Shown here: one piece after another, positions 1 to 61,162 of the stretch | How the letters are laid out: each line of letters starts with the position of its first letter | How positions within the stretch are numbered: the first letter of the stretch is position 1 | DNA from: Candidatus Iainarchaeum sp. | GTDB taxonomy: Archaea > Iainarchaeota > Iainarchaeia > Iainarchaeales > VGJJ01 | Length of the DNA stretch: 61,162 bases | Reading direction: 5' to 3' | Assembly (NCBI GenBank): GCA_043803765.1 | Contig: JAZDJQ010000011.1 | Location: 1 to 61,162 of the forward strand | Made by a program: the position numbers and the translations under genes | Notes under the pieces: model-generated | The model's database searches: none | Told to the model about the DNA's origin: nothing | Seen by the model: the letters and a program-made list of their open reading frames with translations, nothing else

Positions 1-150
1 AAATGGTTGACGTCCCTGACGGGTTTGAGAAATCGGACACTAACGGACATCACGAAAGGGTTATTTACCTCGTGCGTCTTAATGGAATCATAGAGTAATA
101 CGCGGGCTCCTTTCCCAATGTGCCTACCCCGCTCGGGGCATTCATCCCGT

Positions 151-900
151 TCAATACTTCGTCTGCTTGAACGCATCGTTGAAGTGGTGCGTGCAGAGCA
201 TTCCCGTGTGCAAGTAGGTTTCGATTCCTTTTTCTCGGGCGTCCTGGCAGAAGTAGATGTCGTCGCTCGCGAGTTTGTCTTCTTCGTAGCGGAAGGACAC
301 TTTTTCAAGTACAGTGCGGGCGATGAGCGTGCACCCCAATCCCACGTAGGCCACGTTGAGGATGCGCGTGGGGAATAATTCTAGGAATCCCATGCTCCGC
401 ACGATGTTTTTCATTTTGGCTTCCTCATTCTCAAACGTCCCGGCCATGATGGTGAGTGTTTTCTCAGGGGTCTTGTTGTAGTAGGTGGCCCCCACAATGT
501 CTTTTTCAGTGTGAAGAAGTGCTTCAATCACATTCGCCGGGGGCACCACGTCCTGTTCGAGGGAGAGGAAATAATCGTATTTTTCACGCACAACTAATTC
601 CCGTATCTTGTTGCGTCCGTTCACCAAGCGTTTGCGTGCATAATGCGCGGTTTCCCCCGAATAGATTACGCGGAATGTTCTCCCCGGGTGAGTAACTTCC
701 CAATCTTGTGCGAGGGTTCTGATTTTCTCCGAATACGTGGGAGCAGGGGAGTTGTCCTCTAACACGACGTCAAAATTAGGATACGTAAGGGCATTAAGTC
801 CGGCAAAGAAAGCATTCAAACTATCGTGTTTGAGATAACACGTGGGTCCTCCCACAAGAATACGGGGGTGAGCTTCTTTCGTTGAAAAAGAGGGTTTCAT
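151..900 (-). CDS. Glycosyltransferase family 2 (GT-A fold)
   Basis: EDNS, SLEQDV (DxD-like), GLGCTLI and SDDIYFC motifs typical of GT2 enzymes. Confidence 0.8.
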   Translation of the reverse strand: MKPSFSTKEAHPRILVGGPTCYLKHDSLNAFFAGLNALTYPNFDVVLEDNSPAPTYSEKIRTLAQDWEVTHPGRTFRVIYSGETAHYARKRLVNGRNKIRELVVREKYDYFLSLEQDVVPPANVIEALLHTEKDIVGATYYNKTPEKTLTIMAGTFENEEAKMKNIVRSMGFLELFPTRILNVAYVGLGCTLIARTVLEKVSFRYEEDKLASDDIYFCQDAREKGIETYLHTGMLCTHHFNDAFKQTKY

Positions 901-1160
901 GCGCTGATGGTAACGCTTCCGCCGATGGCTTGGCCGGGAAGCCCCTTATCGAATTTTACGCGGACAGCGCCCGAGTTTCCATGGGCTGCCATGATTTTTC
1001 CCGTAATCACCTTATTCGCCACGCTTTTCCATGTGACTTTCTTTCCTGCGAGTGAATGCGCCTTCGCCCTCGAATCAATTCCCTCTACTTCTACTACATA
1101 CTGGGTAGGGTGTTGGGTGTTCTTTCCTCGGCGATAATTCTTCAAAATTCCCTGCATCAT
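897..1160 (-). CDS. rpl35ae: 50S ribosomal protein L35Ae (eL33)
   Basis: NYRRGKNTQHP, GKIMAAHGNSGAVRVKF and LPGQAIG signatures; ATG at 1160. Confidence 0.95.
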   Translation of the reverse strand: MMQGILKNYRRGKNTQHPTQYVVEVEGIDSRAKAHSLAGKKVTWKSVANKVITGKIMAAHGNSGAVRVKFDKGLPGQAIGGSVTISA

Positions 1161-1230
1161 AAACAAAAAAACCAGGAAACAGGCTTTTAAAGCAATCTTT
1201 AAGAGTCCCTATTCCATTATTCCCACTATT

Positions 1231-1890
1231 ATGCTCATTGCCGGTATTGATGAAGCGGGCCGTGGACCCGCATTAGGTCCTATGGTGATGGCGGTTGCGC
1301 TCATTGACTCGGAAGAAGAGGATTCCCTCTACCAGTTAGGAGTAAAAGACTCTAAGGTTGTTCCAATTCATGAGAGGGAACGCCTTTACCCATTGCTCCA
1401 GTCCACGCTTTCCCACTATAAAACACATCATATTCATGTTTCTGAATTGGATGAGTTAATGGAGAAAATTTCCCTGAATGAGATTGAGGCAATGAAAATA
1501 GGTTTATTGTTGAATGAGCTTCCTCAAAAACCAAAAGTAGTATTCGTGGATTCCCCCGATCCATTAGCGGATCATTTTGCTCGGCGGATAGAAAACTATA
1601 TTTCCTATTCTCCTAAAATCGTGGCGGAGCATAAAGCCGATGCTAATTATCCTATTTGCGGGGCGGCCTCTATATTAGCAAAAGTGGAGCGCGATGCCGC
1701 CATAAAAGAATTACAGTCCGCGTTTTCCGTGTTTGGTGATATTGGTTCGGGTTATTCGCATGACGAACGCACGATTTCATTTATTCAGCGCTATGTGAAG
1801 ATGCATAACATGCTTCCTTCTTGTGCACGAAAGAAGTGGGAAACGAATGTGCGTTTGATGGATGCGCGTTTTCAAACAAAACTAGTCTAG
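1231..1890 (+). CDS. rnhB: Ribonuclease HII
   Basis: GIDEAGRGP, DSK, KAD, AASILAKV, GSGY motifs. Confidence 0.97.
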   Translation: MLIAGIDEAGRGPALGPMVMAVALIDSEEEDSLYQLGVKDSKVVPIHERERLYPLLQSTLSHYKTHHIHVSELDELMEKISLNEIEAMKIGLLLNELPQKPKVVFVDSPDPLADHFARRIENYISYSPKIVAEHKADANYPICGAASILAKVERDAAIKELQSAFSVFGDIGSGYSHDERTISFIQRYVKMHNMLPSCARKKWETNVRLMDARFQTKLV

Positions 1891-2643
1891 TTTTTCATTC
1901 TTATTCGTTTCTTCTTTTACGATTGGCTTAAGTTTTAATGCGTGCGTTCCAAAGTATTCCGAGAACTTTTTGGTTGTGCGTAAAACGAACGTTCTTCCTT
2001 TTGGTTCGCGCGAAACGAATCCTTTTTCCACAAGGACTTGCAAGTGCTCGTATGCCGTGTTGCTCCTCACTTGTACCAATTGGGATTGAATAAGGGGTTG
2101 TTTGTATGCAATAAACGCGAGTGTTTTCATTTCTGCTGGAGACAACTCTCCGCTTCCTGCAAGGTGCGATACTTGTTCATCGTACGGGGAACGTACTCGC
2201 ATGCGATATCCCCCTACATCTTCTACTATTTCCAATGCGGTGTTGCGTGCATTGAATGAATCAATCATTTCGGATGCATACATTCTCGTTTTTAGTAATG
2301 GAATGCCTGCTGTTTTTCCTAATTCTTCGGGTGAAACCGCTTTGCTGCTCATGAATAATGCGGCCGTCATAACATCTACTGCTTCTTTCTTGTTGAGTGT
2401 TTTTTCTTTTTTTTCATTTGTTTCTAATACGGGTTCATATTCTTCTTCTTTTTCTTCGTGCTCTTCTCTTGTTCTTTTGGGGTCATGCACGGATTCGATT
2501 GGAGAATACTTTTCTTCTTCTCCTGTGGGTGATTTTATTACTTCTCCTTCATCCGTGAGCAGTTCTTCCGGTCCCATGGTATGGAGTGAAGCATTTTTCT
2601 CCTTCTTCCCCTTCATGATTTTGGATAGCCACGACCAGACCAT
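1882..2643 (-). CDS. scpB: SMC-Scp complex subunit ScpB with acidic N-terminal extension
   Basis: AALF, LEIVEDVGGYRM, TLAFIAYKQP, TTKKFSEYFG tandem winged-helix pattern. Confidence 0.9.
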   Translation of the reverse strand: MVWSWLSKIMKGKKEKNASLHTMGPEELLTDEGEVIKSPTGEEEKYSPIESVHDPKRTREEHEEKEEEYEPVLETNEKKEKTLNKKEAVDVMTAALFMSSKAVSPEELGKTAGIPLLKTRMYASEMIDSFNARNTALEIVEDVGGYRMRVRSPYDEQVSHLAGSGELSPAEMKTLAFIAYKQPLIQSQLVQVRSNTAYEHLQVLVEKGFVSREPKGRTFVLRTTKKFSEYFGTHALKLKPIVKEETNKNEKLD

Positions 2644-2792
2644 GAGAAAAGTCTTCTCCTTTGGGTTTAATAAATTCCCCTATTTCCCTTGTGTAAATGA
2701 TAAAATCATTATTTTGATTATTTTTTATGGGATGCAGGCAACCCTTATCCAAGTGGAGGGTTTAAATGGTCTTTTTGTCCAGTAGGGGGTGT

Positions 2793-3305
2793 ATGAACAT
2801 CCTTCCCTTGCTTGGGGTGGCTTTCCTATTTTTGTCCGGCTGCCTTGCCAGTCCTCCCCCTGAAAAAAATGTGATTGTGGTTGAGCAGGGAACACAAATA
2901 ACATCTGAAATAGTAAAAGATCCTTCTTTTGAAAATTTCCCAGGGGATGATGTGTTATTTTGTAATGGTGCTGATTTAACTGAAAATGAATCGTGCTTCC
3001 AATCCGCTTTTTCTACCTGTCAACACGCAGTAGGTGTTTTGTGGTCGGCTCCGGATGGTTTTCCATTATCCATCGAGTCGAAAGGAATAGATGAAGTAAC
3101 GGGGGATTGCTTAGTACGCATCGTAGTTTTTTCTGATTCCATTGACGAAACAGCGTTTGCTGGACAGTCAACCAATTGTCGTGTTCCTCCAACAATTACC
3201 AATGATGTATCCTCTGTTGTAAAGTATGACCTTTATTCTCTTTCTTCTTCTTTGTGTGAAGGAACACTCGTTGCTTTTTCTACCCCCACTCAAATCACAA
3301 CATAA
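2793..3305 (+). CDS. Hypothetical Cys-rich lipoprotein
   Basis: Hydrophobic signal ending LFLSGC (lipobox-like); several Cys; acidic. Confidence 0.6.
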   Translation: MNILPLLGVAFLFLSGCLASPPPEKNVIVVEQGTQITSEIVKDPSFENFPGDDVLFCNGADLTENESCFQSAFSTCQHAVGVLWSAPDGFPLSIESKGIDEVTGDCLVRIVVFSDSIDETAFAGQSTNCRVPPTITNDVSSVVKYDLYSLSSSLCEGTLVAFSTPTQITT

Positions 3306-3435
3306 TACGCGTTGATTGTCTCCCGTATTTGCGGCGATTGTCGCTATGTTTATTAACGTCAAATGCAACATAGTGCAGATTCATTTTTCCTAAAAAAATG
3401 GAATCGTTAGGGGAAAAAACAGGGGTGTTGCACAC

Positions 3436-4536
3436 ATGCGTTCGATGATTGATGACGCCGTTAAAGTGGGGCGTCAAAAAAGTGAAGAGGGATTAATAGA
3501 CGATTTTTCTGCTCCAAAAATCATGGTAATAGGAGCCGGTGGTGCGGGTTGTAATGCCGTCAACCGCCTCGCTCATATGAATATTGCGGGTGCACAGCTT
3601 GTTGCCGTGAATACGGATAAACAGCACTTGTCGATTATTGATGATAATATTACCAAAATCCTTATTGGAAAAAGTGTTACACGAGGATTAGGAGCAGGAG
3701 GCTACCCTGAAGTGGGGGAAAAAGCAGCTGAAGTAAGCAAAGCGGATTTGGAATCCGTTCTTCGCGGGGTAGATATGTTGTTTATCTCGGCAGGAATGGG
3801 GGGTGGAACCGGGACAGGCAGTGCCCCGATTATTGCCCAAATTGCCAAAGAGCAAGGTGCGATTGTGATTGCCATGGTAACCTATCCGTTCATGTTGGAG
3901 CGCGTGCGCACGATTAAAGCGGAAGATGGAATACAAAAGCTTGCGGGAATTTGTGATACGGTTATTGTGATTGATAATAATCGTCTTGCTGAGCTCGTTC
4001 CCAATCTTCCTATTCAGGATGCGTTTCGCGTGGCAGATGAGTTAATTGCCCGCGTCGTAAGCGGTATTACGGAAACCATTACTCAGCCTTCGCTCATTAA
4101 TTTGGATTTCGCGGATGTTCGCAGTATTATGACCGGCCGAGGGTTGTCCATGATTGCCGTAGGAGAGAGCAAGTCCGTTAATCGTGTGGATGAAGCAGTG
4201 AATGACTGTCTCAACAACACGCTTTTGGATGTGGATATTGCCGGAGCGAAAGGAGCCCTTATTCACATCACGGGGGGGCCTGAACTCACGCTGGGGGAGG
4301 CCAATAAGGTGGGGGAGATGCTTACCGACCAACTTGATCCCAATGCCGTGGTTATTTGGGGGGCGCGTATCAATCCTGCATTTGAGAATAAGATTGAAGT
4401 GATTTGTGTTTTTACCGGAGTTAAGAGTCCATTTGTGAAAACGAGTAATACTCCCGCTAAGGGAGGAACAAGTTCATACGGTGGAACGAGTTCTTCCCGC
4501 TCGAGTAGTGGGGATATGGGATTACGTTACGTATAA
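3436..4536 (+). CDS. ftsZ: Cell division protein FtsZ (copy A)
   Basis: GAGGAGCN, GGGTGTG tubulin motif, PSLINLDFAD T7 loop. Confidence 0.98.
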   Translation: MRSMIDDAVKVGRQKSEEGLIDDFSAPKIMVIGAGGAGCNAVNRLAHMNIAGAQLVAVNTDKQHLSIIDDNITKILIGKSVTRGLGAGGYPEVGEKAAEVSKADLESVLRGVDMLFISAGMGGGTGTGSAPIIAQIAKEQGAIVIAMVTYPFMLERVRTIKAEDGIQKLAGICDTVIVIDNNRLAELVPNLPIQDAFRVADELIARVVSGITETITQPSLINLDFADVRSIMTGRGLSMIAVGESKSVNRVDEAVNDCLNNTLLDVDIAGAKGALIHITGGPELTLGEANKVGEMLTDQLDPNAVVIWGARINPAFENKIEVICVFTGVKSPFVKTSNTPAKGGTSSYGGTSSSRSSSGDMGLRYV

Positions 4537-4546
4537 TTGCTAGTTG

Positions 4547-4578
4547 AACGCCGCGTCTATGCGGCGTTTTATTTTTTT
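4547..4578. terminator. Hairpin plus T tract between convergent ftsZ and peroxiredoxin genes
   Basis: AACGCCGCG-TCTA-TGCGGCGTT followed by T run. Confidence 0.6.
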
Positions 4579-4584
4579 CTAAAC

Positions 4585-5121
4585 CTATTTTTTCTTATTC
4601 AGTGTTTTCATTCCCGGCTGCCAATCTACTTCACACAATCCGCCTTGTTGGAATGCTTGTAGTACGCGGATGGTTTCCTTAACAGAACGTCCTACGCCCA
4701 AGTCCGATACCACTTCGTATCGGATGATTCCTTCTGGGTCGATGAGGAATAATCCCCGGTATGCGATTCCCTGGTCTTCTTTCAGCACACCGTATGCACG
4801 AGAAACATGATGGTTGGTGTCGGCGAGAATGGGGAATTTCACTTCGGGCATGTCTCTTTCCACCCATGCTTTATGAGAGTGTTCCGAGTCCGTGCTTGCT
4901 CCTACGATGTAGCAGTTCAGTTTTTTGAATTCTTCTTCCATTCGGGCGAATCCCTTGATTTCGGTAGGACAAACAAATGTAAAGTCTAGTGGATAGAAAA
5001 ACAATGCCACCCATTTTCTCTTATAGTCTTTCAACCCTATTTTCTTGAATTGACCATTCACGTATGCCATGCTATTAAAATCCGGTGCGTTTTGTCCAAC
5101 GATTGTCATTTTTTCATTCAC
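4585..5121 (-). CDS. ahpC: Peroxiredoxin, AhpC/Prx1 type
   Basis: FYPLDFTFVCPTE, GRSV, resolving Cys in LCEVDW. Confidence 0.93.
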   Translation of the reverse strand: MNEKMTIVGQNAPDFNSMAYVNGQFKKIGLKDYKRKWVALFFYPLDFTFVCPTEIKGFARMEEEFKKLNCYIVGASTDSEHSHKAWVERDMPEVKFPILADTNHHVSRAYGVLKEDQGIAYRGLFLIDPEGIIRYEVVSDLGVGRSVKETIRVLQAFQQGGLCEVDWQPGMKTLNKKK

Positions 5122-5241
5122 CTCGTGTGATACCTTATTATATTGCCCCGCCTCATTAAAAAAAGAATTTGGGTGGATTCCAACATTTTTAAGGGGGTAG
5201 GGTGTCTAGGGTATCTACTACTACTTAGGAGTTGAGGTGTA

Positions 5242-5538
5242 ATGGCCGAGTTGATGAAAGTAAAGCAATTGCGTCCCCGTATGGGAAACGTGTTTATTGA
5301 GTTAGAAGTGGTTTCCAAGGGAGAACCACGGGAGTTTGCTTCTGCGAAAGGAGAGGGGAAAGTCTGCAATGTGGCAGGAAAGGATGAAACGGGCGAGGTT
5401 CAAGTCTCGTTATGGAATGATGATATTGACAAAGTCCAGGAAGGGGCGAAGATTCGCATTGAGAATGGCTGGGTGTCTGAATACAAAGGGCAATTACAGC
5501 TTTCCACTGGAAAATTTGGCACGTTACACGTTCTCTAA
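5242..5538 (+). CDS. ssb: Single-OB-fold single-stranded DNA-binding protein
   Basis: DETGEVQVSLWN, IENGWVSEYKGQLQL OB-fold pattern; GAGGTG RBS. Confidence 0.85.
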   Translation: MAELMKVKQLRPRMGNVFIELEVVSKGEPREFASAKGEGKVCNVAGKDETGEVQVSLWNDDIDKVQEGAKIRIENGWVSEYKGQLQLSTGKFGTLHVL

Positions 5539-5631
5539 AAAAGTGTGCAACATAACAACGGTGGGAATCATTCTAATTTATAAATGGTTGGCTAAAACAA
5601 GGAGTAATACTTCCACCGGGAGGGAAGAACC

Positions 5632-5781
5632 ATGAATGTCGATAACGATTTCGTTTCACAAATGGATGATGACGGCGGCTCCGATGAAGGATTCGATGAT
5701 GAATCGGAAGAGGACCCCGAATGGGAAGAAGAGGAAGAAGAATCGGATGAAGATGGAGATATGGGTGGCGACGAGGAATAA
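5632..5781 (+). CDS. 49-aa hyperacidic small protein (not in ORF track)
   Basis: MNVDNDFVSQMDDDGGSDEGFDDESEEDPEWEEEEEESDEDGDMGGDEE; GGGAGGG RBS, upstream TTTATAAA, T-rich tract downstream. Confidence 0.7.
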   Translation: MNVDNDFVSQMDDDGGSDEGFDDESEEDPEWEEEEEESDEDGDMGGDEE

Positions 5782-5853
5782 GTTGCTTCCCATTTTTCCT
5801 TTTTTTCTCACACACCTTCCTTTTTATTTCCCCAGTTACTTCTTTTTCTCCGT

Positions 5854-6981
5854 ATGTCTACCGACCAAAGGATTAAGACGCTTACAAGTGGATTGGAAGA
5901 AGTTCTTACTCCTTCCGATTTAACGCATGTAATGGAATTGAATATTCCCCTGCATCATTATATTGGGTTTGAAATATCGGGAACGCCTCACATTGGTTCA
6001 GTAATTAAAACAATGCATCACATTCGTAATTTTCAAGAAGCAAAGGTTGATTGTGAAATTTTTCTTGCGGATTGGCACACGTGGATTAATGACAAGTTAG
6101 GCGGGGATAAGGAAGTCATTCAATCCATTGCACGAGGATACTTTACTGATTGTTTTATGGCCGGTGCGCTCATCATGAATACGGATGTAAGTAAAATAAA
6201 ATGGGTGTTGGGGAGTGAGCTCTATCATGAACAGGATGGATACTGGGAAACGGTTATTGATGTAGCGAAACACACTTCTCTTGCTCGAATGCAGCGTTCG
6301 GTTACTATCTTAGGCAGGCAGGAAGGGGAAAATCTTGATTTTGCTAAACTGATTTATCCCGCCATGCAAGTAGCCGATGTGTACTTCCAACGTGTTACAT
6401 TGGCTCATGCCGGAATGGATCAGAGGAAAGCCCATGTGGTGATGAGGGAAGTGGCAAAAAAGCTTCAATACCATCCGCTCACTCATAATGGGGAAACACT
6501 CACCCCTATTGCGTTGCATCATCATCTGGTGATGGGTTTGCAAAAACCCCCAATGTGGCCTATTCCAAAAGACAAAATAGGGGAAATGCGTTCCGCGTTA
6601 AAGATGAGCAAGTCCGTGCAGGGAAGCGCCGTATTCCTAGATGATTCTCCTGAGGAAATAAAGAAGAAAATGAATGCCGCGTTTTGCGTGGAAAAAAATA
6701 TAGAATACAATCCCGTATTAAACTGGGCCGAACACATAGTGTTTCCATTCATCAAGGAAATGAAAATAGAGCGCCCTGCTAAGTTTGGGGGAAACGTTTC
6801 CTATTCGGATTACGCTACTCTTTCCAATGATTTTGCCAAAGGAGACTTGCACCCGATGGATTTGAAAGCGGGAATGACTGCTTCCTTGAGTGAGGTTCTT
6901 TTTCCTGCAAGGAAATACCTTTCGAAGGATAAAGTGCAGCAGCATAAGAAGGAATTCGAGCGGTTGAAACTCACGCGGTAG
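5854..6981 (+). CDS. tyrS: Tyrosine--tRNA ligase, archaeal type
   Basis: YIGFEISG-PHIGS, ADWH, YPAMQVAD, GMDQRK, KMSKS, LHPMDLK. Confidence 0.96.
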   Translation: MSTDQRIKTLTSGLEEVLTPSDLTHVMELNIPLHHYIGFEISGTPHIGSVIKTMHHIRNFQEAKVDCEIFLADWHTWINDKLGGDKEVIQSIARGYFTDCFMAGALIMNTDVSKIKWVLGSELYHEQDGYWETVIDVAKHTSLARMQRSVTILGRQEGENLDFAKLIYPAMQVADVYFQRVTLAHAGMDQRKAHVVMREVAKKLQYHPLTHNGETLTPIALHHHLVMGLQKPPMWPIPKDKIGEMRSALKMSKSVQGSAVFLDDSPEEIKKKMNAAFCVEKNIEYNPVLNWAEHIVFPFIKEMKIERPAKFGGNVSYSDYATLSNDFAKGDLHPMDLKAGMTASLSEVLFPARKYLSKDKVQQHKKEFERLKLTR

Positions 6982-7023
6982 ATGTGCACGTATTTTTAAA
7001 GTCAAGAACGCTCCACCAGTCCT

Positions 7024-7659
7024 ATGAGTTACTATGCTGACCTCTTCCTACGGCCTAAGCAGGCCATGCAGTATGCAAATGAACATCCTTCTCTTTTGCG
7101 CAGTCTTGCATTCGTTTTTTTGGGCGCGGTTGCCGGATTGCTTTCTAGTTTTTTTTTATTGGGAACGATTTGGTGGGACTCGGTGTTAGGTTTTCTCTTA
7201 GTGGATATTTTGCGGTGGGTATTAGCAGGATTGATTTTAGTGTTGTTCACGATTATTTTTAGTAAAAAATCTTTTTCTAAAGAAGGCTTCCTGCGTGTTC
7301 TATCCATGTTGTCGCATATTAACGTGTATGGTTTTTTCATGTTTCTCATGCTTGCACTCTTGCTTCCTGCTGTTGCGATTCCAGACATTTTAGCTGCTGC
7401 TCCTCAATTGGCAAATGGAAACATTGGTCAGGAGGAATGGGCGGCTATTCTGTCTGCGTCCATTGGTTCGTATGCTCAGAATGAGTTCAATCCCATTATT
7501 GTTCCCATTGTTCTTTTGGGATTATTATTTTGGCTGTATGCGTTATATGGAATGTATCTCGCCACGCACCAATTTCTTCAAACGACCGCATTCAAAACCA
7601 TTATTGCGATGCTAATCGTAGTATTCGTTCAAGGGTTTGTGCTCGTGCTGATTGCCTAA
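7024..7659 (+). CDS. Yip1-like membrane protein
   Basis: About five hydrophobic segments; N-terminal LFLRPKQAM pattern. Confidence 0.6.
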   Translation: MSYYADLFLRPKQAMQYANEHPSLLRSLAFVFLGAVAGLLSSFFLLGTIWWDSVLGFLLVDILRWVLAGLILVLFTIIFSKKSFSKEGFLRVLSMLSHINVYGFFMFLMLALLLPAVAIPDILAAAPQLANGNIGQEEWAAILSASIGSYAQNEFNPIIVPIVLLGLLFWLYALYGMYLATHQFLQTTAFKTIIAMLIVVFVQGFVLVLIA

Positions 7660-8249
7660 AGGGCAAGCTCATAATGATATAACACATCATCCTGTCCCCA
7701 TGCTCCTTGGTTGGTGGATCCAACCTTTCTGAATCCGAGTTTCGTTGCGATGGCAATTGCGTGACTATTTTTTGAGTCAATATCGGTTGTAATAGCATAA
7801 TACCCTTTTTTCTTTTTTCCTGATTTTGCAATACGAGACTGTACATACCGAATGTGTTCAATAAACTCTTTCAAAAGTTCGGGTCCCGCTCCTTTTCCAC
7901 CAAAAGCGGCCCTGTTTTCAACTAGAACCCTGCTGATGTGTATTACCTTTACTTTGCTCCATCTCAACTTGAGGACGCGTGGTTCGTAATCAAGCGTTGC
8001 CACTTTATTACCATTCCACATGGCAATCAATTGTCGTTGTTTTCCATTATGTCCATCACGGTAACGGTGAATCACCATCTCTTTTTTCAATGATTTTCCT
8101 AGGAAGAATAACAATTGTTGTTGGGGCTCGGGTTTTTTTCTAAGAAAAGGGTATCTTTTTCTTGGAGGCATCGTGCTCATTGAAGGTAAGGGAGATCTTT
8201 CATTTTTTTTCCTCCAGAAGCGTCTTGGGGCCATACGCATACTGTCCAC
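7656..8249 (-). CDS. Basic orphan protein with GNAT-like fold; start uncertain
   Basis: HISRVLV...GGKGAGPELL (motif A-like) and NSHAIAIATKLGF (motif B-like); R/K/P-rich N-terminus. Confidence 0.55.
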   Translation of the reverse strand: MDSMRMAPRRFWRKKNERSPLPSMSTMPPRKRYPFLRKKPEPQQQLLFFLGKSLKKEMVIHRYRDGHNGKQRQLIAMWNGNKVATLDYEPRVLKLRWSKVKVIHISRVLVENRAAFGGKGAGPELLKEFIEHIRYVQSRIAKSGKKKKGYYAITTDIDSKNSHAIAIATKLGFRKVGSTNQGAWGQDDVLYHYELAL

Positions 8250-8285
8250 TCCCCCTTTAAATTCCTTAAGCTTCTAGTGCAGGGT

Positions 8286-9717
8286 ATGCCCCTCCACTTA
8301 TACAATACTCTTTCTCGTGGGAAAATGGAATTTGTTCCCATGAGTAAAAACAAAGTAGGATTGTATGCGTGCGGTCCTACCGTGTATCAGTTTGCTCACA
8401 TTGGGAATTTGCGTCCTTATGTGATGTGGGATATTCTGCGAAGAGTGTTGGAAAAGCACCGCTGCAAGGTAAAGCACGTAATGAATATTACCGATGTAGG
8501 GCACTTAGTGAGTGATGATGATTCGGGGGAAGATAAAATAGAAAAATCGGCGCGCGAACAAAAAAAATCACCGGAACAAATAGCGGACTTCTATACGGGT
8601 GCTTTCCTTAACGATATGCATGCGTTGCATATTCTTATTCCGCAAGTAGTGTGCAAAGCGCGGGAACACATTCCGGAGATGATTGCGCTGATTAAAAAAC
8701 TGGAAAAAAAAAGGATACGCCTATATTACTTCAAGCGGAGTATATTTTGATACGCAAAAATTCAAAGGATACGGGAAACTTTCACGTCTTAACATGGATG
8801 CGTTGAAAACTATCCGGAAAAACGTTGAAAAGGATCCGGGGAAAAAACACCCTGCTGATTTTCGTTTATGGCAAACGAATCAACCTCATCATATTCAACA
8901 ATGGGATTCTCCATGGGGAAAAGGGTATCCGGGTTGGCATATTGAATGCAGTGCCATGAGTATGAAATACTTAGGAGAAACGTTTGACATTCATACGGGT
9001 GGAAATGACCATATTCCTATTCATCATCCTAATGAAATCGCCCAGAGCGAAGCGGCTACTGGGAAAAAATTTGTTCATTATTGGCTGCATTCTGCTTTCA
9101 TGCAGGTGAATAATCAAAAAATGTCCAAGTCATTGAAAAACACGTTCCTTCTCTCAGATGTTGAAAAGAAGGGTTTTTCTCCTTTGGATTTGCGTTTTCT
9201 TTTTCTTACTGCACACTATCGCAGCGAACTTAATTTTACTTGGGATTCGTTAAAAGTTGCCCAAAAAACAAGGCAAGGGTGGAATGATTTCATTCGACGT
9301 CTTCAAAAGTATCAGGGAAATGATAAAAATATCCTTGTTGGAGAATGGTTAAAAGAAATAAATGAAAAAATAGATTTGGCATTGGATGATGACCTTAATA
9401 CTCCTCTTGCGTGGGCGATCTTGTCTGATTTTTCACGAAAAATAAATGAGGCAATGAGCACGGGAAACTTTTCTAAGGCCGATGCACGAAAAGTAGTGGA
9501 ATGGCTTCAAGATGTGAACGAAATTGTTGATGTTTTTAATTTTGAGCAGGAAGAAACACCTATTCCCGCGCACGTGTTGAAAATGGTGCAGGAAAGGGAA
9601 AAGGCGAGAAAGGAAAAGGATTGGAAGAAAGCCGATGCGTTGCGTGAAAGGATTGCCGTGGAAGGATTCCTCGTTAGCGACACGAAAGACGGGTTTGAAC
9701 TCTTGCCTATTCGTTAG
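8286..9717 (+). CDS. cysS: Cysteine--tRNA ligase split by a +1 frameshift in an A9 run
   Basis: CGPTVY-HIGN in the 5' ORF; PGWHIEC, HHPNE, KMSKS in the 3' ORF; removing one A at 8704-8712 restores LEKKGYAY. Confidence 0.93.
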
Positions 9718-10070
9718 TTGGAGTCGGCCGCAACCAATACTTTTCCTTTTGGTTTACCCGTTTGTTCCATGCTTTTTTTCATTAGTTGTTTATTCAATTC
9801 CATCATGTGTTTGACGATTGCATTTTGTGTGTTTAGTTTATACATTTCCGCTTTTCCTACTTTTCGTGTATGGATAACCAACTGGGTTTGTTGTAATTGT
9901 TCCCAGAACGTTTCTAACGTATTCCATGAAACGTCGGCGTTCCGGCAGATGTCTTTTTTGCTGTAATCAAAAATATCATTCTCAATGAGAAAATCCAAAA
10001 CTCGGATATAGGGGTAGTTGCCGAAAAATTCGATGAATACGGATGGGACCATTTTTTGGGGGTGTTTCAT
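9714..10070 (-). CDS. Winged-helix DNA-binding protein
   Basis: IRVLDFL...YSKKDICRNADVSWNTL...RKVGKAEMYKLN. Confidence 0.65.
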   Translation of the reverse strand: MKHPQKMVPSVFIEFFGNYPYIRVLDFLIENDIFDYSKKDICRNADVSWNTLETFWEQLQQTQLVIHTRKVGKAEMYKLNTQNAIVKHMMELNKQLMKKSMEQTGKPKGKVLVAADSN

Positions 10071-10123
10071 ATGGAAGAATACCTTCCCTAAGTTTAAAAA
10101 TATACTTCTTGGTGTTTCAAATA

Positions 10124-10378
10124 ATGAAACTTTCTACATTTGATATTCGGAAGCGAATCTTGACAAAGTTAGTGCGGCATAGGATTTGGGGGGAGAAACA
10201 TACTGCCTATGACAACATTCCGCATGGTTTTCCTAAACATCTTTGGAAGGATGTTCGGAATGAGTTGAATCATCTAATTCATGAGGGGTTCATCCGGGAG
10301 AAACCAACGGGGCATGGGTTGCATGTATCCTTAAATGTGGAGAAGAAAACCCAAATCGAGGAAATAGTGTTAGGATAG
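10124..10378 (+). CDS. Small basic hypothetical protein, possible winged helix
   Basis: Clean ORF from ATG 10124, divergent from the wHTH gene; IWGEKHT and KPTGHGLHVSLN. Confidence 0.55.
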   Translation: MKLSTFDIRKRILTKLVRHRIWGEKHTAYDNIPHGFPKHLWKDVRNELNHLIHEGFIREKPTGHGLHVSLNVEKKTQIEEIVLG

Positions 10379-10415
10379 GGGGCATTTTTAAGTCCGTTTC
10401 TTTTTCACCAATGTC

Positions 10416-12143
10416 ATGTCCGAGTTCGTATTATTATTCAATCTTGGTTTCATGGTTATTGCGGCCGCCTTCTCCCTATTCATTGCCCGTGCCCTCAACC
10501 AGCCCGCCTTGTTAGGGTATTTGCTTGCCGGTGTAATTATTGGTCCATTTGGCCTGAATCTTCTTTCCGATCCAGGGGAAATCACCATTCTTTCAGAGTT
10601 GGGAATCATTTTCTTATTATTCACCGTGGGAGCGGAAACCGATTTTTTGAAATTTGTGAAAGCCGGTCCTACTATTTTACTGGGTGGTTTTTCACAAGTC
10701 CTCTTAACCATGCTCATTACCTTTTTCGTTCTCCCCAATCTTTCTTTTGAAGCAGCCATTTATGTGGGATTGGCATTGGCATTGTCTTCTACTATTTTGG
10801 TGGTGAAAATTCTCCAAGATAAGAAGACATTGCAATCATTGCACGGGCAAATCATGCTGGGCTTTCTTCTCGTGCAGGATTTAGCCATTGTAGTAGCGCT
10901 TCCTCTTCTTGCAGCGGGTAATGCCAGCTTGAATGTTGATTTTCTCCAATCCCTTGTGTTGAAGGGGATTCTCCTTGTGGCATTGGTGGCATTACTCTCC
11001 AAGAAAGTATTTCCCCTTATTTTCCGTTGGTCGGCACAGAATGCGGAACTATTGTATATTACCGCGCTTGCTACTTGTTTTGGTTTTATTGCATTAGCAT
11101 ATGCGTTGAACATCTCTCTTGCGATTGGGGCATTTCTTGCAGGATTGGCTATCGCCAAGCTTCCCTATAATGTGGAAGCGGTTTCTTCTATTCGGGGATT
11201 GCGTGATTTCTTCGTGATGCTCTTTTTTGTTTCGCTTGGAACCCAGCTTTCCTTTTCATTTGGGGCCGTTCCATTGCTCTTCATTGTGAGTACGATTCTC
11301 ATGGTGTTAGCATTCAAGCCTCTTGTTATCTACATTATTACTCAACTCGCAGGATACGGTTCTTCTACCTCGGTCAGGGTGAGTTTTGGTTTAACCCAAA
11401 TGTCAGAGTTTTCCCTCATTCTTTTGCTGCAGGGTCGTGTAACAGGAGTGATTCCGGAGAACATTTATTCATTTTTATTGCTGGTAGTAGCGGCATCCAT
11501 GGTGGTTACCCCTTACGTGATGGAAACCGGTCCATGGGTGCATGGGAAATTAAAGAAATGGTCGCGTGTAAAGATTTTTTCTCATTTCCCTATCTTTTCC
11601 CGCCGCATTGAGGCAATGCAGGACACCCCTTCCTTGCACATGCGGAATCATATCATTGTAATGGGAGGTGGTCGTTCGGGTAAATACTTGGCGATTGAGC
11701 TCTCACGAAAACACCCCGTCATAGTAGTGGATCACGATCCCAATATTGTGGCCTATTTCCGTGCCAAGGGACAGCATGCCATCTATGGGAATGCGCATAA
11801 CACAGAGATATTGGAAAAATTACACGCCGAGAAAGCAAAACTCCTCATATGTGCTCTCCCCGATGTGGATGAAACCATGTATGTGGTGAATTTTGTTAAA
11901 CATCACTTTCCACAATTGAAAATATTCGCAAAAGCCGAATACTATGAAGAAGCGCTCCGCCTATACCGTGCGGGGGTGGATTACGTCGTGTTAACCGAAA
12001 TAATCGGGGGTGCAGTATACTTGGAGCACGTTGAGTTTTTCCTTCGGCACAAAAAAGTAATGGAAAAACCCAACATGATTAAACTAAAAGCCAAAGCCTA
12101 CGAGGAAAGAGAAGCTACGCATGGCGTGAAGAATTTATTATAA
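10416..12143 (+). CDS. Kef-type cation:proton antiporter (CPA2) with TrkA-N/KTN domain
   Basis: GYLLAGVIIGP, LSST, QDL, QMSEFS; C-terminal GGGRSG Rossmann motif. Confidence 0.92.
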   Translation: MSEFVLLFNLGFMVIAAAFSLFIARALNQPALLGYLLAGVIIGPFGLNLLSDPGEITILSELGIIFLLFTVGAETDFLKFVKAGPTILLGGFSQVLLTMLITFFVLPNLSFEAAIYVGLALALSSTILVVKILQDKKTLQSLHGQIMLGFLLVQDLAIVVALPLLAAGNASLNVDFLQSLVLKGILLVALVALLSKKVFPLIFRWSAQNAELLYITALATCFGFIALAYALNISLAIGAFLAGLAIAKLPYNVEAVSSIRGLRDFFVMLFFVSLGTQLSFSFGAVPLLFIVSTILMVLAFKPLVIYIITQLAGYGSSTSVRVSFGLTQMSEFSLILLLQGRVTGVIPENIYSFLLLVVAASMVVTPYVMETGPWVHGKLKKWSRVKIFSHFPIFSRRIEAMQDTPSLHMRNHIIVMGGGRSGKYLAIELSRKHPVIVVDHDPNIVAYFRAKGQHAIYGNAHNTEILEKLHAEKAKLLICALPDVDETMYVVNFVKHHFPQLKIFAKAEYYEEALRLYRAGVDYVVLTEIIGGAVYLEHVEFFLRHKKVMEKPNMIKLKAKAYEEREATHGVKNLL

Positions 12144-12180
12144 AATAAAAAAAGAAAAAATAAGTTGAAATGAGCGTTTG

Positions 12181-13089
12181 TTACGCGCTCACTTCAATAT
12201 CCAATCGTTTCTTCAATTCCCTGTACCGGTTTCGGATGGTGACTTCCGTTACTCCGGCAACGTTGGCGACTTCTTTTTGTGTGCGTCGCTCGCCTTTCAG
12301 TAATCCCGCAATGTATACTGCGGCGGCCGCTACTCCGGTTGGTCCTCTTCCCGAAATCAATCCTTTTCCGATAGCGTCTTCGAGTATTTTTCTTCCTTCT
12401 TCCTGCACTTCACCTGAGAGATTTAACTCAGATGCAAAGCGCGGAATGTAATGAATTGGATTCGTGAGAGGAACTTCCAATTTTAACTCGCGTACGAGAA
12501 AGCGGTACGTTCTCCCAATTTCTTTCTTCGTTAATCCACTGGCCTCGGCCATTTCGTTGAGCGTGCGGGGAACCTGATAGGTTCTACATACGGTGTACAA
12601 GACGGCGGCTACCACTGCTTCAATTAGTCTCCCGCGAATGAGTCCCTTTTTCACGGTTTTACGATACAATAATGCCGCGGCTTCTACCAATTGTTCTGGA
12701 ATGTTCAAATAACTTGCAACTCTCCTTAATTCGGTTAATGCAATTGAAAGGTTGCGTTGCATACTCGATGAGATGCTTGCTCGTTTATGCCATTTGATTA
12801 ATCGGTACATTTGGGCTTTGCTTTTGCTTGAGAGTTTGTTTCCTCGTGAGTCTGCCCCGCGTCGATCAATAACCGTTACAAGTCCTTTATTCAGTTTCAC
12901 GTATTTCATTGGGCTTCCGGTACGTGCAACATCTTCAAATCCATCTGAATCGAATGAGCGCCATTCTTTTCCAAAATCCATTTCATCTTCGGATACAATG
13001 AGTCCGCACTGTTGGCAGACAATTTCTCCTTTCTCGGTATCCTTTTTCAGCTTGGTGCTTCCGCACTCTGGGCAAACGTTACCCGCCAT
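12181..13089 (-). CDS. tfb: Transcription initiation factor IIB
   Basis: CPECG..CQQCG zinc ribbon, EWRSF B-reader, two cyclin repeats, VTEVTIRNRYREL. Confidence 0.98.
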   Translation of the reverse strand: MAGNVCPECGSTKLKKDTEKGEIVCQQCGLIVSEDEMDFGKEWRSFDSDGFEDVARTGSPMKYVKLNKGLVTVIDRRGADSRGNKLSSKSKAQMYRLIKWHKRASISSSMQRNLSIALTELRRVASYLNIPEQLVEAAALLYRKTVKKGLIRGRLIEAVVAAVLYTVCRTYQVPRTLNEMAEASGLTKKEIGRTYRFLVRELKLEVPLTNPIHYIPRFASELNLSGEVQEEGRKILEDAIGKGLISGRGPTGVAAAAVYIAGLLKGERRTQKEVANVAGVTEVTIRNRYRELKKRLDIEVSA

Positions 13090-13203
13090 GGTTGTACCAC
13101 CTTCTCCTCGATATACCCCTCAGGAGCAGCAACAATAGGGGGTGTTGTTTCCCCGTCAAAAAATAATCGCTACCCGGAGAGGAATGATATACTATTCCTT
13201 GTT

Positions 13204-13225
13204 GAAGTTATATAAATACTTGCTG
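13204..13225 (-). promoter_or_regulatory. BRE/TATA promoter of tfb, implying a leader of about 100 nt
   Basis: GCAAGTATTTATATAA on the minus strand; GAAGGTGG RBS before the ATG. Confidence 0.5.
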
Positions 13226-13437
13226 GTTTTGTTTATAAAGAAAAGATAGGGTGGTTATTATTTCTTTTGGGAATGAAAGCGTTGCCTATAAAGTGGATAA
13301 AAAAAATAATTAAATGTGGTATTGGGCGCAATACTCTATTTTTAGTTCTTTTTTTCATACTTTTCGGGCAGACGCCACTTGTCGGGCAAGGTTCAGCCGG
13401 ACGGAAGATATATATACAAAATTGGATTATTCCGAGT

Positions 13438-13947
13438 ATGGTCAGGAAAGTCGTTAAACGGGTTGTTGAACGTTTCCGTCGTCCGCGGTTCTCGGGTGAT
13501 TTGCCGCGTGGGGGAGGGGTGCAAGATGGGATCCGTGATGTATTATTGATAGAACGGAGAATTCGTGCGAAGGGAGTGAAGCGAATGGCGAAGATTGCGG
13601 CACCTCTCAGTTTTGGGGCTTTCGCCTTGTCGACTTTCATTTCTAATCCTTCATTTAGGGAGGGGTTAGCTCGAGTGGTTGCAGTTTCTTTGGGTTTGAC
13701 TGGATATGGTGCCGTATTACCTTATTCTTTTGGTTCTTCTTTTGTTCGCAAGGCGACTCAAGAAGTAGGGAAGCGTTTGGGGCAGGAATCCATGCATAAT
13801 ACTGAATTGAAGGCTTTTTTGGGAAAATACAAATATGTTTATGTGGATCGTAAAGGTCGTATTGCGGGCACGAACATGCCTCGGTTAATTCCGGGTGTTG
13901 GAAGGATTCGATTACAATCCAATAAAATTTTGGCTGGAGCCTATTGA
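13438..13947 (+). CDS. Basic orphan protein with two hydrophobic segments
   Basis: ATG about 25 nt after GAAGATATATATA; MVRKVVKRVVERFRRPR N-terminus. Confidence 0.55.
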   Translation: MVRKVVKRVVERFRRPRFSGDLPRGGGVQDGIRDVLLIERRIRAKGVKRMAKIAAPLSFGAFALSTFISNPSFREGLARVVAVSLGLTGYGAVLPYSFGSSFVRKATQEVGKRLGQESMHNTELKAFLGKYKYVYVDRKGRIAGTNMPRLIPGVGRIRLQSNKILAGAY

Positions 13948-14053
13948 TCTTCGGACGTTTTTTTTGTGGTACGACCATTGATTTCGTTTTATGGGCAACG
14001 CCGAGAATGAATAATACAATAACTTCCCTAACTCTGGCAAAAACGACTTTACC

Positions 14054-14869
14054 CTAAAGGGAATGAGCGGGCTTTTTTGCAATGAAGAAGAAGTCCCATG
14101 AATTATTGATGTATTCTTCCTTCTGCGCATATTTGATTTGCAGTTCTAAATACTTTTTTCTTTTCTTTGGGTCGCTCAACCATTCAGGATTAGCATACTT
14201 GCCTAACAAATTAAAGATTCCTAAAACGTGTATCATTTCAAACCCCGCTTCACTGAAATCACTTTTCAATTCTTCTAATGTGAATTCATGAGTGTGATGC
14301 CCTGTTTTCGCTTCGCCCCAACGGATATACCTATCTCCCGTTCTAGCAACCCTTTCAAATTCTTCAATACTGCCCTCTTTTAGTTCGTGCATTGTAGAAT
14401 AGATAAATCGGTTATTTACATTTCCTATTAATACTCCATTCGGTTTTAGGATTCTAAAAATTTCTTTTAGTGCCTGTTTGTGATTCCCGCAATAATCAAG
14501 AATAGCATTCATTACTAAAACAACATCAAACGAATTGTTTTTCTGGTTTCTCATATCAATTATAGATTCTTTCAGGAATGTAATATTTTGTAATTTATTT
14601 TTAGTGGCAATTCTTCTCGCTTCACTCAACATTCCTTCTGATATATCGGTTAAAACGATTTCATTGCCATTTTTAGCTAGGGGAAAAGAAAATCTACCAA
14701 CTCCTCCTCCTGCATCCATTATTTTGAGTTTAGTTTTCTTCGGCAGGAATTTCAATAGAAAGTATTCCAATATTTCATCACAGACTCTTTTTGAATGCTC
14801 CACTTCATATTTTGTTGATAGTTGGTCATAAAATACTTCAACTTCTTTTTCTTTGTTCAGATTTTTCAT
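14054..14869 (-). CDS. Class I SAM-dependent methyltransferase
   Basis: MDAGGGVG, TDISEGML, SFDVV, RILKPNG; visibly AT-rich. Confidence 0.9.
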   Translation of the reverse strand: MKNLNKEKEVEVFYDQLSTKYEVEHSKRVCDEILEYFLLKFLPKKTKLKIMDAGGGVGRFSFPLAKNGNEIVLTDISEGMLSEARRIATKNKLQNITFLKESIIDMRNQKNNSFDVVLVMNAILDYCGNHKQALKEIFRILKPNGVLIGNVNNRFIYSTMHELKEGSIEEFERVARTGDRYIRWGEAKTGHHTHEFTLEELKSDFSEAGFEMIHVLGIFNLLGKYANPEWLSDPKKRKKYLELQIKYAQKEEYINNSWDFFFIAKKPAHSL

Positions 14870-14895
14870 AAAGATGACCAATAGTAAATGACAAT

Positions 14896-14992
14896 ATATA
14901 GCAAACCGTTTTAATTTTTGAACTTTTGTCGGACGGTTTGCTATATGCAAAAAGCCCGTTAATTGTTCAAATACTTGGGCTTTTTGCTATAA
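14896..14992 (-). repeat. Double-hairpin palindromic element, copy 1
   Basis: ATATAGCAAACCGT/ACGGTTTGCTATAT (14 bp) and GCAAAAAGCCC/GGGCTTTTTGC (11 bp) stems; homologous to 22714 and 36689. Confidence 0.9.
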
Positions 14993-15065
14993 TAGTATTG
15001 AACGACTGTTTTTATCCACTTCAATTTGGGCAGTTTTCTTTTTTTTCTATATCGAATTTCTAAAG

Positions 15066-15566
15066 TTATATTTCTTCGGCTCCGCCTTGGCCGGGGCAGA
15101 TGATTGAGAATTCTCCATTTGTTTCTTGGAAGTATATTCGCACTTTTTTATCGGAGTGAAAAACGGGCTGGTCTTCCACTGAAAGGCATTTTTCTTCGAT
15201 ACATCCCCCGAGTGTTTTGATTTGAATTTTGTCTCCTGTTAATGGTGTTCCTTTGATGTATTGGTCAACGGTTAATTCGCTGTAGGTAAAAATGACATTT
15301 CCTGTTAAGTCGCTGTAAGTAAAATTGATATTTTCTTCTTTGCTTTCCACTTTTCCAATAGTTCCTTCGAGTATGTAATCCGCCGTGTTAGTTAGGTACG
15401 CTGCGTCAGCGCATTCGGGTTCAAATACTCCCATTCCTCCAGATTGTTCTATTATGATTGTGTTTTCTTGGGGTAGTGCAGCGGGTTCGTTGAACACAAA
15501 AAGACCTACTCCCACCCCGATTATTGCAATTACGAGTATTCCGTAAAATAGTTTTTCGTTTGCCAT
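15066..15566 (-). CDS. Membrane-anchored exported hypothetical protein
   Basis: N-terminal TM helix; ADYILEGTI...TYSELTV...KTLGG pattern. Confidence 0.6.
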   Translation of the reverse strand: MANEKLFYGILVIAIIGVGVGLFVFNEPAALPQENTIIIEQSGGMGVFEPECADAAYLTNTADYILEGTIGKVESKEENINFTYSDLTGNVIFTYSELTVDQYIKGTPLTGDKIQIKTLGGCIEEKCLSVEDQPVFHSDKKVRIYFQETNGEFSIICPGQGGAEEI

Positions 15567-15717
15567 GCATTCAATTTGTTGGTTTAGTTTAAAATTCTGC
15601 TTTTTTTGTTTGGGGGAAGCAACAGTAGTAAGGGTTGCCAGCATTCCCTGCCCGTTAGGTTCCCCTATTTGTTATTTTCCCTATTTGTTATCATTCTTTT
15701 AGGGAATTTTTTTTCTT

Positions 15718-16227
15718 TTAATTCGATGCGGTTGTCGCCACAATCTTTGTTTTCTTTTTTGTGCCAGTGTGTCCTGCTTTTCCTGTGCGGGCGGTTTTTT
15801 TCTCTTGTTCTGGTTTCTTGACGAGGATGGCGTTTACTTGTCCGTGTTGTCCCGGTCGATTTGTGACGCGGGCGTATATTTTTTCCCCGTCTTTTTCTAC
15901 TTCAATTAGTGTTCCTTTCGTAATAATGTTTCGTCTCACATAGAGTCGATTCGCATTGTTTTCATGTACCCAGACAATTTTCATTTTTTTTGTCTCTCCG
16001 GTTTCATGATTGGTTACATTGGCATTCAGGGCTTTTCGTAGTTTTACTTTATGCACGAACCCTCGTCCCTTGGTGATTTTGGTTTCTTCCGTTTCTGAGA
16101 GGGTGGTTTCGGCGAATTCGCCTCCTTTTTGGCTCAAATACTTGGTGGCCCTGTTTTTTGTGTTGCGTATTCCGCCGCTAATTTTGCGTAGGCTTTTTTC
16201 ATGCCATTGAGTCATCGTGTTATCCAT
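15718..16227 (-). CDS. rps8e: 30S ribosomal protein S8e with basic C-terminal extension
   Basis: WHEKSLRKISGG, RRNIITKGTLI, ARVTNRPGQHGQVNAIL. Confidence 0.95.
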   Translation of the reverse strand: MDNTMTQWHEKSLRKISGGIRNTKNRATKYLSQKGGEFAETTLSETEETKITKGRGFVHKVKLRKALNANVTNHETGETKKMKIVWVHENNANRLYVRRNIITKGTLIEVEKDGEKIYARVTNRPGQHGQVNAILVKKPEQEKKTARTGKAGHTGTKKKTKIVATTASN

Positions 16228-16259
16228 CCTCGGGGTTAATATTTCAAATCGTTGTCAGG

Positions 16260-16781
16260 ATGGGTATGAAACCTTTTTTGGCTTCTTTTACATCCCCTCA
16301 ACGAGGCATTCTTTGGAATGTTTTTGTTCTTCCTGGAATGCGTTCGGAAGAAAGCGACTTGGACACCCTTAAAAAGATATCTTCTTCTCTTCCCGGTTTT
16401 GGCCAAGTATTCCCTCTTTCGCGTATTTCTTCTTTTGAGCATCTTGCGTGGGCGGCCTATTCCACCATTGCTGCAGGGGAGGGGGGATTTGCTCATTATG
16501 CACAACCTTCTCTTGAATTTCTTTGTCGTGTGGCGGGTAATTCTCAATGGCAAATGGCGCGTAATCATATTGGTCTTTCTTCTTCGGATAGTGAAGTAGT
16601 ACTCGTTTGGATATCGGATGATCCTTCATTTACTTCGATGAATTTTCTTTCTTTATCTAAGAAATGGGGTCTCGTTCCAAAGAAAATGGAATGGGGGAAA
16701 TCCATTCGTCTTCCTTTGGATTGGTGTTATTCCATTAGTGAATGGGGTATGGAGCAATCGGCTCTTACGGACGGAAGGTAA
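16260..16781 (+). CDS. cgi121: KEOPS complex subunit Cgi121 (divergent)
   Basis: SFEHLAWAA...SLEFLCRVAGNSQWQMA...IGL pattern. Confidence 0.6.
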   Translation: MGMKPFLASFTSPQRGILWNVFVLPGMRSEESDLDTLKKISSSLPGFGQVFPLSRISSFEHLAWAAYSTIAAGEGGFAHYAQPSLEFLCRVAGNSQWQMARNHIGLSSSDSEVVLVWISDDPSFTSMNFLSLSKKWGLVPKKMEWGKSIRLPLDWCYSISEWGMEQSALTDGR

Positions 16782-16786
16782 TAGGT

Positions 16787-18202
16787 ATGCCTGAAAAAAA
16801 TTATTCTTTTTCTGTTCTGCTTCTTCTTTTGTTTTTAGTTGCAATTGGAGTGCGTGCCGTTCCTCTTTTGTATGATGGTTCCTTCGACCCCGATTCTCAT
16901 TTTCATGCTCGTTTGAGTAATGATATTGCGCGTACGCAATCCATTCCGGTGTGGGATTCGCTCTCGTTGCAGGGAAGGATATATTCGTATCCTCCTCTTT
17001 TGCATGTGCTGGTTGGTTTTTTTTCTCGTGTGAGTGGTTTTGATTCGTTGCTTGTGTTAAAAATAATTGGTCTTTTGGTGGGTGGATTGTTGGGTGTGAG
17101 CGTATTCCTTTTAGGTCGTTCTCTTGGTCAATCCGATGGAATTGCACTCTGGTCTGGTTTTTTTGCAAGTGTTTCATCTATTGCGGTTTGGCGCACGAGT
17201 GGTTTTACTCGTCCGGATGGGATTGCATTAGTCCTTATTTCTTTTCTCTTGTATCTTTGGCTCACGCGTCGTAATATGTTGGCATTCATTCTGAGTATTG
17301 CACTCGTGTTGCTTCATCCTCTTTCTGCTGTGATTTATGCTCTCTTGTTGAGCGTGTATTTTCTTCTTTCTTTTATTCAAAAATATCGTGTTTCGTTTTG
17401 GGTTCTTTTTGCATTGGGAGGAATGCTTCTCATGTTTTTTTGGTGGGTGTATTCAATCGGCCTTCCTCTTTCTTCGTATGCATCGGACCTTTCTCTTTCT
17501 GCTTCGGAATTGACCCGTTTTTGGTTATTGGGTTTTGTTGTTTTTTTTCCTCTCTCGTGGGCATTTACTACTATCGGAATAGTGCGGGGAAAAATTCCCA
17601 TTATTTTGGGCGGATGGGTGATACTTTCCGTTGTTATTGGTTCATTTGGAATGCGTCTTGCCACGTATATGATTCCTTTTCTTGCTCTTTTAGGCGGATT
17701 AGGCATACATTATCTTCTTTCTCGTTTTCATATGCGAAAAATATTCGTTCCGGCACTTGCTTTTTTTATTATTATTTTGGGTTGTTTTACTTTTTACTCG
17801 CTTATGAGCGGGGAAGGGCCCTATCTTAATCAGTCGGAGCGTAATGCTCTTTCTTTTTTGAGAGAATATGCTTCTCCTGATGATTCGGTTCTCACGGTTT
17901 GGGATCAGGGGCATGTGGTTGCTTACTATACTCATCTGCCTGTTGTGATTGACGGTTATTTTGAGTTTGCTCATGAGTTGAAAGAACGAGATAGTGTTTC
18001 GTGGAATGTTTTGTATTCTTCTCGTTGTCCTGTTTGGAGTGAAAACATGGATCGTTTTAATGCGCGGTTTTATTACATTTCAAAGGATGAAATGGCAACT
18101 CCTGTTGCTCGTCTTGGGTTGCTTTCGTTGGATGCGTGCCCGGATATGCGTCTTGTATATAGTGCGGATTCTGTTCGTATTTATGAGCGTGTGGTTGTTT
18201 AG
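16787..18202 (+). CDS. Short STT3/AglB-like GT-C membrane glycosyltransferase
   Basis: FDPDSHFHAR, YPP, RTSGFTRPD, VWDQGH (WWDYG-like); many TM helices. Confidence 0.7.
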   Translation: MPEKNYSFSVLLLLLFLVAIGVRAVPLLYDGSFDPDSHFHARLSNDIARTQSIPVWDSLSLQGRIYSYPPLLHVLVGFFSRVSGFDSLLVLKIIGLLVGGLLGVSVFLLGRSLGQSDGIALWSGFFASVSSIAVWRTSGFTRPDGIALVLISFLLYLWLTRRNMLAFILSIALVLLHPLSAVIYALLLSVYFLLSFIQKYRVSFWVLFALGGMLLMFFWWVYSIGLPLSSYASDLSLSASELTRFWLLGFVVFFPLSWAFTTIGIVRGKIPIILGGWVILSVVIGSFGMRLATYMIPFLALLGGLGIHYLLSRFHMRKIFVPALAFFIIILGCFTFYSLMSGEGPYLNQSERNALSFLREYASPDDSVLTVWDQGHVVAYYTHLPVVIDGYFEFAHELKERDSVSWNVLYSSRCPVWSENMDRFNARFYYISKDEMATPVARLGLLSLDACPDMRLVYSADSVRIYERVVV

Positions 18203-18263
18203 TAGCCCCTTGTTAAGAATCGTGCTTGCGTTAGTGTGTGTTTCAGCCCGCTCTTGTTTGGGA

Positions 18264-20675
18264 TTAATCCATTGGAACGTGTGATTCTTCGTCTTGAAGT
18301 AAAGAAGATTCGTTTTCTTTTTTTTCTGGAATGTTTTCTTTTTCGTTTTGTGTTGTTTCTTTTTTTCTTTTTCGTTCGTTTGATTCGTATTTTTGTGTGA
18401 GTACATTCACGATGTTTTTTGCTTTTTTTGGACCAATTTTTTCTACTTTAATCAGGTCTTTTTCTTCCGCATTTATTATTGCTTGAATATTTCCAAAATG
18501 TTCTAATAATGCGTGGGCTGCTGTTGGTCCGATATTCGGGAGTCCTTCTACGATGAAGCGCTGTTGTTCATTTAGTGATAGCCCTTTTCTTCCTAATCGT
18601 ATGCGAATGTCCGATTCCTTGTTTTCTTGTTCTTTTTTGGCAATTTGGTGAATAAACTTTGCGGTATCTTGTGCGTCTTGTGTGAATAGTATTGGGATGC
18701 GGTAGGTTAATGCAATCGTTGTGAGTGTTCCAATGACTGCGTTTTCATGAATGTTTCGTTTGGTGAATAATTCCTCTGGTTTTCCTTCGAGAAAGAGTAA
18801 TGGTTTGGCGTATGCTTGGCTCATGCTGAGCAATTGTCCTAAGAGTCTTCCATCAATCAGGCTTTGGAGAAAATCCTCTATTGTTTTGCGTTCAATCACC
18901 ACGTTTTCTCCTACAACGAAATCTCCTACTTCTAATTGTTTTACGTGCATGCGTAAATCAGGATAGAATGATAATTCTCTCATTACCGATGAAGCTTGTT
19001 CTCGGGTATCGGCAAAGATGAAGAATTTTTCTTTTTCTCCATCAAAAAGGGATAGTTTTGCTTGTCCTTTTTCACTTTGTGGAATAGGTCTTTGTTTGGG
19101 TTTCCATTCACTTGTTATACGAGTGGACAATCTTCGTAGTGTTTCGTGCATTGTTTTCTCTTTTCTTCTGGAAGACCAATACATGGCTTCGTCCATTGTT
19201 TTTTCTGCCATGAGAATGATGACTTTTCCCGCGCTTTTTCTTCCTGTTCTTCCTCTTCGTTGAATGAGGCGGATTTCGCTTGGAACGGGTTCGTAAAAAA
19301 CAACCAAGTCAACGGATGGAATATCGAGTCCTTCTTCTGCCACGGATGATGCAATAAGAGTATTGAATTCTCCTTTTTTGAATGCCTCTAATCTTTTGAT
19401 TTGTTCTTTTTGGCTTAATCCTTTATCCTTTTCTGATTTGGTTGCTTGTCCAATGAATCGTGCGGCTCGAATGGATGGGTTTTGATTTAGTATTTCCGTT
19501 ACATGCGTTGCCGAATCACGATAATGATTGAAAACTAATACACGTGAATCAGGAAATGTGGAAAATTGGGTGGAAAGAATGCGTGTTAACTCTCCCATTT
19601 TGGGGTGTTCTCCATTGTTCTCTGCTAACGCCCTTGTTTTTTTCATTGCCTCCACGATCTCAGGATGCCCGGATATGAATCGTGTGGCTTTAGAAGTAGT
19701 TGCGAGTCCGCTTTCCTTCACCATCTTGTTCAAGTAGTCCAATAATGCATGCACGCCCTGACTCTCTAAGAGTGTAATTCCGTGGGATACTTTCATGATG
19801 GCCGCTGCGCGGGATACGGCGGAATACAAATAGGGTTTTTGTTTTCCTTCATTCAGCATGTCCTGTCTTAGTTTTTCTTGTAATGCGAGTAAGTCTTGTC
19901 TTCGCAGGTAGGATGCATGCAGTTGTCTCCCATACCCTATTTTTTTGAAGAAATTGATTTGTTCCTCCATGAATGATTGGAAATGTTTCTTGATTGCGTG
20001 ATATTCCGGTGAAAGCGTGACTTTTTTCCACTCTACTTTTATGTCATTCATGTAGGGTTTGACATCGGCATCTTCGAGTGTTTTCACATAAATGTTTTGG
20101 ATGAATAAATTTCGGCAAATGTCATGAATATCTTCTTCATTCGAACCGGGGGAAGCAGTTAATGCAAGGATGCATTTTGTTGAGGCGTGGGATTGCATGT
20201 ATTTCTGCGCTAAAAATACATAACTGTATTCTTTTACTGCGCGGTGTGCCTCATCAAAAACAACCAATTGTACTTCATTCAGATCTAATTTTCCCGTTAA
20301 CACATCATTCTCAATCGTTTGAGGTGTTGCCGTAATAATAGTAGAATGGTCCCATATTTCTCTTCTTTTTTCAGGTGGAAGCGTTCCCGTTAACACGGCG
20401 ATGGATTCAGGATGGAGTGTAAGAAATTCCCTCATTCTTTCTTGGTGTTGTACGGCTAATGGTTTAGTAGGGGCAAGGAAAAGAATTTTTTTGTCAGGGT
20501 GGTGCTGGAGCATTCGTGCACATAATAGAACGCCCATCACGGTTTTTCCTAATGCGGTTGGCGCTACAACAAGCGTGTTTCCTTTTTCTTCTACTTGTGC
20601 TACTACCACCTCTTGGTAGAGACGCCGCTCTACTTTGTTTGGCGTGATAAGAGGGTGGGTTACATAGGTAGGCAT
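18264..20675 (-). CDS. hef: Hef (FANCM-like) DEAH helicase fused to ERCC4 nuclease and HhH
   Basis: APTALGKT, DEAH, TAS, QRRGRTGR, GDF..ERK, GLPNIG. Confidence 0.96.
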   Translation of the reverse strand: MPTYVTHPLITPNKVERRLYQEVVVAQVEEKGNTLVVAPTALGKTVMGVLLCARMLQHHPDKKILFLAPTKPLAVQHQERMREFLTLHPESIAVLTGTLPPEKRREIWDHSTIITATPQTIENDVLTGKLDLNEVQLVVFDEAHRAVKEYSYVFLAQKYMQSHASTKCILALTASPGSNEEDIHDICRNLFIQNIYVKTLEDADVKPYMNDIKVEWKKVTLSPEYHAIKKHFQSFMEEQINFFKKIGYGRQLHASYLRRQDLLALQEKLRQDMLNEGKQKPYLYSAVSRAAAIMKVSHGITLLESQGVHALLDYLNKMVKESGLATTSKATRFISGHPEIVEAMKKTRALAENNGEHPKMGELTRILSTQFSTFPDSRVLVFNHYRDSATHVTEILNQNPSIRAARFIGQATKSEKDKGLSQKEQIKRLEAFKKGEFNTLIASSVAEEGLDIPSVDLVVFYEPVPSEIRLIQRRGRTGRKSAGKVIILMAEKTMDEAMYWSSRRKEKTMHETLRRLSTRITSEWKPKQRPIPQSEKGQAKLSLFDGEKEKFFIFADTREQASSVMRELSFYPDLRMHVKQLEVGDFVVGENVVIERKTIEDFLQSLIDGRLLGQLLSMSQAYAKPLLFLEGKPEELFTKRNIHENAVIGTLTTIALTYRIPILFTQDAQDTAKFIHQIAKKEQENKESDIRIRLGRKGLSLNEQQRFIVEGLPNIGPTAAHALLEHFGNIQAIINAEEKDLIKVEKIGPKKAKNIVNVLTQKYESNERKRKKETTQNEKENIPEKKENESSLLQDEESHVPMD

Positions 20676-20867
20676 TTACTCATTCTTTCTTCCTGCGTAT
20701 TTTAAATCCACTAACACCATTCCGCCGCAAAAACCCCCTTTACTCCTTTATTTTTACTTTTTGAGGCGTTTTAGGATTTTAAACGGAAAAGGGGCACCTA
20801 TCGTGTTTTTATTTCCCGCTATTCCTAATATGACTGCCTTGTATCGTACATGGCGGGTTGGGAGACC

Positions 20868-21071
20868 ATGGCAGAGTTACCATTAGCGGCAGTTGACCGT
20901 ATCATTCGAAAGGCTACAGGTATTCGTGTTTCGGAAGAAGCAGCTAAAGTATTAAGTGAACACTTGGAAGAAATTGGATTAGCCCTTTCAAGAGAAGCAA
21001 GTGTTTTTGCCAAGCATGCCAATCGTAAAACAATTACGGGTGCGGATATTCGGTTGGCGATAAAGAAATAG
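20868..21071 (+). CDS. Archaeal histone (HMf family)
   Basis: MAELPLAAVDRIIRKA...RVSEEA...HANRKTITGADI. Confidence 0.95.
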   Translation: MAELPLAAVDRIIRKATGIRVSEEAAKVLSEHLEEIGLALSREASVFAKHANRKTITGADIRLAIKK

Positions 21072-21080
21072 GTTTTTTTT

Positions 21081-21227
21081 ATGATTGAAGTAGAGAAAAA
21101 ATTCCGGTTGGATGCAGGAAAAAAATCACGTCTTCTTGAGAACGCGAGATTCCTTTCCAAGAAGTCGTTCAGGGACATCTACTATGGGCGTCGTACGAGA
21201 TTTCTGATACGGAATGGGATGGGTTGA
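21081..21227 (+). pseudogene. Truncated CYTH-domain (class IV adenylate cyclase-like) gene
   Basis: MIEVEKKF (ExExK) and DIYY, then unrelated residues and a stop at 48 aa. Confidence 0.65.
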
Positions 21228-21284
21228 AATTTTCCCTATTTTTAATAATCTTTCATTCACTGCTCGCTCTGGGTTGGGAATAGT

Positions 21285-21623
21285 ATGGTTTTTGTCTGGT
21301 GGCGTAAGATGAAGCAGTTGTCTGATTCGCCGCACGATCACATTTACACTGAAGTTCAGTATGACCGGGATGTTAAAAAAATAGTTAATTTTGTCGTGAT
21401 TCAGTTGTTTGAGTATGATGGAGTAGTCTATGAAGTCAAGAAACATGATACTGCTCACGGAAAATACCATATTCATTGTTACTATGAACGTTTTCATTCT
21501 GCTGTAATTGAGACCGATGAGCCAATCACGGCGGGGTTGTTTCATTTGGCTAAAAAAGATATTTGTGATAATTGGAAACACTATCACTATAGGTATGCGC
21601 GGAAATATTTTGCATTCAAATAG
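21285..21623 (+). CDS. Small protein with HDTAHG..HIH motif, putative toxin (DUF6516/TumE-like)
   Basis: EVKKHDTAHGKYHIH resembles the RYDxxH..HxH motif; upstream of an HTH gene. Confidence 0.5.
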   Translation: MVFVWWRKMKQLSDSPHDHIYTEVQYDRDVKKIVNFVVIQLFEYDGVVYEVKKHDTAHGKYHIHCYYERFHSAVIETDEPITAGLFHLAKKDICDNWKHYHYRYARKYFAFK

Positions 21624-21674
21624 GGGAACATTCGACCCATTCCTTTATTAACTTTAAAGTTATATATCTTGTTT

Positions 21675-22070
21675 ATGGGAAAAAAGAAGAAAGAAGTAAA
21701 GCGAAACCTCCTTACTATTGTTATTGGTGGGAATATGGAGAAAGATGAACAGGAAATTTGGGATAATCCCGAAGTGGCCATGAAACAATCTGAGAAAATG
21801 GTGTACGTTGATTCCTATGAACAATTGCATCAACTGCTTTCCCCCGCTCGGCTGGATCTGCTACGATATATTATTTGGATGAGCCATCAAAAGGAATCCA
21901 AGACAGTAGGAACGATTGCTAATGATTTGAAGCGGAAACAGGAGGCTATTAGTCGGGATCTTCACTACCTCTCGGGAATGCGTTTCATTGAACTCAAAAA
22001 AGACAAGCAGATGGTGCTCCCCCTCACTCGGTTGGATGGCATTGACATCCAATGTGCCACAGTCGATTGA
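21675..22070 (+). CDS. HTH protein, HVO_A0114-like putative antitoxin
   Basis: LLSPARLDLL...TVGTIANDLKRKQEAISRDLHYL. Confidence 0.65.
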   Translation: MGKKKKEVKRNLLTIVIGGNMEKDEQEIWDNPEVAMKQSEKMVYVDSYEQLHQLLSPARLDLLRYIIWMSHQKESKTVGTIANDLKRKQEAISRDLHYLSGMRFIELKKDKQMVLPLTRLDGIDIQCATVD

Positions 22071-22085
22071 TCGATTTATTTTTGA

Positions 22086-22535
22086 TTACTTTCCCCGCCG
22101 TCTTCGGGGCGTGATTCGGAGGATCGCTCCATTGCGCGCGGCAGTCTTTCGGGCTTCCATTAGATCTACCGCTCTATTCCTTCGTTCCCACAATTTATCA
22201 ATCACGTTTTCGTGCATGTCTTGGAAATATGCAGCCCCACATCCTCTTTTTGGTGACCCGTATCTGCGACCCGCCTTTCCTTTCATTATTCGTTCCATTT
22301 CACGAAAAACATTCCCTTTTGGACCAGGATAACGTCCCGCCAACTTAATTTTTGCGTCGGAATATCTTTTGATGTGAGCAATTAACTCTTTTTTATCGTC
22401 CTCAGTAAGTTGTGAATTCCCTATAGCCCGTATAACATTGGCGACTGACTTTTGCCAATCAATCATCTTTTGCGTTGGTCCCTGCTCAAACGAGAATTTC
22501 GTTTTGCCTTTCCCACTGAGTAAGTGTTTTGCCAT
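22086..22535 (-). CDS. Basic orphan protein
   Basis: Upstream TTTAAA; C-terminus RITPRRRRGK. Confidence 0.5.
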   Translation of the reverse strand: MAKHLLSGKGKTKFSFEQGPTQKMIDWQKSVANVIRAIGNSQLTEDDKKELIAHIKRYSDAKIKLAGRYPGPKGNVFREMERIMKGKAGRRYGSPKRGCGAAYFQDMHENVIDKLWERRNRAVDLMEARKTAARNGAILRITPRRRRGK

Positions 22536-22570
22536 TTGCTTATTCGTGCAGGAGAGAATTTAAATGTTCT

Positions 22571-22639
22571 ATCGGCAGCGCTTTAGCGCTACAGTCTCGG
22601 GTTTAATTCCTTGGCCTTTAGGCAGGGGGGGGAAGTCAT
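22571..22639 (+). mobile_element. IS200/IS605-family end remnant (gene-less, PATE-like)
   Basis: AGCGC-TTTA-GCGCT hairpin, then AATTCCTTGGCC-TTTA-GGCAGGGGGGGGAAGTCA resembling IS605/tnpB right ends. Confidence 0.5.
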
Positions 22640-22713
22640 TTTCCAACATAAATGAAGAAAACGTAGACACTGTTTTTGCCTGTTATTCTTCTTCGCCAGT
22701 GGCACACCACGAA

Positions 22714-22811
22714 ATATAGCAAACTGTTTTATTTTTTGAATTTTTGTCGAATGGTTTGCTATACGCAAAAAGCCTGTTAAATTGTTCAAATACGTAGGCT
22801 TTTTGCCATAA
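22714..22811 (-). repeat. Double-hairpin palindromic element, copy 2
   Basis: TATAGCAAAC/GTTTGCTATA and GCAAAAAGCCT/AGGCTTTTTGC stems. Confidence 0.9.
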
Positions 22812-22825
22812 CTTTTTTCTCTTCA

Positions 22826-23371
22826 TCACGGTTGGTTGTCGATCTTCAGTATTTCCACTTCAAACGTTAATTGTTTTCCTGCTAATGGATGGTTGAAGTC
22901 GATTTTGACTTTGTTTGTGTTTTCGTCCACGCTTATAATTTTTCCATTTCCCGCACTCGAGTTAACAATTATTCCTACTAATACAGGGATGTTGGCATCG
23001 AGGAGCTGCTGCTCATCCACATCAATAACCGCTTGGGTGTTAAATTCTCCATACGCTTGGAGGGCAGGAATAACAATTGTTTTTTTCTCTCCTATTTTCA
23101 TTCCGAGTAATCCATTATCAAACCCTTGGATGAGTTGTCCTACTCCCACTTGGAATGTTGCCGGACTTCCTTCTTGCGTTTGGTCAAAAACGCTATTATC
23201 ATCCAGTGTTCCTTTGTAGTAAAGCGTTACATAGTTTCCTTTCTGAATGGTGTCCGTCACAATCGTTCCCTCCAATTGATTGCTTGAATCCGCTTTTTGC
23301 TTGGAGGGCAACTCCGTACATCCTGAAAAAAGGAGGAGGACCATTCCCAATCCCAAAATCAACCGATTCAT
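22826..23371 (-). CDS. FKBP-type (SlyD-like) peptidyl-prolyl isomerase with lipoprotein signal
   Basis: YKGTLDD..FD, GQLIQGFD, AYG, DFNHPLAGKQLTFEV; N-terminal LLLFSGC. Confidence 0.92.
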   Translation of the reverse strand: MNRLILGLGMVLLLFSGCTELPSKQKADSSNQLEGTIVTDTIQKGNYVTLYYKGTLDDNSVFDQTQEGSPATFQVGVGQLIQGFDNGLLGMKIGEKKTIVIPALQAYGEFNTQAVIDVDEQQLLDANIPVLVGIIVNSSAGNGKIISVDENTNKVKIDFNHPLAGKQLTFEVEILKIDNQP

Positions 23372-23406
23372 ACGTTCAACAATGGGCGCACTTCTTTTAA
23401 GGGCAT

Positions 23407-24003
23407 TTATTTTCTCAGGGAAAGGCGGCGAGTAAGGTATGTGTGAACAACCGCATATGTCTCTTGAGGGGCCATTCCTTCATTGTTCATCACCAAGTCA
23501 AATGGGGTTAAATCTTCCCCCATGCGAATGTGATACAATTTCGTGAATATCCCAACATCCGTTTTCATTCGTTTTCGTATGCTCATTCGTGCGTCGCGCG
23601 CAGGAATACCGTCTCGTTCTCCTACTCTTTTTGCTCGTGTTTTTTCCGGTGCTGATAACCAGATGCGGATGGCTTTTCCTTTGTACAGCCACGGCATGAG
23701 TCGTGCGTCCGAAACAATGTTTTTTTTACTATTCAGTAATTGTAATAATCTTTTATCCACTTCTTTATCAATGCTTAATTCTTTTCCTCTCAATTCCGTT
23801 CCTTTTTTTCCTTCTTTTGTTTCCCAGAAGCCGTGTTCTATTTTTTTTGTTTTGTTGAGTTTCATTTTTTCTATTATTATTTTTTGATGAATATGGGATG
23901 CCGAGACATAGGTTGCGCGAAATGTTCGCGCGAGTTTTTGTGCCAGCGTGCTTTTTCCGCTTCCAATAAATCCTGAAATAAGAATAGGAAAAGGGATTTT
24001 CAT
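23407..24003 (-). CDS. cmk: Cytidylate kinase, archaeal type
   Basis: ISGFIGSGKST, IDKEVD, DARL, IWLSAP..RAKRV..RD, FDLV. Confidence 0.8.
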   Translation of the reverse strand: MKIPFPILISGFIGSGKSTLAQKLARTFRATYVSASHIHQKIIIEKMKLNKTKKIEHGFWETKEGKKGTELRGKELSIDKEVDKRLLQLLNSKKNIVSDARLMPWLYKGKAIRIWLSAPEKTRAKRVGERDGIPARDARMSIRKRMKTDVGIFTKLYHIRMGEDLTPFDLVMNNEGMAPQETYAVVHTYLTRRLSLRK

Positions 24004-24004
24004 C

Positions 24005-24136
24005 TTATACCACCACAACAATAATCGTAATCACGAGTGCTGCGATGAGTGAAACGACTCCTATTTCTTTTGATACTTTTTCCACTTCGCGGGAGTGCTG
24101 CAGGCCTGTTCCATACGCCAAACGGGACATGATCAT
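24005..24136 (-). CDS. 43-aa membrane peptide, ATGA-coupled to the upstream ORF (possibly its detached C-terminus)
   Basis: MIMSRLAYG...IGVVSLIAALVITIIVVVV; fills the gap up to cmk. Confidence 0.4.
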   Translation of the reverse strand: MIMSRLAYGTGLQHSREVEKVSKEIGVVSLIAALVITIIVVVV

Positions 24137-24366
24137 TCTTCTCCTGTTGTTTTCATATACGCATGTCGCATGCACACGCCCGTTTTAGCTTGTAATAATT
24201 CTAGGAATCCTCCTAAGTAGAGTGGAAAGACAATTAATCGAATCCACCACTCGGCATGCACGGCAATGAAAAAACCGCTCATAACTCCCCCTGTTACGAG
24301 GAGGATATATCCCACCCATTTTTTTCTTTTCCTTTTTTCAGGGCCAATGTTGCCTACTGCGTTCAT
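24133..24366 (-). CDS. Small membrane protein
   Basis: NIGPEKRKRK, two TM segments, LQAKTGVC. Confidence 0.55.
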   Translation of the reverse strand: MNAVGNIGPEKRKRKKWVGYILLVTGGVMSGFFIAVHAEWWIRLIVFPLYLGGFLELLQAKTGVCMRHAYMKTTGEE

Positions 24367-24444
24367 TCAGTGAAAAATCATTCCGGTAATAAAAACCCGT
24401 CGATATTAACTTGTTTTATTAGACTAGGATGTTTATAGATTAGG

Positions 24445-24819
24445 ATGAATTCTCTTACACAACGTGTTATGCGTTATCCTGCTACTTCTTTTCAGAAAGC
24501 CGTGTGGATAGTCTTGCTGCGTATACCGCGAGGAAAAGTTTCAACGTATGGGGAAATTGCCAATCTTATTGGTCGTCCTCATGCTGCTCGTGCTGTAGGA
24601 AATGCTTGCAATGCTAATCCGTTTGCTCCTGCTGTTCCCTGCCATCGTGTCGTGGCATCGAATGGGTCATTAGGCGGGTATGCGTATGGATTGAATAAAA
24701 AGAGTGCATTGTTGCGCAGAGAAGGAATATTATTTGTGAATAATCATGTTGTTGATTTTGATGCACGGCGTTTTGTTTTTCCTTCACGCGTTCGACGTTT
24801 GTTCAAAAATAGCAAGTAG
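24445..24819 (+). CDS. ogt: Methylated-DNA--protein-cysteine methyltransferase (catalytic domain only)
   Basis: IPRGKVSTYG, ARAVGNA, PCHRVV active site. Confidence 0.9.
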   Translation: MNSLTQRVMRYPATSFQKAVWIVLLRIPRGKVSTYGEIANLIGRPHAARAVGNACNANPFAPAVPCHRVVASNGSLGGYAYGLNKKSALLRREGILFVNNHVVDFDARRFVFPSRVRRLFKNSK

Positions 24820-25668
24820 GTTTTTCTTCAGTTGCGAGTGAGCGGGAACTAATTTGTCTGCTAATTTGTATTTTGCACTTACTGCTTGGATCGTGCTTGG
24901 TTTGAGTGGCATGAGAAGGATAGTTTTCACATGTTTGGCCATATCAATGTCCCCATAACTGTCCGTGATGAGCACGGTTTGGTTCATGCTGAATGACCAT
25001 TTTTTTGATTTGCATAGTTCGCGTATCGCAGTTAGTTTTGTTTTTATTTTCACTCCGCGTATGCTTCCATTCCGCAGTCCCATTATTTCTTTTACTCCTG
25101 TCATTTTTCCTTTTGTATCAAATGTGAGCTGGGTGCCAATGACTCCGTCGAATGAGAAACGGTGTTCTTTGGCCATTTTTTCATTCACCATTCGGGCGTA
25201 TTCTGCCGAGGACAATGTTGCGAGGACGATTTTCAATTTATAATTTTTCCGCAAATCCCTTAGTGCTTCAATTAGTTCAATTCTTCGCTTGGGCCACATT
25301 TCCGATAATACTTTTTGAAATCCTTTCCGGTGCGTATTCTGATATTGTAATAATCGATTTCCATCAAGAATGGTTTCTTCTACTGTAGTGGTTCCGGCTG
25401 CAAGCTTGTGCAATATTCCCTCATACAAGATGTCCCCCATCGTGGTGTGGTCTATTTTTTCAGGATACGCTAAACGCAGCCCGATGTTTCCTGCGTCGGC
25501 ATCAAATAGTGTTCCGTCCATATCCACTACTACTAATGAGACTTTTCTAAACCAGTACCGGGGTGCTAATGCCTGTCGTTTGAGTTTGAAAATAATCGAG
25601 TTGCGCAGAAACCCGCCTAATACTCGGGCGCGCTTTGCTTTTTTTTGGACGAATTGGGTTATTCCCAT
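24784..25668 (-). CDS. HAD-superfamily hydrolase (SerB-like)
   Basis: DMDGT motif I and TDSYGD motif IV. Confidence 0.75.
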   Translation of the reverse strand: MGITQFVQKKAKRARVLGGFLRNSIIFKLKRQALAPRYWFRKVSLVVVDMDGTLFDADAGNIGLRLAYPEKIDHTTMGDILYEGILHKLAAGTTTVEETILDGNRLLQYQNTHRKGFQKVLSEMWPKRRIELIEALRDLRKNYKLKIVLATLSSAEYARMVNEKMAKEHRFSFDGVIGTQLTFDTKGKMTGVKEIMGLRNGSIRGVKIKTKLTAIRELCKSKKWSFSMNQTVLITDSYGDIDMAKHVKTILLMPLKPSTIQAVSAKYKLADKLVPAHSQLKKNLLAIFEQTSNA

Positions 25669-25726
25669 TTTTTATCCCCATTTTCTCAACAGGTATGATT
25701 TTTCTTTTCCTTTATTAATCTGTCAA

Positions 25727-26191
25727 TCATACGAGGGGCTTGTGATTACTCTCTTTTAACACCATCATGGTTTGCGTGGCCCCCACTCCGTCAATTTTGC
25801 GTAATCGATAGGTAATCAGCTCGTTCAGCTCGTCCAAGTCCTTCACGCGTACCCTTGCCATGAGGTCCGCGGTTCCGGTGATGATGTATCCTTCTTCTAC
25901 CGATTCAATTTTTCTTAATTCCTCTAGCAAATCTTGTTGATATATTTTTTTTCCAGATGGAAGGACATTCATTGCTTCTACGAGAACGAATGCCTCAATA
26001 GGTCGGCCAATTTTACTATAATCAATCTTTGCCTCATAGCGAGTGATAACTTTTAATTCTTCAAACCGTTTAATGCGGTGATGCAACGTGGAGAGCGGAA
26101 TGTGGAGTTTCTTGGCTACTTGCTGTAAGGATGATTTAGCATCCCATAGAATCGCATTCAAAATATCCTTATCGGTTGAATCCAACGTCAT
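25727..26191 (-). CDS. Lrp/AsnC family transcriptional regulator
   Basis: LDSTDKDIL..HTH..RIKRFEE and ITGTADL RAM domain. Confidence 0.93.
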   Translation of the reverse strand: MTLDSTDKDILNAILWDAKSSLQQVAKKLHIPLSTLHHRIKRFEELKVITRYEAKIDYSKIGRPIEAFVLVEAMNVLPSGKKIYQQDLLEELRKIESVEEGYIITGTADLMARVRVKDLDELNELITYRLRKIDGVGATQTMMVLKESNHKPLV

Positions 26192-26294
26192 ATTGGAAAT
26201 TTTCCAACGTTTTGTTTATAATGTTGTGTTTTTTCGCTATTTTTCCTCTTTTTTGCGGGAAACCTATTTATAGGAAATCCAAAGTATTGAATGC

Positions 26295-26470
26295 ACATGG
26301 GATAGGCTCAGAGGACACAACAAGTGTTCGCTGAGGGGAGGGACCTCGGTAAAATGGTGTGAATGGCTCAGGTTGGTTCACGCAGTACCATCCGTGAACT
26401 GACGAATTATACTGGATCGGGGAAGCGTGCGGAGCTAGGCCGTGTGTTTCCCCTTCCGCTTTTTTTGTTT
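26295..26470 (+). ncRNA. Candidate structured RNA A (unknown family)
   Basis: GGAAACCTATTTATA promoter at 26258-26272; three hairpins whose G-U pairs form only on the plus strand; terminal U tract. Confidence 0.5.
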
Positions 26471-26521
26471 TTTTCCCGTGCGCGGTCTGCATTATAAACG
26501 GTTTTGTTTTCTTTTTTCTTT

Positions 26522-27184
26522 ATGAATTGGAAGGAAGACGGCCCCCAACTTCTTTTTTTGCTTGCGATAGGGTTTATTGCTATTATTCCTGTCCTTGTGC
26601 CCGAATTGTCCAAACCTTTTGCATTATGGGTGAAGGAGAATGTGAATGCAACCGGAATATGGGGTCCTATTGTAATGGTGGTGTTGATGATTGTGGCCAC
26701 TATTTTTTCCCCCATTCCCAATTCGGTTATTACCTTAATTATTGGCGCGACGTATGGTCCTGTTTTTGGTACTTTTTTAGCAATCACTGCATCTGTGATA
26801 GCGGCAAGCGTTGCTTTTTTTCTTAGTCGGAAAATTGCCAAACGTTTAGTTGAAAAATATTTTCCCGAATCCCATTTTATTCACAAATTTTTAACGAATA
26901 ATGGTTTTCTCAGCATTTTTGTTTTGCGTATGATTCCTTCGGTGTCATTTGACATGGTTTCATATGGTGTAGGATTAACTAAAATTCCTTTCCGCACGTT
27001 TATTCTGGCTACATTCTTTGGTGTTATCCCTGGAACCGTTTCCGTTATATTAGTAGGAAGTGGCTTTACATTTGATAGTAATCTTTCCATCATTGGGGTG
27101 GTCTTCTATGCGTTGCTCATCATCATCGGGGTGTTTGCTTCTCATCGTATGGGTTTTTTTGATGAAATGAAAAAGAAAAAATAG
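26522..27184 (+). CDS. TVP38/TMEM64 (DedA/VTT) membrane protein
   Basis: PIPNS..GATYG, LRMIP..SFD.VSY..GLT, TFFGVIPG. Confidence 0.88.
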   Translation: MNWKEDGPQLLFLLAIGFIAIIPVLVPELSKPFALWVKENVNATGIWGPIVMVVLMIVATIFSPIPNSVITLIIGATYGPVFGTFLAITASVIAASVAFFLSRKIAKRLVEKYFPESHFIHKFLTNNGFLSIFVLRMIPSVSFDMVSYGVGLTKIPFRTFILATFFGVIPGTVSVILVGSGFTFDSNLSIIGVVFYALLIIIGVFASHRMGFFDEMKKKK

Positions 27185-27222
27185 CGGCCTTTCTTATTTT
27201 TCTTATTTTTTTTTAAACGTTC

Positions 27223-27918
27223 TTATGGATAGTTTATTCTTAACCATGCGTAGTATGCTGCATTTTCTTTTTGTTTTGGGTCCGGTCGCAGGATGCGCAT
27301 CACTCTTCCATTATATTTTTTCAGGAAGCCATCCAATGTTTCCAACCGGTCGTTTTTTCCCACGCGATGTTCGACAATTGCATTTCCTTGAGGGTTAAAT
27401 CCAATGAAGTCCGCAATATGTGTAAATTCGCGTTCCTTTCTTTCTCCATCATACCTAAAATTGGAACCGGGAAGGAAAATGCATACGGCATATCCCGGTT
27501 TTAGCTTGGAGCGATACTCGTGTTCATTTCCTTTTGTATATTCCCACACGGTTGGATTGCGTTTTGGCATTTCCCATGAGTTGGGTTCTCGTGCATACAC
27601 GCATCCAAATCGTGTATAGGTTGAGTGTCGGAAATACTTCGAACAATAATATCCTGTTTCGGGCACTTCGTTGAAATGAGATACTTTAACATGTTGTGTT
27701 TTTTGTTGTGTTAGAATGATGGCTTCTCTTGGAATAGGTTCTCGTACAAGATGCATAACACGTCTTCCTAATTCTCCCGCGCTTAATGCTAGCGCGCTTG
27801 CTAATGCGATGCGGATGATTCGTTTCCTTTGTATTGGGTTTTTTCTACTCCACCACTTTCTAACAGCAGGCGTGTTCGTGCGTTTTTCTGCCCTATTTTT
27901 TCCTCGCATATCTCCCAT
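27223..27918 (-). CDS. Basic, membrane-anchored orphan with possible NlpC/P60-like domain
   Basis: YCSKY...LKPG.AV.I...THIADFIG...IVEH spacing. Confidence 0.45.
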   Translation of the reverse strand: MGDMRGKNRAEKRTNTPAVRKWWSRKNPIQRKRIIRIALASALALSAGELGRRVMHLVREPIPREAIILTQQKTQHVKVSHFNEVPETGYYCSKYFRHSTYTRFGCVYAREPNSWEMPKRNPTVWEYTKGNEHEYRSKLKPGYAVCIFLPGSNFRYDGERKEREFTHIADFIGFNPQGNAIVEHRVGKNDRLETLDGFLKKYNGRVMRILRPDPKQKENAAYYAWLRINYP

Positions 27919-27972
27919 GATAAATTGCTGAATATAAATGATTGTAGGAATTAGGCCGTTCTCGCTGGCCGA

Positions 27973-28506
27973 TTATACTTGTTGGAAAGAGGCAGGGTTG
28001 GATCCCGCGTAGATTTGTGGGACACCATTCGCTATTATTGTATGAAACGCTATTTCTGCCGTATCATGATCCCATTTTTCGAATGCTCCCTCGTTGCACT
28101 TGTCAATGAGTGATTGGGAATCGGGATAATCTTCTCTCGCTCTTTCGATTGCGGTGCACCATTGTTTTTTTATTTCAGAATAAAGGGGGGCATTTTCCGT
28201 GCGCGCAGAGGGAATAGTCACTTTGAAATCTTGCTCAAATCGTGCAACATCCATTGAGTATTCAAACGGTGTTGATTGGTTTTCAAGGGAGAGTGTCCCT
28301 TTTGTCATGGTATCATATCCAAATTTTTCACTGAGACAAGCAATCACGGTTACTTTAAGTGGAGAGTAGAACAGCGTTGAGACGAGGGAATCTTCTTTAG
28401 AACAATCACGAAATAGAGATGGTGGAGATGTCTGTTGAAGGAGTAGAACAATTACTGCAATGGCCAGCACTACAATTATTAGTGGATAATATTTTTTGAT
28501 ATTCAT
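27973..28506 (-). CDS. Membrane-anchored hypothetical protein
   Basis: MNIKKYY plus TM helix; four Cys. Confidence 0.55.
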   Translation of the reverse strand: MNIKKYYPLIIVVLAIAVIVLLLQQTSPPSLFRDCSKEDSLVSTLFYSPLKVTVIACLSEKFGYDTMTKGTLSLENQSTPFEYSMDVARFEQDFKVTIPSARTENAPLYSEIKKQWCTAIERAREDYPDSQSLIDKCNEGAFEKWDHDTAEIAFHTIIANGVPQIYAGSNPASFQQV

Positions 28507-28641
28507 TCTGTATCTAGTGGAAAACATAAAGGCATTGAATAAAAATGTTCTATTTTTTTTGCATTGGAAATCAATCTTTTTTTTGGGAAATATTCCAGAA
28601 TAGTGCGAAACAGCGTGCAAAAAACACAAATACGAAAACCA

Positions 28642-28713
28642 CGCCCTGGGAAGGATTTGAACCTTCGACCTACCGGTTAACAGCCGGGCGCTCTACCACT
28701 GAGCTACCAGGGC
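28642..28713 (-). tRNA. tRNA-Asn (GTT)
   Basis: 72-nt cloverleaf GCCCTGG...CT-GTT-AA...GGTTCAAATCC; CCA not encoded. Confidence 0.97.
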
Positions 28714-28751
28714 AATACTTGAATGCAATCAAGACGCGTGAGTAAATCGTT

Positions 28752-29153
28752 TTAAAGCGATTTCACGTTTCCCCGACGAATTAGTAGAGTATTATCTCCT
28801 GTTTTGCGTGCGGCGTCGCTTCCGATGGGATAGGAGTGGGTTTCCTTCTCGGGCTGGGTGGGGAAAGGGAACATGGGCGGGAATTTGTTTTTTTCGTCCG
28901 GTTCCGAATACATGGTCTCGCGGATGGCATTCTTCACCATTTCGGGATGAATAGGATTGGTCATTCCTCTTCGGATATTATACCGTACTTCTCCTATGCG
29001 GATGGCAGTGATTATTTTCTGAGCTTGCTCCGGGTCAACCCCATTTTGGATAAGTCTCTTTTGGAGCTGGACGAGCGCCGATTGGATTTTCTCCTCGGTG
29101 GTGGGTTCATGGGGCATTCGTTCCTTCCGTTGAGTGTCTTTCCCTCTTCCCAT
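28752..29153 (-). CDS. Hypothetical protein directly downstream of SRP RNA
   Basis: GGAGG RBS before ATG 29153; the longer ORF call overlaps the SRP RNA. Confidence 0.5.
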   Translation of the reverse strand: MGRGKDTQRKERMPHEPTTEEKIQSALVQLQKRLIQNGVDPEQAQKIITAIRIGEVRYNIRRGMTNPIHPEMVKNAIRETMYSEPDEKNKFPPMFPFPTQPEKETHSYPIGSDAARKTGDNTLLIRRGNVKSL

Positions 29154-29178
29154 AATGGTATTCCTCCATTCGTTTTGA

Positions 29179-29447
29179 GTGGGCCCCCGTCCGCCGTAAA
29201 GAAAATATTCCACGTGGATGCACGCGTGTTCTCGCTTCCGTGTCCCGGGAAGCACGATCCTACTTGCCTGCCGTTGCACCCTTCCGGGCCTGGCGGGGTT
29301 AAACAATTAGGGCCGTCTCCCCGGACAGAAGGTCAGCAAACGCCGAGTGCGACGTGAAACATGTTCTTCCTTTGCGTCCGGGATTCGATGCACGCGTGAA
29401 GCCGGTTTCGTGCAGGCGTGGACGGCTACCCCACGCATCTAGCCCAA
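29179..29447 (-). ncRNA. ffs: Archaeal SRP (7S) RNA
   Basis: 5' GGGCTAG Alu-like domain; helix 8 CCGCCAGGCCCGGAAGGGTGCAACGG; 5'/3' end pairing; TTTTATA promoter near 29470. Confidence 0.88.
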
Positions 29448-29690
29448 CTAATTGTGCGTCATAATCCATATAAAAGGAGATTAATTATCAGCATTCCTAT
29501 TAATGGAGGAAAATTAACGCTTTTTACTAAAATAAGTCCTATTTTCCCATAACTTCAGCATAATTTACTCGTTTTTTTCAATCGGAGAGATAATCAAACT
29601 CTATTCAAAAAAGAAAAGGTATTTTAAGTCCGATTTTGTTGTGAGTAGCACTGTTTTTACAGTAAAAAAAATCTCACAGGGGGAGAACGA

Positions 29691-30761
29691 ATGCAGTCTA
29701 TTATTTCGAATGCGACGCATAATGCGCCTAAAGTGGAAGAAAAATTTGAGGAATTTGGTCAGCCTAAGATTATGGTTATTGGTGCCGGTGGTGCGGGTTG
29801 TAATGCCGTCAACCGTTTAGCCCATATGGGTATTGCCGGTGCGCAATTGGTTGCTGTGAATACGGATAAACAGCACTTGTCGATTATTGATGATAATATT
29901 ACCAAAATCCTTATTGGAAAAAGTGTTACACGAGGATTAGGTGCAGGAGGCTACCCTGAAATTGGTGCCAAAGCAGCTGAAGTGTCCCGTCAAGCATTGG
30001 AAGAAGTTCTTTCAGGAGTGGACATGTTATTCGTTTCCGCTGGAATGGGTGGTGGAACCGGTACAGGTAGTGCTCCTATCGTTGCCCAGATTGCAAAGGA
30101 ACAGGGAGCCATTGTTATTGCCATGGTGACGTACCCGTTTGCTTTGGAAAAGGCTCGTACCATTAAGGCAGAAGAAGGGATTGAGGCCTTGCGCCGTATT
30201 GCCGATACGGTAGTCGTGATTGACAACAATCGATTGGTGGAATTGGTTCCCAATCTGCCCATCCAAGATGCATTCAAGGTGGCGGATGAACTCGTTGCAC
30301 GTACGGTGCGCGGTATTACAGAAACCATTACCCAGCCTTCGCTCATTAATTTGGATTATGCGGATGTTCGTTCGGTGATGGTGGGAACAGGACTCTCCAT
30401 GATTGCCGTAGGAGAAAGTAAGGGAGTAGATAAAGTGAATGAAGTGGTGGAAGACACGCTCAAGAATTCATTATTGGATGTGGATGTTAGCGGAGCAAAA
30501 GGCGCGTTGATTCATATCACGGGTGGTGCGGAATTAACATTGGGAGAAGCCAATGCGATTGGCACCATGCTCACGGAACAACTCGACCAAAAGTCGGTTG
30601 TGATCTGGGGAGCGCGTGTTGACCCTACGTATGAGAACAAGATCGAAGTCATCACGATCTTTACCGGTGTTAAGAGTCCATTCATTAATTCAGGAAGAGA
30701 CGATACCAAAAGCAGTAAGTCTCGTTCCTCGGGTGGGGACTTTGGAATTAATTATTTGTAA
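29691..30761 (+). CDS. ftsZ: Cell division protein FtsZ (copy B)
   Basis: GGGTGTG, PSLINLDYAD. Confidence 0.98.
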   Translation: MQSIISNATHNAPKVEEKFEEFGQPKIMVIGAGGAGCNAVNRLAHMGIAGAQLVAVNTDKQHLSIIDDNITKILIGKSVTRGLGAGGYPEIGAKAAEVSRQALEEVLSGVDMLFVSAGMGGGTGTGSAPIVAQIAKEQGAIVIAMVTYPFALEKARTIKAEEGIEALRRIADTVVVIDNNRLVELVPNLPIQDAFKVADELVARTVRGITETITQPSLINLDYADVRSVMVGTGLSMIAVGESKGVDKVNEVVEDTLKNSLLDVDVSGAKGALIHITGGAELTLGEANAIGTMLTEQLDQKSVVIWGARVDPTYENKIEVITIFTGVKSPFINSGRDDTKSSKSRSSGGDFGINYL

Positions 30762-30769
30762 ATGAGGAA

Positions 30770-30812
30770 GGGGAATGATTTTTTTTCATTCCCCCCATTA
30801 CTTTTTTTTATC
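30770..30812. terminator. Hairpin plus T tract after ftsZ copy B
   Basis: GGGGAATGA...TCATTCCCC followed by T run. Confidence 0.55.
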
Positions 30813-30814
30813 TT

Positions 30815-32227
30815 TTATTTTGCTACGATCAATAGTGGGGCCGCATTCACAATAATAAGAATAATCAAAATGATTCCAAATATTTTTCCAATTAGTTTTT
30901 TGGTATCCTCCTCATTTAATCCAATAAATCCTAAGTACGGTGCCACAAGGATGCGGGCCATTTTTCCACCGTCAAATGGGGAAATAGGAATGAAGTTGGC
31001 CGTAGCTACTAGGAAGTTAAGCAAGAGCAGCCATCCTAGGAATCCTGCAATTGTTCCCATCATCATTCGCAAGGGATCATACCATTCGGGCGGGGTGTAA
31101 TCGTGATTAGGAATTTCTTCTACGGTAATTCCAATTCTTCCCAAATCGTTAGGCTCAAACACGTGTTCAAATGTTTCATCTCCTCGCTGTACAAGAAGAG
31201 TGTATGATTTTTTTCCGCTTACAAGTGAAGCATATTCCTGTAATGTGCTTGCTTTTTCTCCATCTACTTTCACTAATTTATCACCTTTTTGCAGTACTCC
31301 AAATGCGGGAGCATGAAACTCTGTTCCGCATATCGTGATGAGTTCATCTACTTCTCCTACTTGCACTCCTGAAACGGTCTGCGTGTGAATACTTGTAAGT
31401 GCGGGCATGATGAGCGGTCCTATAATAAATCCTCCGATTAAAGTGAAAATGATTCCTCCCACAATGAAAAAATAAAAATTGCTTGCCGGTCCCGCAGCAT
31501 ACATGCGGAGTGCTTCCTTGGGTTGTTTTCTTTCTAATTCCTGCAGTTCTTTCTCATCGGGTTCAACAAATGCTCCTATTGGAAGGAATCCTAATAATAA
31601 TAGTCCATAACTCTTGAGTTTCATTCCTAGTTTTCGTATAACAAATCCGTGAGATGCTTCATGTACAATCAGAATAATGACGAATGATAACCATGCATGC
31701 AGGGGAACGCTAATGGGAGAATTGGGCAAGTCTACTCCCGGAATAACAGGAGCAACGCCTGCGCATGCATTCTTTCCTGTGGTGATTTTAGTAATAATAT
31801 CCAATCCCGAATAGAACAAGCTCACGAGGATAATTCCTGCTAATCCAAAAATACCAAAGAAGAACTGCATGATAATAAGGGGAATAGGAATAATGGGATT
31901 AGTGGTTGGAAAAACGAGTCCAGTAATTCCTCCCAGCACAATCATACTGATGAGGAAACCTCCTGCTCGAACAGGGAATGGTTTTTTCTTCAACCATAAA
32001 TAATCCACGGCCACCGAACCAAATCCTATCACTAATCCAATGTCCGTTAGACCATTTACAATGCGCGGGTGTTTGACTAATATATCAAAAATTTTTAGTG
32101 GTTTGCTAAATCGCAGCATGCTTATAATAAGCCATGTTTGACTTCCTTTCACATATTTTTTGATTAGAAATGTGGATAAGAGAAAAAAGGCAAGGATGAC
32201 AATCAACCAAGATAGTGCATCTAACAT
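30815..32227 (-). CDS. Site-2 (M50) intramembrane metalloprotease with PDZ domain
   Basis: HEASH, GAFVEPD, AGP..N, NFIPISPFDGG. Confidence 0.93.
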   Translation of the reverse strand: MLDALSWLIVILAFFLLSTFLIKKYVKGSQTWLIISMLRFSKPLKIFDILVKHPRIVNGLTDIGLVIGFGSVAVDYLWLKKKPFPVRAGGFLISMIVLGGITGLVFPTTNPIIPIPLIIMQFFFGIFGLAGIILVSLFYSGLDIITKITTGKNACAGVAPVIPGVDLPNSPISVPLHAWLSFVIILIVHEASHGFVIRKLGMKLKSYGLLLLGFLPIGAFVEPDEKELQELERKQPKEALRMYAAGPASNFYFFIVGGIIFTLIGGFIIGPLIMPALTSIHTQTVSGVQVGEVDELITICGTEFHAPAFGVLQKGDKLVKVDGEKASTLQEYASLVSGKKSYTLLVQRGDETFEHVFEPNDLGRIGITVEEIPNHDYTPPEWYDPLRMMMGTIAGFLGWLLLLNFLVATANFIPISPFDGGKMARILVAPYLGFIGLNEEDTKKLIGKIFGIILIILIIVNAAPLLIVAK

Positions 32228-32363
32228 TTACTCACGTTTTCCTTTTTTTTTACACAACTCAATCGCGATTCTTTTATGAGCCTGATGGAAAGGGTTGTAT
32301 TCTTCCAAAGGCAGGGGAAAAACCTATATAAAGTCTCTCACCTTCTACGTATTTGGGCTCATT

Positions 32364-33605
32364 ATGGCAGACTTTGATTCAAACTATAGTGATGACGGAA
32401 AAACCAATGGGGGCGCAACCGCTTCCCGCAGAGGAGTCACTAATTTTTACGATTACGTATACACGCTTGAGGAGCAAGTGCGCACGCTTCAAACACACAA
32501 GGTTTCAATGGAGGAGCGCACCCAACAATTGGAATCAGAAGTCAAGCGGTTGAGGTTAGAATTAGAGCGATTCAGGATGCCTCCTCTTATGGTGGGGCAG
32601 GTGCAAGACGTATTAGTGGATGGGAAAATCATTGTGCGTAATTCAAATGGGGTGGAATTTCTTGTAGCGAGTGAAGCGAATACTATTCTTTCAGGAAAGG
32701 ATGTGGGGAAGCGTGTGGCAATGTCCCAGAAAAACTTAGCCGTGTTGGAAGTGCTTCCGGATATTAAGGATTCTCGTGCTAAAGCAATGGAATTAGTTGA
32801 GCGTCCAAAAGAAGACTTTTCAATGGTCGGCGGTTTAGAAGAGGAAATAAACAAAATAAGGGAAGCTGTTATTTTACCCTTAACGAATCCTGAGAAGTTT
32901 GAGCGGTTGGGTATTACTCCTCCATCCGGGCTACTGCTTCACGGTCCTCCCGGGACGGGTAAAACACTTTTGGCGAAAGCAATGGCGCATGAAAGCAAGT
33001 CGGCATTTATTGGCCTCGTTGGGAGTGAATTAGTTCACAAGTATATTGGAGAGGGTGCTAAACTCGTTCGGGATGTTTTTGCCATGGCGAAAGAAAAGGA
33101 AAGCGCGATTATTTTTATTGATGAGATTGATGCCATTGGTACTGTTCGTACGGATGATACCAGCGGAGGGGATAGGGAAGTACAGCGGACATTAATCCAG
33201 TTGCTTGCCGAGATTGATGGTTTCAAAGAAAGGAAAAATATTAAATTGGTCGCGGCTACCAATCGCATTGATGTAATGGATCCTGCTCTCTTGCGTCCGG
33301 GACGATTTGATCGAATTGTAGAAGTTCCTCTTCCTGATATTGTTGCGCGTGAAAAGATTTTGAATATTCACACTTGTGGAATGAACAAGCATGCCGATGT
33401 AACATTTACTGATATTGCGTCAAAAACAGCAGGTCTAACAGGAGCCGATTTGAAATCCATTTGCGGGGAAGCTGGAATGCGCGCGATGCGGGAGGATGCT
33501 AAAAAAGTATGTCATCGGCATTTCACGGACGCCCTTGATGCATACTTACTTTCACGTTCTCTTTCCGAAGCAGACGGGCTCTCGCATAAGAAAATGTTTG
33601 CATAG
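32364..33605 (+). CDS. pan: Proteasome-activating nucleotidase
   Basis: Coiled coil, OB domain, GPPGTGKT, DEID, DREVQRT, RPGRFDR, C-terminal MFA. Confidence 0.95.
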   Translation: MADFDSNYSDDGKTNGGATASRRGVTNFYDYVYTLEEQVRTLQTHKVSMEERTQQLESEVKRLRLELERFRMPPLMVGQVQDVLVDGKIIVRNSNGVEFLVASEANTILSGKDVGKRVAMSQKNLAVLEVLPDIKDSRAKAMELVERPKEDFSMVGGLEEEINKIREAVILPLTNPEKFERLGITPPSGLLLHGPPGTGKTLLAKAMAHESKSAFIGLVGSELVHKYIGEGAKLVRDVFAMAKEKESAIIFIDEIDAIGTVRTDDTSGGDREVQRTLIQLLAEIDGFKERKNIKLVAATNRIDVMDPALLRPGRFDRIVEVPLPDIVAREKILNIHTCGMNKHADVTFTDIASKTAGLTGADLKSICGEAGMRAMREDAKKVCHRHFTDALDAYLLSRSLSEADGLSHKKMFA

Positions 33606-33609
33606 AAAA

Positions 33610-33714
33610 GGCTCTGTTGGAATCTTCTGAAAAAAATAAAATACGATGAAAAGGCAAAGCGCCAGTTGGTTATTTTTCATTTTATGGCATTTCATAAAGG
33701 AAGACAACAGAGCC
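33610..33714. repeat. Long imperfect inverted repeat downstream of pan
   Basis: GGCTCTGTTG/CAACAGAGCC, TCTTC/GAAGA and ATGAAAA/TTTTCAT nested. Confidence 0.45.
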
Positions 33715-33751
33715 AATTTGGGGAGAGTATTTCCAATTCATTAGGGGGTGC

Positions 33752-33865
33752 AAAAAATAGAAGAGAGATGAAAAACGGCTCAAATCCGTTTCTCACCCCC
33801 CGAGTGGCTCGAACGGCGATTAATTTAGGATAGGCTCACCCGCCGATCGAGAACATTACACGTGG
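33752..33865 (-). ncRNA. Candidate structured RNA B (unknown family)
   Basis: AAAAGCTTATATA promoter at 33900-33888; two hairpins, the second with G-U pairs only on the minus strand; U tract. Confidence 0.45.
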
Positions 33866-33971
33866 AGCTCATTGTGTTGCTACCATGTATATAAGCTTTT
33901 ATCTCATAGCAGGCTATTCCTCCAAGAGGGGATAAATTCCTCTTTTATTAGAGTTGGGAGTAAGGATGCGC

Positions 33972-34994
33972 ATGGGCACCCCTATTGGCGATTTAGTTGA
34001 GAGCGAGAAGATAGACCTTGCATCGCTAACCAACAAGACGATTGCAGTGGATGCGCATAACATCCTCTATCAATTTCTCACTTCGATTCGAGGGCCGGAA
34101 GGCCGCCCTTTGATGGATGCAGAAGGAAAAATTACAAGTCACCTTGCCGGACTGCTTTATCGCACTTCTTCTCTTATCGAATTGGGAATTAAACCTATTT
34201 TTGTTTTTGACGGGCTCCCTCACCCCCTCAAAAAAGCCACGTTAGAAAAAAGGCATGCGATTCGTACGGATGCAAAAGAAAAAATGGAAAAAGCCATCGC
34301 GTCAGGCGACTTTGAAAAAGCCCGGATGATGGGAGCGCGTGCCGTTAGTTTGAATAAGGAAATGATTGAGGAAGCAAAAAAAGCAATGGAGTATTTGGGT
34401 TTGCCATTTATTGAAGGAGCACAAGAAGGAGAAGCGCAGGCGGCATATCTCGTTCAAAAAAAAATGGCGTATGCGGCAGGAACACAAGACTATGATGCGT
34501 TGTTGTTCAACACGCCCATTGTGATACGCAATATGGCGATTACGGGGAAAAGAAAACTCCCTTATCGTAATGCCTATGTGAACGTGGAGCCCGAAAAAGT
34601 AGTGTTGGACAGCGTATTAAGTGAACTGCATATTACGCATAAACAGCTCATTTGGATTGCCATGTTGATTGGTACTGATTTTAATGAAAAAATTCCATTG
34701 GTGGGGCCTAAAAAAGCATTGAAGGCCGTGCAGGGAAAAAAATCGTTCAAAGAAGTAGTAGATGGGATTAATCAAACGGTGGATTATGATTGGGTGGAAG
34801 TGGAAAAATTATTCACGCACCCCAGTGTGAAGGAGATAAAAGAAATTCCATTCGCACAATCGAATAGGGAGAAGGCCATTGCTTTTTATTGCGACACGCA
34901 TGGGTTTGACCATGTTCGTGTAACGAATGCATTGAACAAAATAGAGAAAAAACCCGAGGATGAGAAGCAAAGTACCCTATCTAAGTGGGGATAA
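33972..34994 (+). CDS. fen: Flap endonuclease 1
   Basis: AVDAHNILYQFL, FVFDG, EGEAQAA, QDYD, GTDFN, C-terminal PIP box QSTLSKW. Confidence 0.97.
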   Translation: MGTPIGDLVESEKIDLASLTNKTIAVDAHNILYQFLTSIRGPEGRPLMDAEGKITSHLAGLLYRTSSLIELGIKPIFVFDGLPHPLKKATLEKRHAIRTDAKEKMEKAIASGDFEKARMMGARAVSLNKEMIEEAKKAMEYLGLPFIEGAQEGEAQAAYLVQKKMAYAAGTQDYDALLFNTPIVIRNMAITGKRKLPYRNAYVNVEPEKVVLDSVLSELHITHKQLIWIAMLIGTDFNEKIPLVGPKKALKAVQGKKSFKEVVDGINQTVDYDWVEVEKLFTHPSVKEIKEIPFAQSNREKAIAFYCDTHGFDHVRVTNALNKIEKKPEDEKQSTLSKWG

Positions 34995-35054
34995 AAGCAA
35001 ACCCTTAAAAACTATTATGAATAATAATTCATTACATTTTAGTGAGGTGATAAA

Positions 35055-35252
35055 ATGCCAGGATTTGATGGAAAAGGCCCATTGGGCCGAAATATAAAGG
35101 GAAGAGGATTGGGTCCCTGCCGAATGTCGGAAAACAAAACGTATGATTCTGCTCCCGGATTTTTTTTCAGGAATGGTTTTGGAAACCGGTGCCGGCGTTT
35201 TGCTGCACAACAATTGAATGAATTAGAGAAAAAATCAGAGAAAAAAGATTAA
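35055..35252 (+). CDS. Small protein, DUF5320-like
   Basis: MPGFDGKGPLG...GRGLGPC; GAGGTGA RBS. Confidence 0.7.
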   Translation: MPGFDGKGPLGRNIKGRGLGPCRMSENKTYDSAPGFFFRNGFGNRCRRFAAQQLNELEKKSEKKD

Positions 35253-35303
35253 TTAATAAGTAGCCACGTTATTTTATTCAATCGGAAAGGAGAGGTGATT
35301 TTC

Positions 35304-35612
35304 ATGCCGCGTCCCCGAATGATGTGCAGGGTTTCTTTTCGTCCGTCGGTCGTTTTCTTTAAGCCGGCGGGTGTTCCGCTTGCCCGCATGAAGGTTGTTT
35401 CTCTTTCTCCGGAAGGATTGGAGGCAATCCGTCTATCGTACGTGTTGGATTTTGACCAGAGTACGGCTGCACAGAAGATGGGGATCTCGCAACCCACATT
35501 TCACCGTATTCTTCTGGAGGCAAATCGGCAGGTTGCCAAGGCATTGGTGGAGGGTCATGCGATACGCTTGGAAATGGGAAATTCCAAGATGAAGGATAGT
35601 GAGGCAAAATGA
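35304..35612 (+). CDS. DUF134 family putative DNA-binding protein
   Basis: MPRPR, FKPAGVP, LEAIRL, AAQKMGISQPTF, ALVEG. Confidence 0.9.
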   Translation: MPRPRMMCRVSFRPSVVFFKPAGVPLARMKVVSLSPEGLEAIRLSYVLDFDQSTAAQKMGISQPTFHRILLEANRQVAKALVEGHAIRLEMGNSKMKDSEAK

Positions 35613-36682
35613 TGAAATTATTCATTCTTCTTTTCATTCTTTTTTTCGGGCATCCCGTCATCGCATTGGTGGAAAATCCCGTATTGTATTATTCTCCATC
35701 ATGTCCTCATTGTATCCAGCTAATTGATTTTCTGGATACGTTTGAAATTGATCATAACCTGCATGTGAATCAAATCAATGCGAATGAGGATCCTACTGGA
35801 TTTTATGCAATTCAACAAGAGTATGGTATTCCTCTTAATCAGATGGGCGGAGTGCCAAAAATTTTTTTCTCGAATGGAGAATACTGTGCAGGAGATACCC
35901 CTTGCATCGACTATTTAGAGAAACAGTATACTCAAGAAACACCCATCGAAAATAATACGGTTCCATCGGAAGAAGAGTCATCTTCTCCTGTTAATGTTTG
36001 GCAATTATTGGGTTTAGCACTCGTTGATTCGGTGAATCCCTGCGAACTGGCCGTTCTGATTATCCTAATGACCGCTATTCTTTCTCGTTTTCCGGGGGAT
36101 AAGAAAAAGGCATTGCGTGCCGGTCTTTCGTTTACATTGGCTATCTTTCTTGCCTATTTCTTTTTTGGTCTGCTTATTTTGTTGGGATTCAAAACGGTAT
36201 TGGGCATAACCTCGTTTGGCATGCAGGGATTGTTTTTCTTCTTGGGGATGCTCGCTATTCTCCTAGGTCTGTTGAACATGAAGGATGCATTCTGGTATGG
36301 GGGTGGAGGATTCGTGATGGAAGTTCCCATGCGCTGGCGTCCGCACATGAAGCGAATTATTGGAGAAGTAGTCAGTACGAAGGGGGCATTCCTTGCCGGA
36401 CTACTTGTTAGTTTTTTCCTTACCCCTTGCACTTCCGGTCCTTATTTCGTGGCAGGTGGCATTCTGGCGAATCTTTCATGGATGGAATCCCTTCCTTATC
36501 TGGTAGGCTATTTGCTTATTTTTGTATTTCCCATGTTGGCTATTACATTCATTGTTTATGCGGGTTCTGCTCGCGTAGAGCAGCTTTCCGAGTGGAAAGA
36601 GAAGAACACGCGCGGATTGCATGCGATTGCCGGCCTCCTGTTGCTTGGTTTGGGTATTGCCATGCTGTTGGGGTGGGTGTAA
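35609..36682 (+). CDS. Glutaredoxin-like domain fused to CcdA/DsbD-type TM domain
   Basis: CPHC, VPK, DSVNPC and TPCTSGPY Cys pair in the membrane part. Confidence 0.82.
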   Translation: MMKLFILLFILFFGHPVIALVENPVLYYSPSCPHCIQLIDFLDTFEIDHNLHVNQINANEDPTGFYAIQQEYGIPLNQMGGVPKIFFSNGEYCAGDTPCIDYLEKQYTQETPIENNTVPSEEESSSPVNVWQLLGLALVDSVNPCELAVLIILMTAILSRFPGDKKKALRAGLSFTLAIFLAYFFFGLLILLGFKTVLGITSFGMQGLFFFLGMLAILLGLLNMKDAFWYGGGGFVMEVPMRWRPHMKRIIGEVVSTKGAFLAGLLVSFFLTPCTSGPYFVAGGILANLSWMESLPYLVGYLLIFVFPMLAITFIVYAGSARVEQLSEWKEKNTRGLHAIAGLLLLGLGIAMLLGWV

Positions 36683-36688
36683 AACTAC

Positions 36689-36787
36689 TTATAGCAAAAA
36701 GCCTACGTATTTGAACAATTTAACGGGCTTTTTGCATTGTAGCAAACCATTCGAAAAAAATTCAACGATCAAAACGGTTCGCTATAT
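36689..36787 (+). repeat. Double-hairpin palindromic element, copy 3
   Basis: Reverse-complement homologue of copies 1 and 2; begins 7 nt after a stop codon. Confidence 0.9.
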
Positions 36788-36876
36788 TTTATTCTTTTTA
36801 ATTTAATTATCCCGATGGATAAATTCAGTATCAAAGAATAGGCAAGACTAAAAACTCCTTTTTTTTAGTGAGTTGA

Positions 36877-37731
36877 ATGCGTGAAGCAATCGCCAAACCT
36901 GTTATTCGTCCTCCTAATGCGGAGCCGTTTCATCATCTCAAATCCCTAGTGCGTGATTTGTCTCTTCCCACCGTATGTCAGGAAGCTCATTGCCCTAATC
37001 AGAGTGAGTGTTGGAGCAGTGGAACGGCCACGTTCATGGTGCTGGGAAAAACCTGCACGCGCGGGTGTAAATTTTGTCAGGTAAATGCGGAGGCAAAAGG
37101 GGATATTGTGGATGAGAATGAGCCAAAAAAACTGGTTGATGCCGCACGGAAAATGAAATTAAACTACGTGGTGTTAACCATGGTGAATCGGGATGATTTG
37201 CCCGATCAGGGAGCAGGGCATGTGGGGAAATGCATTTCCGCATTGAAAGAAAATGGTTTTTTGGTCGAAGCATTAGTGGGGGACTTTCAGGGAAAAAGGG
37301 AATTCCTTGATATTGTTATTCGGTCTTCTCCTGCTGTTTTTGCTCATAACATTGAAACGGTTTCTTCGTTGCAACGCAGTATACGAGACGTTCGTGCATC
37401 CTATGCACAATCATTAAACGTATTGAAGTATGCCCGTGAAAAAGGAATAAAATACACTAAATCGTCTATTCAATTGGGTCATGGAGAAACAAATGATGAG
37501 GTAATCCAAACTCTGCGTGATTTGCGTTCCGTTGGAGTGAATATGCTCACGCTGGGGCAGTATTTGCAGCCTTCAAGTTGGCATCTTCCTGTGAAGGAGT
37601 ATTCTTCCCTTGAACGGTTTGATTGGTTGGGAAAAAAAGCGAGAGAATTAGGTTTTGATTTCGTTGCTTCCGGCCCATTAGTGAGGAGTTCCTATAAGGC
37701 GGGTGAATTATTTATTACAAATAAAAAATAG
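36877..37731 (+). CDS. lipA: Lipoyl synthase
   Basis: CQEAHCPNQSEC, CTRGCKFC, RSSY. Confidence 0.96.
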   Translation: MREAIAKPVIRPPNAEPFHHLKSLVRDLSLPTVCQEAHCPNQSECWSSGTATFMVLGKTCTRGCKFCQVNAEAKGDIVDENEPKKLVDAARKMKLNYVVLTMVNRDDLPDQGAGHVGKCISALKENGFLVEALVGDFQGKREFLDIVIRSSPAVFAHNIETVSSLQRSIRDVRASYAQSLNVLKYAREKGIKYTKSSIQLGHGETNDEVIQTLRDLRSVGVNMLTLGQYLQPSSWHLPVKEYSSLERFDWLGKKARELGFDFVASGPLVRSSYKAGELFITNKK

Positions 37732-37739
37732 TAATGCGT

Positions 37740-40199
37740 CTAATTTTTCCGTGATTTTTCTTCTTTTTTAGGCGGTAATTCCAATACTCCGTTTATTTTT
37801 CGTATGCTTTCTAACGCGGTTCGGATAATCCGCGGGTCTCGATGCCCTTCTTGTAGTTTTTGAAGTGTTGGAATAGCTCGTGAATCGCCTAATTCTCCTA
37901 ATGATATGGCAGCGGCTATTTGGAGATTAATGTAATTATCTTGAGTCAATTCGATGAGTTTCCATAATGCTGCATCCCTTCCTTTTCCAATTGTTCCTAG
38001 ATTGGTTGCTACCGCTTGTCGTATGCGGTTGGAATATTTTGGGTGCGCATATTTCAACAGCGTGTGCATCGCCTCTTCTGTTTGAAGTGCGGCTAATCCT
38101 TTTATTGCTCCGATTGGAATAACATCAATCCATGATTTTTCTTTCATTCCTTTTTCGATTACGCTTAATTTTTCAGCATTCCGTGATTTTCCAATGCTCG
38201 TATAGGCTTCCGCAGGAATAATGTAACTGTTCGCATGTTTTATTTGTTTGAGGAGGAAATCATGAATATCATGGGATGCATATTCTCCTAGTGCACGCAG
38301 CATGACTTGTTTTACCCGGTTGTCTTTTTCATGGGGGAATGCCTGCATTATTTTTTTGTATGCGTTTTGCAGTTTCGTTGTTCCCATTGCTATTGCCGCC
38401 TCTGCCCGTACTCCCCAAAACGGGTCGTGGGTCATGCTTTTTTCCAATAATAAAACGTCTTTTTCAGATGCATACTTGGCGATTTCTCCTGCGGCGGAAA
38501 TGCGGTGCACGACGTGCGGGTCATGTACGAGTTGTTCGTACCACATTTCTCTTGGTTTAGTCTGGTTTATTGTTTTAAGTATGCTCACGTCCGAATCGAA
38601 CACCATGTTTCGTGGCATTGCATTCATCTTGAATGTGAACGTGTTTTCTTTTTCTTTTACTGTTTTTTCTTCAAGAATGGGTTTTCCACTCTTAGGATAC
38701 AATATGATTTTCACTGGGAAGTGGTATAATTCTCCTGATTGGGATTGGATGACACGCATTACTGCTTCTTTCTTTTTTGCATCATAGTGGCATGTGACGC
38801 GCAACTCGGGGTGTCCTCCTCGGTAAATGAATTCGTCAAAGAATTGCGTGAGGTTTTTTCCCGTGACTTCCCTGAATGAGGCGAGTAAATCTTCCGTGGT
38901 GACGGTTTTGTTCGCATTGTTTTTCACGTAGTGCTGAATGCTTTTCTTGAATCCTTCTTCTCCTACAATGTGTCGTATGCTGTGCAGGAGTAATGCTCCT
39001 TTCTCATACAAATGCCGGTCAAAGATATCACCTGGTTCTGCATATACGTTGGTTACAATGGGCCGGCGGTACTTGTTTTTGTCTTCTTCAATATAGGAAC
39101 GGTAGTCTTGGAATAGTTCATAATGAAATTCGTCTTTTCCAAAATGGTGTTCAATCCATAATGATTTAAAATAGGTGGCGAAGCTTTCATTTAGCCATCC
39201 GTGCGACCAATCCCTGCACGTAATCAAGTCCCCGAACCATTGATGGGCAAGTTCATGGGAGGCGAGCATTTCTCCCGGATACCAGTATTCATTATGCGCA
39301 ATTTCATCCTGCAGGTACAAATCCGTTTGGGTCGTACACGTCGTGTGTTCCATTCCTCCGTATAGGAAGTCCGCTACGGCTACCTGTGCGTATTTTTTGT
39401 GCGGGTACGTGTATTGCGTAAATTCGGAGAAGAACTTCATCATTTTTGGAGTGTTTCCGAACGCTCTTTTGATGTCTTCTTCTTTTCCTTTTTCACAGTA
39501 ATACAGCACATCCGTTTTTCCAAACGTATCTTTTACTTCGGCAAAATCCCCTATCATGAATGCGTTTAGATAACTCGGATTCGGTTCATCAAACTTCCAA
39601 TGAAACGTGTTCCATTTTTCCTCTGAATTTTTAGTGGAAACTAATACTCCATTTGCAATCGCCCGGAATGGTTTTTCTACGGTGATTTTCATTTCGATAG
39701 GACACTTTACTTCCGGCTGGTCAACGCAGGGATACCAGAATCGTGCTTGTTCTGTTTCGGAGTGTGTCCATGCTTGGTAGGGCTTGTTGGGTTGGTGTTT
39801 TGTTGGATGGATGAAGAAAATTCCTAGTCTTGGGTTGCATAATGAATACGTGATACAGATGCTTGCTTTTTCGTTTATTTTTGTTGCATCGATCCATATT
39901 TTTTCTTCTTCTTTTTCTACTCGAAAATTTGTTTTTTTTCCATTCACCTGAACGCCTTCGATGTGCAATTCGACTGCATCGAATCCTATTTCCTTTTCTT
40001 TCCCAAAAAGCAATACGTTCGTAGTACATACTGCTTCCATTTTTCTTTTTTTCACATCCACGCGCGCCTCGAGCATCACATGCAAGGGTTGGAATTGCCG
40101 GTGCGGGGCATACGTTGGAGCGGCTTTCGTACTTAGAAATCGTCCATCCGGTTGGTCGGAAGAAAAGTGACATCCTTCTCCAATCCATTCTTGTCGCAT
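37740..40199 (-). CDS. M1 family aminopeptidase with HEAT-repeat C-terminus
   Basis: GGMEH, HELAHQWFG..NE, YEKG; helical repeats. Confidence 0.93.
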   Translation of the reverse strand: MRQEWIGEGCHFSSDQPDGRFLSTKAAPTYAPHRQFQPLHVMLEARVDVKKRKMEAVCTTNVLLFGKEKEIGFDAVELHIEGVQVNGKKTNFRVEKEEEKIWIDATKINEKASICITYSLCNPRLGIFFIHPTKHQPNKPYQAWTHSETEQARFWYPCVDQPEVKCPIEMKITVEKPFRAIANGVLVSTKNSEEKWNTFHWKFDEPNPSYLNAFMIGDFAEVKDTFGKTDVLYYCEKGKEEDIKRAFGNTPKMMKFFSEFTQYTYPHKKYAQVAVADFLYGGMEHTTCTTQTDLYLQDEIAHNEYWYPGEMLASHELAHQWFGDLITCRDWSHGWLNESFATYFKSLWIEHHFGKDEFHYELFQDYRSYIEEDKNKYRRPIVTNVYAEPGDIFDRHLYEKGALLLHSIRHIVGEEGFKKSIQHYVKNNANKTVTTEDLLASFREVTGKNLTQFFDEFIYRGGHPELRVTCHYDAKKKEAVMRVIQSQSGELYHFPVKIILYPKSGKPILEEKTVKEKENTFTFKMNAMPRNMVFDSDVSILKTINQTKPREMWYEQLVHDPHVVHRISAAGEIAKYASEKDVLLLEKSMTHDPFWGVRAEAAIAMGTTKLQNAYKKIMQAFPHEKDNRVKQVMLRALGEYASHDIHDFLLKQIKHANSYIIPAEAYTSIGKSRNAEKLSVIEKGMKEKSWIDVIPIGAIKGLAALQTEEAMHTLLKYAHPKYSNRIRQAVATNLGTIGKGRDAALWKLIELTQDNYINLQIAAAISLGELGDSRAIPTLQKLQEGHRDPRIIRTALESIRKINGVLELPPKKEEKSRKN

Positions 40200-40317
40200 T
40201 CGTGCATCCCTCGTTTTTAGTGAAAAAAGTTCACTTAATAAAACCCCCCGTGCGGAGAGCCCGTGTTGAGGGGAACAGGGTCTCGTTTTATATAGGAAAA
40301 TTCATTTTTTCCCGAGT

Positions 40318-41436
40318 ATGCCTCTTGTAAAACTATCCGGCTTTTCAGTGAATCGTCTTTCTGTTTTGGATGAGAATGGAAATGTGGATGAAAAAAACGC
40401 GCCTTCACTTTCAAACTCGCAACGTGTTGATTTGTTTAGATGGATGACGTTGTTGCGCGTTTTTGATGATAAATCATTAAAGTTACAGCGGCAGGGAAGG
40501 ATTGGAACCTATGCCTCTTGTTTAGGACAGGAAGCGTGTACGATTGGGAGTGCGTATGCGATGAAACCGCAGGATTGGGCATTTCCTGCTTTTCGTGAAC
40601 ATGGCGTGTTCATGGTGCGAGGGACTCCTCTTGCGAAGATTTTACAGTATTGGGGGGGTGATGAGCGCGGAAGTAAAGCGTCAGAGGATGTGAACATGTT
40701 TCCCGTTTCCATTCCTGTGGGAAGTCAACCCTTGCATGCGGTAGGAGCGGCGATAGCTTTTCAATACAAAAAATCCGATGCGGTGGCAGTGGGTTATTTT
40801 GGGGATGGTGGAAGCAGTGAGGGAGACACATTAGAAGCGATGAATTTTGCAGGGGCATTTCAAGCACCGGTCGTTTTCGTTTGCCAAAATAATCAGTTTG
40901 CTATTTCCGAACCCCGTTCATTGCAAACAAGAGCTGAAACAATTGCCCAGAAAGCGATTGCGTTTGGTTTTGACGGATTACAAGTGGATGGGAATGATAT
41001 TCTTGCAGTCTACAAGGCGACGCATGATGCAATCGAAAAGGCTCGTGATGGAAAAGGACCTACTCTTTTGGAGTTGCATACCTATCGAATGGGGGACCAT
41101 ACTACTGCAGACGATTCCACGCGTTATCGCAACAAAGAAGAATTGGAATCGTGGAGAAAAAAAGACCCGGTTGCACGTATGCGCATGTATTTAACAAAGC
41201 AGGGGATTCTTTCTCAAACGGTGGAAAACAAAATAATTGATGAATGTGTTGCACTCGTTGAGCGTGCCGTTCAGGAATATGAACAAATTCCTCTTCCTCA
41301 TCCTAGTGATATGTTTGATTTTTTGTACAAGGAAATGCCTCTTGATTTAGCTGAGCAAAAAAACGAGTACTTGGCTTTTTTGTCGCGTCATCAGAATACA
41401 TCAGAAAAGAAAAAGGAAGGGCCGGGTTTTCCATGA
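40318..41436 (+). CDS. pdhA: Pyruvate/2-oxoacid dehydrogenase E1 alpha
   Basis: LQRQGRIG, GDGGSSEG..NN TPP motif, HTTADD. Confidence 0.93.
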   Translation: MPLVKLSGFSVNRLSVLDENGNVDEKNAPSLSNSQRVDLFRWMTLLRVFDDKSLKLQRQGRIGTYASCLGQEACTIGSAYAMKPQDWAFPAFREHGVFMVRGTPLAKILQYWGGDERGSKASEDVNMFPVSIPVGSQPLHAVGAAIAFQYKKSDAVAVGYFGDGGSSEGDTLEAMNFAGAFQAPVVFVCQNNQFAISEPRSLQTRAETIAQKAIAFGFDGLQVDGNDILAVYKATHDAIEKARDGKGPTLLELHTYRMGDHTTADDSTRYRNKEELESWRKKDPVARMRMYLTKQGILSQTVENKIIDECVALVERAVQEYEQIPLPHPSDMFDFLYKEMPLDLAEQKNEYLAFLSRHQNTSEKKKEGPGFP

Positions 41437-42410
41437 AAGCGAATATGGTGCAGGCATTAAACAACGCGCTCTCACTTGAATTAGAGAGCAATCCAAATGT
41501 AGTATTGTTAGGGGAAGACGTGGGGGTAGATGGCGGTGTTTTCCGTGTTACGGAAGGGTTGCAGGCAAAATATGGGAAAAACCGTGTGATGGACACCCCT
41601 CTCGCCGAGAGTGCTATTATTGGAACCAGTATTGGAATGGCGGCCGTGGGATTGCATCCCGTTCCTGAAATACAATTCTCCGGTTTTTTATATCCGGGGT
41701 TTGACCAATTAATTTCTCATGCGTCGCGTATTCGTAATCGTTCGCGTGGTCGTTTTACGTGTCCGATTACCGTGCGTTCTCCTTACGGCGGGGGAATCAA
41801 GGCGCCGGAACATCATAGTGAAAGCATGGAATCCATTTTCATTCATACACCCGGATTGAAAGTGGTTATTCCTTCCAATCCTACGGATGCAAAAGGACTC
41901 TTAACGAGCGCATTGCGCGACCCCGACCCTGTTGTTTTTCTTGAACCATTGCGGGTTTATCGTGCATTCCGTGAGGAAGTGCCGGATGAACAATACACTA
42001 TTCCATTAGGTCAAGCGAAAATACATCAGGAAGGAAAAGACCTCACATTAATTTCATGGGGGAGCATGTTCCGCACGTGCATCGAAGCAGTACAGCAAAT
42101 CGCGGAGCAGGAAAAATATTCAATTGAATTGATTGATCTGCGTTCCCTTTCTCCTATTGATTGGAAAACCGTTCATTCAAGTGTGCAGAAAACAGGCCGT
42201 TGCGTGGTGGTGCAGGAAGCCCCTCTCACATTAGGATTGGCGAGTGAAATCTCCGCACGAATCATGGAAACGGATTTTTTGCATCTCAAAGCTCCCGTAC
42301 AGCGGGTAACGGGATACGACACGATCATGCCCCTGTACAAATTGGAAAATCATTATTTACCCAACACCGAACGAATAATGGAAGCCATTCGGAATGGGAT
42401 GATGTTTTAG
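41433..42410 (+). CDS. pdhB: Pyruvate/2-oxoacid dehydrogenase E1 beta
   Basis: GEDVG..GGVFR, DTPLAE, EIQF, EHHSES. Confidence 0.95.
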   Translation: MKANMVQALNNALSLELESNPNVVLLGEDVGVDGGVFRVTEGLQAKYGKNRVMDTPLAESAIIGTSIGMAAVGLHPVPEIQFSGFLYPGFDQLISHASRIRNRSRGRFTCPITVRSPYGGGIKAPEHHSESMESIFIHTPGLKVVIPSNPTDAKGLLTSALRDPDPVVFLEPLRVYRAFREEVPDEQYTIPLGQAKIHQEGKDLTLISWGSMFRTCIEAVQQIAEQEKYSIELIDLRSLSPIDWKTVHSSVQKTGRCVVVQEAPLTLGLASEISARIMETDFLHLKAPVQRVTGYDTIMPLYKLENHYLPNTERIMEAIRNGMMF

Positions 42411-42566
42411 CCTGATTTTTTATAAGAGCCTAGAGACCGGTATCGGTTCTTTTGGGCAGGGGATCGTTTTTTGGGCACCACTACTCCTTTATAATCAACA
42501 GCTGGTTTGCGTTCTAAAATTTTGCCTAGTTTTTTAAACTTGAAGGAGTACGTCAACTGTATTGTA

Positions 42567-42595
42567 TCCCCGGGGTTGCTTTGGCAAACCCGGGC
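42567..42595 (+). promoter_or_regulatory. GC-rich 5' leader hairpin of NYN gene 1
   Basis: CCCGGGGTTGC-TTTG-GCAAACCCGGG between TTTTTAAA and the ATG. Confidence 0.5.
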
Positions 42596-42612
42596 TTTAT
42601 TCTTATCTTTTC

Positions 42613-43236
42613 ATGACCAAAAAACGTGTTCATTTGTTTGTTGATGGATCCAATTTCTATCACGGGTTGAAGCAGAATAATTTTTATAAACTATTTTCGT
42701 ATTCCACTTTTTTTCAACAACTCAACAAAAAATACAATATTGAAAAAGTCTATTTTTATGATGCCATTAAGAACATGGACATTGAACCCGAACAGTATTC
42801 AAAACAACAGGTTTTTCATGCTCGATTGCAGAAAGATATTCCCGGATTGGTTCTTCGAACGCGAAAGCTGAAGTATCTTTTTGCAAATGACCGATTAGAA
42901 AATGCGAAGAAAAATGCTTCTTTTTGTGCATCATGTCAGCCAAAACTAATTCAATTTCTACAGGATGCAGGTCTGCAAAAACTTTCTAAAGAAAAGGGGA
43001 TAGATATCCTGCTGGTTACGGATATGGTGAAGGGTGCTTTTCAAGACCGATATGATATCGCTTTATTGGCTTCTGGTGATGCCGATTTTGTTCCGGCCGT
43101 GGATTTGGTTCAATCCTTAAAAAAGTCAGTGGTCAATCTCCATTTCTATGCGGGGAGTTCCTCCGAGTTGCGGAATGCATGCAACGCTCACTCACTCATT
43201 CAACTCGACACAAAGGGCAATTACTCGTTCGGATAG
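42613..43236 (+). CDS. NYN domain (LabA/DUF88) ribonuclease-like protein
   Basis: FVDGSN, EKGIDI, SGDADF. Confidence 0.92.
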   Translation: MTKKRVHLFVDGSNFYHGLKQNNFYKLFSYSTFFQQLNKKYNIEKVYFYDAIKNMDIEPEQYSKQQVFHARLQKDIPGLVLRTRKLKYLFANDRLENAKKNASFCASCQPKLIQFLQDAGLQKLSKEKGIDILLVTDMVKGAFQDRYDIALLASGDADFVPAVDLVQSLKKSVVNLHFYAGSSSELRNACNAHSLIQLDTKGNYSFG

Positions 43237-43293
43237 ACAGCAAAAACAATGCCTTACCTAACCTTTAAATTGGCAGGATGATTTTCTCAATCC

Positions 43294-44691
43294 ATGCCCC
43301 TCGATTTCAAGTTTCCAGACGTGGGAGAAGGAACGACCGAAGGTACGCTGGTGAAGTGGCGTGTTTCCGAGGGAGAAAAAATAAAAGCCGACCAAGTATT
43401 AGCCGAGATTGAAACCGATAAAGCGGTTGTTGAAATTCCATCTCCCCGTGCGGGGGTCATTCTCAAATTGTACGGGAATCCCGGCGATGTGATTAAAGTA
43501 GGGAATATTCTTGCTACGATTGGAGACGCAGGAGAGGCTATTCCCTTTTCTCATTCCTCTTCTACCGTCCCGCGTGCGTCCATGGAAGCATCAAAAATTC
43601 CCATCCCTTCCCTATCAAAAGGAGCATCTTCTTCTCGTGGACACGTTTTAGCTACTCCTTCCACGCGGCAATTGGCGCGCACCCTGAATGTGGATATTGA
43701 AACAGTTAGTGGGACAGGAGGGGCATCCGGTCGCGTTACGGATGAGGATGTAAAAAAAGCAGCCGCATTAACAAACATTACGAAGAAATCATCATCGTTA
43801 AATGCGATGGGAATAGAGGAAAAAATATCTTCTTACCGCGAGCCCTTGGAAGCACGCACGGCGTCTTTTTTCCCTTCCGGGCAACCTTTTGTGCATCCGG
43901 ATAATACGCATGAAACTGAAAGAGGAACCCATGTTCTTTCTCCTTTATCTCATCCCAACGCGCAACAAGTGGCATGGAGAATAGAAGGAAGCGAAGAACG
44001 TATTCCATTGAAAGGACTACGAAAAGTTATTTCGGATAGAATGGTGAAAAGCATGTTCACCGCGGTTCAAGTAACGCACATGGATGAAGCGGATGTCACG
44101 CAACTCGTTGCATTGCGTGCTAAAGAAAAAGCAAAAGCAGAAAAAAAGGGAATTAATCTCACCTACTTATCATTCATCGCCAAAGCATGCGCTTCTGCAT
44201 TGAAAAATCATCCTTATTTGAATGCGAGCATTGACGATACTAGACAAGAAGTAGTATTGAAGAAATATTATCACATCGGAATTGCCGTGGACACGGAAGA
44301 CGGGTTGATTGTTCCAGTTTTACGAAATGTTGACCAAAAAAGTATTTTGGAATTAGCAAAAGAAATGCAACAACTTGCAGAGAAAACACGCGAACGAAAA
44401 ATATCTCCGGATGATTTGAGAGGAAGCACATTCACCATTACCAATGTGGGATCGTTGGGAGGGACTTATTCCACCCCTGTAATCAATTGGCCGGAAGTAG
44501 CCATTCTAGGAATAGGAAAAATTCAGGAAAAACCCGTTGTAAAGGATGGAAAAGTAATAGTGCGTCACATGATGAATGTTTCCCTCACGTTTGACCACCG
44601 CCTCGTAGACGGGGCGCAGGCCGTGCGCTTCACCAATGAAGTGCTGCAACACCTCGAAGACCCGGGATTGTTTTTGGTGGATATGATTTAA
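43294..44691 (+). CDS. pdhC: Dihydrolipoamide acyltransferase E2
   Basis: ETDKA lipoyl site, ATPSTR E3-binding domain, DHRLVDG. Confidence 0.95.
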   Translation: MPLDFKFPDVGEGTTEGTLVKWRVSEGEKIKADQVLAEIETDKAVVEIPSPRAGVILKLYGNPGDVIKVGNILATIGDAGEAIPFSHSSSTVPRASMEASKIPIPSLSKGASSSRGHVLATPSTRQLARTLNVDIETVSGTGGASGRVTDEDVKKAAALTNITKKSSSLNAMGIEEKISSYREPLEARTASFFPSGQPFVHPDNTHETERGTHVLSPLSHPNAQQVAWRIEGSEERIPLKGLRKVISDRMVKSMFTAVQVTHMDEADVTQLVALRAKEKAKAEKKGINLTYLSFIAKACASALKNHPYLNASIDDTRQEVVLKKYYHIGIAVDTEDGLIVPVLRNVDQKSILELAKEMQQLAEKTRERKISPDDLRGSTFTITNVGSLGGTYSTPVINWPEVAILGIGKIQEKPVVKDGKVIVRHMMNVSLTFDHRLVDGAQAVRFTNEVLQHLEDPGLFLVDMI

Positions 44692-44692
44692 G

Positions 44693-45337
44693 ATGACACG
44701 GGCTGCTAAAAATCCGCGACGCTATGGAAATAAGCATAGGAGACCATTCAGGGGACCAACGCCCAAGAATGTCTATCAAACGGTTGATTTGGGAACGGGT
44801 GGCGATCGTCACTGGAATTCCCATGGTAAGCTTATTGATAGTTTTCTGAGACGAAGGGCAAGGAGAAACCCGAACAGAAAATATATTGCCATTGATGAGG
44901 AATTGTCAAAATATTATCCCACTGCTTTCACGACCATTCCTAATGTTCAAATAGTTTCAAGAAGAGCTTTTCCCTTTTTGGAGGAAATGATTAGGAAAAA
45001 CCTGAGGACCCGGCATATTAACATTGATATGCCTCTTACCGTAGGGTTTGGTTCAACGGTTCATGCTGCAATCACAAATGCTTCTCGTTTGCTTTTGCCA
45101 AATGGTAAAATTTTCATAACAACCGAAAATGATGATAATGTGCAAAAAATAAAGGAATTGGCACACAAATGTGGATTAAAATTCAGGGAATTGAAAAATC
45201 TTCCATTAAACGCCAAAGACCGTCGAACACGCTACACAAGTTTTTACCAAAGGAAGACCATCCGACGAATTGAAATCACCTATCCTCTGAAAAAAGCCTT
45301 TCCCAAAAAAGAAGATCGAGTAGCCATGCAAAGATAA
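44693..45337 (+). CDS. Basic orphan with degenerate TrmB-like SAM methyltransferase fold
   Basis: VDLGTGG, ARRNPNRKYIAID, INIDMP, RLLLPNGKIFITTEN. Confidence 0.5.
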   Translation: MTRAAKNPRRYGNKHRRPFRGPTPKNVYQTVDLGTGGDRHWNSHGKLIDSFLRRRARRNPNRKYIAIDEELSKYYPTAFTTIPNVQIVSRRAFPFLEEMIRKNLRTRHINIDMPLTVGFGSTVHAAITNASRLLLPNGKIFITTENDDNVQKIKELAHKCGLKFRELKNLPLNAKDRRTRYTSFYQRKTIRRIEITYPLKKAFPKKEDRVAMQR

Positions 45338-45474
45338 CATAAAAAAATAATTCAATAAATCGGCTTCGTGGTGCGATTATTGAAGAAAAAAAGAGTCAAA
45401 TTGAGGCATAAGTGTAATTGGATATCTTCAGTAAGATTTTATGATGCTCAAAATTGATTGAGGGTAGAAGAATA

Positions 45475-45996
45475 TCATTCCACAAATTTCCGTATAGCCA
45501 TCTCCATGGCTGATTTTCCCCACTCCCTGTTCTGAATCATGGATTCAAGTCCCTTGCGCAGTTCTGCGCTGGAAATTTTTTTCTGATTTTTGAGCTCAAC
45601 CAATGCGGCAGCCGATAATTTGATGGTAACTTTTTTGGCTATTGCGACGCTGAATAATGCAGTAGCAGCGGAAATATCATCCATCAAAATAATGGGGATA
45701 TTTTCCTCGATTGCCAGTTCAAAACAACTCGCCTCCCCCAAATCGACTTTTGAACCTACATACTTGTTGGTTTTTGCTCCGGTTGATTTGTCTTGGATGA
45801 TTATTTTTTTTCCTTGGATTTGGGCGATACAATCCCTTGACGCACGCGCCAATTTATCAGAATAGGATGCTATTTCATCTAGTTCCACTTTAACTATAGG
45901 GGGAATATGAATTTCAATCGTTTCACAAATTTTTTCCAAATATCCGCTATATGCAAGGGAAATAATTGCGGAAGTATCCGCCACGGCTTTTTTCAA
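45475..45996 (-). CDS. PIN domain protein (DUF3368-like toxin)
   Basis: VADTSAII, VKVEL, DLGEA, LMDD. Confidence 0.85.
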   Translation of the reverse strand: MKKAVADTSAIISLAYSGYLEKICETIEIHIPPIVKVELDEIASYSDKLARASRDCIAQIQGKKIIIQDKSTGAKTNKYVGSKVDLGEASCFELAIEENIPIILMDDISAATALFSVAIAKKVTIKLSAAALVELKNQKKISSAELRKGLESMIQNREWGKSAMEMAIRKFVE

Positions 45997-45997
45997 A

Positions 45998-46291
45998 TTA
46001 TATCCCTTCTTTTAGCGATTTTTCCAGGATATCAATGAAAAAGGCTACTTCTTTTGCGTCATCAAATCCCAATACTCGAACCATTTCGTCAAAAGATATT
46101 TTTCCCTCGGAAAACTTTTTGGAAATGACTTCCTTGATTTCATTTCGTTCGTTTTCCCTTCGGATGAATTCGAGAGTGGCTTTCCTAATAACATCGGATT
46201 TCGTCAGCAGTTTTCTTCTAGCGTATGTTGAAATTTCCTTCCGGGCATCTCCCTCGAAACGAACCGTCAAAATATCCGAATCAGAAGTCAT
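45998..46291 (-). CDS. Ribbon-helix-helix antitoxin
   Basis: TVRF...KSDVIRKA; EGKISF; immediately upstream of the PIN gene. Confidence 0.75.
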   Translation of the reverse strand: MTSDSDILTVRFEGDARKEISTYARRKLLTKSDVIRKATLEFIRRENERNEIKEVISKKFSEGKISFDEMVRVLGFDDAKEVAFFIDILEKSLKEGI

Positions 46292-46459
46292 ATTGTAATA
46301 CAACGTATTACAAAGTATAAAAGCGTTTGGGTGCCATTCCACTGCTTTTATTAAACGTAGAACAATGAATGGGGTGGGGAACAGACGATGCGCTTTACGA
46401 ACAAAGCAGCGAAACACATTGAAGACCTGAGATTATTCCTCGTGGAAGTGGTGTAAAAT

Positions 46460-47191
46460 ATGGTTTTGTTCAACAGCAATACCACTAAGGTTTTGTGGGT
46501 CATCGAATATCTTTACTTTACTAATAAGACTCCTCCAACATTTCAAGAAGTTCATTCTCTTTTACAACGGCAAGGTATTTCCGTTCCCCTTGATGATGTT
46601 CGCGTGACGCTTGAAACGGTGAAAGAAGGATTGAAAAGCCCGGCAAGATGGTATGAAGAAAATGTGGGACATGACGGAAGGGTATATGATGCCGTTCATC
46701 AGAGGATAAAGAAGGGAGAATTTCCACCTAATCCAAAGAATAAACAATTATTACCTTTATTCCAACGTCCCACAAAGGAGAAACCTATTCCAAAAAAAAA
46801 GGAAGATCATTTACAAAAATTCCTCGACAATCCGTTTGTGGTTGACAAAAACCATCGTATGGTCGCGCGCCTTATTACCCAGATAATAAGAAAACCATTT
46901 GACCCCCAAAAATGGCCAATATACTACAAGGAGATAGCCGAAAGACTCCAACAAAATCCCTCGTTGCGGAGACGGGCGGCTGCCGCCGTTCATGCGCGGA
47001 TGCTGATTGGGGGATATCATCTAAAAAAGGAGGGCGTCACCCTTCAGCTCAGGGATTTTGCTCCTGGAAGAGCGCATGAACCCACTGAAGAAGCGTTAAA
47101 AGCATACAGGAATCTAAAAAGAAGGCAGCAGTTGTATGGAAAATTTTATCCCCGTTTGATTAGACGCCTCTATTTGCATCGTGGGAAATAA
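46460..47191 (+). CDS. Basic orphan protein
   Basis: 243-aa ORF; C-terminus RLIRRLYLHRGK. Confidence 0.5.
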   Translation: MVLFNSNTTKVLWVIEYLYFTNKTPPTFQEVHSLLQRQGISVPLDDVRVTLETVKEGLKSPARWYEENVGHDGRVYDAVHQRIKKGEFPPNPKNKQLLPLFQRPTKEKPIPKKKEDHLQKFLDNPFVVDKNHRMVARLITQIIRKPFDPQKWPIYYKEIAERLQQNPSLRRRAAAAVHARMLIGGYHLKKEGVTLQLRDFAPGRAHEPTEEALKAYRNLKRRQQLYGKFYPRLIRRLYLHRGK

Positions 47192-47240
47192 TTCAGAAAA
47201 TGTCGTATCCTTTATTAAGCGTCCATTCCTTTCATGAGCC

Positions 47241-48680
47241 ATGGTCGTAGGGGAGATGACCGAGCATGCGGATGTCGCCGTGATCGGTTCCGGTCCCGGG
47301 GGATATGTTGCCGCGATTCGTGCCGGGCAGTTAGGAAAAAATGTTATTCTGATAGAGAAGGACCCGAATGGATTAGGCGGTATTTGTCTTCATCACGGGT
47401 GCATTCCTTCGAAAGCGCTTATTCATACGGCGAATCTTTTTTGGGAAGCCACGCATGCAAAAGAGCAGGGTATCTTCATTTCTACTGCAACGATTGATAT
47501 GGAGCAAACGCAATCATTCAAGGAGAAAGTGGTTGCGCAACTTACGAATGGAATCAAATTGTTGTGCGAGAAAGCAGGCGTTGATATTGTGTATGGAAAT
47601 GCGTATTTCCGTGATTCAAAAACATTGCACGTTGAAATGGCGCATGATACGATGACACTAACGGCAGACAATATCATTATTGCTACGGGAGCAAAGGAAA
47701 GAGAACATCCTCGTGTGAAAGTGGATAATGAACGCATTATTTCTTCAACCGAGATTCTTGGTTTGAAAAAAATTCCTTCTACATTGGCCGTAATCGGTTC
47801 AGGGTACATTGCTATGGAGATGGCGCATACATTTCAAAAGTTTGGTTCGCAGGTTACTATTATTCATCGTTCTCCCACTATTCTCAATCATTTGGACCCC
47901 CAAGTAGGAGAAATGAAAACAAAATTGCTTCAAAAATTAGGCGTTTCCTTTCTCCCCGGCGTAGACGTGATGAGTTCCGAGATAAATGGAAATAGTGTAG
48001 TATTGCGTCTTCAATCAAAAGACGGGAAGAGTGATGCGAAGACGTTTGAACAAGTGCTAGTGGCCATTGGAAGAGACCCGCTAACACAGGGATTGAGTTT
48101 GGAAAATACCAAAGTAAAAGTGGATGAACAAGGATTTATTCTCGTGGATGAGCGGTGTTATACTTCCGATTCGTCTATTTTAGCTATTGGAGATGTAACC
48201 GGTGAACCGCAATTAGCGCACCGCGCCATGTACATGGGAAAAATTGCAGGGGAAGTGTGTGCCGGCCTCTCTTCTGCGTATAATGCCACCGTTTGTCCTG
48301 CCGTCATGTATTCCGACCCTGAGGTTGCATGGGTGGGCATCCAATCAAACGAAGCGCAGAAAGCAGGTCGTTCCATTCTTTCCGGAAAATTTCCTTTTTC
48401 GGCGAATGGCCGTGCACTCGGAGCCAATCAACCCGACGGGTATGTTCAACTTAATGCCGACCCGCTTTCTCATGTCATTCTGGGTGGAATCATTGTTGGC
48501 GAGCATGCGTCGGATATGATTTCCCAAATTGGTTTTGCTATTGAGATGGGGGCAAGGCTCGAGGACATGGCAGGAACGATTCATCCCCATCCTACTTTTG
48601 ATGAAGCCATTCTGGAAGCAGCCGATGATGCATTAGGAAAATGCGTTCATTTGCCTTTTAGAAAAAAGAAGAATGTTTAG
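47241..48680 (+). CDS. lpdA: Dihydrolipoamide dehydrogenase E3
   Basis: GSGPGG, GGICLHHGCIPSK, HPHPTFDE. Confidence 0.96.
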   Translation: MVVGEMTEHADVAVIGSGPGGYVAAIRAGQLGKNVILIEKDPNGLGGICLHHGCIPSKALIHTANLFWEATHAKEQGIFISTATIDMEQTQSFKEKVVAQLTNGIKLLCEKAGVDIVYGNAYFRDSKTLHVEMAHDTMTLTADNIIIATGAKEREHPRVKVDNERIISSTEILGLKKIPSTLAVIGSGYIAMEMAHTFQKFGSQVTIIHRSPTILNHLDPQVGEMKTKLLQKLGVSFLPGVDVMSSEINGNSVVLRLQSKDGKSDAKTFEQVLVAIGRDPLTQGLSLENTKVKVDEQGFILVDERCYTSDSSILAIGDVTGEPQLAHRAMYMGKIAGEVCAGLSSAYNATVCPAVMYSDPEVAWVGIQSNEAQKAGRSILSGKFPFSANGRALGANQPDGYVQLNADPLSHVILGGIIVGEHASDMISQIGFAIEMGARLEDMAGTIHPHPTFDEAILEAADDALGKCVHLPFRKKKNV

Positions 48681-49435
48681 CGCATTCCATTCCATAAAGG
48701 ATGAGCATATTTTTCCATCGAGAGAATACCGGCTTTTTCTATTTCATCTTTCGTCCATTTTCCTTCCGTAAATTTTTTGTTTTGCAAAAAACTTTCACGC
48801 AGGGTGGTATACACTTTTCCATTATTGTTCACACCCAATTGTTTTAGGCTCGTTACGCGTTCTTTAATCGTTTCAATCATTTTTCCTTTCATTTTTTCAT
48901 TCGGGACTTTTAACAAAGAAAACATTTTCTCTACATCCACATCGCAGAGAATGGTTCCATGCATTTGGAGTATTCCATTTCTCCGTGTTTGGGCGTTCCC
49001 CGAAATCTTTTTGCCATTCACCACAATATCATTGATGGGGACGAATTCTCCTTCTATTCCCACTTTTTTTAGTCCATTCAGAATCCATTCGGCAACATGA
49101 CGATACGATTCAATAATATTGCTTGGGAATAATTTTTCGGGTGCAATTACGCTGTAGGTTATTTCTCCGTCATAATCATGATAAACAGCGCCTCCTCCCG
49201 TGCGTCTTCTTACCACATCCACTTTTTGTTCAACGCACGCATTTACATCTACTTCTTGTGCGAGGGATTGGAAATACCCAATAGAAACAGCAGAGGGTTT
49301 CCATCGGTAAAATCGTATCGTGGGATTAACTTGCCCCATTGCTATTGCGTGGGCGCATGCTTCATCTAATGCCATGTTCATGAAAGCGGAATGCGTTTCA
49401 ATAGGAATGAGCCGCCACTCCGTTTGCAATGTCAC
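48677..49435 (-). CDS. lplA: Lipoate--protein ligase A catalytic subunit
   Basis: NMALDE, RRRTGGGAVYHD, KKISGNAQ. Confidence 0.92.
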   Translation of the reverse strand: MTLQTEWRLIPIETHSAFMNMALDEACAHAIAMGQVNPTIRFYRWKPSAVSIGYFQSLAQEVDVNACVEQKVDVVRRRTGGGAVYHDYDGEITYSVIAPEKLFPSNIIESYRHVAEWILNGLKKVGIEGEFVPINDIVVNGKKISGNAQTRRNGILQMHGTILCDVDVEKMFSLLKVPNEKMKGKMIETIKERVTSLKQLGVNNNGKVYTTLRESFLQNKKFTEGKWTKDEIEKAGILSMEKYAHPLWNGMR

Positions 49436-49719
49436 TGTACAATCGCCTCATGAATGAGTTTAGCAATACTTTCCGTGTTAATTCCGATGAGTTGAGCACC
49501 TTTTCTTTCCACCGCGCGGTCTAATAATTCTCGAATGCGGGATTCGGATGCTTCTACTGGCAAGCGGTAGAGTGCGTGTTCCATCTCGTGAATGGTTTCT
49601 TCCGGGTGGATGAAAAAGTCCCCGCACATTTTGCAATGGTGAAGAATCGTAGTATCATACTCTAGACTAAGCCGGAGGAGTTTCCCTTTAGGGACTTTAT
49701 AGGTAATGTCCGCATGCAT
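49432..49719 (-). CDS. lplB: Lipoate--protein ligase accessory subunit
   Basis: YKVPKGKLL, GDFFIHPEE; overlaps the lplA start. Confidence 0.85.
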   Translation of the reverse strand: MHADITYKVPKGKLLRLSLEYDTTILHHCKMCGDFFIHPEETIHEMEHALYRLPVEASESRIRELLDRAVERKGAQLIGINTESIAKLIHEAIVQ

Positions 49720-49759
49720 ACCCTCCTTATGCGTTTAGTCAATAAAAGAAAGGCGCCCC

Positions 49760-50698
49760 TTACTTTTTATCCTCACGAAGAGAATGGCTTTTTTTCTTCT
49801 CTCGGAGCGAACGTAAAATATCTTTAGCGCTTGAAAACGTGTTGAGTTCGTCTTCTCGAATAATAGGGATTTTTCCCTCCATTTCGGGCGGTTTTCCACT
49901 GCTAATCATCATTCCCGTATACTGAGTAATGTCTTCTGCTTTTTCTAAATGCTGTGCTTTTTTCACGAGTTGATGTTTGTTTTCTACATGTGAAACTAAT
50001 AATGGGTGTTCTTTTCCCGCAGCAGTAATCGGTGCGCGTTCAAATACTGAAAGTTTAATCCCCACTTCTTCTAATCGTTCAATCACGGATGGAGAGAATG
50101 GTTTTTCCCAGTCTTCTTTTGAAACAAACGGTTTTTCGAACACGTTAATCGGCTGTACAAGTGTGGTATGCAGTATTCTTTCTAATTTTTCTGCCGCATC
50201 AATATGGGCAGGCGAACCGTGCTCGTATCGATGTAAACTCTCTAAACTAATTCCTACGCTTTGGGAGAGTTCCTTCAATGTTAATTCGTTCGATTTTCGT
50301 TCATTTTGTAATCGTTGCGCGTCCAATTCAACAATATGTTGTCCTTTGTACGCGCGTTGCATGGGAAATTTTTCTTGAAGAGAATGCGTAAATCCAATAA
50401 AGGATAAAACAGGGAGTTCGTACCGGTCATATAACACATTATCTTTGAGCGTGAATACTTTTGATTTTTCTCCCACAATGATGGAGTATCCATTGAACGC
50501 ATACGCCATTTTTTTCAAATCGCGTGCATGTTCGGCACGCAATGCATCAATATTGAATAACACCTTAATGATGAGCACCTGCTCCTGCTTTCGTGCAATT
50601 ACATCAAAACAACTATTTGTATCAGAAAAGTCCTGGTACTGAAACCCGTTTCGTGCGAGGGTGTGTTTGATTTTTTGTAATAATATTTCGCGGGTCAT
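49760..50698 (-). CDS. Conserved archaeal HTH (Cro/C1) transcriptional regulator
   Basis: SCFDVIARK..IIKVL.NID; central HTH LKELSQSVGISLESLHRYE. Confidence 0.85.
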   Translation of the reverse strand: MTREILLQKIKHTLARNGFQYQDFSDTNSCFDVIARKQEQVLIIKVLFNIDALRAEHARDLKKMAYAFNGYSIIVGEKSKVFTLKDNVLYDRYELPVLSFIGFTHSLQEKFPMQRAYKGQHIVELDAQRLQNERKSNELTLKELSQSVGISLESLHRYEHGSPAHIDAAEKLERILHTTLVQPINVFEKPFVSKEDWEKPFSPSVIERLEEVGIKLSVFERAPITAAGKEHPLLVSHVENKHQLVKKAQHLEKAEDITQYTGMMISSGKPPEMEGKIPIIREDELNTFSSAKDILRSLREKKKSHSLREDKK

Positions 50699-51543
50699 AG
50701 GAGGAGAGATGCCAGCGCCACCAATCCAACCAGCATCCCTTTCTTCATGAGTGCGGATGCTTGTTCGGGGCGTTTCTCCATCAGGTCTCTTCCTGCGAGA
50801 ATAAAAATGAGGTTGGCGAATGTAACCAAAAGAGTGTAAATGAAACCCGCTCCTGCAAGGAAAGAGGGAAGATACGCCGTTGCGAGGGTAAAAAACAACA
50901 CGATTCCCACGATGATGTTTACTCCTCGGGCATTCAAAATATGGGATAAGCTGAGTTTGTTTCCTCTATCCTGCTCGGCATCCTCTACATCTTTGATTAT
51001 TTCTCTTGCCCAGTTAGCAAAGAAGGGAGAAAAGGAAACCAATACGACTAACGGTGTAATCGTGTGGACACTTGCTCCAAAAATGAATGTAAAACCAACG
51101 CTCAATGCAACGATAATGTTTCCAAAAAATTTAACGGACTTCATCGTGGCAGAATACAAAAATAATAGCACGGCAAAAAAGGATGCAATAGCAAACGTTA
51201 ATGGATTAATGAATGATGCAAATAGTATTCCCAATCCGAACAATAACAGTGCAAATATCAGCACATGTTTTTTTTGAATGCGTCCGCTTGGAATAGGCCG
51301 GTGTTTTTTTTGTTTCGCGTCAATAGCGGCATCAAAATAATCATTAATCGTTTGTCCTGCTCCTGAAATAAAGAAAACGGATAAGAGTGCATACCCAATG
51401 GATAAATCAAAAAAAATTCCACTCATACTAATGGCATATCCTAAGTATACGCCAATCATGGACATGAATGCATTTAGTGGTCGAATCAATTCAATGAGGG
51501 GATGGGCTTCTTTTTTGCTAAAAATAAGTGAATCACGTGCCAT
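50695..51543 (-). CDS. UbiA prenyltransferase, probable digeranylgeranylglyceryl phosphate synthase
   Basis: LIRP.N, NDYFD..ID, RPIPSG, REIIKDVED..QD. Confidence 0.85.
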   Translation of the reverse strand: MARDSLIFSKKEAHPLIELIRPLNAFMSMIGVYLGYAISMSGIFFDLSIGYALLSVFFISGAGQTINDYFDAAIDAKQKKHRPIPSGRIQKKHVLIFALLLFGLGILFASFINPLTFAIASFFAVLLFLYSATMKSVKFFGNIIVALSVGFTFIFGASVHTITPLVVLVSFSPFFANWAREIIKDVEDAEQDRGNKLSLSHILNARGVNIIVGIVLFFTLATAYLPSFLAGAGFIYTLLVTFANLIFILAGRDLMEKRPEQASALMKKGMLVGLVALASLLL

Positions 51544-51547
51544 GGTA

Positions 51548-51715
51548 TCAGGCCTTCGTGACCTTTCCCTTTTTCTTCAACCGTAATTGCACTGAACCGC
51601 ACTTTCGGCAGATGGTAATTTTCTTCCCATCGCTTCCCCTGTTGCGGGAATTGCATTTCATGCAAATATACATGTGCGCGTAGATACGCTTCATTGCTTC
51701 AGGAAATCGGGCCAT
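51548..51715 (-). CDS. rpl40e: 50S ribosomal protein L40e (not in ORF track)
   Basis: MARFPEAMKR...ICMKCNSRN...CRKCGS.QLRLK, 55 aa. Confidence 0.93.
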   Translation of the reverse strand: MARFPEAMKRIYAHMYICMKCNSRNRGSDGKKITICRKCGSVQLRLKKKGKVTKA

Positions 51716-51769
51716 ACATCAATCAACTCTACTAATTTGGTGGGAATAAACCTTTTAATAACACGCGAG

Positions 51770-51844
51770 TGCCCCCGGCGGGATTTGAACCCGCGTCAAG
51801 AGCTTGAAAGGCTCCGATCCTTAACCGGGCTAGACGACAGGGGC
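51770..51844 (-). tRNA. tRNA-Glu (TTC)
   Basis: 75-nt cloverleaf, CT-TTC-AA loop, GGTTCAAATCC. Confidence 0.96.
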
Positions 51845-51920
51845 AGTCTGCCTGTAGTAGTGAGAAGAATGGCGTGCTTTTTTAAACCGTTCATGGTGTT
51901 TTTCATTCATTGTTTAGGTG

Positions 51921-52058
51921 ATGGTATTGGGTTCTCGAGCAAAAGACACTTCGCGTTTCAAGAAAACACGGGCGAGGCAGCGGTGGAAGTGGAAAAAGAA
52001 GAAGATGCGCCGCGAGAGAAGGAAAAAGCGCTATTTGAGACAGCGAGCGAGACAGTAA
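51921..52058 (+). CDS. rpl41e: Ribosomal protein L41e (eL41/eS32)-like (not in ORF track)
   Basis: 45 aa, RWKWKKKKMRRERRKKR; AGGTG directly before the ATG. Confidence 0.75.
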   Translation: MVLGSRAKDTSRFKKTRARQRWKWKKKKMRRERRKKRYLRQRARQ

Positions 52059-52128
52059 GGAATTATTTTTTCCCTTCTTGTTATAGTTGTCTTTATTTTT
52101 TTTTATTTACTTGAAACCCATTCCTTAA

Positions 52129-52719
52129 TCATCGGTGCGGTGGTCTTCTTTTTAGTAAACGACGCGCGGTTGATTTGAGATGATGTTGGGGTATTTCTCT
52201 TTTTTTGACGGCTGATTTGAATGCGTCTCGTGCTATTTTCCATCGGAGATGTTCAAGAAAAACCGAAACATCGAGGTGCTTTCCTGGTTTTGGGATGATG
52301 CGCCGGCGTTGATATTGGCGTTGACGGAGCGGCCTTATTATCCAACCCAACTGAATGTATCGGATAGTTGGAATTTTTCGCAAGAGGGATTGAATGGCAT
52401 AGTATTCAAGGAGGTTCGCTATTCCTTTTCCCATAAGTGGTTCCTGTATAGGAACATCCCCTGGTATGGCCACCCTATCGTGTCCTAATGGATAGTAAGA
52501 ATTCATGATCGCTTCTTGCCATGCAACGTTCACGTCGAAACCAACGTTCCCTATTTTGCCCCGATGCAACCCCGCACGGGTCAATGCTTCTCGAATAACA
52601 GGATTGCTGATAAAATTTGGAGAAGCCCGCTTTCGTTCGTCTGCATAGAATGATACCTTCCAATAGTTTGATGGAAGCAGATCTTCGTGCTCTATTTTCA
52701 CCCTAATTCCTTTCATCAT
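52129..52719 (-). CDS. Basic orphan with remote GNAT-like motif
   Basis: GKIGNV...LMGKGIANLL; C-terminus RRLLKRRPPHR. Confidence 0.5.
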   Translation of the reverse strand: MMKGIRVKIEHEDLLPSNYWKVSFYADERKRASPNFISNPVIREALTRAGLHRGKIGNVGFDVNVAWQEAIMNSYYPLGHDRVAIPGDVPIQEPLMGKGIANLLEYYAIQSLLRKIPTIRYIQLGWIIRPLRQRQYQRRRIIPKPGKHLDVSVFLEHLRWKIARDAFKSAVKKREIPQHHLKSTARRLLKRRPPHR

Positions 52720-53162
52720 TCTAAAAAGTTCTTGGAGTATTAATGGTTATTTTTCTTTTACTCAAATTCTTCGACTCTTGACCTATCTTTAAAAGACTTC
52801 GCCAGCTCTTACACTACAATCCAATGCAGTGTTGTTTTGGATTTTGAGCGCATCCTAGCACTCTTTGAAAGAAGGGCATGTTCTGGGACACGCGCTACTG
52901 TATTGCCACCAAAGGAATCCACTGGCTCGTTTTGAGCTGGGATAGGGAAAGATGAGTCCCGAAATTAGCGTCAATGCCTTTGGGATGATGTTGGTTGGAA
53001 GCAAAGAACGTGTTTTTTACGTTTCAATTTGAAATGTAATCACGCCAAATTTCTTGAAAGTTTGAAGTCCTTGAAATATTCGAGTACGTACGTTTAGTAG
53101 GATTTCAGTTTGTTTTTTTTCTCGCGGCAAATATGAGGAAAATACATTCTGGTAAATTATTC

Positions 53163-54658
<1,496 letters not shown>

Positions 54659-54870
54659 TTAATGCAATCCAAATGGATTGCACGGTGATTTGTGGGAGAG
54701 GAGCAGCAATTTTTCTCTCCCACATCTAACACCACTAATACCTTGTCTATCACGACGTGTGCATGCGCCTTTTTAGAAAAAGGTGCGCGAAAAAATTGTC
54801 CCAGGAAAGGGACAACCCGATAAAAATTGCTTCCAACCTTTCCCTGATTTTTCCTTTTTTTTTACGAATT

Positions 54871-55512
54871 TTATTTTATTTTTGAAAAAAAATTGATATT
54901 ATCTTCTGAGATCTTGGTTATATCGATAAAGTGGTCTGCTATTCTGCCCAATTCATAAGCCATTAAATTCGGATGAGAAAGAAGTATGACTTTTTTCCCC
55001 ATGTTTTTAATGTATCTCACAGACTCTAATAAATCCACGTCTCCTGTGCAGAGAATTGCTACATCATAATTATTAGAATGTCCAAATGTGAGCAAGTCAA
55101 CTGCTATCTGAACATCAACACCTTTTTGAAAGATTGATAAGTCGACCGGGGAGTATTGAAGCGGTTTCGTCCTAAGTTCAACAAAGTCACAATCAAGGAG
55201 TTCTTTGAAAATCTGTTTTTGAATCAATTGCTTTTTTTCGACGTGTTTTATTTTACCTTCAAGAAGATGCCTTTTTTCTAAATCAGTTTCATTTGCATAT
55301 TGCCGTTTGAGTTTTGCTTTTAAGTTATCTTCAAAAGTCCCCGTATATAGATATGTGCGAATAAAATGCGGGTTATAACGCGACCACGAAAGATTATTTT
55401 CTAAGTATTCAGAGAGAAATTTATGCAAACCGCCTATAACGGGTTCACGTTGCCCGAGTGCAGAAACAGACTTGTTGAAGTTCTCTAAATCAACAAAAAC
55501 CATTACCTTCAT
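54871..55512 (-). CDS. NYN domain protein 2
   Basis: FVDLEN, QKGVDV, TGDVDL; AT-rich. Confidence 0.92.
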   Translation of the reverse strand: MKVMVFVDLENFNKSVSALGQREPVIGGLHKFLSEYLENNLSWSRYNPHFIRTYLYTGTFEDNLKAKLKRQYANETDLEKRHLLEGKIKHVEKKQLIQKQIFKELLDCDFVELRTKPLQYSPVDLSIFQKGVDVQIAVDLLTFGHSNNYDVAILCTGDVDLLESVRYIKNMGKKVILLSHPNLMAYELGRIADHFIDITKISEDNINFFSKIK

Positions 55513-55521
55513 AAATAAAAT

Positions 55522-55555
55522 GGGGGCTTACCAGTGGCCTTCCGGCCCCGCCCCC
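55522..55555 (-). promoter_or_regulatory. GC-rich 5' leader hairpin of NYN gene 2
   Basis: GGGGGC...GGCC-GGAA-GGCC...GCCCCC on the minus strand, between TTTTTATA and the ATG. Confidence 0.5.
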
Positions 55556-55681
55556 TTACCATAGTAGGAAACAACTCATCCAAGAAGTATAAAAAACTAT
55601 CAGAAATTTTACGCACACCCCGTTTTCTTCACTAATGGCGTTTTTTTTCGTATTGGAAGTTGCCTTAAACTCATTTGGCAA

Positions 55682-55879
55682 CTATTTTCGTCTTTTCCTT
55701 TTCGTTTTACTTCTTGTTTTGCTTTTTTTTTCTACGTCTCCCCACAAAAAGGGAATGTCTACTTTCTGTGCGAGGACGAAAACGTCTCCTTCTTCTCCTT
55801 CTTTTTTCTTTGCGTGTCGTTTGCGATGCGCGTGTGCTGCTTTTTTCTTTCTTGTTTTTTTCTTTCCGTGGGCAACCAT
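55682..55879 (-). CDS. Small Lys/Arg-rich protein
   Basis: 65 aa; basic termini around a short hydrophobic core; CTTATA upstream. Confidence 0.5.
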   Translation of the reverse strand: MVAHGKKKTRKKKAAHAHRKRHAKKKEGEEGDVFVLAQKVDIPFLWGDVEKKSKTRSKTKRKRRK

Positions 55880-56079
55880 ATGCTTCTACGAATTATTTGG
55901 GTAATATAAGGAAGTTGCCTTTGCTGGCTTTGCCTGTAAAGTATAGAAAAAAAGAACTAAAACACTAAAACAACGGATTAAGCCCAATATCACGTTCAAT
56001 TTTTTTTTATCCGTCTCGTTTAAGCGGAGAGAAGGTATTACCGTTTATAACTTATTCTTCCCATTTTTGGTAATAGAGT

Positions 56080-56153
56080 GGGCCTGTAGCTCAGCCTGGT
56101 AGAGCGTCTCTTTTGCAACGAGAAGGTCATGGGTTCGAATCCCGTCGGGTCCA
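56080..56153 (+). tRNA. tRNA-Ala (TGC)
   Basis: Cloverleaf with G3-U70; TT-TGC-AA loop; TTTATAA at about 56044. Confidence 0.95.
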
Positions 56154-56370
56154 TTATTCGCTTTTTTCCTATTTTTTTCTGTAAAACAACAAGGTCGTTG
56201 CGTCAGCAATTTTTTTCCCGGGTTTTTTACGAAGTAAAAAGGCCGTTGTGGTAGATTTTTTTCGCCGGCCTTTTTCTAAAAGGCCGTGCGACAGCTATTT
56301 ATTCTCCAATTGTTCTTTTTTTCCAGCTAACTCCCACTACGCCATCAACCCTGAGGAGGATTGAAACAAG

Positions 56371-56769
56371 ATGGCTAATCCTGTTGTACATTTTGAGGTG
56401 CCGGTACGCAAGGCCAAAATTAACAAAGTGCGTCGTTTCTATGAAGATGTTTTTGGTTGGAAGATTGAGAAAGTAAAGGGAATGGATTATTGGATGGTTC
56501 ATACTGACAAGACGGACCCTAAGACGGGGATGTTGCAGAGGAAAGGAATGATTAATGGTGGATTAATGAAGCGTCGTATGGAAAAAGGCCCTGTGATTGT
56601 GTTGCAGGTAAATAATGTGAAGAATCATATTCGTAAAGCGGAAGGAAAAGGTGCAAAAATTCTCATGCCCGCGACCCCAATGGGGGAAATGGGAATCTAT
56701 GCTCGTGTCCAAGACCCGGATGGTAATATGATTGGGCTATGGCAGACCACTCAAATCAAAAAGAGATGA
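56371..56769 (+). CDS. VOC/glyoxalase family protein
   Basis: PVVHFEV, FYEDVFGW, INGGL, DPDGNMIGLWQ; GAGGAGG RBS. Confidence 0.92.
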   Translation: MANPVVHFEVPVRKAKINKVRRFYEDVFGWKIEKVKGMDYWMVHTDKTDPKTGMLQRKGMINGGLMKRRMEKGPVIVLQVNNVKNHIRKAEGKGAKILMPATPMGEMGIYARVQDPDGNMIGLWQTTQIKKR

Positions 56770-56776
56770 ATAAGAT

Positions 56777-56804
56777 AGAAGGAGGAATTGCAGAGCCTCC
56801 TTCT
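56777..56804 (+). terminator. Hairpin after the VOC gene
   Basis: AGAAGGAGG...CCTCCTTCT 9-bp stem. Confidence 0.5.
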
Positions 56805-56966
56805 TAAACATTTTCCACGTTGAGAGTAGCATGTCTTCACGGACTCTTAATTCACATGTCGTTTCGGCTACGATGATGGAGAGTCCTCGCTATACGGATT
56901 TTATTGTGTTGTGGCGGGGGACGTAATACTGGGATTTTTTTTTCTTCGTGTTGCGTCCCCCGCCTC

Positions 56967-57224
56967 TTGTCCTTATCGAATCTGACCCTTACCCAGTGCG
57001 AGCTAGTCGTACAATTAGTATCATTGGATAATGAAACCGCTTCGGCTCTCGCTCGATTGTTTTGCGAGGAGAGGCAGATACCCGAATCCACGTACTGGCA
57101 TAATGTGAGAAGGCTGCGAGCGCGTGGTTTTCTTACTTTTGGTGGGGGTCAACCTGTGCGTCTTACAGTGCAGGGGAGGTTCTTGGCCAAGCAACTCTGC
57201 GAGGGGGTGATAATTCCAAAATGA
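56967..57224 (+). CDS. Small winged-helix protein; start uncertain (TTG 56967 or 56904)
   Basis: TASALAR...IPESTYWHNVRRLRARG...VRLTVQG. Confidence 0.6.
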   Translation: MSLSNLTLTQCELVVQLVSLDNETASALARLFCEERQIPESTYWHNVRRLRARGFLTFGGGQPVRLTVQGRFLAKQLCEGVIIPK

Positions 57225-57262
57225 GTGAGTGAAACTAAAGCAAGCGAAAAAAGAAAAAAAAA

Positions 57263-57361
57263 TTAGAGTGGGAGTGCATTCACCACTCCCACCAACCCTA
57301 TTGTTAAAATTCCTAAAAATCCCATTATTTTAATTCGATACATCATGGCTTGTTCGCTCAA
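57263..57361 (-). CDS. 32-aa single-TM peptide (not in ORF track)
   Basis: MSEQAMMYRIKIMGFLGILTIGLVGVVNALPL; GGGAGGTGG RBS, TTATAAA upstream, hairpin plus U tract at the end. Confidence 0.55.
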   Translation of the reverse strand: MSEQAMMYRIKIMGFLGILTIGLVGVVNALPL

Positions 57362-57481
57362 AACAAATCCACCTCCCAACCAATTATCAAAGAAAATTTC
57401 CTACTTTATAATAGACATTGTTCTGGTTCTTTTTTTCCTTTCATCATAAAGAATATATACTCAAGAATGTTTGCTTGCGTC

Positions 57482-57730
57482 ATGCTTCCTGTAGAACGTG
57501 CGAATAGGAAATTCTTGGACGGTATGGCAATCGGATTAACGATTGTGCTTATTTTAGCCATTTTTTTGAGCATGACGTCTCATTTTCATACGAGCGCGGG
57601 GTTGGTTATTTCCAAATCAATGGGCAGTAGTAGTGATAATAGAGGAATTCCTACCCTGCCCCATACTATAACAGCACCGAATTCGTCCTTTCCTTCTTCA
57701 TCTCCTCCTTTAAATGTAAAAAATAGGTGA
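57482..57730 (+). CDS. Small membrane-anchored hypothetical protein
   Basis: One TM helix and Ser/Pro-rich tail; AATATATA upstream. Confidence 0.45.
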   Translation: MLPVERANRKFLDGMAIGLTIVLILAIFLSMTSHFHTSAGLVISKSMGSSSDNRGIPTLPHTITAPNSSFPSSSPPLNVKNR

Positions 57731-58279
57731 GTATTGCCTTTTCGTTCTTATTGTGGGAATGATTATTCTATTCCTATTTTTTTCTTCGCCCTGCCGTCTT
57801 GTTTTTAATCCTTCCCAAAGAAGAGTTGTTCTAGTTCGTCCCTTCAAAAGGGGGATTGAATCATTCAAGCTTTAACAGCCTGAAATTGGGTGGAAGACCA
57901 AAATCAGTAAGGCAAAATAACGGCCTTTCTCTTTTTCTCTTTGACCCTTTTTCATGCGTTTGCAGCACCCGATTACGTCCTTGCAAAAGGTCCGGGTGTC
58001 ACAGGAGGAGGGTAGGGTTGGAGACTTTTCTTTTCAGCCTCTCGCGCGTTACAGCGCGGAAATGCACGTTTGTATTGCATTTTACCCAGTGATTCGTCAC
58101 AGGTCCACAACCGTTAAATAAAATAATAGTGAGTTCCGGGCTTGTTGGGATTTATTTTTGCTTATAACAATAAGTGAAATGAATCAAAATAAGCTAAGTA
58201 GAGTTCACACGGTTTTCTTATTGGGAATTGAGAAATCATTTCCTTATTTGAGAATCGTGGGAAGTCGAGAGAAAATTCT

Positions 58280-61162
58280 CATTCAGTCAATAAGCCTATT
58301 TGAGGATGGCTTGGTTTGGGAGCCGAAGAAGGACGTGGCAAGCTGCGAAAAGCATGGGGGACCCGCAAGCAGGGGCTGATCCCATGATTTCTGAATTATT
58401 CCATAAAGGAAAGGGCACCCCGGGAATCGAAGCATCCTAGTACCGGGAGGAAAAGACATCGAACGAGATGCGGGGAGTAAGGTCGACTGAAATCCGCAGA
58501 GGGCAAACCGAATCGCACGTGGTAACACGTGTGAGATGTGGAGTTTGGACTCTCGCACAACCGTTTTGGTGAGGACAAGTGTCTTGGAATAGACCGCCAT
58601 AGAGGGTGATAGCCCCTTGTCTAAAACCAAAAGGGTTGATTGGGAGTATCCCGAGTAGGTTGCGTTAGATATCGCTGCCGAACATTCCGCTCATTGCGCG
58701 GAAACCCTAAATACATCCCAAAACCGATAGCGCACGAGTACCGCAAGGGAAAGCTGAAAGAGTACCCTTCAAAGGGGGTGCAATAGCGCCTGAAACAAAT
58801 AGGTGACGGAGAGGAGCGGCGTTAAAGAAACGACGACGTGGGAAGCGCAAGCGACCATGTCCGATCAACGTTGCTCCGTACGTCCTGAAGCACGAGCGAG
58901 GGAGTTTGTGCACGTGGCGAGGGTAAGCTTGTTTAGAGCGTACTCGCAGGGAAACCGAATTGACCGCAACAACCGCAAGGTTGCCAGGGTCGCCATGTTA
59001 ACTGTGTGGTTAGTCACGAGCACCAGACCCGAAGCCTGGAGATCCACCCCTGGGGAGGTTGAAGGCGAGCTTCCACTCGCTGGAGGACCGAAACCAGTTT
59101 TAGTCCAACTATTTGGGTCACTTGGGGGTAGGAGTAAAATGTCATTCGAGCCAGGTGATAGCGGGTTCCTCTTGAAACGGCCCTTAGGCCGGCCTGGATG
59201 GAGGCGAGACACGGTGTAGAGATACTGATTAGGGGGTGTTGCCTGGAAACGGGTAGCCCCCTTGTCAAACTCCGAAGTTGTGTCTGCTGTAGAAGTCTGG
59301 AGTGGGGGAACGCGGGTAAGCCGCATTTCCGAAAGGGAAAGAACCCGGTGTACGGTTAAGGTCCATAAGTGGTTTCTAAGTGTGATTCAAACTGCGTTGG
59401 TTTCCTTAGACAGTGGGGAGGTAGGCTTAGAAGCAGCCATCCTTCAAAGAAAGCGTAACAGCTCACCCATCTAGGACGCCAGCCGGGAAGATACGCTGGG
59501 CTCAAGAAGCTCACCGAGACCGTACGGCACGTTCTGTGAACGTGATCCAGTAAAGAGGTGGTTGGGTCGCGCCGAAGTGGGGGCGAAAGTTCCCATGGAG
59601 CGGCTTGACATATGGATCCTCGCGCTAGTAATAACATAGAAGAGTGAGAATCTCTTCCGCCGAAAGGGCAAGGGTTCCTTAGCGCTTGTCATAAGCTAAG
59701 GGTTAGTCGGTCCTAAGTGTTCACGTAAAACGCGAAACACGAAAGGGAAACAGGTTCATATTCCTGTACGACCCGTGTACGAATTTTTGGCAACAAATGG
59801 AACGCATGAGACGGTTTTGGCTAGGTCGTGCCGGCTCGTCTGCCGGTTCAAGATCTATAATCCCCCGGAGAATCGTGATGATGAGAAAGGGGATAAAGGA
59901 TTGGAGCAGCAATGTACGACTAAGGCCGGAATCCCGTGAAAATCGTGCGTTCAAGAATCATGGGTCTCCGTACCGAGAACCGAGAAAGGTGCCCCTGGCT
60001 GAGAAGGCCAAGGCGTTCCGGGACAAACTCTCGTAAGGGAATTCGGCAATCTAGCCCCGTATCTTAGGTATAAGGGGTGCCTCTTCATGCGTAATGAGGA
60101 GGTTTCAATAACAAGAGGAGTCCGACTGTTTATCAAAAACATAGGTGACTGCAATGCCGCAAGGCTGAGTATAGTCACCGACTTCTGCTCACTGCAAGTA
60201 CCTGAAACCCCGTTTCAACGGGACTAAAGGCTTGTGAAGAGCGGGCCTAACTCTGAGGCTCTCATGGTAGCGTAATACCTTGCCGGTTTAATGCCGGCTT
60301 GCACCAAGGAAGTAACGAGATTCCTGCTGTCCCTACGAGGGGCCCGATGAACTCACTACGCGGTGAATATGCCGCGGAACTCCAACGGGAAGAGAAGACC
60401 CCACGGCAGTTTACCACACCCAGCCGTTGTGGTAGAACTGGGACTGTACAGTGTAGATGGGAGCGTCGAGGGCGTGACGCCAGTTGCGCCGGAGCACCAA
60501 TGTAACACCATCCTGTTCTATTTCTACTGCTTACCTCCGCAAAACGGAGGGACACCGGTTGGCTTGGTGGTTTGACTGGGGCGGTACGCCCCTGAAACGA
60601 TATCAGGGGCGCCCAAAGGTCTGCTCAGGAGAGTCAGAAATTCTCCGTAGAGTGCAAAAGCAAAAGCAGGCTTGACAGTGGTCTACATAGCAAGGACCGC
60701 TGATGGGAAACCAGGGTTTAGCGAGCGATAGTGTGTCACGTAATGGGACCCTATTCTGACAGTGAACCGATCCTGGGGGTAACTGAGTGGTTGCGGGTGA
60801 GAGTCCATATCGACCCCGCAGTTTGCGACCTCGCCGTCGTCTCAAGTCATCCTGGCTGGGCATAACCAGCCAAGGGTGCAGGGGTTTACTGATTAAAGAC
60901 TTTCGTTAGTTGGGTTAAGAACGGTGCGAGCCAGTTTGGTTACTATCTGTTGGAGTTGCGGTTGGTCTAAGGGTAAGCTTCGCTGAGTACGAGAGGAACG
61001 GCGAGGCGCTGCCACTGGTGTACCAGTTGTCCGACAGGGCACCGCTGGGTAGCTACGCAGTAGTCGATAAACGCTGAAAGCATCTAAGCGTGAAGCGACA
61101 CCTGAACAGAGACCAACAATCCAGAACTGCAAGGAGATAAACTTGTGTCACTGGACAAGCGT
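58280..61162 (+). rRNA. rrl: 23S rRNA, 3' end cut by the window; 5' end approximate
   Basis: GGATGGCTTGG, AGTACCGCAAGGGAAAG, GACTGGGGCGG P loop, AGTACGAGAGGAAC sarcin-ricin loop, GCTGAAAGCATCTAAG. Confidence 0.98.

Follow-up and report, generated by a model that had tools for sequence, protein, structure and literature searches.

A single-copy Iainarchaeota 23S rRNA gene with a putative alternative second shell on the peptidyl-transferase centre's A-site side

Results

We describe a 23S rRNA gene of Candidatus Iainarchaeum sp. that probably encodes a functional ribosomal RNA in which the bases contacting the substrates are unchanged and the layer behind these bases, on the peptidyl-transferase centre's A-site side, has been replaced. 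The gene is of archaeal type and spans positions 58278..61159 on the forward strand of the window, the 61,162-nucleotide stretch of DNA analysed here. It matches Rfam RF02540 over its full length (model positions 1-2987) and scores 2374.7 bits, where the gathering score is 50. The 16S rRNA gene of the same locus lies 3.6 kb upstream on the same strand (53163..54658; RF01959, 1339.3 bits), and a forward-strand tRNA-Ala(UGC) gene (56079..56154) is found between the two. The 23S gene is present once, with a single LSU match in the whole genome, a 19-contig bin of 1.02 Mb and 93% completeness; three genomes that each consist of one contig, namely G015 of the same genus, G019 and G033, likewise contain one LSU match each. 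All genomes compared in this study are metagenome bins.

To number the centre, we aligned the gene by MAFFT with E. coli K-12 rrlH (L025:2760-5663), which was taken from the K-12 record, a BLAST search of E. coli genomes with the region having returned short 23S pieces only. The Rfam archaeal LSU model, aligned with Infernal, was used as the second reference. The alignment is ungapped from E. coli (Ec) position 2442 to 2640 and window positions therefore equal Ec + 58331. All substitutions listed by the first-pass annotation of this DNA are present, and the ungapped alignment reproduces every one of them, which argues against the misalignment that the annotation had named as a possible source of error.

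The changes are spread over several forward-strand segments. The central-ring strand (Ec 2445-2454, 60776..60785) carries A2448G (60779) and A2453U (60784) and retains G2447, A2450, A2451 and C2452. U2453 is the normal state in eukaryotes. The segment Ec 2497-2510 (60828..60841) carries A2503C and U2504C (60834-5) as well as G2509U (60840), with U2500, C2501, G2505 and U2506 unchanged. In helix 92 and the A loop (Ec 2547-2561, 60878..60892), we found C2551G, U2552G, C2556U and G2557A (60882-60888) together with unchanged G2553, U2554 and U2555. The 3' strand of helix 90 and the adjoining ring (Ec 2568-2588, 60899..60919) contain A2572U (60903), G2576U (60907), C2579U (60910) and U2586A (60917), while G2582 to U2585 are unchanged. 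Two further changes, A2600C (60931) and C2606U (60937), had not been listed before; both lie in Ec 2598-2608 (60929..60939), where A2602 (60933) is retained.

Departures from letters that the Rfam archaeal consensus gives in upper case, marking high conservation, concern A2448, A2503, U2504, G2509, U2552, C2556, G2576, C2579, U2586 and C2606. A2572U differs from E. coli but is the ordinary archaeal state, written 'u' in the Rfam consensus and corresponding to U2607 of H. marismortui (PMC2577335). A further difference from E. coli, G2032U, was dropped because this position varies in the Rfam archaeal consensus.

A2451, U2506, G2553, U2585, A2602, the P loop (G2251-G2253, GGG at 60579..60581, forward strand) and the sarcin-ricin loop are intact, in agreement with the first-pass annotation; the core of the latter loop (60986..60999, forward strand) is identical to the Rfam archaeal consensus. 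The covariation noted for pairs 2514-2516/2568-2570 is also borne out, these being now A-U, G-C and U-A. G2509U and C2579U, which had been listed as a pair, are both present but face each other as an uncompensated U.U mismatch. Similarly, the A-loop closing pair C2551-G2557 has become G.A, an uncompensated loss of a Watson-Crick pair with both positions flagged as non-standard by Infernal.

The derived letters are shared well beyond this genome. Within the genus, 8/8 23S rows are identical at the 68 tabulated sites (the G001 row being partial). A pattern search at 2503-2504, which needs exact flanks and left 131 of 215 genomes, mostly those without an assembled 23S, without a match, returned 82 matches in the order: 71 CC, 8 CU and 3 UU, that is C2503 in 79/82 and A2503 in 0/82. 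The tree and the site counts were derived from 76 near-full phylum rows, 19 rows shorter than 1800 nt having been left out of a 95-row alignment that had been built without L022-L024, L097 and L101-L103, which are duplicate or partial loci; the G037 23S has an alignment gap over Ec 2492-2506 and is uncounted at those sites. G2448 and A2557 are found in all 76 phylum rows, G2551 in 70 (all of them the order's rows), U2576 in 67 (2 changes on the tree), C2503 in 67 (3 changes), U2579 in 66, C2504 in 61, U2452 in 35, G2552 in 19 and G2447A in 4. Among the rows of the order, G2448, G2551, A2557 and U2606 are each present in 70/70, U2576 in 67/70 and C2503 in 65/69; A2451, G2553, U2585 and A2602 are invariant in 70/70 and U2506 in 69/69. 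The mean entropy within the order is 0.22 over 74 centre positions versus 0.62 over the whole 23S, and 51% of centre positions are invariant versus 30% overall, indicating that the derived states are conserved. The centre is still the most conserved part of the order's 23S.

These counts bear on one alternative, namely that the changes reflect neutral or slightly deleterious drift under relaxed selection in a small-population, probably host-dependent DPANN lineage, with no maintained architecture or phenotype. We consider drift possible though unlikely. It would fit a fast-evolving lineage (uL3 is 64-75% identical within the genus, and 23S terminal branches measure 0.1-0.35), the two Watson-Crick pairs simply lost, the similar changes in other DPANN groups and the repeated toggling on the tree, at least 12 times at position 2452, at least 11 at 2453, at least 13 at 2586 and at least 10 at 2509; the toggling at 2452 and 2586 looks nearly neutral. 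Drift is harder to reconcile with derived states conserved across the order, with a centre far less variable than the remaining 23S and with two base combinations that are never seen. Positions 2452/2504 read UC in 34 phylum rows, CC in 27, CU in 14 and UU in 0, so U2452 occurs only with C2504. Positions 2572/2452 read UC in 15, AC in 26, AU in 35 and UU in 0, so U2572 occurs only with C2452. Joint counts by themselves suggest compensation between 2452/2504, 2509/2579 and 2552/2556. However, tree-aware coupling tests on independent pairs (2452U+2504C, 2509U+2579U and 2552G+2556U) were not significant (p 0.5-1), and we therefore claim joint counts and not proven coevolution.

The first-pass annotation had pointed to uL3 as a protein in which changes might be sought, and its finger tip is altered. 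The tip motif GPWHP reads SPLNP in this genome, and the tip tryptophan is replaced by Leu or Ile in 16/16 genomes of the genus, versus Trp in 61/62 other genomes of the order. No gaps are needed to align the tip region to uL3 chains of the Pyrococcus/Thermococcus type, and its loop is short and of archaeal length. Ec 2572 is a contact of the tip Trp, and 2556, 2572 and 2573 become exposed when this residue is mutated (PMC2577335); in yeast, the tip mutation W255C leads to resistance to peptidyl-transferase inhibitors (PMC5331904). Unlike these yeast W-finger mutants, the Leu/Ile found here is natural and is fixed in the genus, where 2552, 2556 and 2572 of the rRNA are changed as well. One-to-one compensation between the Trp loss and the rRNA state was considered and rejected: the loss is limited to the genus and follows neither U2572 nor G2552 nor U2556 outside it, and other families with U2572 or G2552 retain the Trp.

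U2552 is described as a conserved 2'-O-methylation site (PMC9976906). The RlmE model TIGR00438 is above its cut-off in 0/215 phylum genomes (best 48 bits), a cut-off that only 2/14 control genomes exceed. The best FtsJ-family ORF of this genome (G000:C4, 328 aa) looks TlyA/RlmM-like and scores 17 bits with rrmJ. Fibrillarin is present in the genome (216.5 bits), so guide-RNA methylation could still take place.

Discussion

Positions A2503, U2504, G2576 and U2552 are treated as essentially fixed and are contact or resistance positions for several drug classes. The first-pass annotation had proposed that the ribosome is natural and functional and has an alternative second shell, and this proposal is supported by the single gene copy, by conservation of the derived bases throughout a deeply branching order and by the RNA-library contigs described below. 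Because the order shares and conserves most of the changes, we favour a working alternative design over an error. Catalysis should be conventional, since A2451, U2506, G2553, U2585, A2602 and the P loop are unchanged.

The sequence, its single copy, its conservation across the clade, its presence in RNA libraries and the co-occurring uL3 change are observed; what we say about the fold, activity and drug response of this centre we infer. Replaced, in our reading, are the A-site cleft floor (2452/2504, 2453/2499-2500) and the layer underlying it (2576, 2572, 2509.2579), together with the A loop and its accommodation gate (2551.2557, 2552, 2556) and the entrance of the tunnel (2503, 2586). The replacement probably proceeded stepwise near the base of the order and is probably now under purifying selection itself. 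By analogy with the cryo-EM structure of Pyrobaculum calidifontis, the invariant bases would be held in their usual positions by non-canonical pairs of another kind and by displaced neighbours (2572, uL3 finger). An altered A-site cleft would be expected, as a side effect, to alter the natural sensitivity to inhibitors binding there.

Such altered sensitivity could alternatively be the cause, if the A-site cleft and tunnel entrance had been made insensitive to natural products by adaptive evolution. Inhibitor evasion of this kind concerns cause and is compatible with a functional alternative second shell, but we find it rather doubtful. G2576U and C2452U are resistance mutations; U2576 arose separately in Iainarchaeota and in Pacearchaeota-titled records, and both U2452 (35/76) and the resistance-type G2447A (4/76) occur among the relatives. 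A number of the changes fall on positions of laboratory resistance, U2504C, A2453C, U2500C and G2447A being named as changes that confer resistance to linezolid, anisomycin or chloramphenicol (Nissley et al., 2024, Discussion; 10.1101/2024.11.12.623245), and the resistance of the yeast W255C mutant (PMC5331904) points in the same direction. On the other hand, no inhibitor, producer or phenotype has been linked to these organisms, and the changes reach sites with no known drug link (2448, 2509.2579, 2551.2557 and 2606). The coincidence may also simply reflect which positions tolerate mutation. Laboratory and clinical resistance mutations affect the same positions, with the same base change for U2504C and G2576U, but they are single, drug-selected, often found in one of several rRNA copies and often associated with a fitness cost. 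In contrast, about ten changes are fixed together here in a single-copy gene and are conserved over the order.

Divergent archaeal centres are an already known phenomenon. They have been described in Thermoprotei and Methanomethylicia, with a cryo-EM structure of P. calidifontis (Nissley et al., 2024), and provide a precedent for divergent centres that fold and work. The functional reading also fits E. coli, in which A2448, A2503, U2504, U2586, C2551, C2556 and G2557 can be mutated with tolerance in vitro (PMC7049736). The host of the window lies outside these two groups; among the matches listed, the same rRNA signature is found in records titled Candidatus Iainarchaeum. As in the published case, natural clade-wide changes affect consensus-conserved archaeal positions within Ec 2447-2453 and 2500-2504 (here A2448G, A2453U, A2503C and U2504C). 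Both cases involve U2504C, position 2453 and an archaeal-length uL3 loop, with G2447A appearing in the 4 relatives mentioned above, and the proposal that a changed 2504 is accommodated by uL3 and position 2572 (Nissley et al., 2024) also fits the window.

The published set (G2447A, C2501A and C2453/C2500/C2504; up to six positions in 2447-2453/2500-2504) is nevertheless not matched, U2504C being the only change of that set shared by the window. The set reported here is larger and largely different, extending to 2448, 2503, 2509.2579, 2551.2557, 2552, 2556, 2576, 2586, 2600 and 2606. It belongs to another phylum, in a DPANN lineage which the run labels place in groundwater, sediment, river, lake, soil and ice samples and which is not composed of hyperthermophiles; the genus has also lost the Trp of its uL3 tip. 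The A-loop variant U2554C/U2555C of Thermoproteota (Nissley et al., 2023; PMC9976906) is another instance of rare natural A-loop variation in archaea; here, however, 2554 and 2555 stay U and it is 2551.2557, 2552 (G in the genus) and 2556 that change.

That the variant set might be already common and described was a concern of the first-pass annotation, and it applies in part. The set is common within its lineage, single changes such as A2503C are common in several archaeal groups and the phenomenon was described in 2024 for other classes, but we found no published description of this lineage or this set of positions. The main text of Nissley et al. (2024) makes no mention of DPANN, Iainarch, Nanoarch, 2503, 2576 or 2552, and its extended data may cover more clades; our literature search turned up no publication dealing with variation of the centre in DPANN/Iainarchaeota or with natural C2503.

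Among the matches listed, C2503 also occurs in Methanomassiliicoccales, Pacearchaeota, Nanoarchaeota and Woesearchaeota, and Pacearchaeota additionally have U2576, A2586 and a non-U2552. We tentatively suggest, as a possibility that we would not call probable, that DPANN archaea have a second stable design of the A-site half (C2503, U2576, A2586, G2551.A2557 and non-U2552), maintained by selection and reached separately in Iainarchaeota and in Pacearchaeota/Nanoarchaeota. Within Iainarchaeota its origin would lie inside one order, because G2576 is retained in the sister orders and in the basal family f25. With such a design, accommodation in the A site, sensing of the nascent chain at the tunnel entrance and sensitivity to inhibitors would all be different; it would be furthest advanced in this genus, with G2552 and the uL3 finger Trp lost.

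An order with C2503/C2504/U2576, including a genus that also has G2552 and no uL3 Trp, extends the sequence space of working active sites beyond the 2024 Pyrobaculum case. It could serve as a natural template for engineering ribosome active sites and as a test bed for which second-shell contacts are needed for A-site accommodation, nascent-chain sensing and inhibitor binding.

An artefact is highly improbable, whether it were a contig-end assembly error, a chimera of rRNAs, a contig from a contaminant or a decaying pseudogene whose canonical counterpart had failed to assemble: the 23S stops 3 bases short of the contig end in a 19-contig bin, and the data set does contain mis-binned rRNA contigs (the G097 23S falls inside another family and the G211 fragment is canonical), but the gene is continuous with 58 kb of the contig, matches Rfam over its full length with correctly covarying helices, has no second 23S copy beside it in this genome or in the one-contig congener, and shares its letters with 7 other genomes of the genus, with the order (C2503 in 79/82 matches) and with contigs from the RNA libraries of three studies. 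Neither an error at the contig end nor a second canonical 23S, both raised by the first-pass annotation, thus finds support.

The RNA-library contigs come from three libraries, one in each of the three studies, and carry the same centre letters, which indicates presence and is not proof of transcription. Record 7 of library X1 covers 60647-60838 with 0 differences, record 29 of X3 covers 60759-61008 with 1 difference (60805), and record 17 of X2 covers 60300-60933 with 15 differences, 0 of them within 60770-60933. We draw no conclusion from a separate run, X15, possibly of DNA, in which the region is covered by a contig with 46 differences.

Substitutions in the peptidyl-transferase centre

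We aligned Ec 2400-2640 (E. coli numbering; reference, E. coli K-12 rrlH) with the window. The alignment has no gaps over Ec 2442-2640, so that window coordinates there equal the E. coli position plus 58331. The first-pass annotation had described a heavily rewritten peptidyl-transferase centre, and its presence is confirmed: A2448G (60779), A2453U (60784), A2503C and U2504C (60834-60835), G2509U, C2579U, C2551G, U2552G, C2556U and G2557A (60882-60888), A2572U, G2576U (60907) and U2586A (60917) are all found where they had been placed, and an Infernal alignment to the archaeal model is concordant. Two further changes, A2600C (60931) and C2606U (60937), appear in the rrlH alignment. Relative to the upper-case (highly conserved) archaeal consensus, the window differs at A2448, A2503, U2504, G2509, U2552, C2556, G2576, C2579, U2586 and C2606 (Infernal).

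Alignments to rrlH or the archaeal model likewise bear out that A2451, U2506, G2553, U2585, A2602, the P loop and the sarcin-ricin loop are unaltered, and that 2514-2516/2568-2570 covary, both strands being altered with Watson-Crick pairing retained (rrlH alignment). The change at 2572 is present but is no departure from the norm, since U is the usual archaeal base there (Infernal consensus 'u'); H. marismortui has U2607 at the equivalent site (PMC2577335). The coupling of G2509U with C2579U does not hold as compensation: Infernal places U2509.U2579 as a non-standard, uncompensated pair, and G2551.A2557 is another. Ec 2057/2611 (60393, 60942) are A and A in the window and A with C or A in relatives, where the archaeal consensus is C-G and E. 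coli has G-C.

The variant centre belongs to a genuine rRNA gene

The window spans all 61,162 bases of contig C11, one of the 19 contigs that make up a 93%-complete genome of 1.02 Mb. Rfam places an archaeal 16S rRNA at 53163-54658 and a full-length archaeal 23S rRNA, whose domain V carries the substitutions studied, at 58278-61159 (2374.7 bits, model 1-2987). The 3.6-kb spacer between them (54660-58277) contains tRNA-Ala(UGC) at 56079-56154 (ARAGORN; Rfam tRNA match 56080-56153) and three open frames, protein-coding in appearance, at 54871-55512 (minus strand, 213 aa), 56371-56769 (plus, 132 aa) and 56904-57224 (plus, 106 aa). The window's rRNA genes may not form one compact operon.

The variant centre is not an artefact. 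The window genome has a single LSU rRNA match, with no second canonical 23S copy found in it, and there is likewise one each in G015 (same genus), G019 and G033, all assembled as one contig. Seven other genomes of the genus are identical at all 68 tabulated near-centre sites where their rows reach (that of G001 is partial), and in six of them domain V is 91-97% identical to the window. RNA-library contigs from three different studies, although no proof of transcription, agree with the window over the variant sites: X1 record 7 shows no differences over 60647-60838, X3 record 29 shows one over 60759-61008 (at 60805), and X2 record 17 shows 15 over 60300-60933, all listed, with none inside 60770-60933. 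Ribosomal RNA is predominant in RNA libraries.

An order-level feature under conservation

A pattern over Ec 2500-2524 with 2503/2504 unconstrained matched 84 of 215 Iainarchaeota genomes, 82 of them in the window's order; these 82 carry CC (71), CU (8) or UU (3) at 2503/2504, and none has A2503. We fetched 95 23S rows, aligned them with E. coli, and built a tree from the 76 near-full ones (70 of the order, 6 of sister orders) with the centre columns removed. G2448 and A2557 occur in all 76 rows, U2606 in 74, G2551 in 70, U2576 in 67 (2 changes on the tree), U2579 and C2600 in 66 each, C2504 in 61 and U2509 in 46. Position 2503 is C in 67, U in 4 and A in 4 (3 changes), and 2586 is A in 51, G in 21 and U in 4. 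G2576 is retained solely in the six rows from sister orders and in f25, a basal family, which places the origin of U2576 within the order. The window is unlike the order majority at three sites, G2552 (19/76 rows), U2556 and U2572. Its centre stands as a natural variant and not as a single-genome oddity: the feature belongs to the order and is extreme in the genus.

The derived bases are conserved, because mean entropy within the order is 0.22 over the 74 centre positions, of which 51% are invariant, versus 0.62 and 30% for all 2,576 aligned positions. This conservation speaks against decay and in favour of a working alternative maintained by selection, and the comparative sequence evidence supports the initial reading of a natural, functional ribosome with an alternative second shell. 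The rewriting may have begun as drift, with selection then acting on the new state, or it may be an evasion of inhibitors.

Several 23S rows stand apart. L091 (G211:C75, a 3.2-kb contig), the sole phylum fragment with a wholly canonical centre, including A2448, may be a contaminant contig. L054, from the 61%-complete family-f21 genome G097, and L071 (G141, family f24) are nearly identical, with branch lengths of 0.01, and the rRNA contig of G097 is probably mis-binned. In L005 (G033) and L014 (G018), helix 89 of domain V holds an AT-rich insert of roughly 75-85 bases near Ec 2476 (corresponding to window 60807/60808), possibly a small intron or an expansion. In a sister-order genome, L096 (G208:C11:18340-22052) spans 3.7 kb versus the usual ~3.0 kb and therefore carries large insertions.

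The uL3 finger and possible interplay between sites

The uL3 gene of the window genome lies outside the window (G000:C14:73884-74987; fetched locus L224:1483-2589, minus strand; 368-aa frame). Its finger tip aligns without gaps to solved archaeal and eukaryotic uL3, but the G-P-W-H-P conserved in other archaea and in eukaryotes is replaced by S-P-L-N-P. Among 89 tips from the phylum, all 16 genomes of the genus lack the Trp, with Leu (15) or Ile (1) in its place; of the order's 62 other genomes, 61 have Trp and G087 has Ile; and the 11 sister-order genomes divide into 6 with Trp and 5 with Phe. Outside the genus, Trp loss tracks no single rRNA state. In yeast this Trp touches A2940 (Ec 2572), and the W255C mutation leaves Ec 2556, 2572 and 2573 exposed (PMC2577335).

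The E. coli centre has 2504 paired to C2452 and A2453 to U2500, and an altered 2504 requires room from 2572 and uL3 (Nissley et al. 2024, bioRxiv). Among our rows, U2452 occurs exclusively with C2504 (2452/2504: UC 34, CC 27, CU 14, UU 0) and U2572 exclusively with C2452 (2572/2452: UC 15, AC 26, AU 35, UU 0), with at least 12 switches at 2452 on the tree; 2453 and 2499 combine as A-U, G.U, G-C, U-A and pyrimidine-pyrimidine. Interplay among 2452, 2504, 2572 and 2453/2499 is suggestive only, since tree-aware sign tests of coupled change were not significant (p 0.5-1). By analogy, catalysis would be conventional within a rebuilt A-site-side shell, to which uL3 and position 2572 would adjust.

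The RlmE equivalog cut-off was reached in none of the 215 phylum genomes, but this is a weak test, since just 2 of 14 control genomes pass that cut-off. The top FtsJ-family ORF of the window genome looks TlyA/RlmM-like, and fibrillarin is present.

Divergent centres in other lineages

Nissley et al. (2024, bioRxiv) first described such divergent centres, in other archaea, and the window's is of the same kind. That work describes up to six altered positions within 2447-2453 and 2500-2504 in the highly divergent centres of Thermoprotei and Methanomethylicia, rearranged base triples seen by cryo-EM in P. calidifontis, and evidence that the mutability of 2453, 2500 and 2504 is set by the length of uL3; the main text, supplements aside, nowhere contains DPANN, Iainarch, Nanoarch, 2503, 2576 or 2552. 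U2554C/U2555C is reported in Thermoproteota (Nissley et al. 2023, PMC9976906), and E. coli tolerates mutation in vitro at A2448, A2503, U2504, U2586, C2551, C2556 and G2557 (d'Aquino et al. 2020, PMC7049736). Our literature searches found no description of an Iainarchaeota or DPANN centre.

Searching a genome collection (185,579 species) for non-A 2503 in the Ec 2500-2524 pattern gave at least 117 stretches at at least 80 loci, a biased lower bound; among the matches listed, 67 of 80 loci are 23S and 13 are chance matches in non-rRNA DNA. At least 15 loci have the G2448-type signature with C or U at 2503, 8 titled Candidatus Iainarchaeum and the rest only 'archaeon', 'bacterium' or Micrarchaeota. 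At least 17 are of Methanomassiliicoccales type (C2503, remaining centre canonical; one binned as 'Clostridiales'). At least 17 more, of Pacearchaeota/Nanoarchaeota type, form a second DPANN group that combines C2503 with U2576, A2586 and G2551.A2557 and in which 2552 is A or G, and two of those among the matches listed (L176 and L181, one titled complete chromosome) have C2504 too; a large part of the window's set apparently arose again, independently, in Pacearchaeota, as far as these sequences indicate. The others are Woesearchaeota/Undinarchaeota-like (at least 8; C2503 in 7, U2503 in 1), other archaeal (at least 5; C2503), DHVE2 (at least 2; U2503), Nitrososphaerota (at least 1; CC at 2503/2504) and at least one Nanoarchaeota locus whose insertion shifts the offsets, its bases being left untabulated. 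Because C2503 is found in several archaeal groups among the matches listed, it is by itself a recurrent archaeal variant. At least one locus, L170 from a Rhodothermus sp. MAG, has C2503 in a bacterial-type 23S with an otherwise canonical centre, reflecting either misassembly or a rare variant in bacteria. L104, L121 and L144, titled Desulfonema, Clostridiales and Vogelbacteria, hold 23S fragments of the Pacearchaeota or Methanomassiliicoccales type and probably represent binning contamination in public MAGs.
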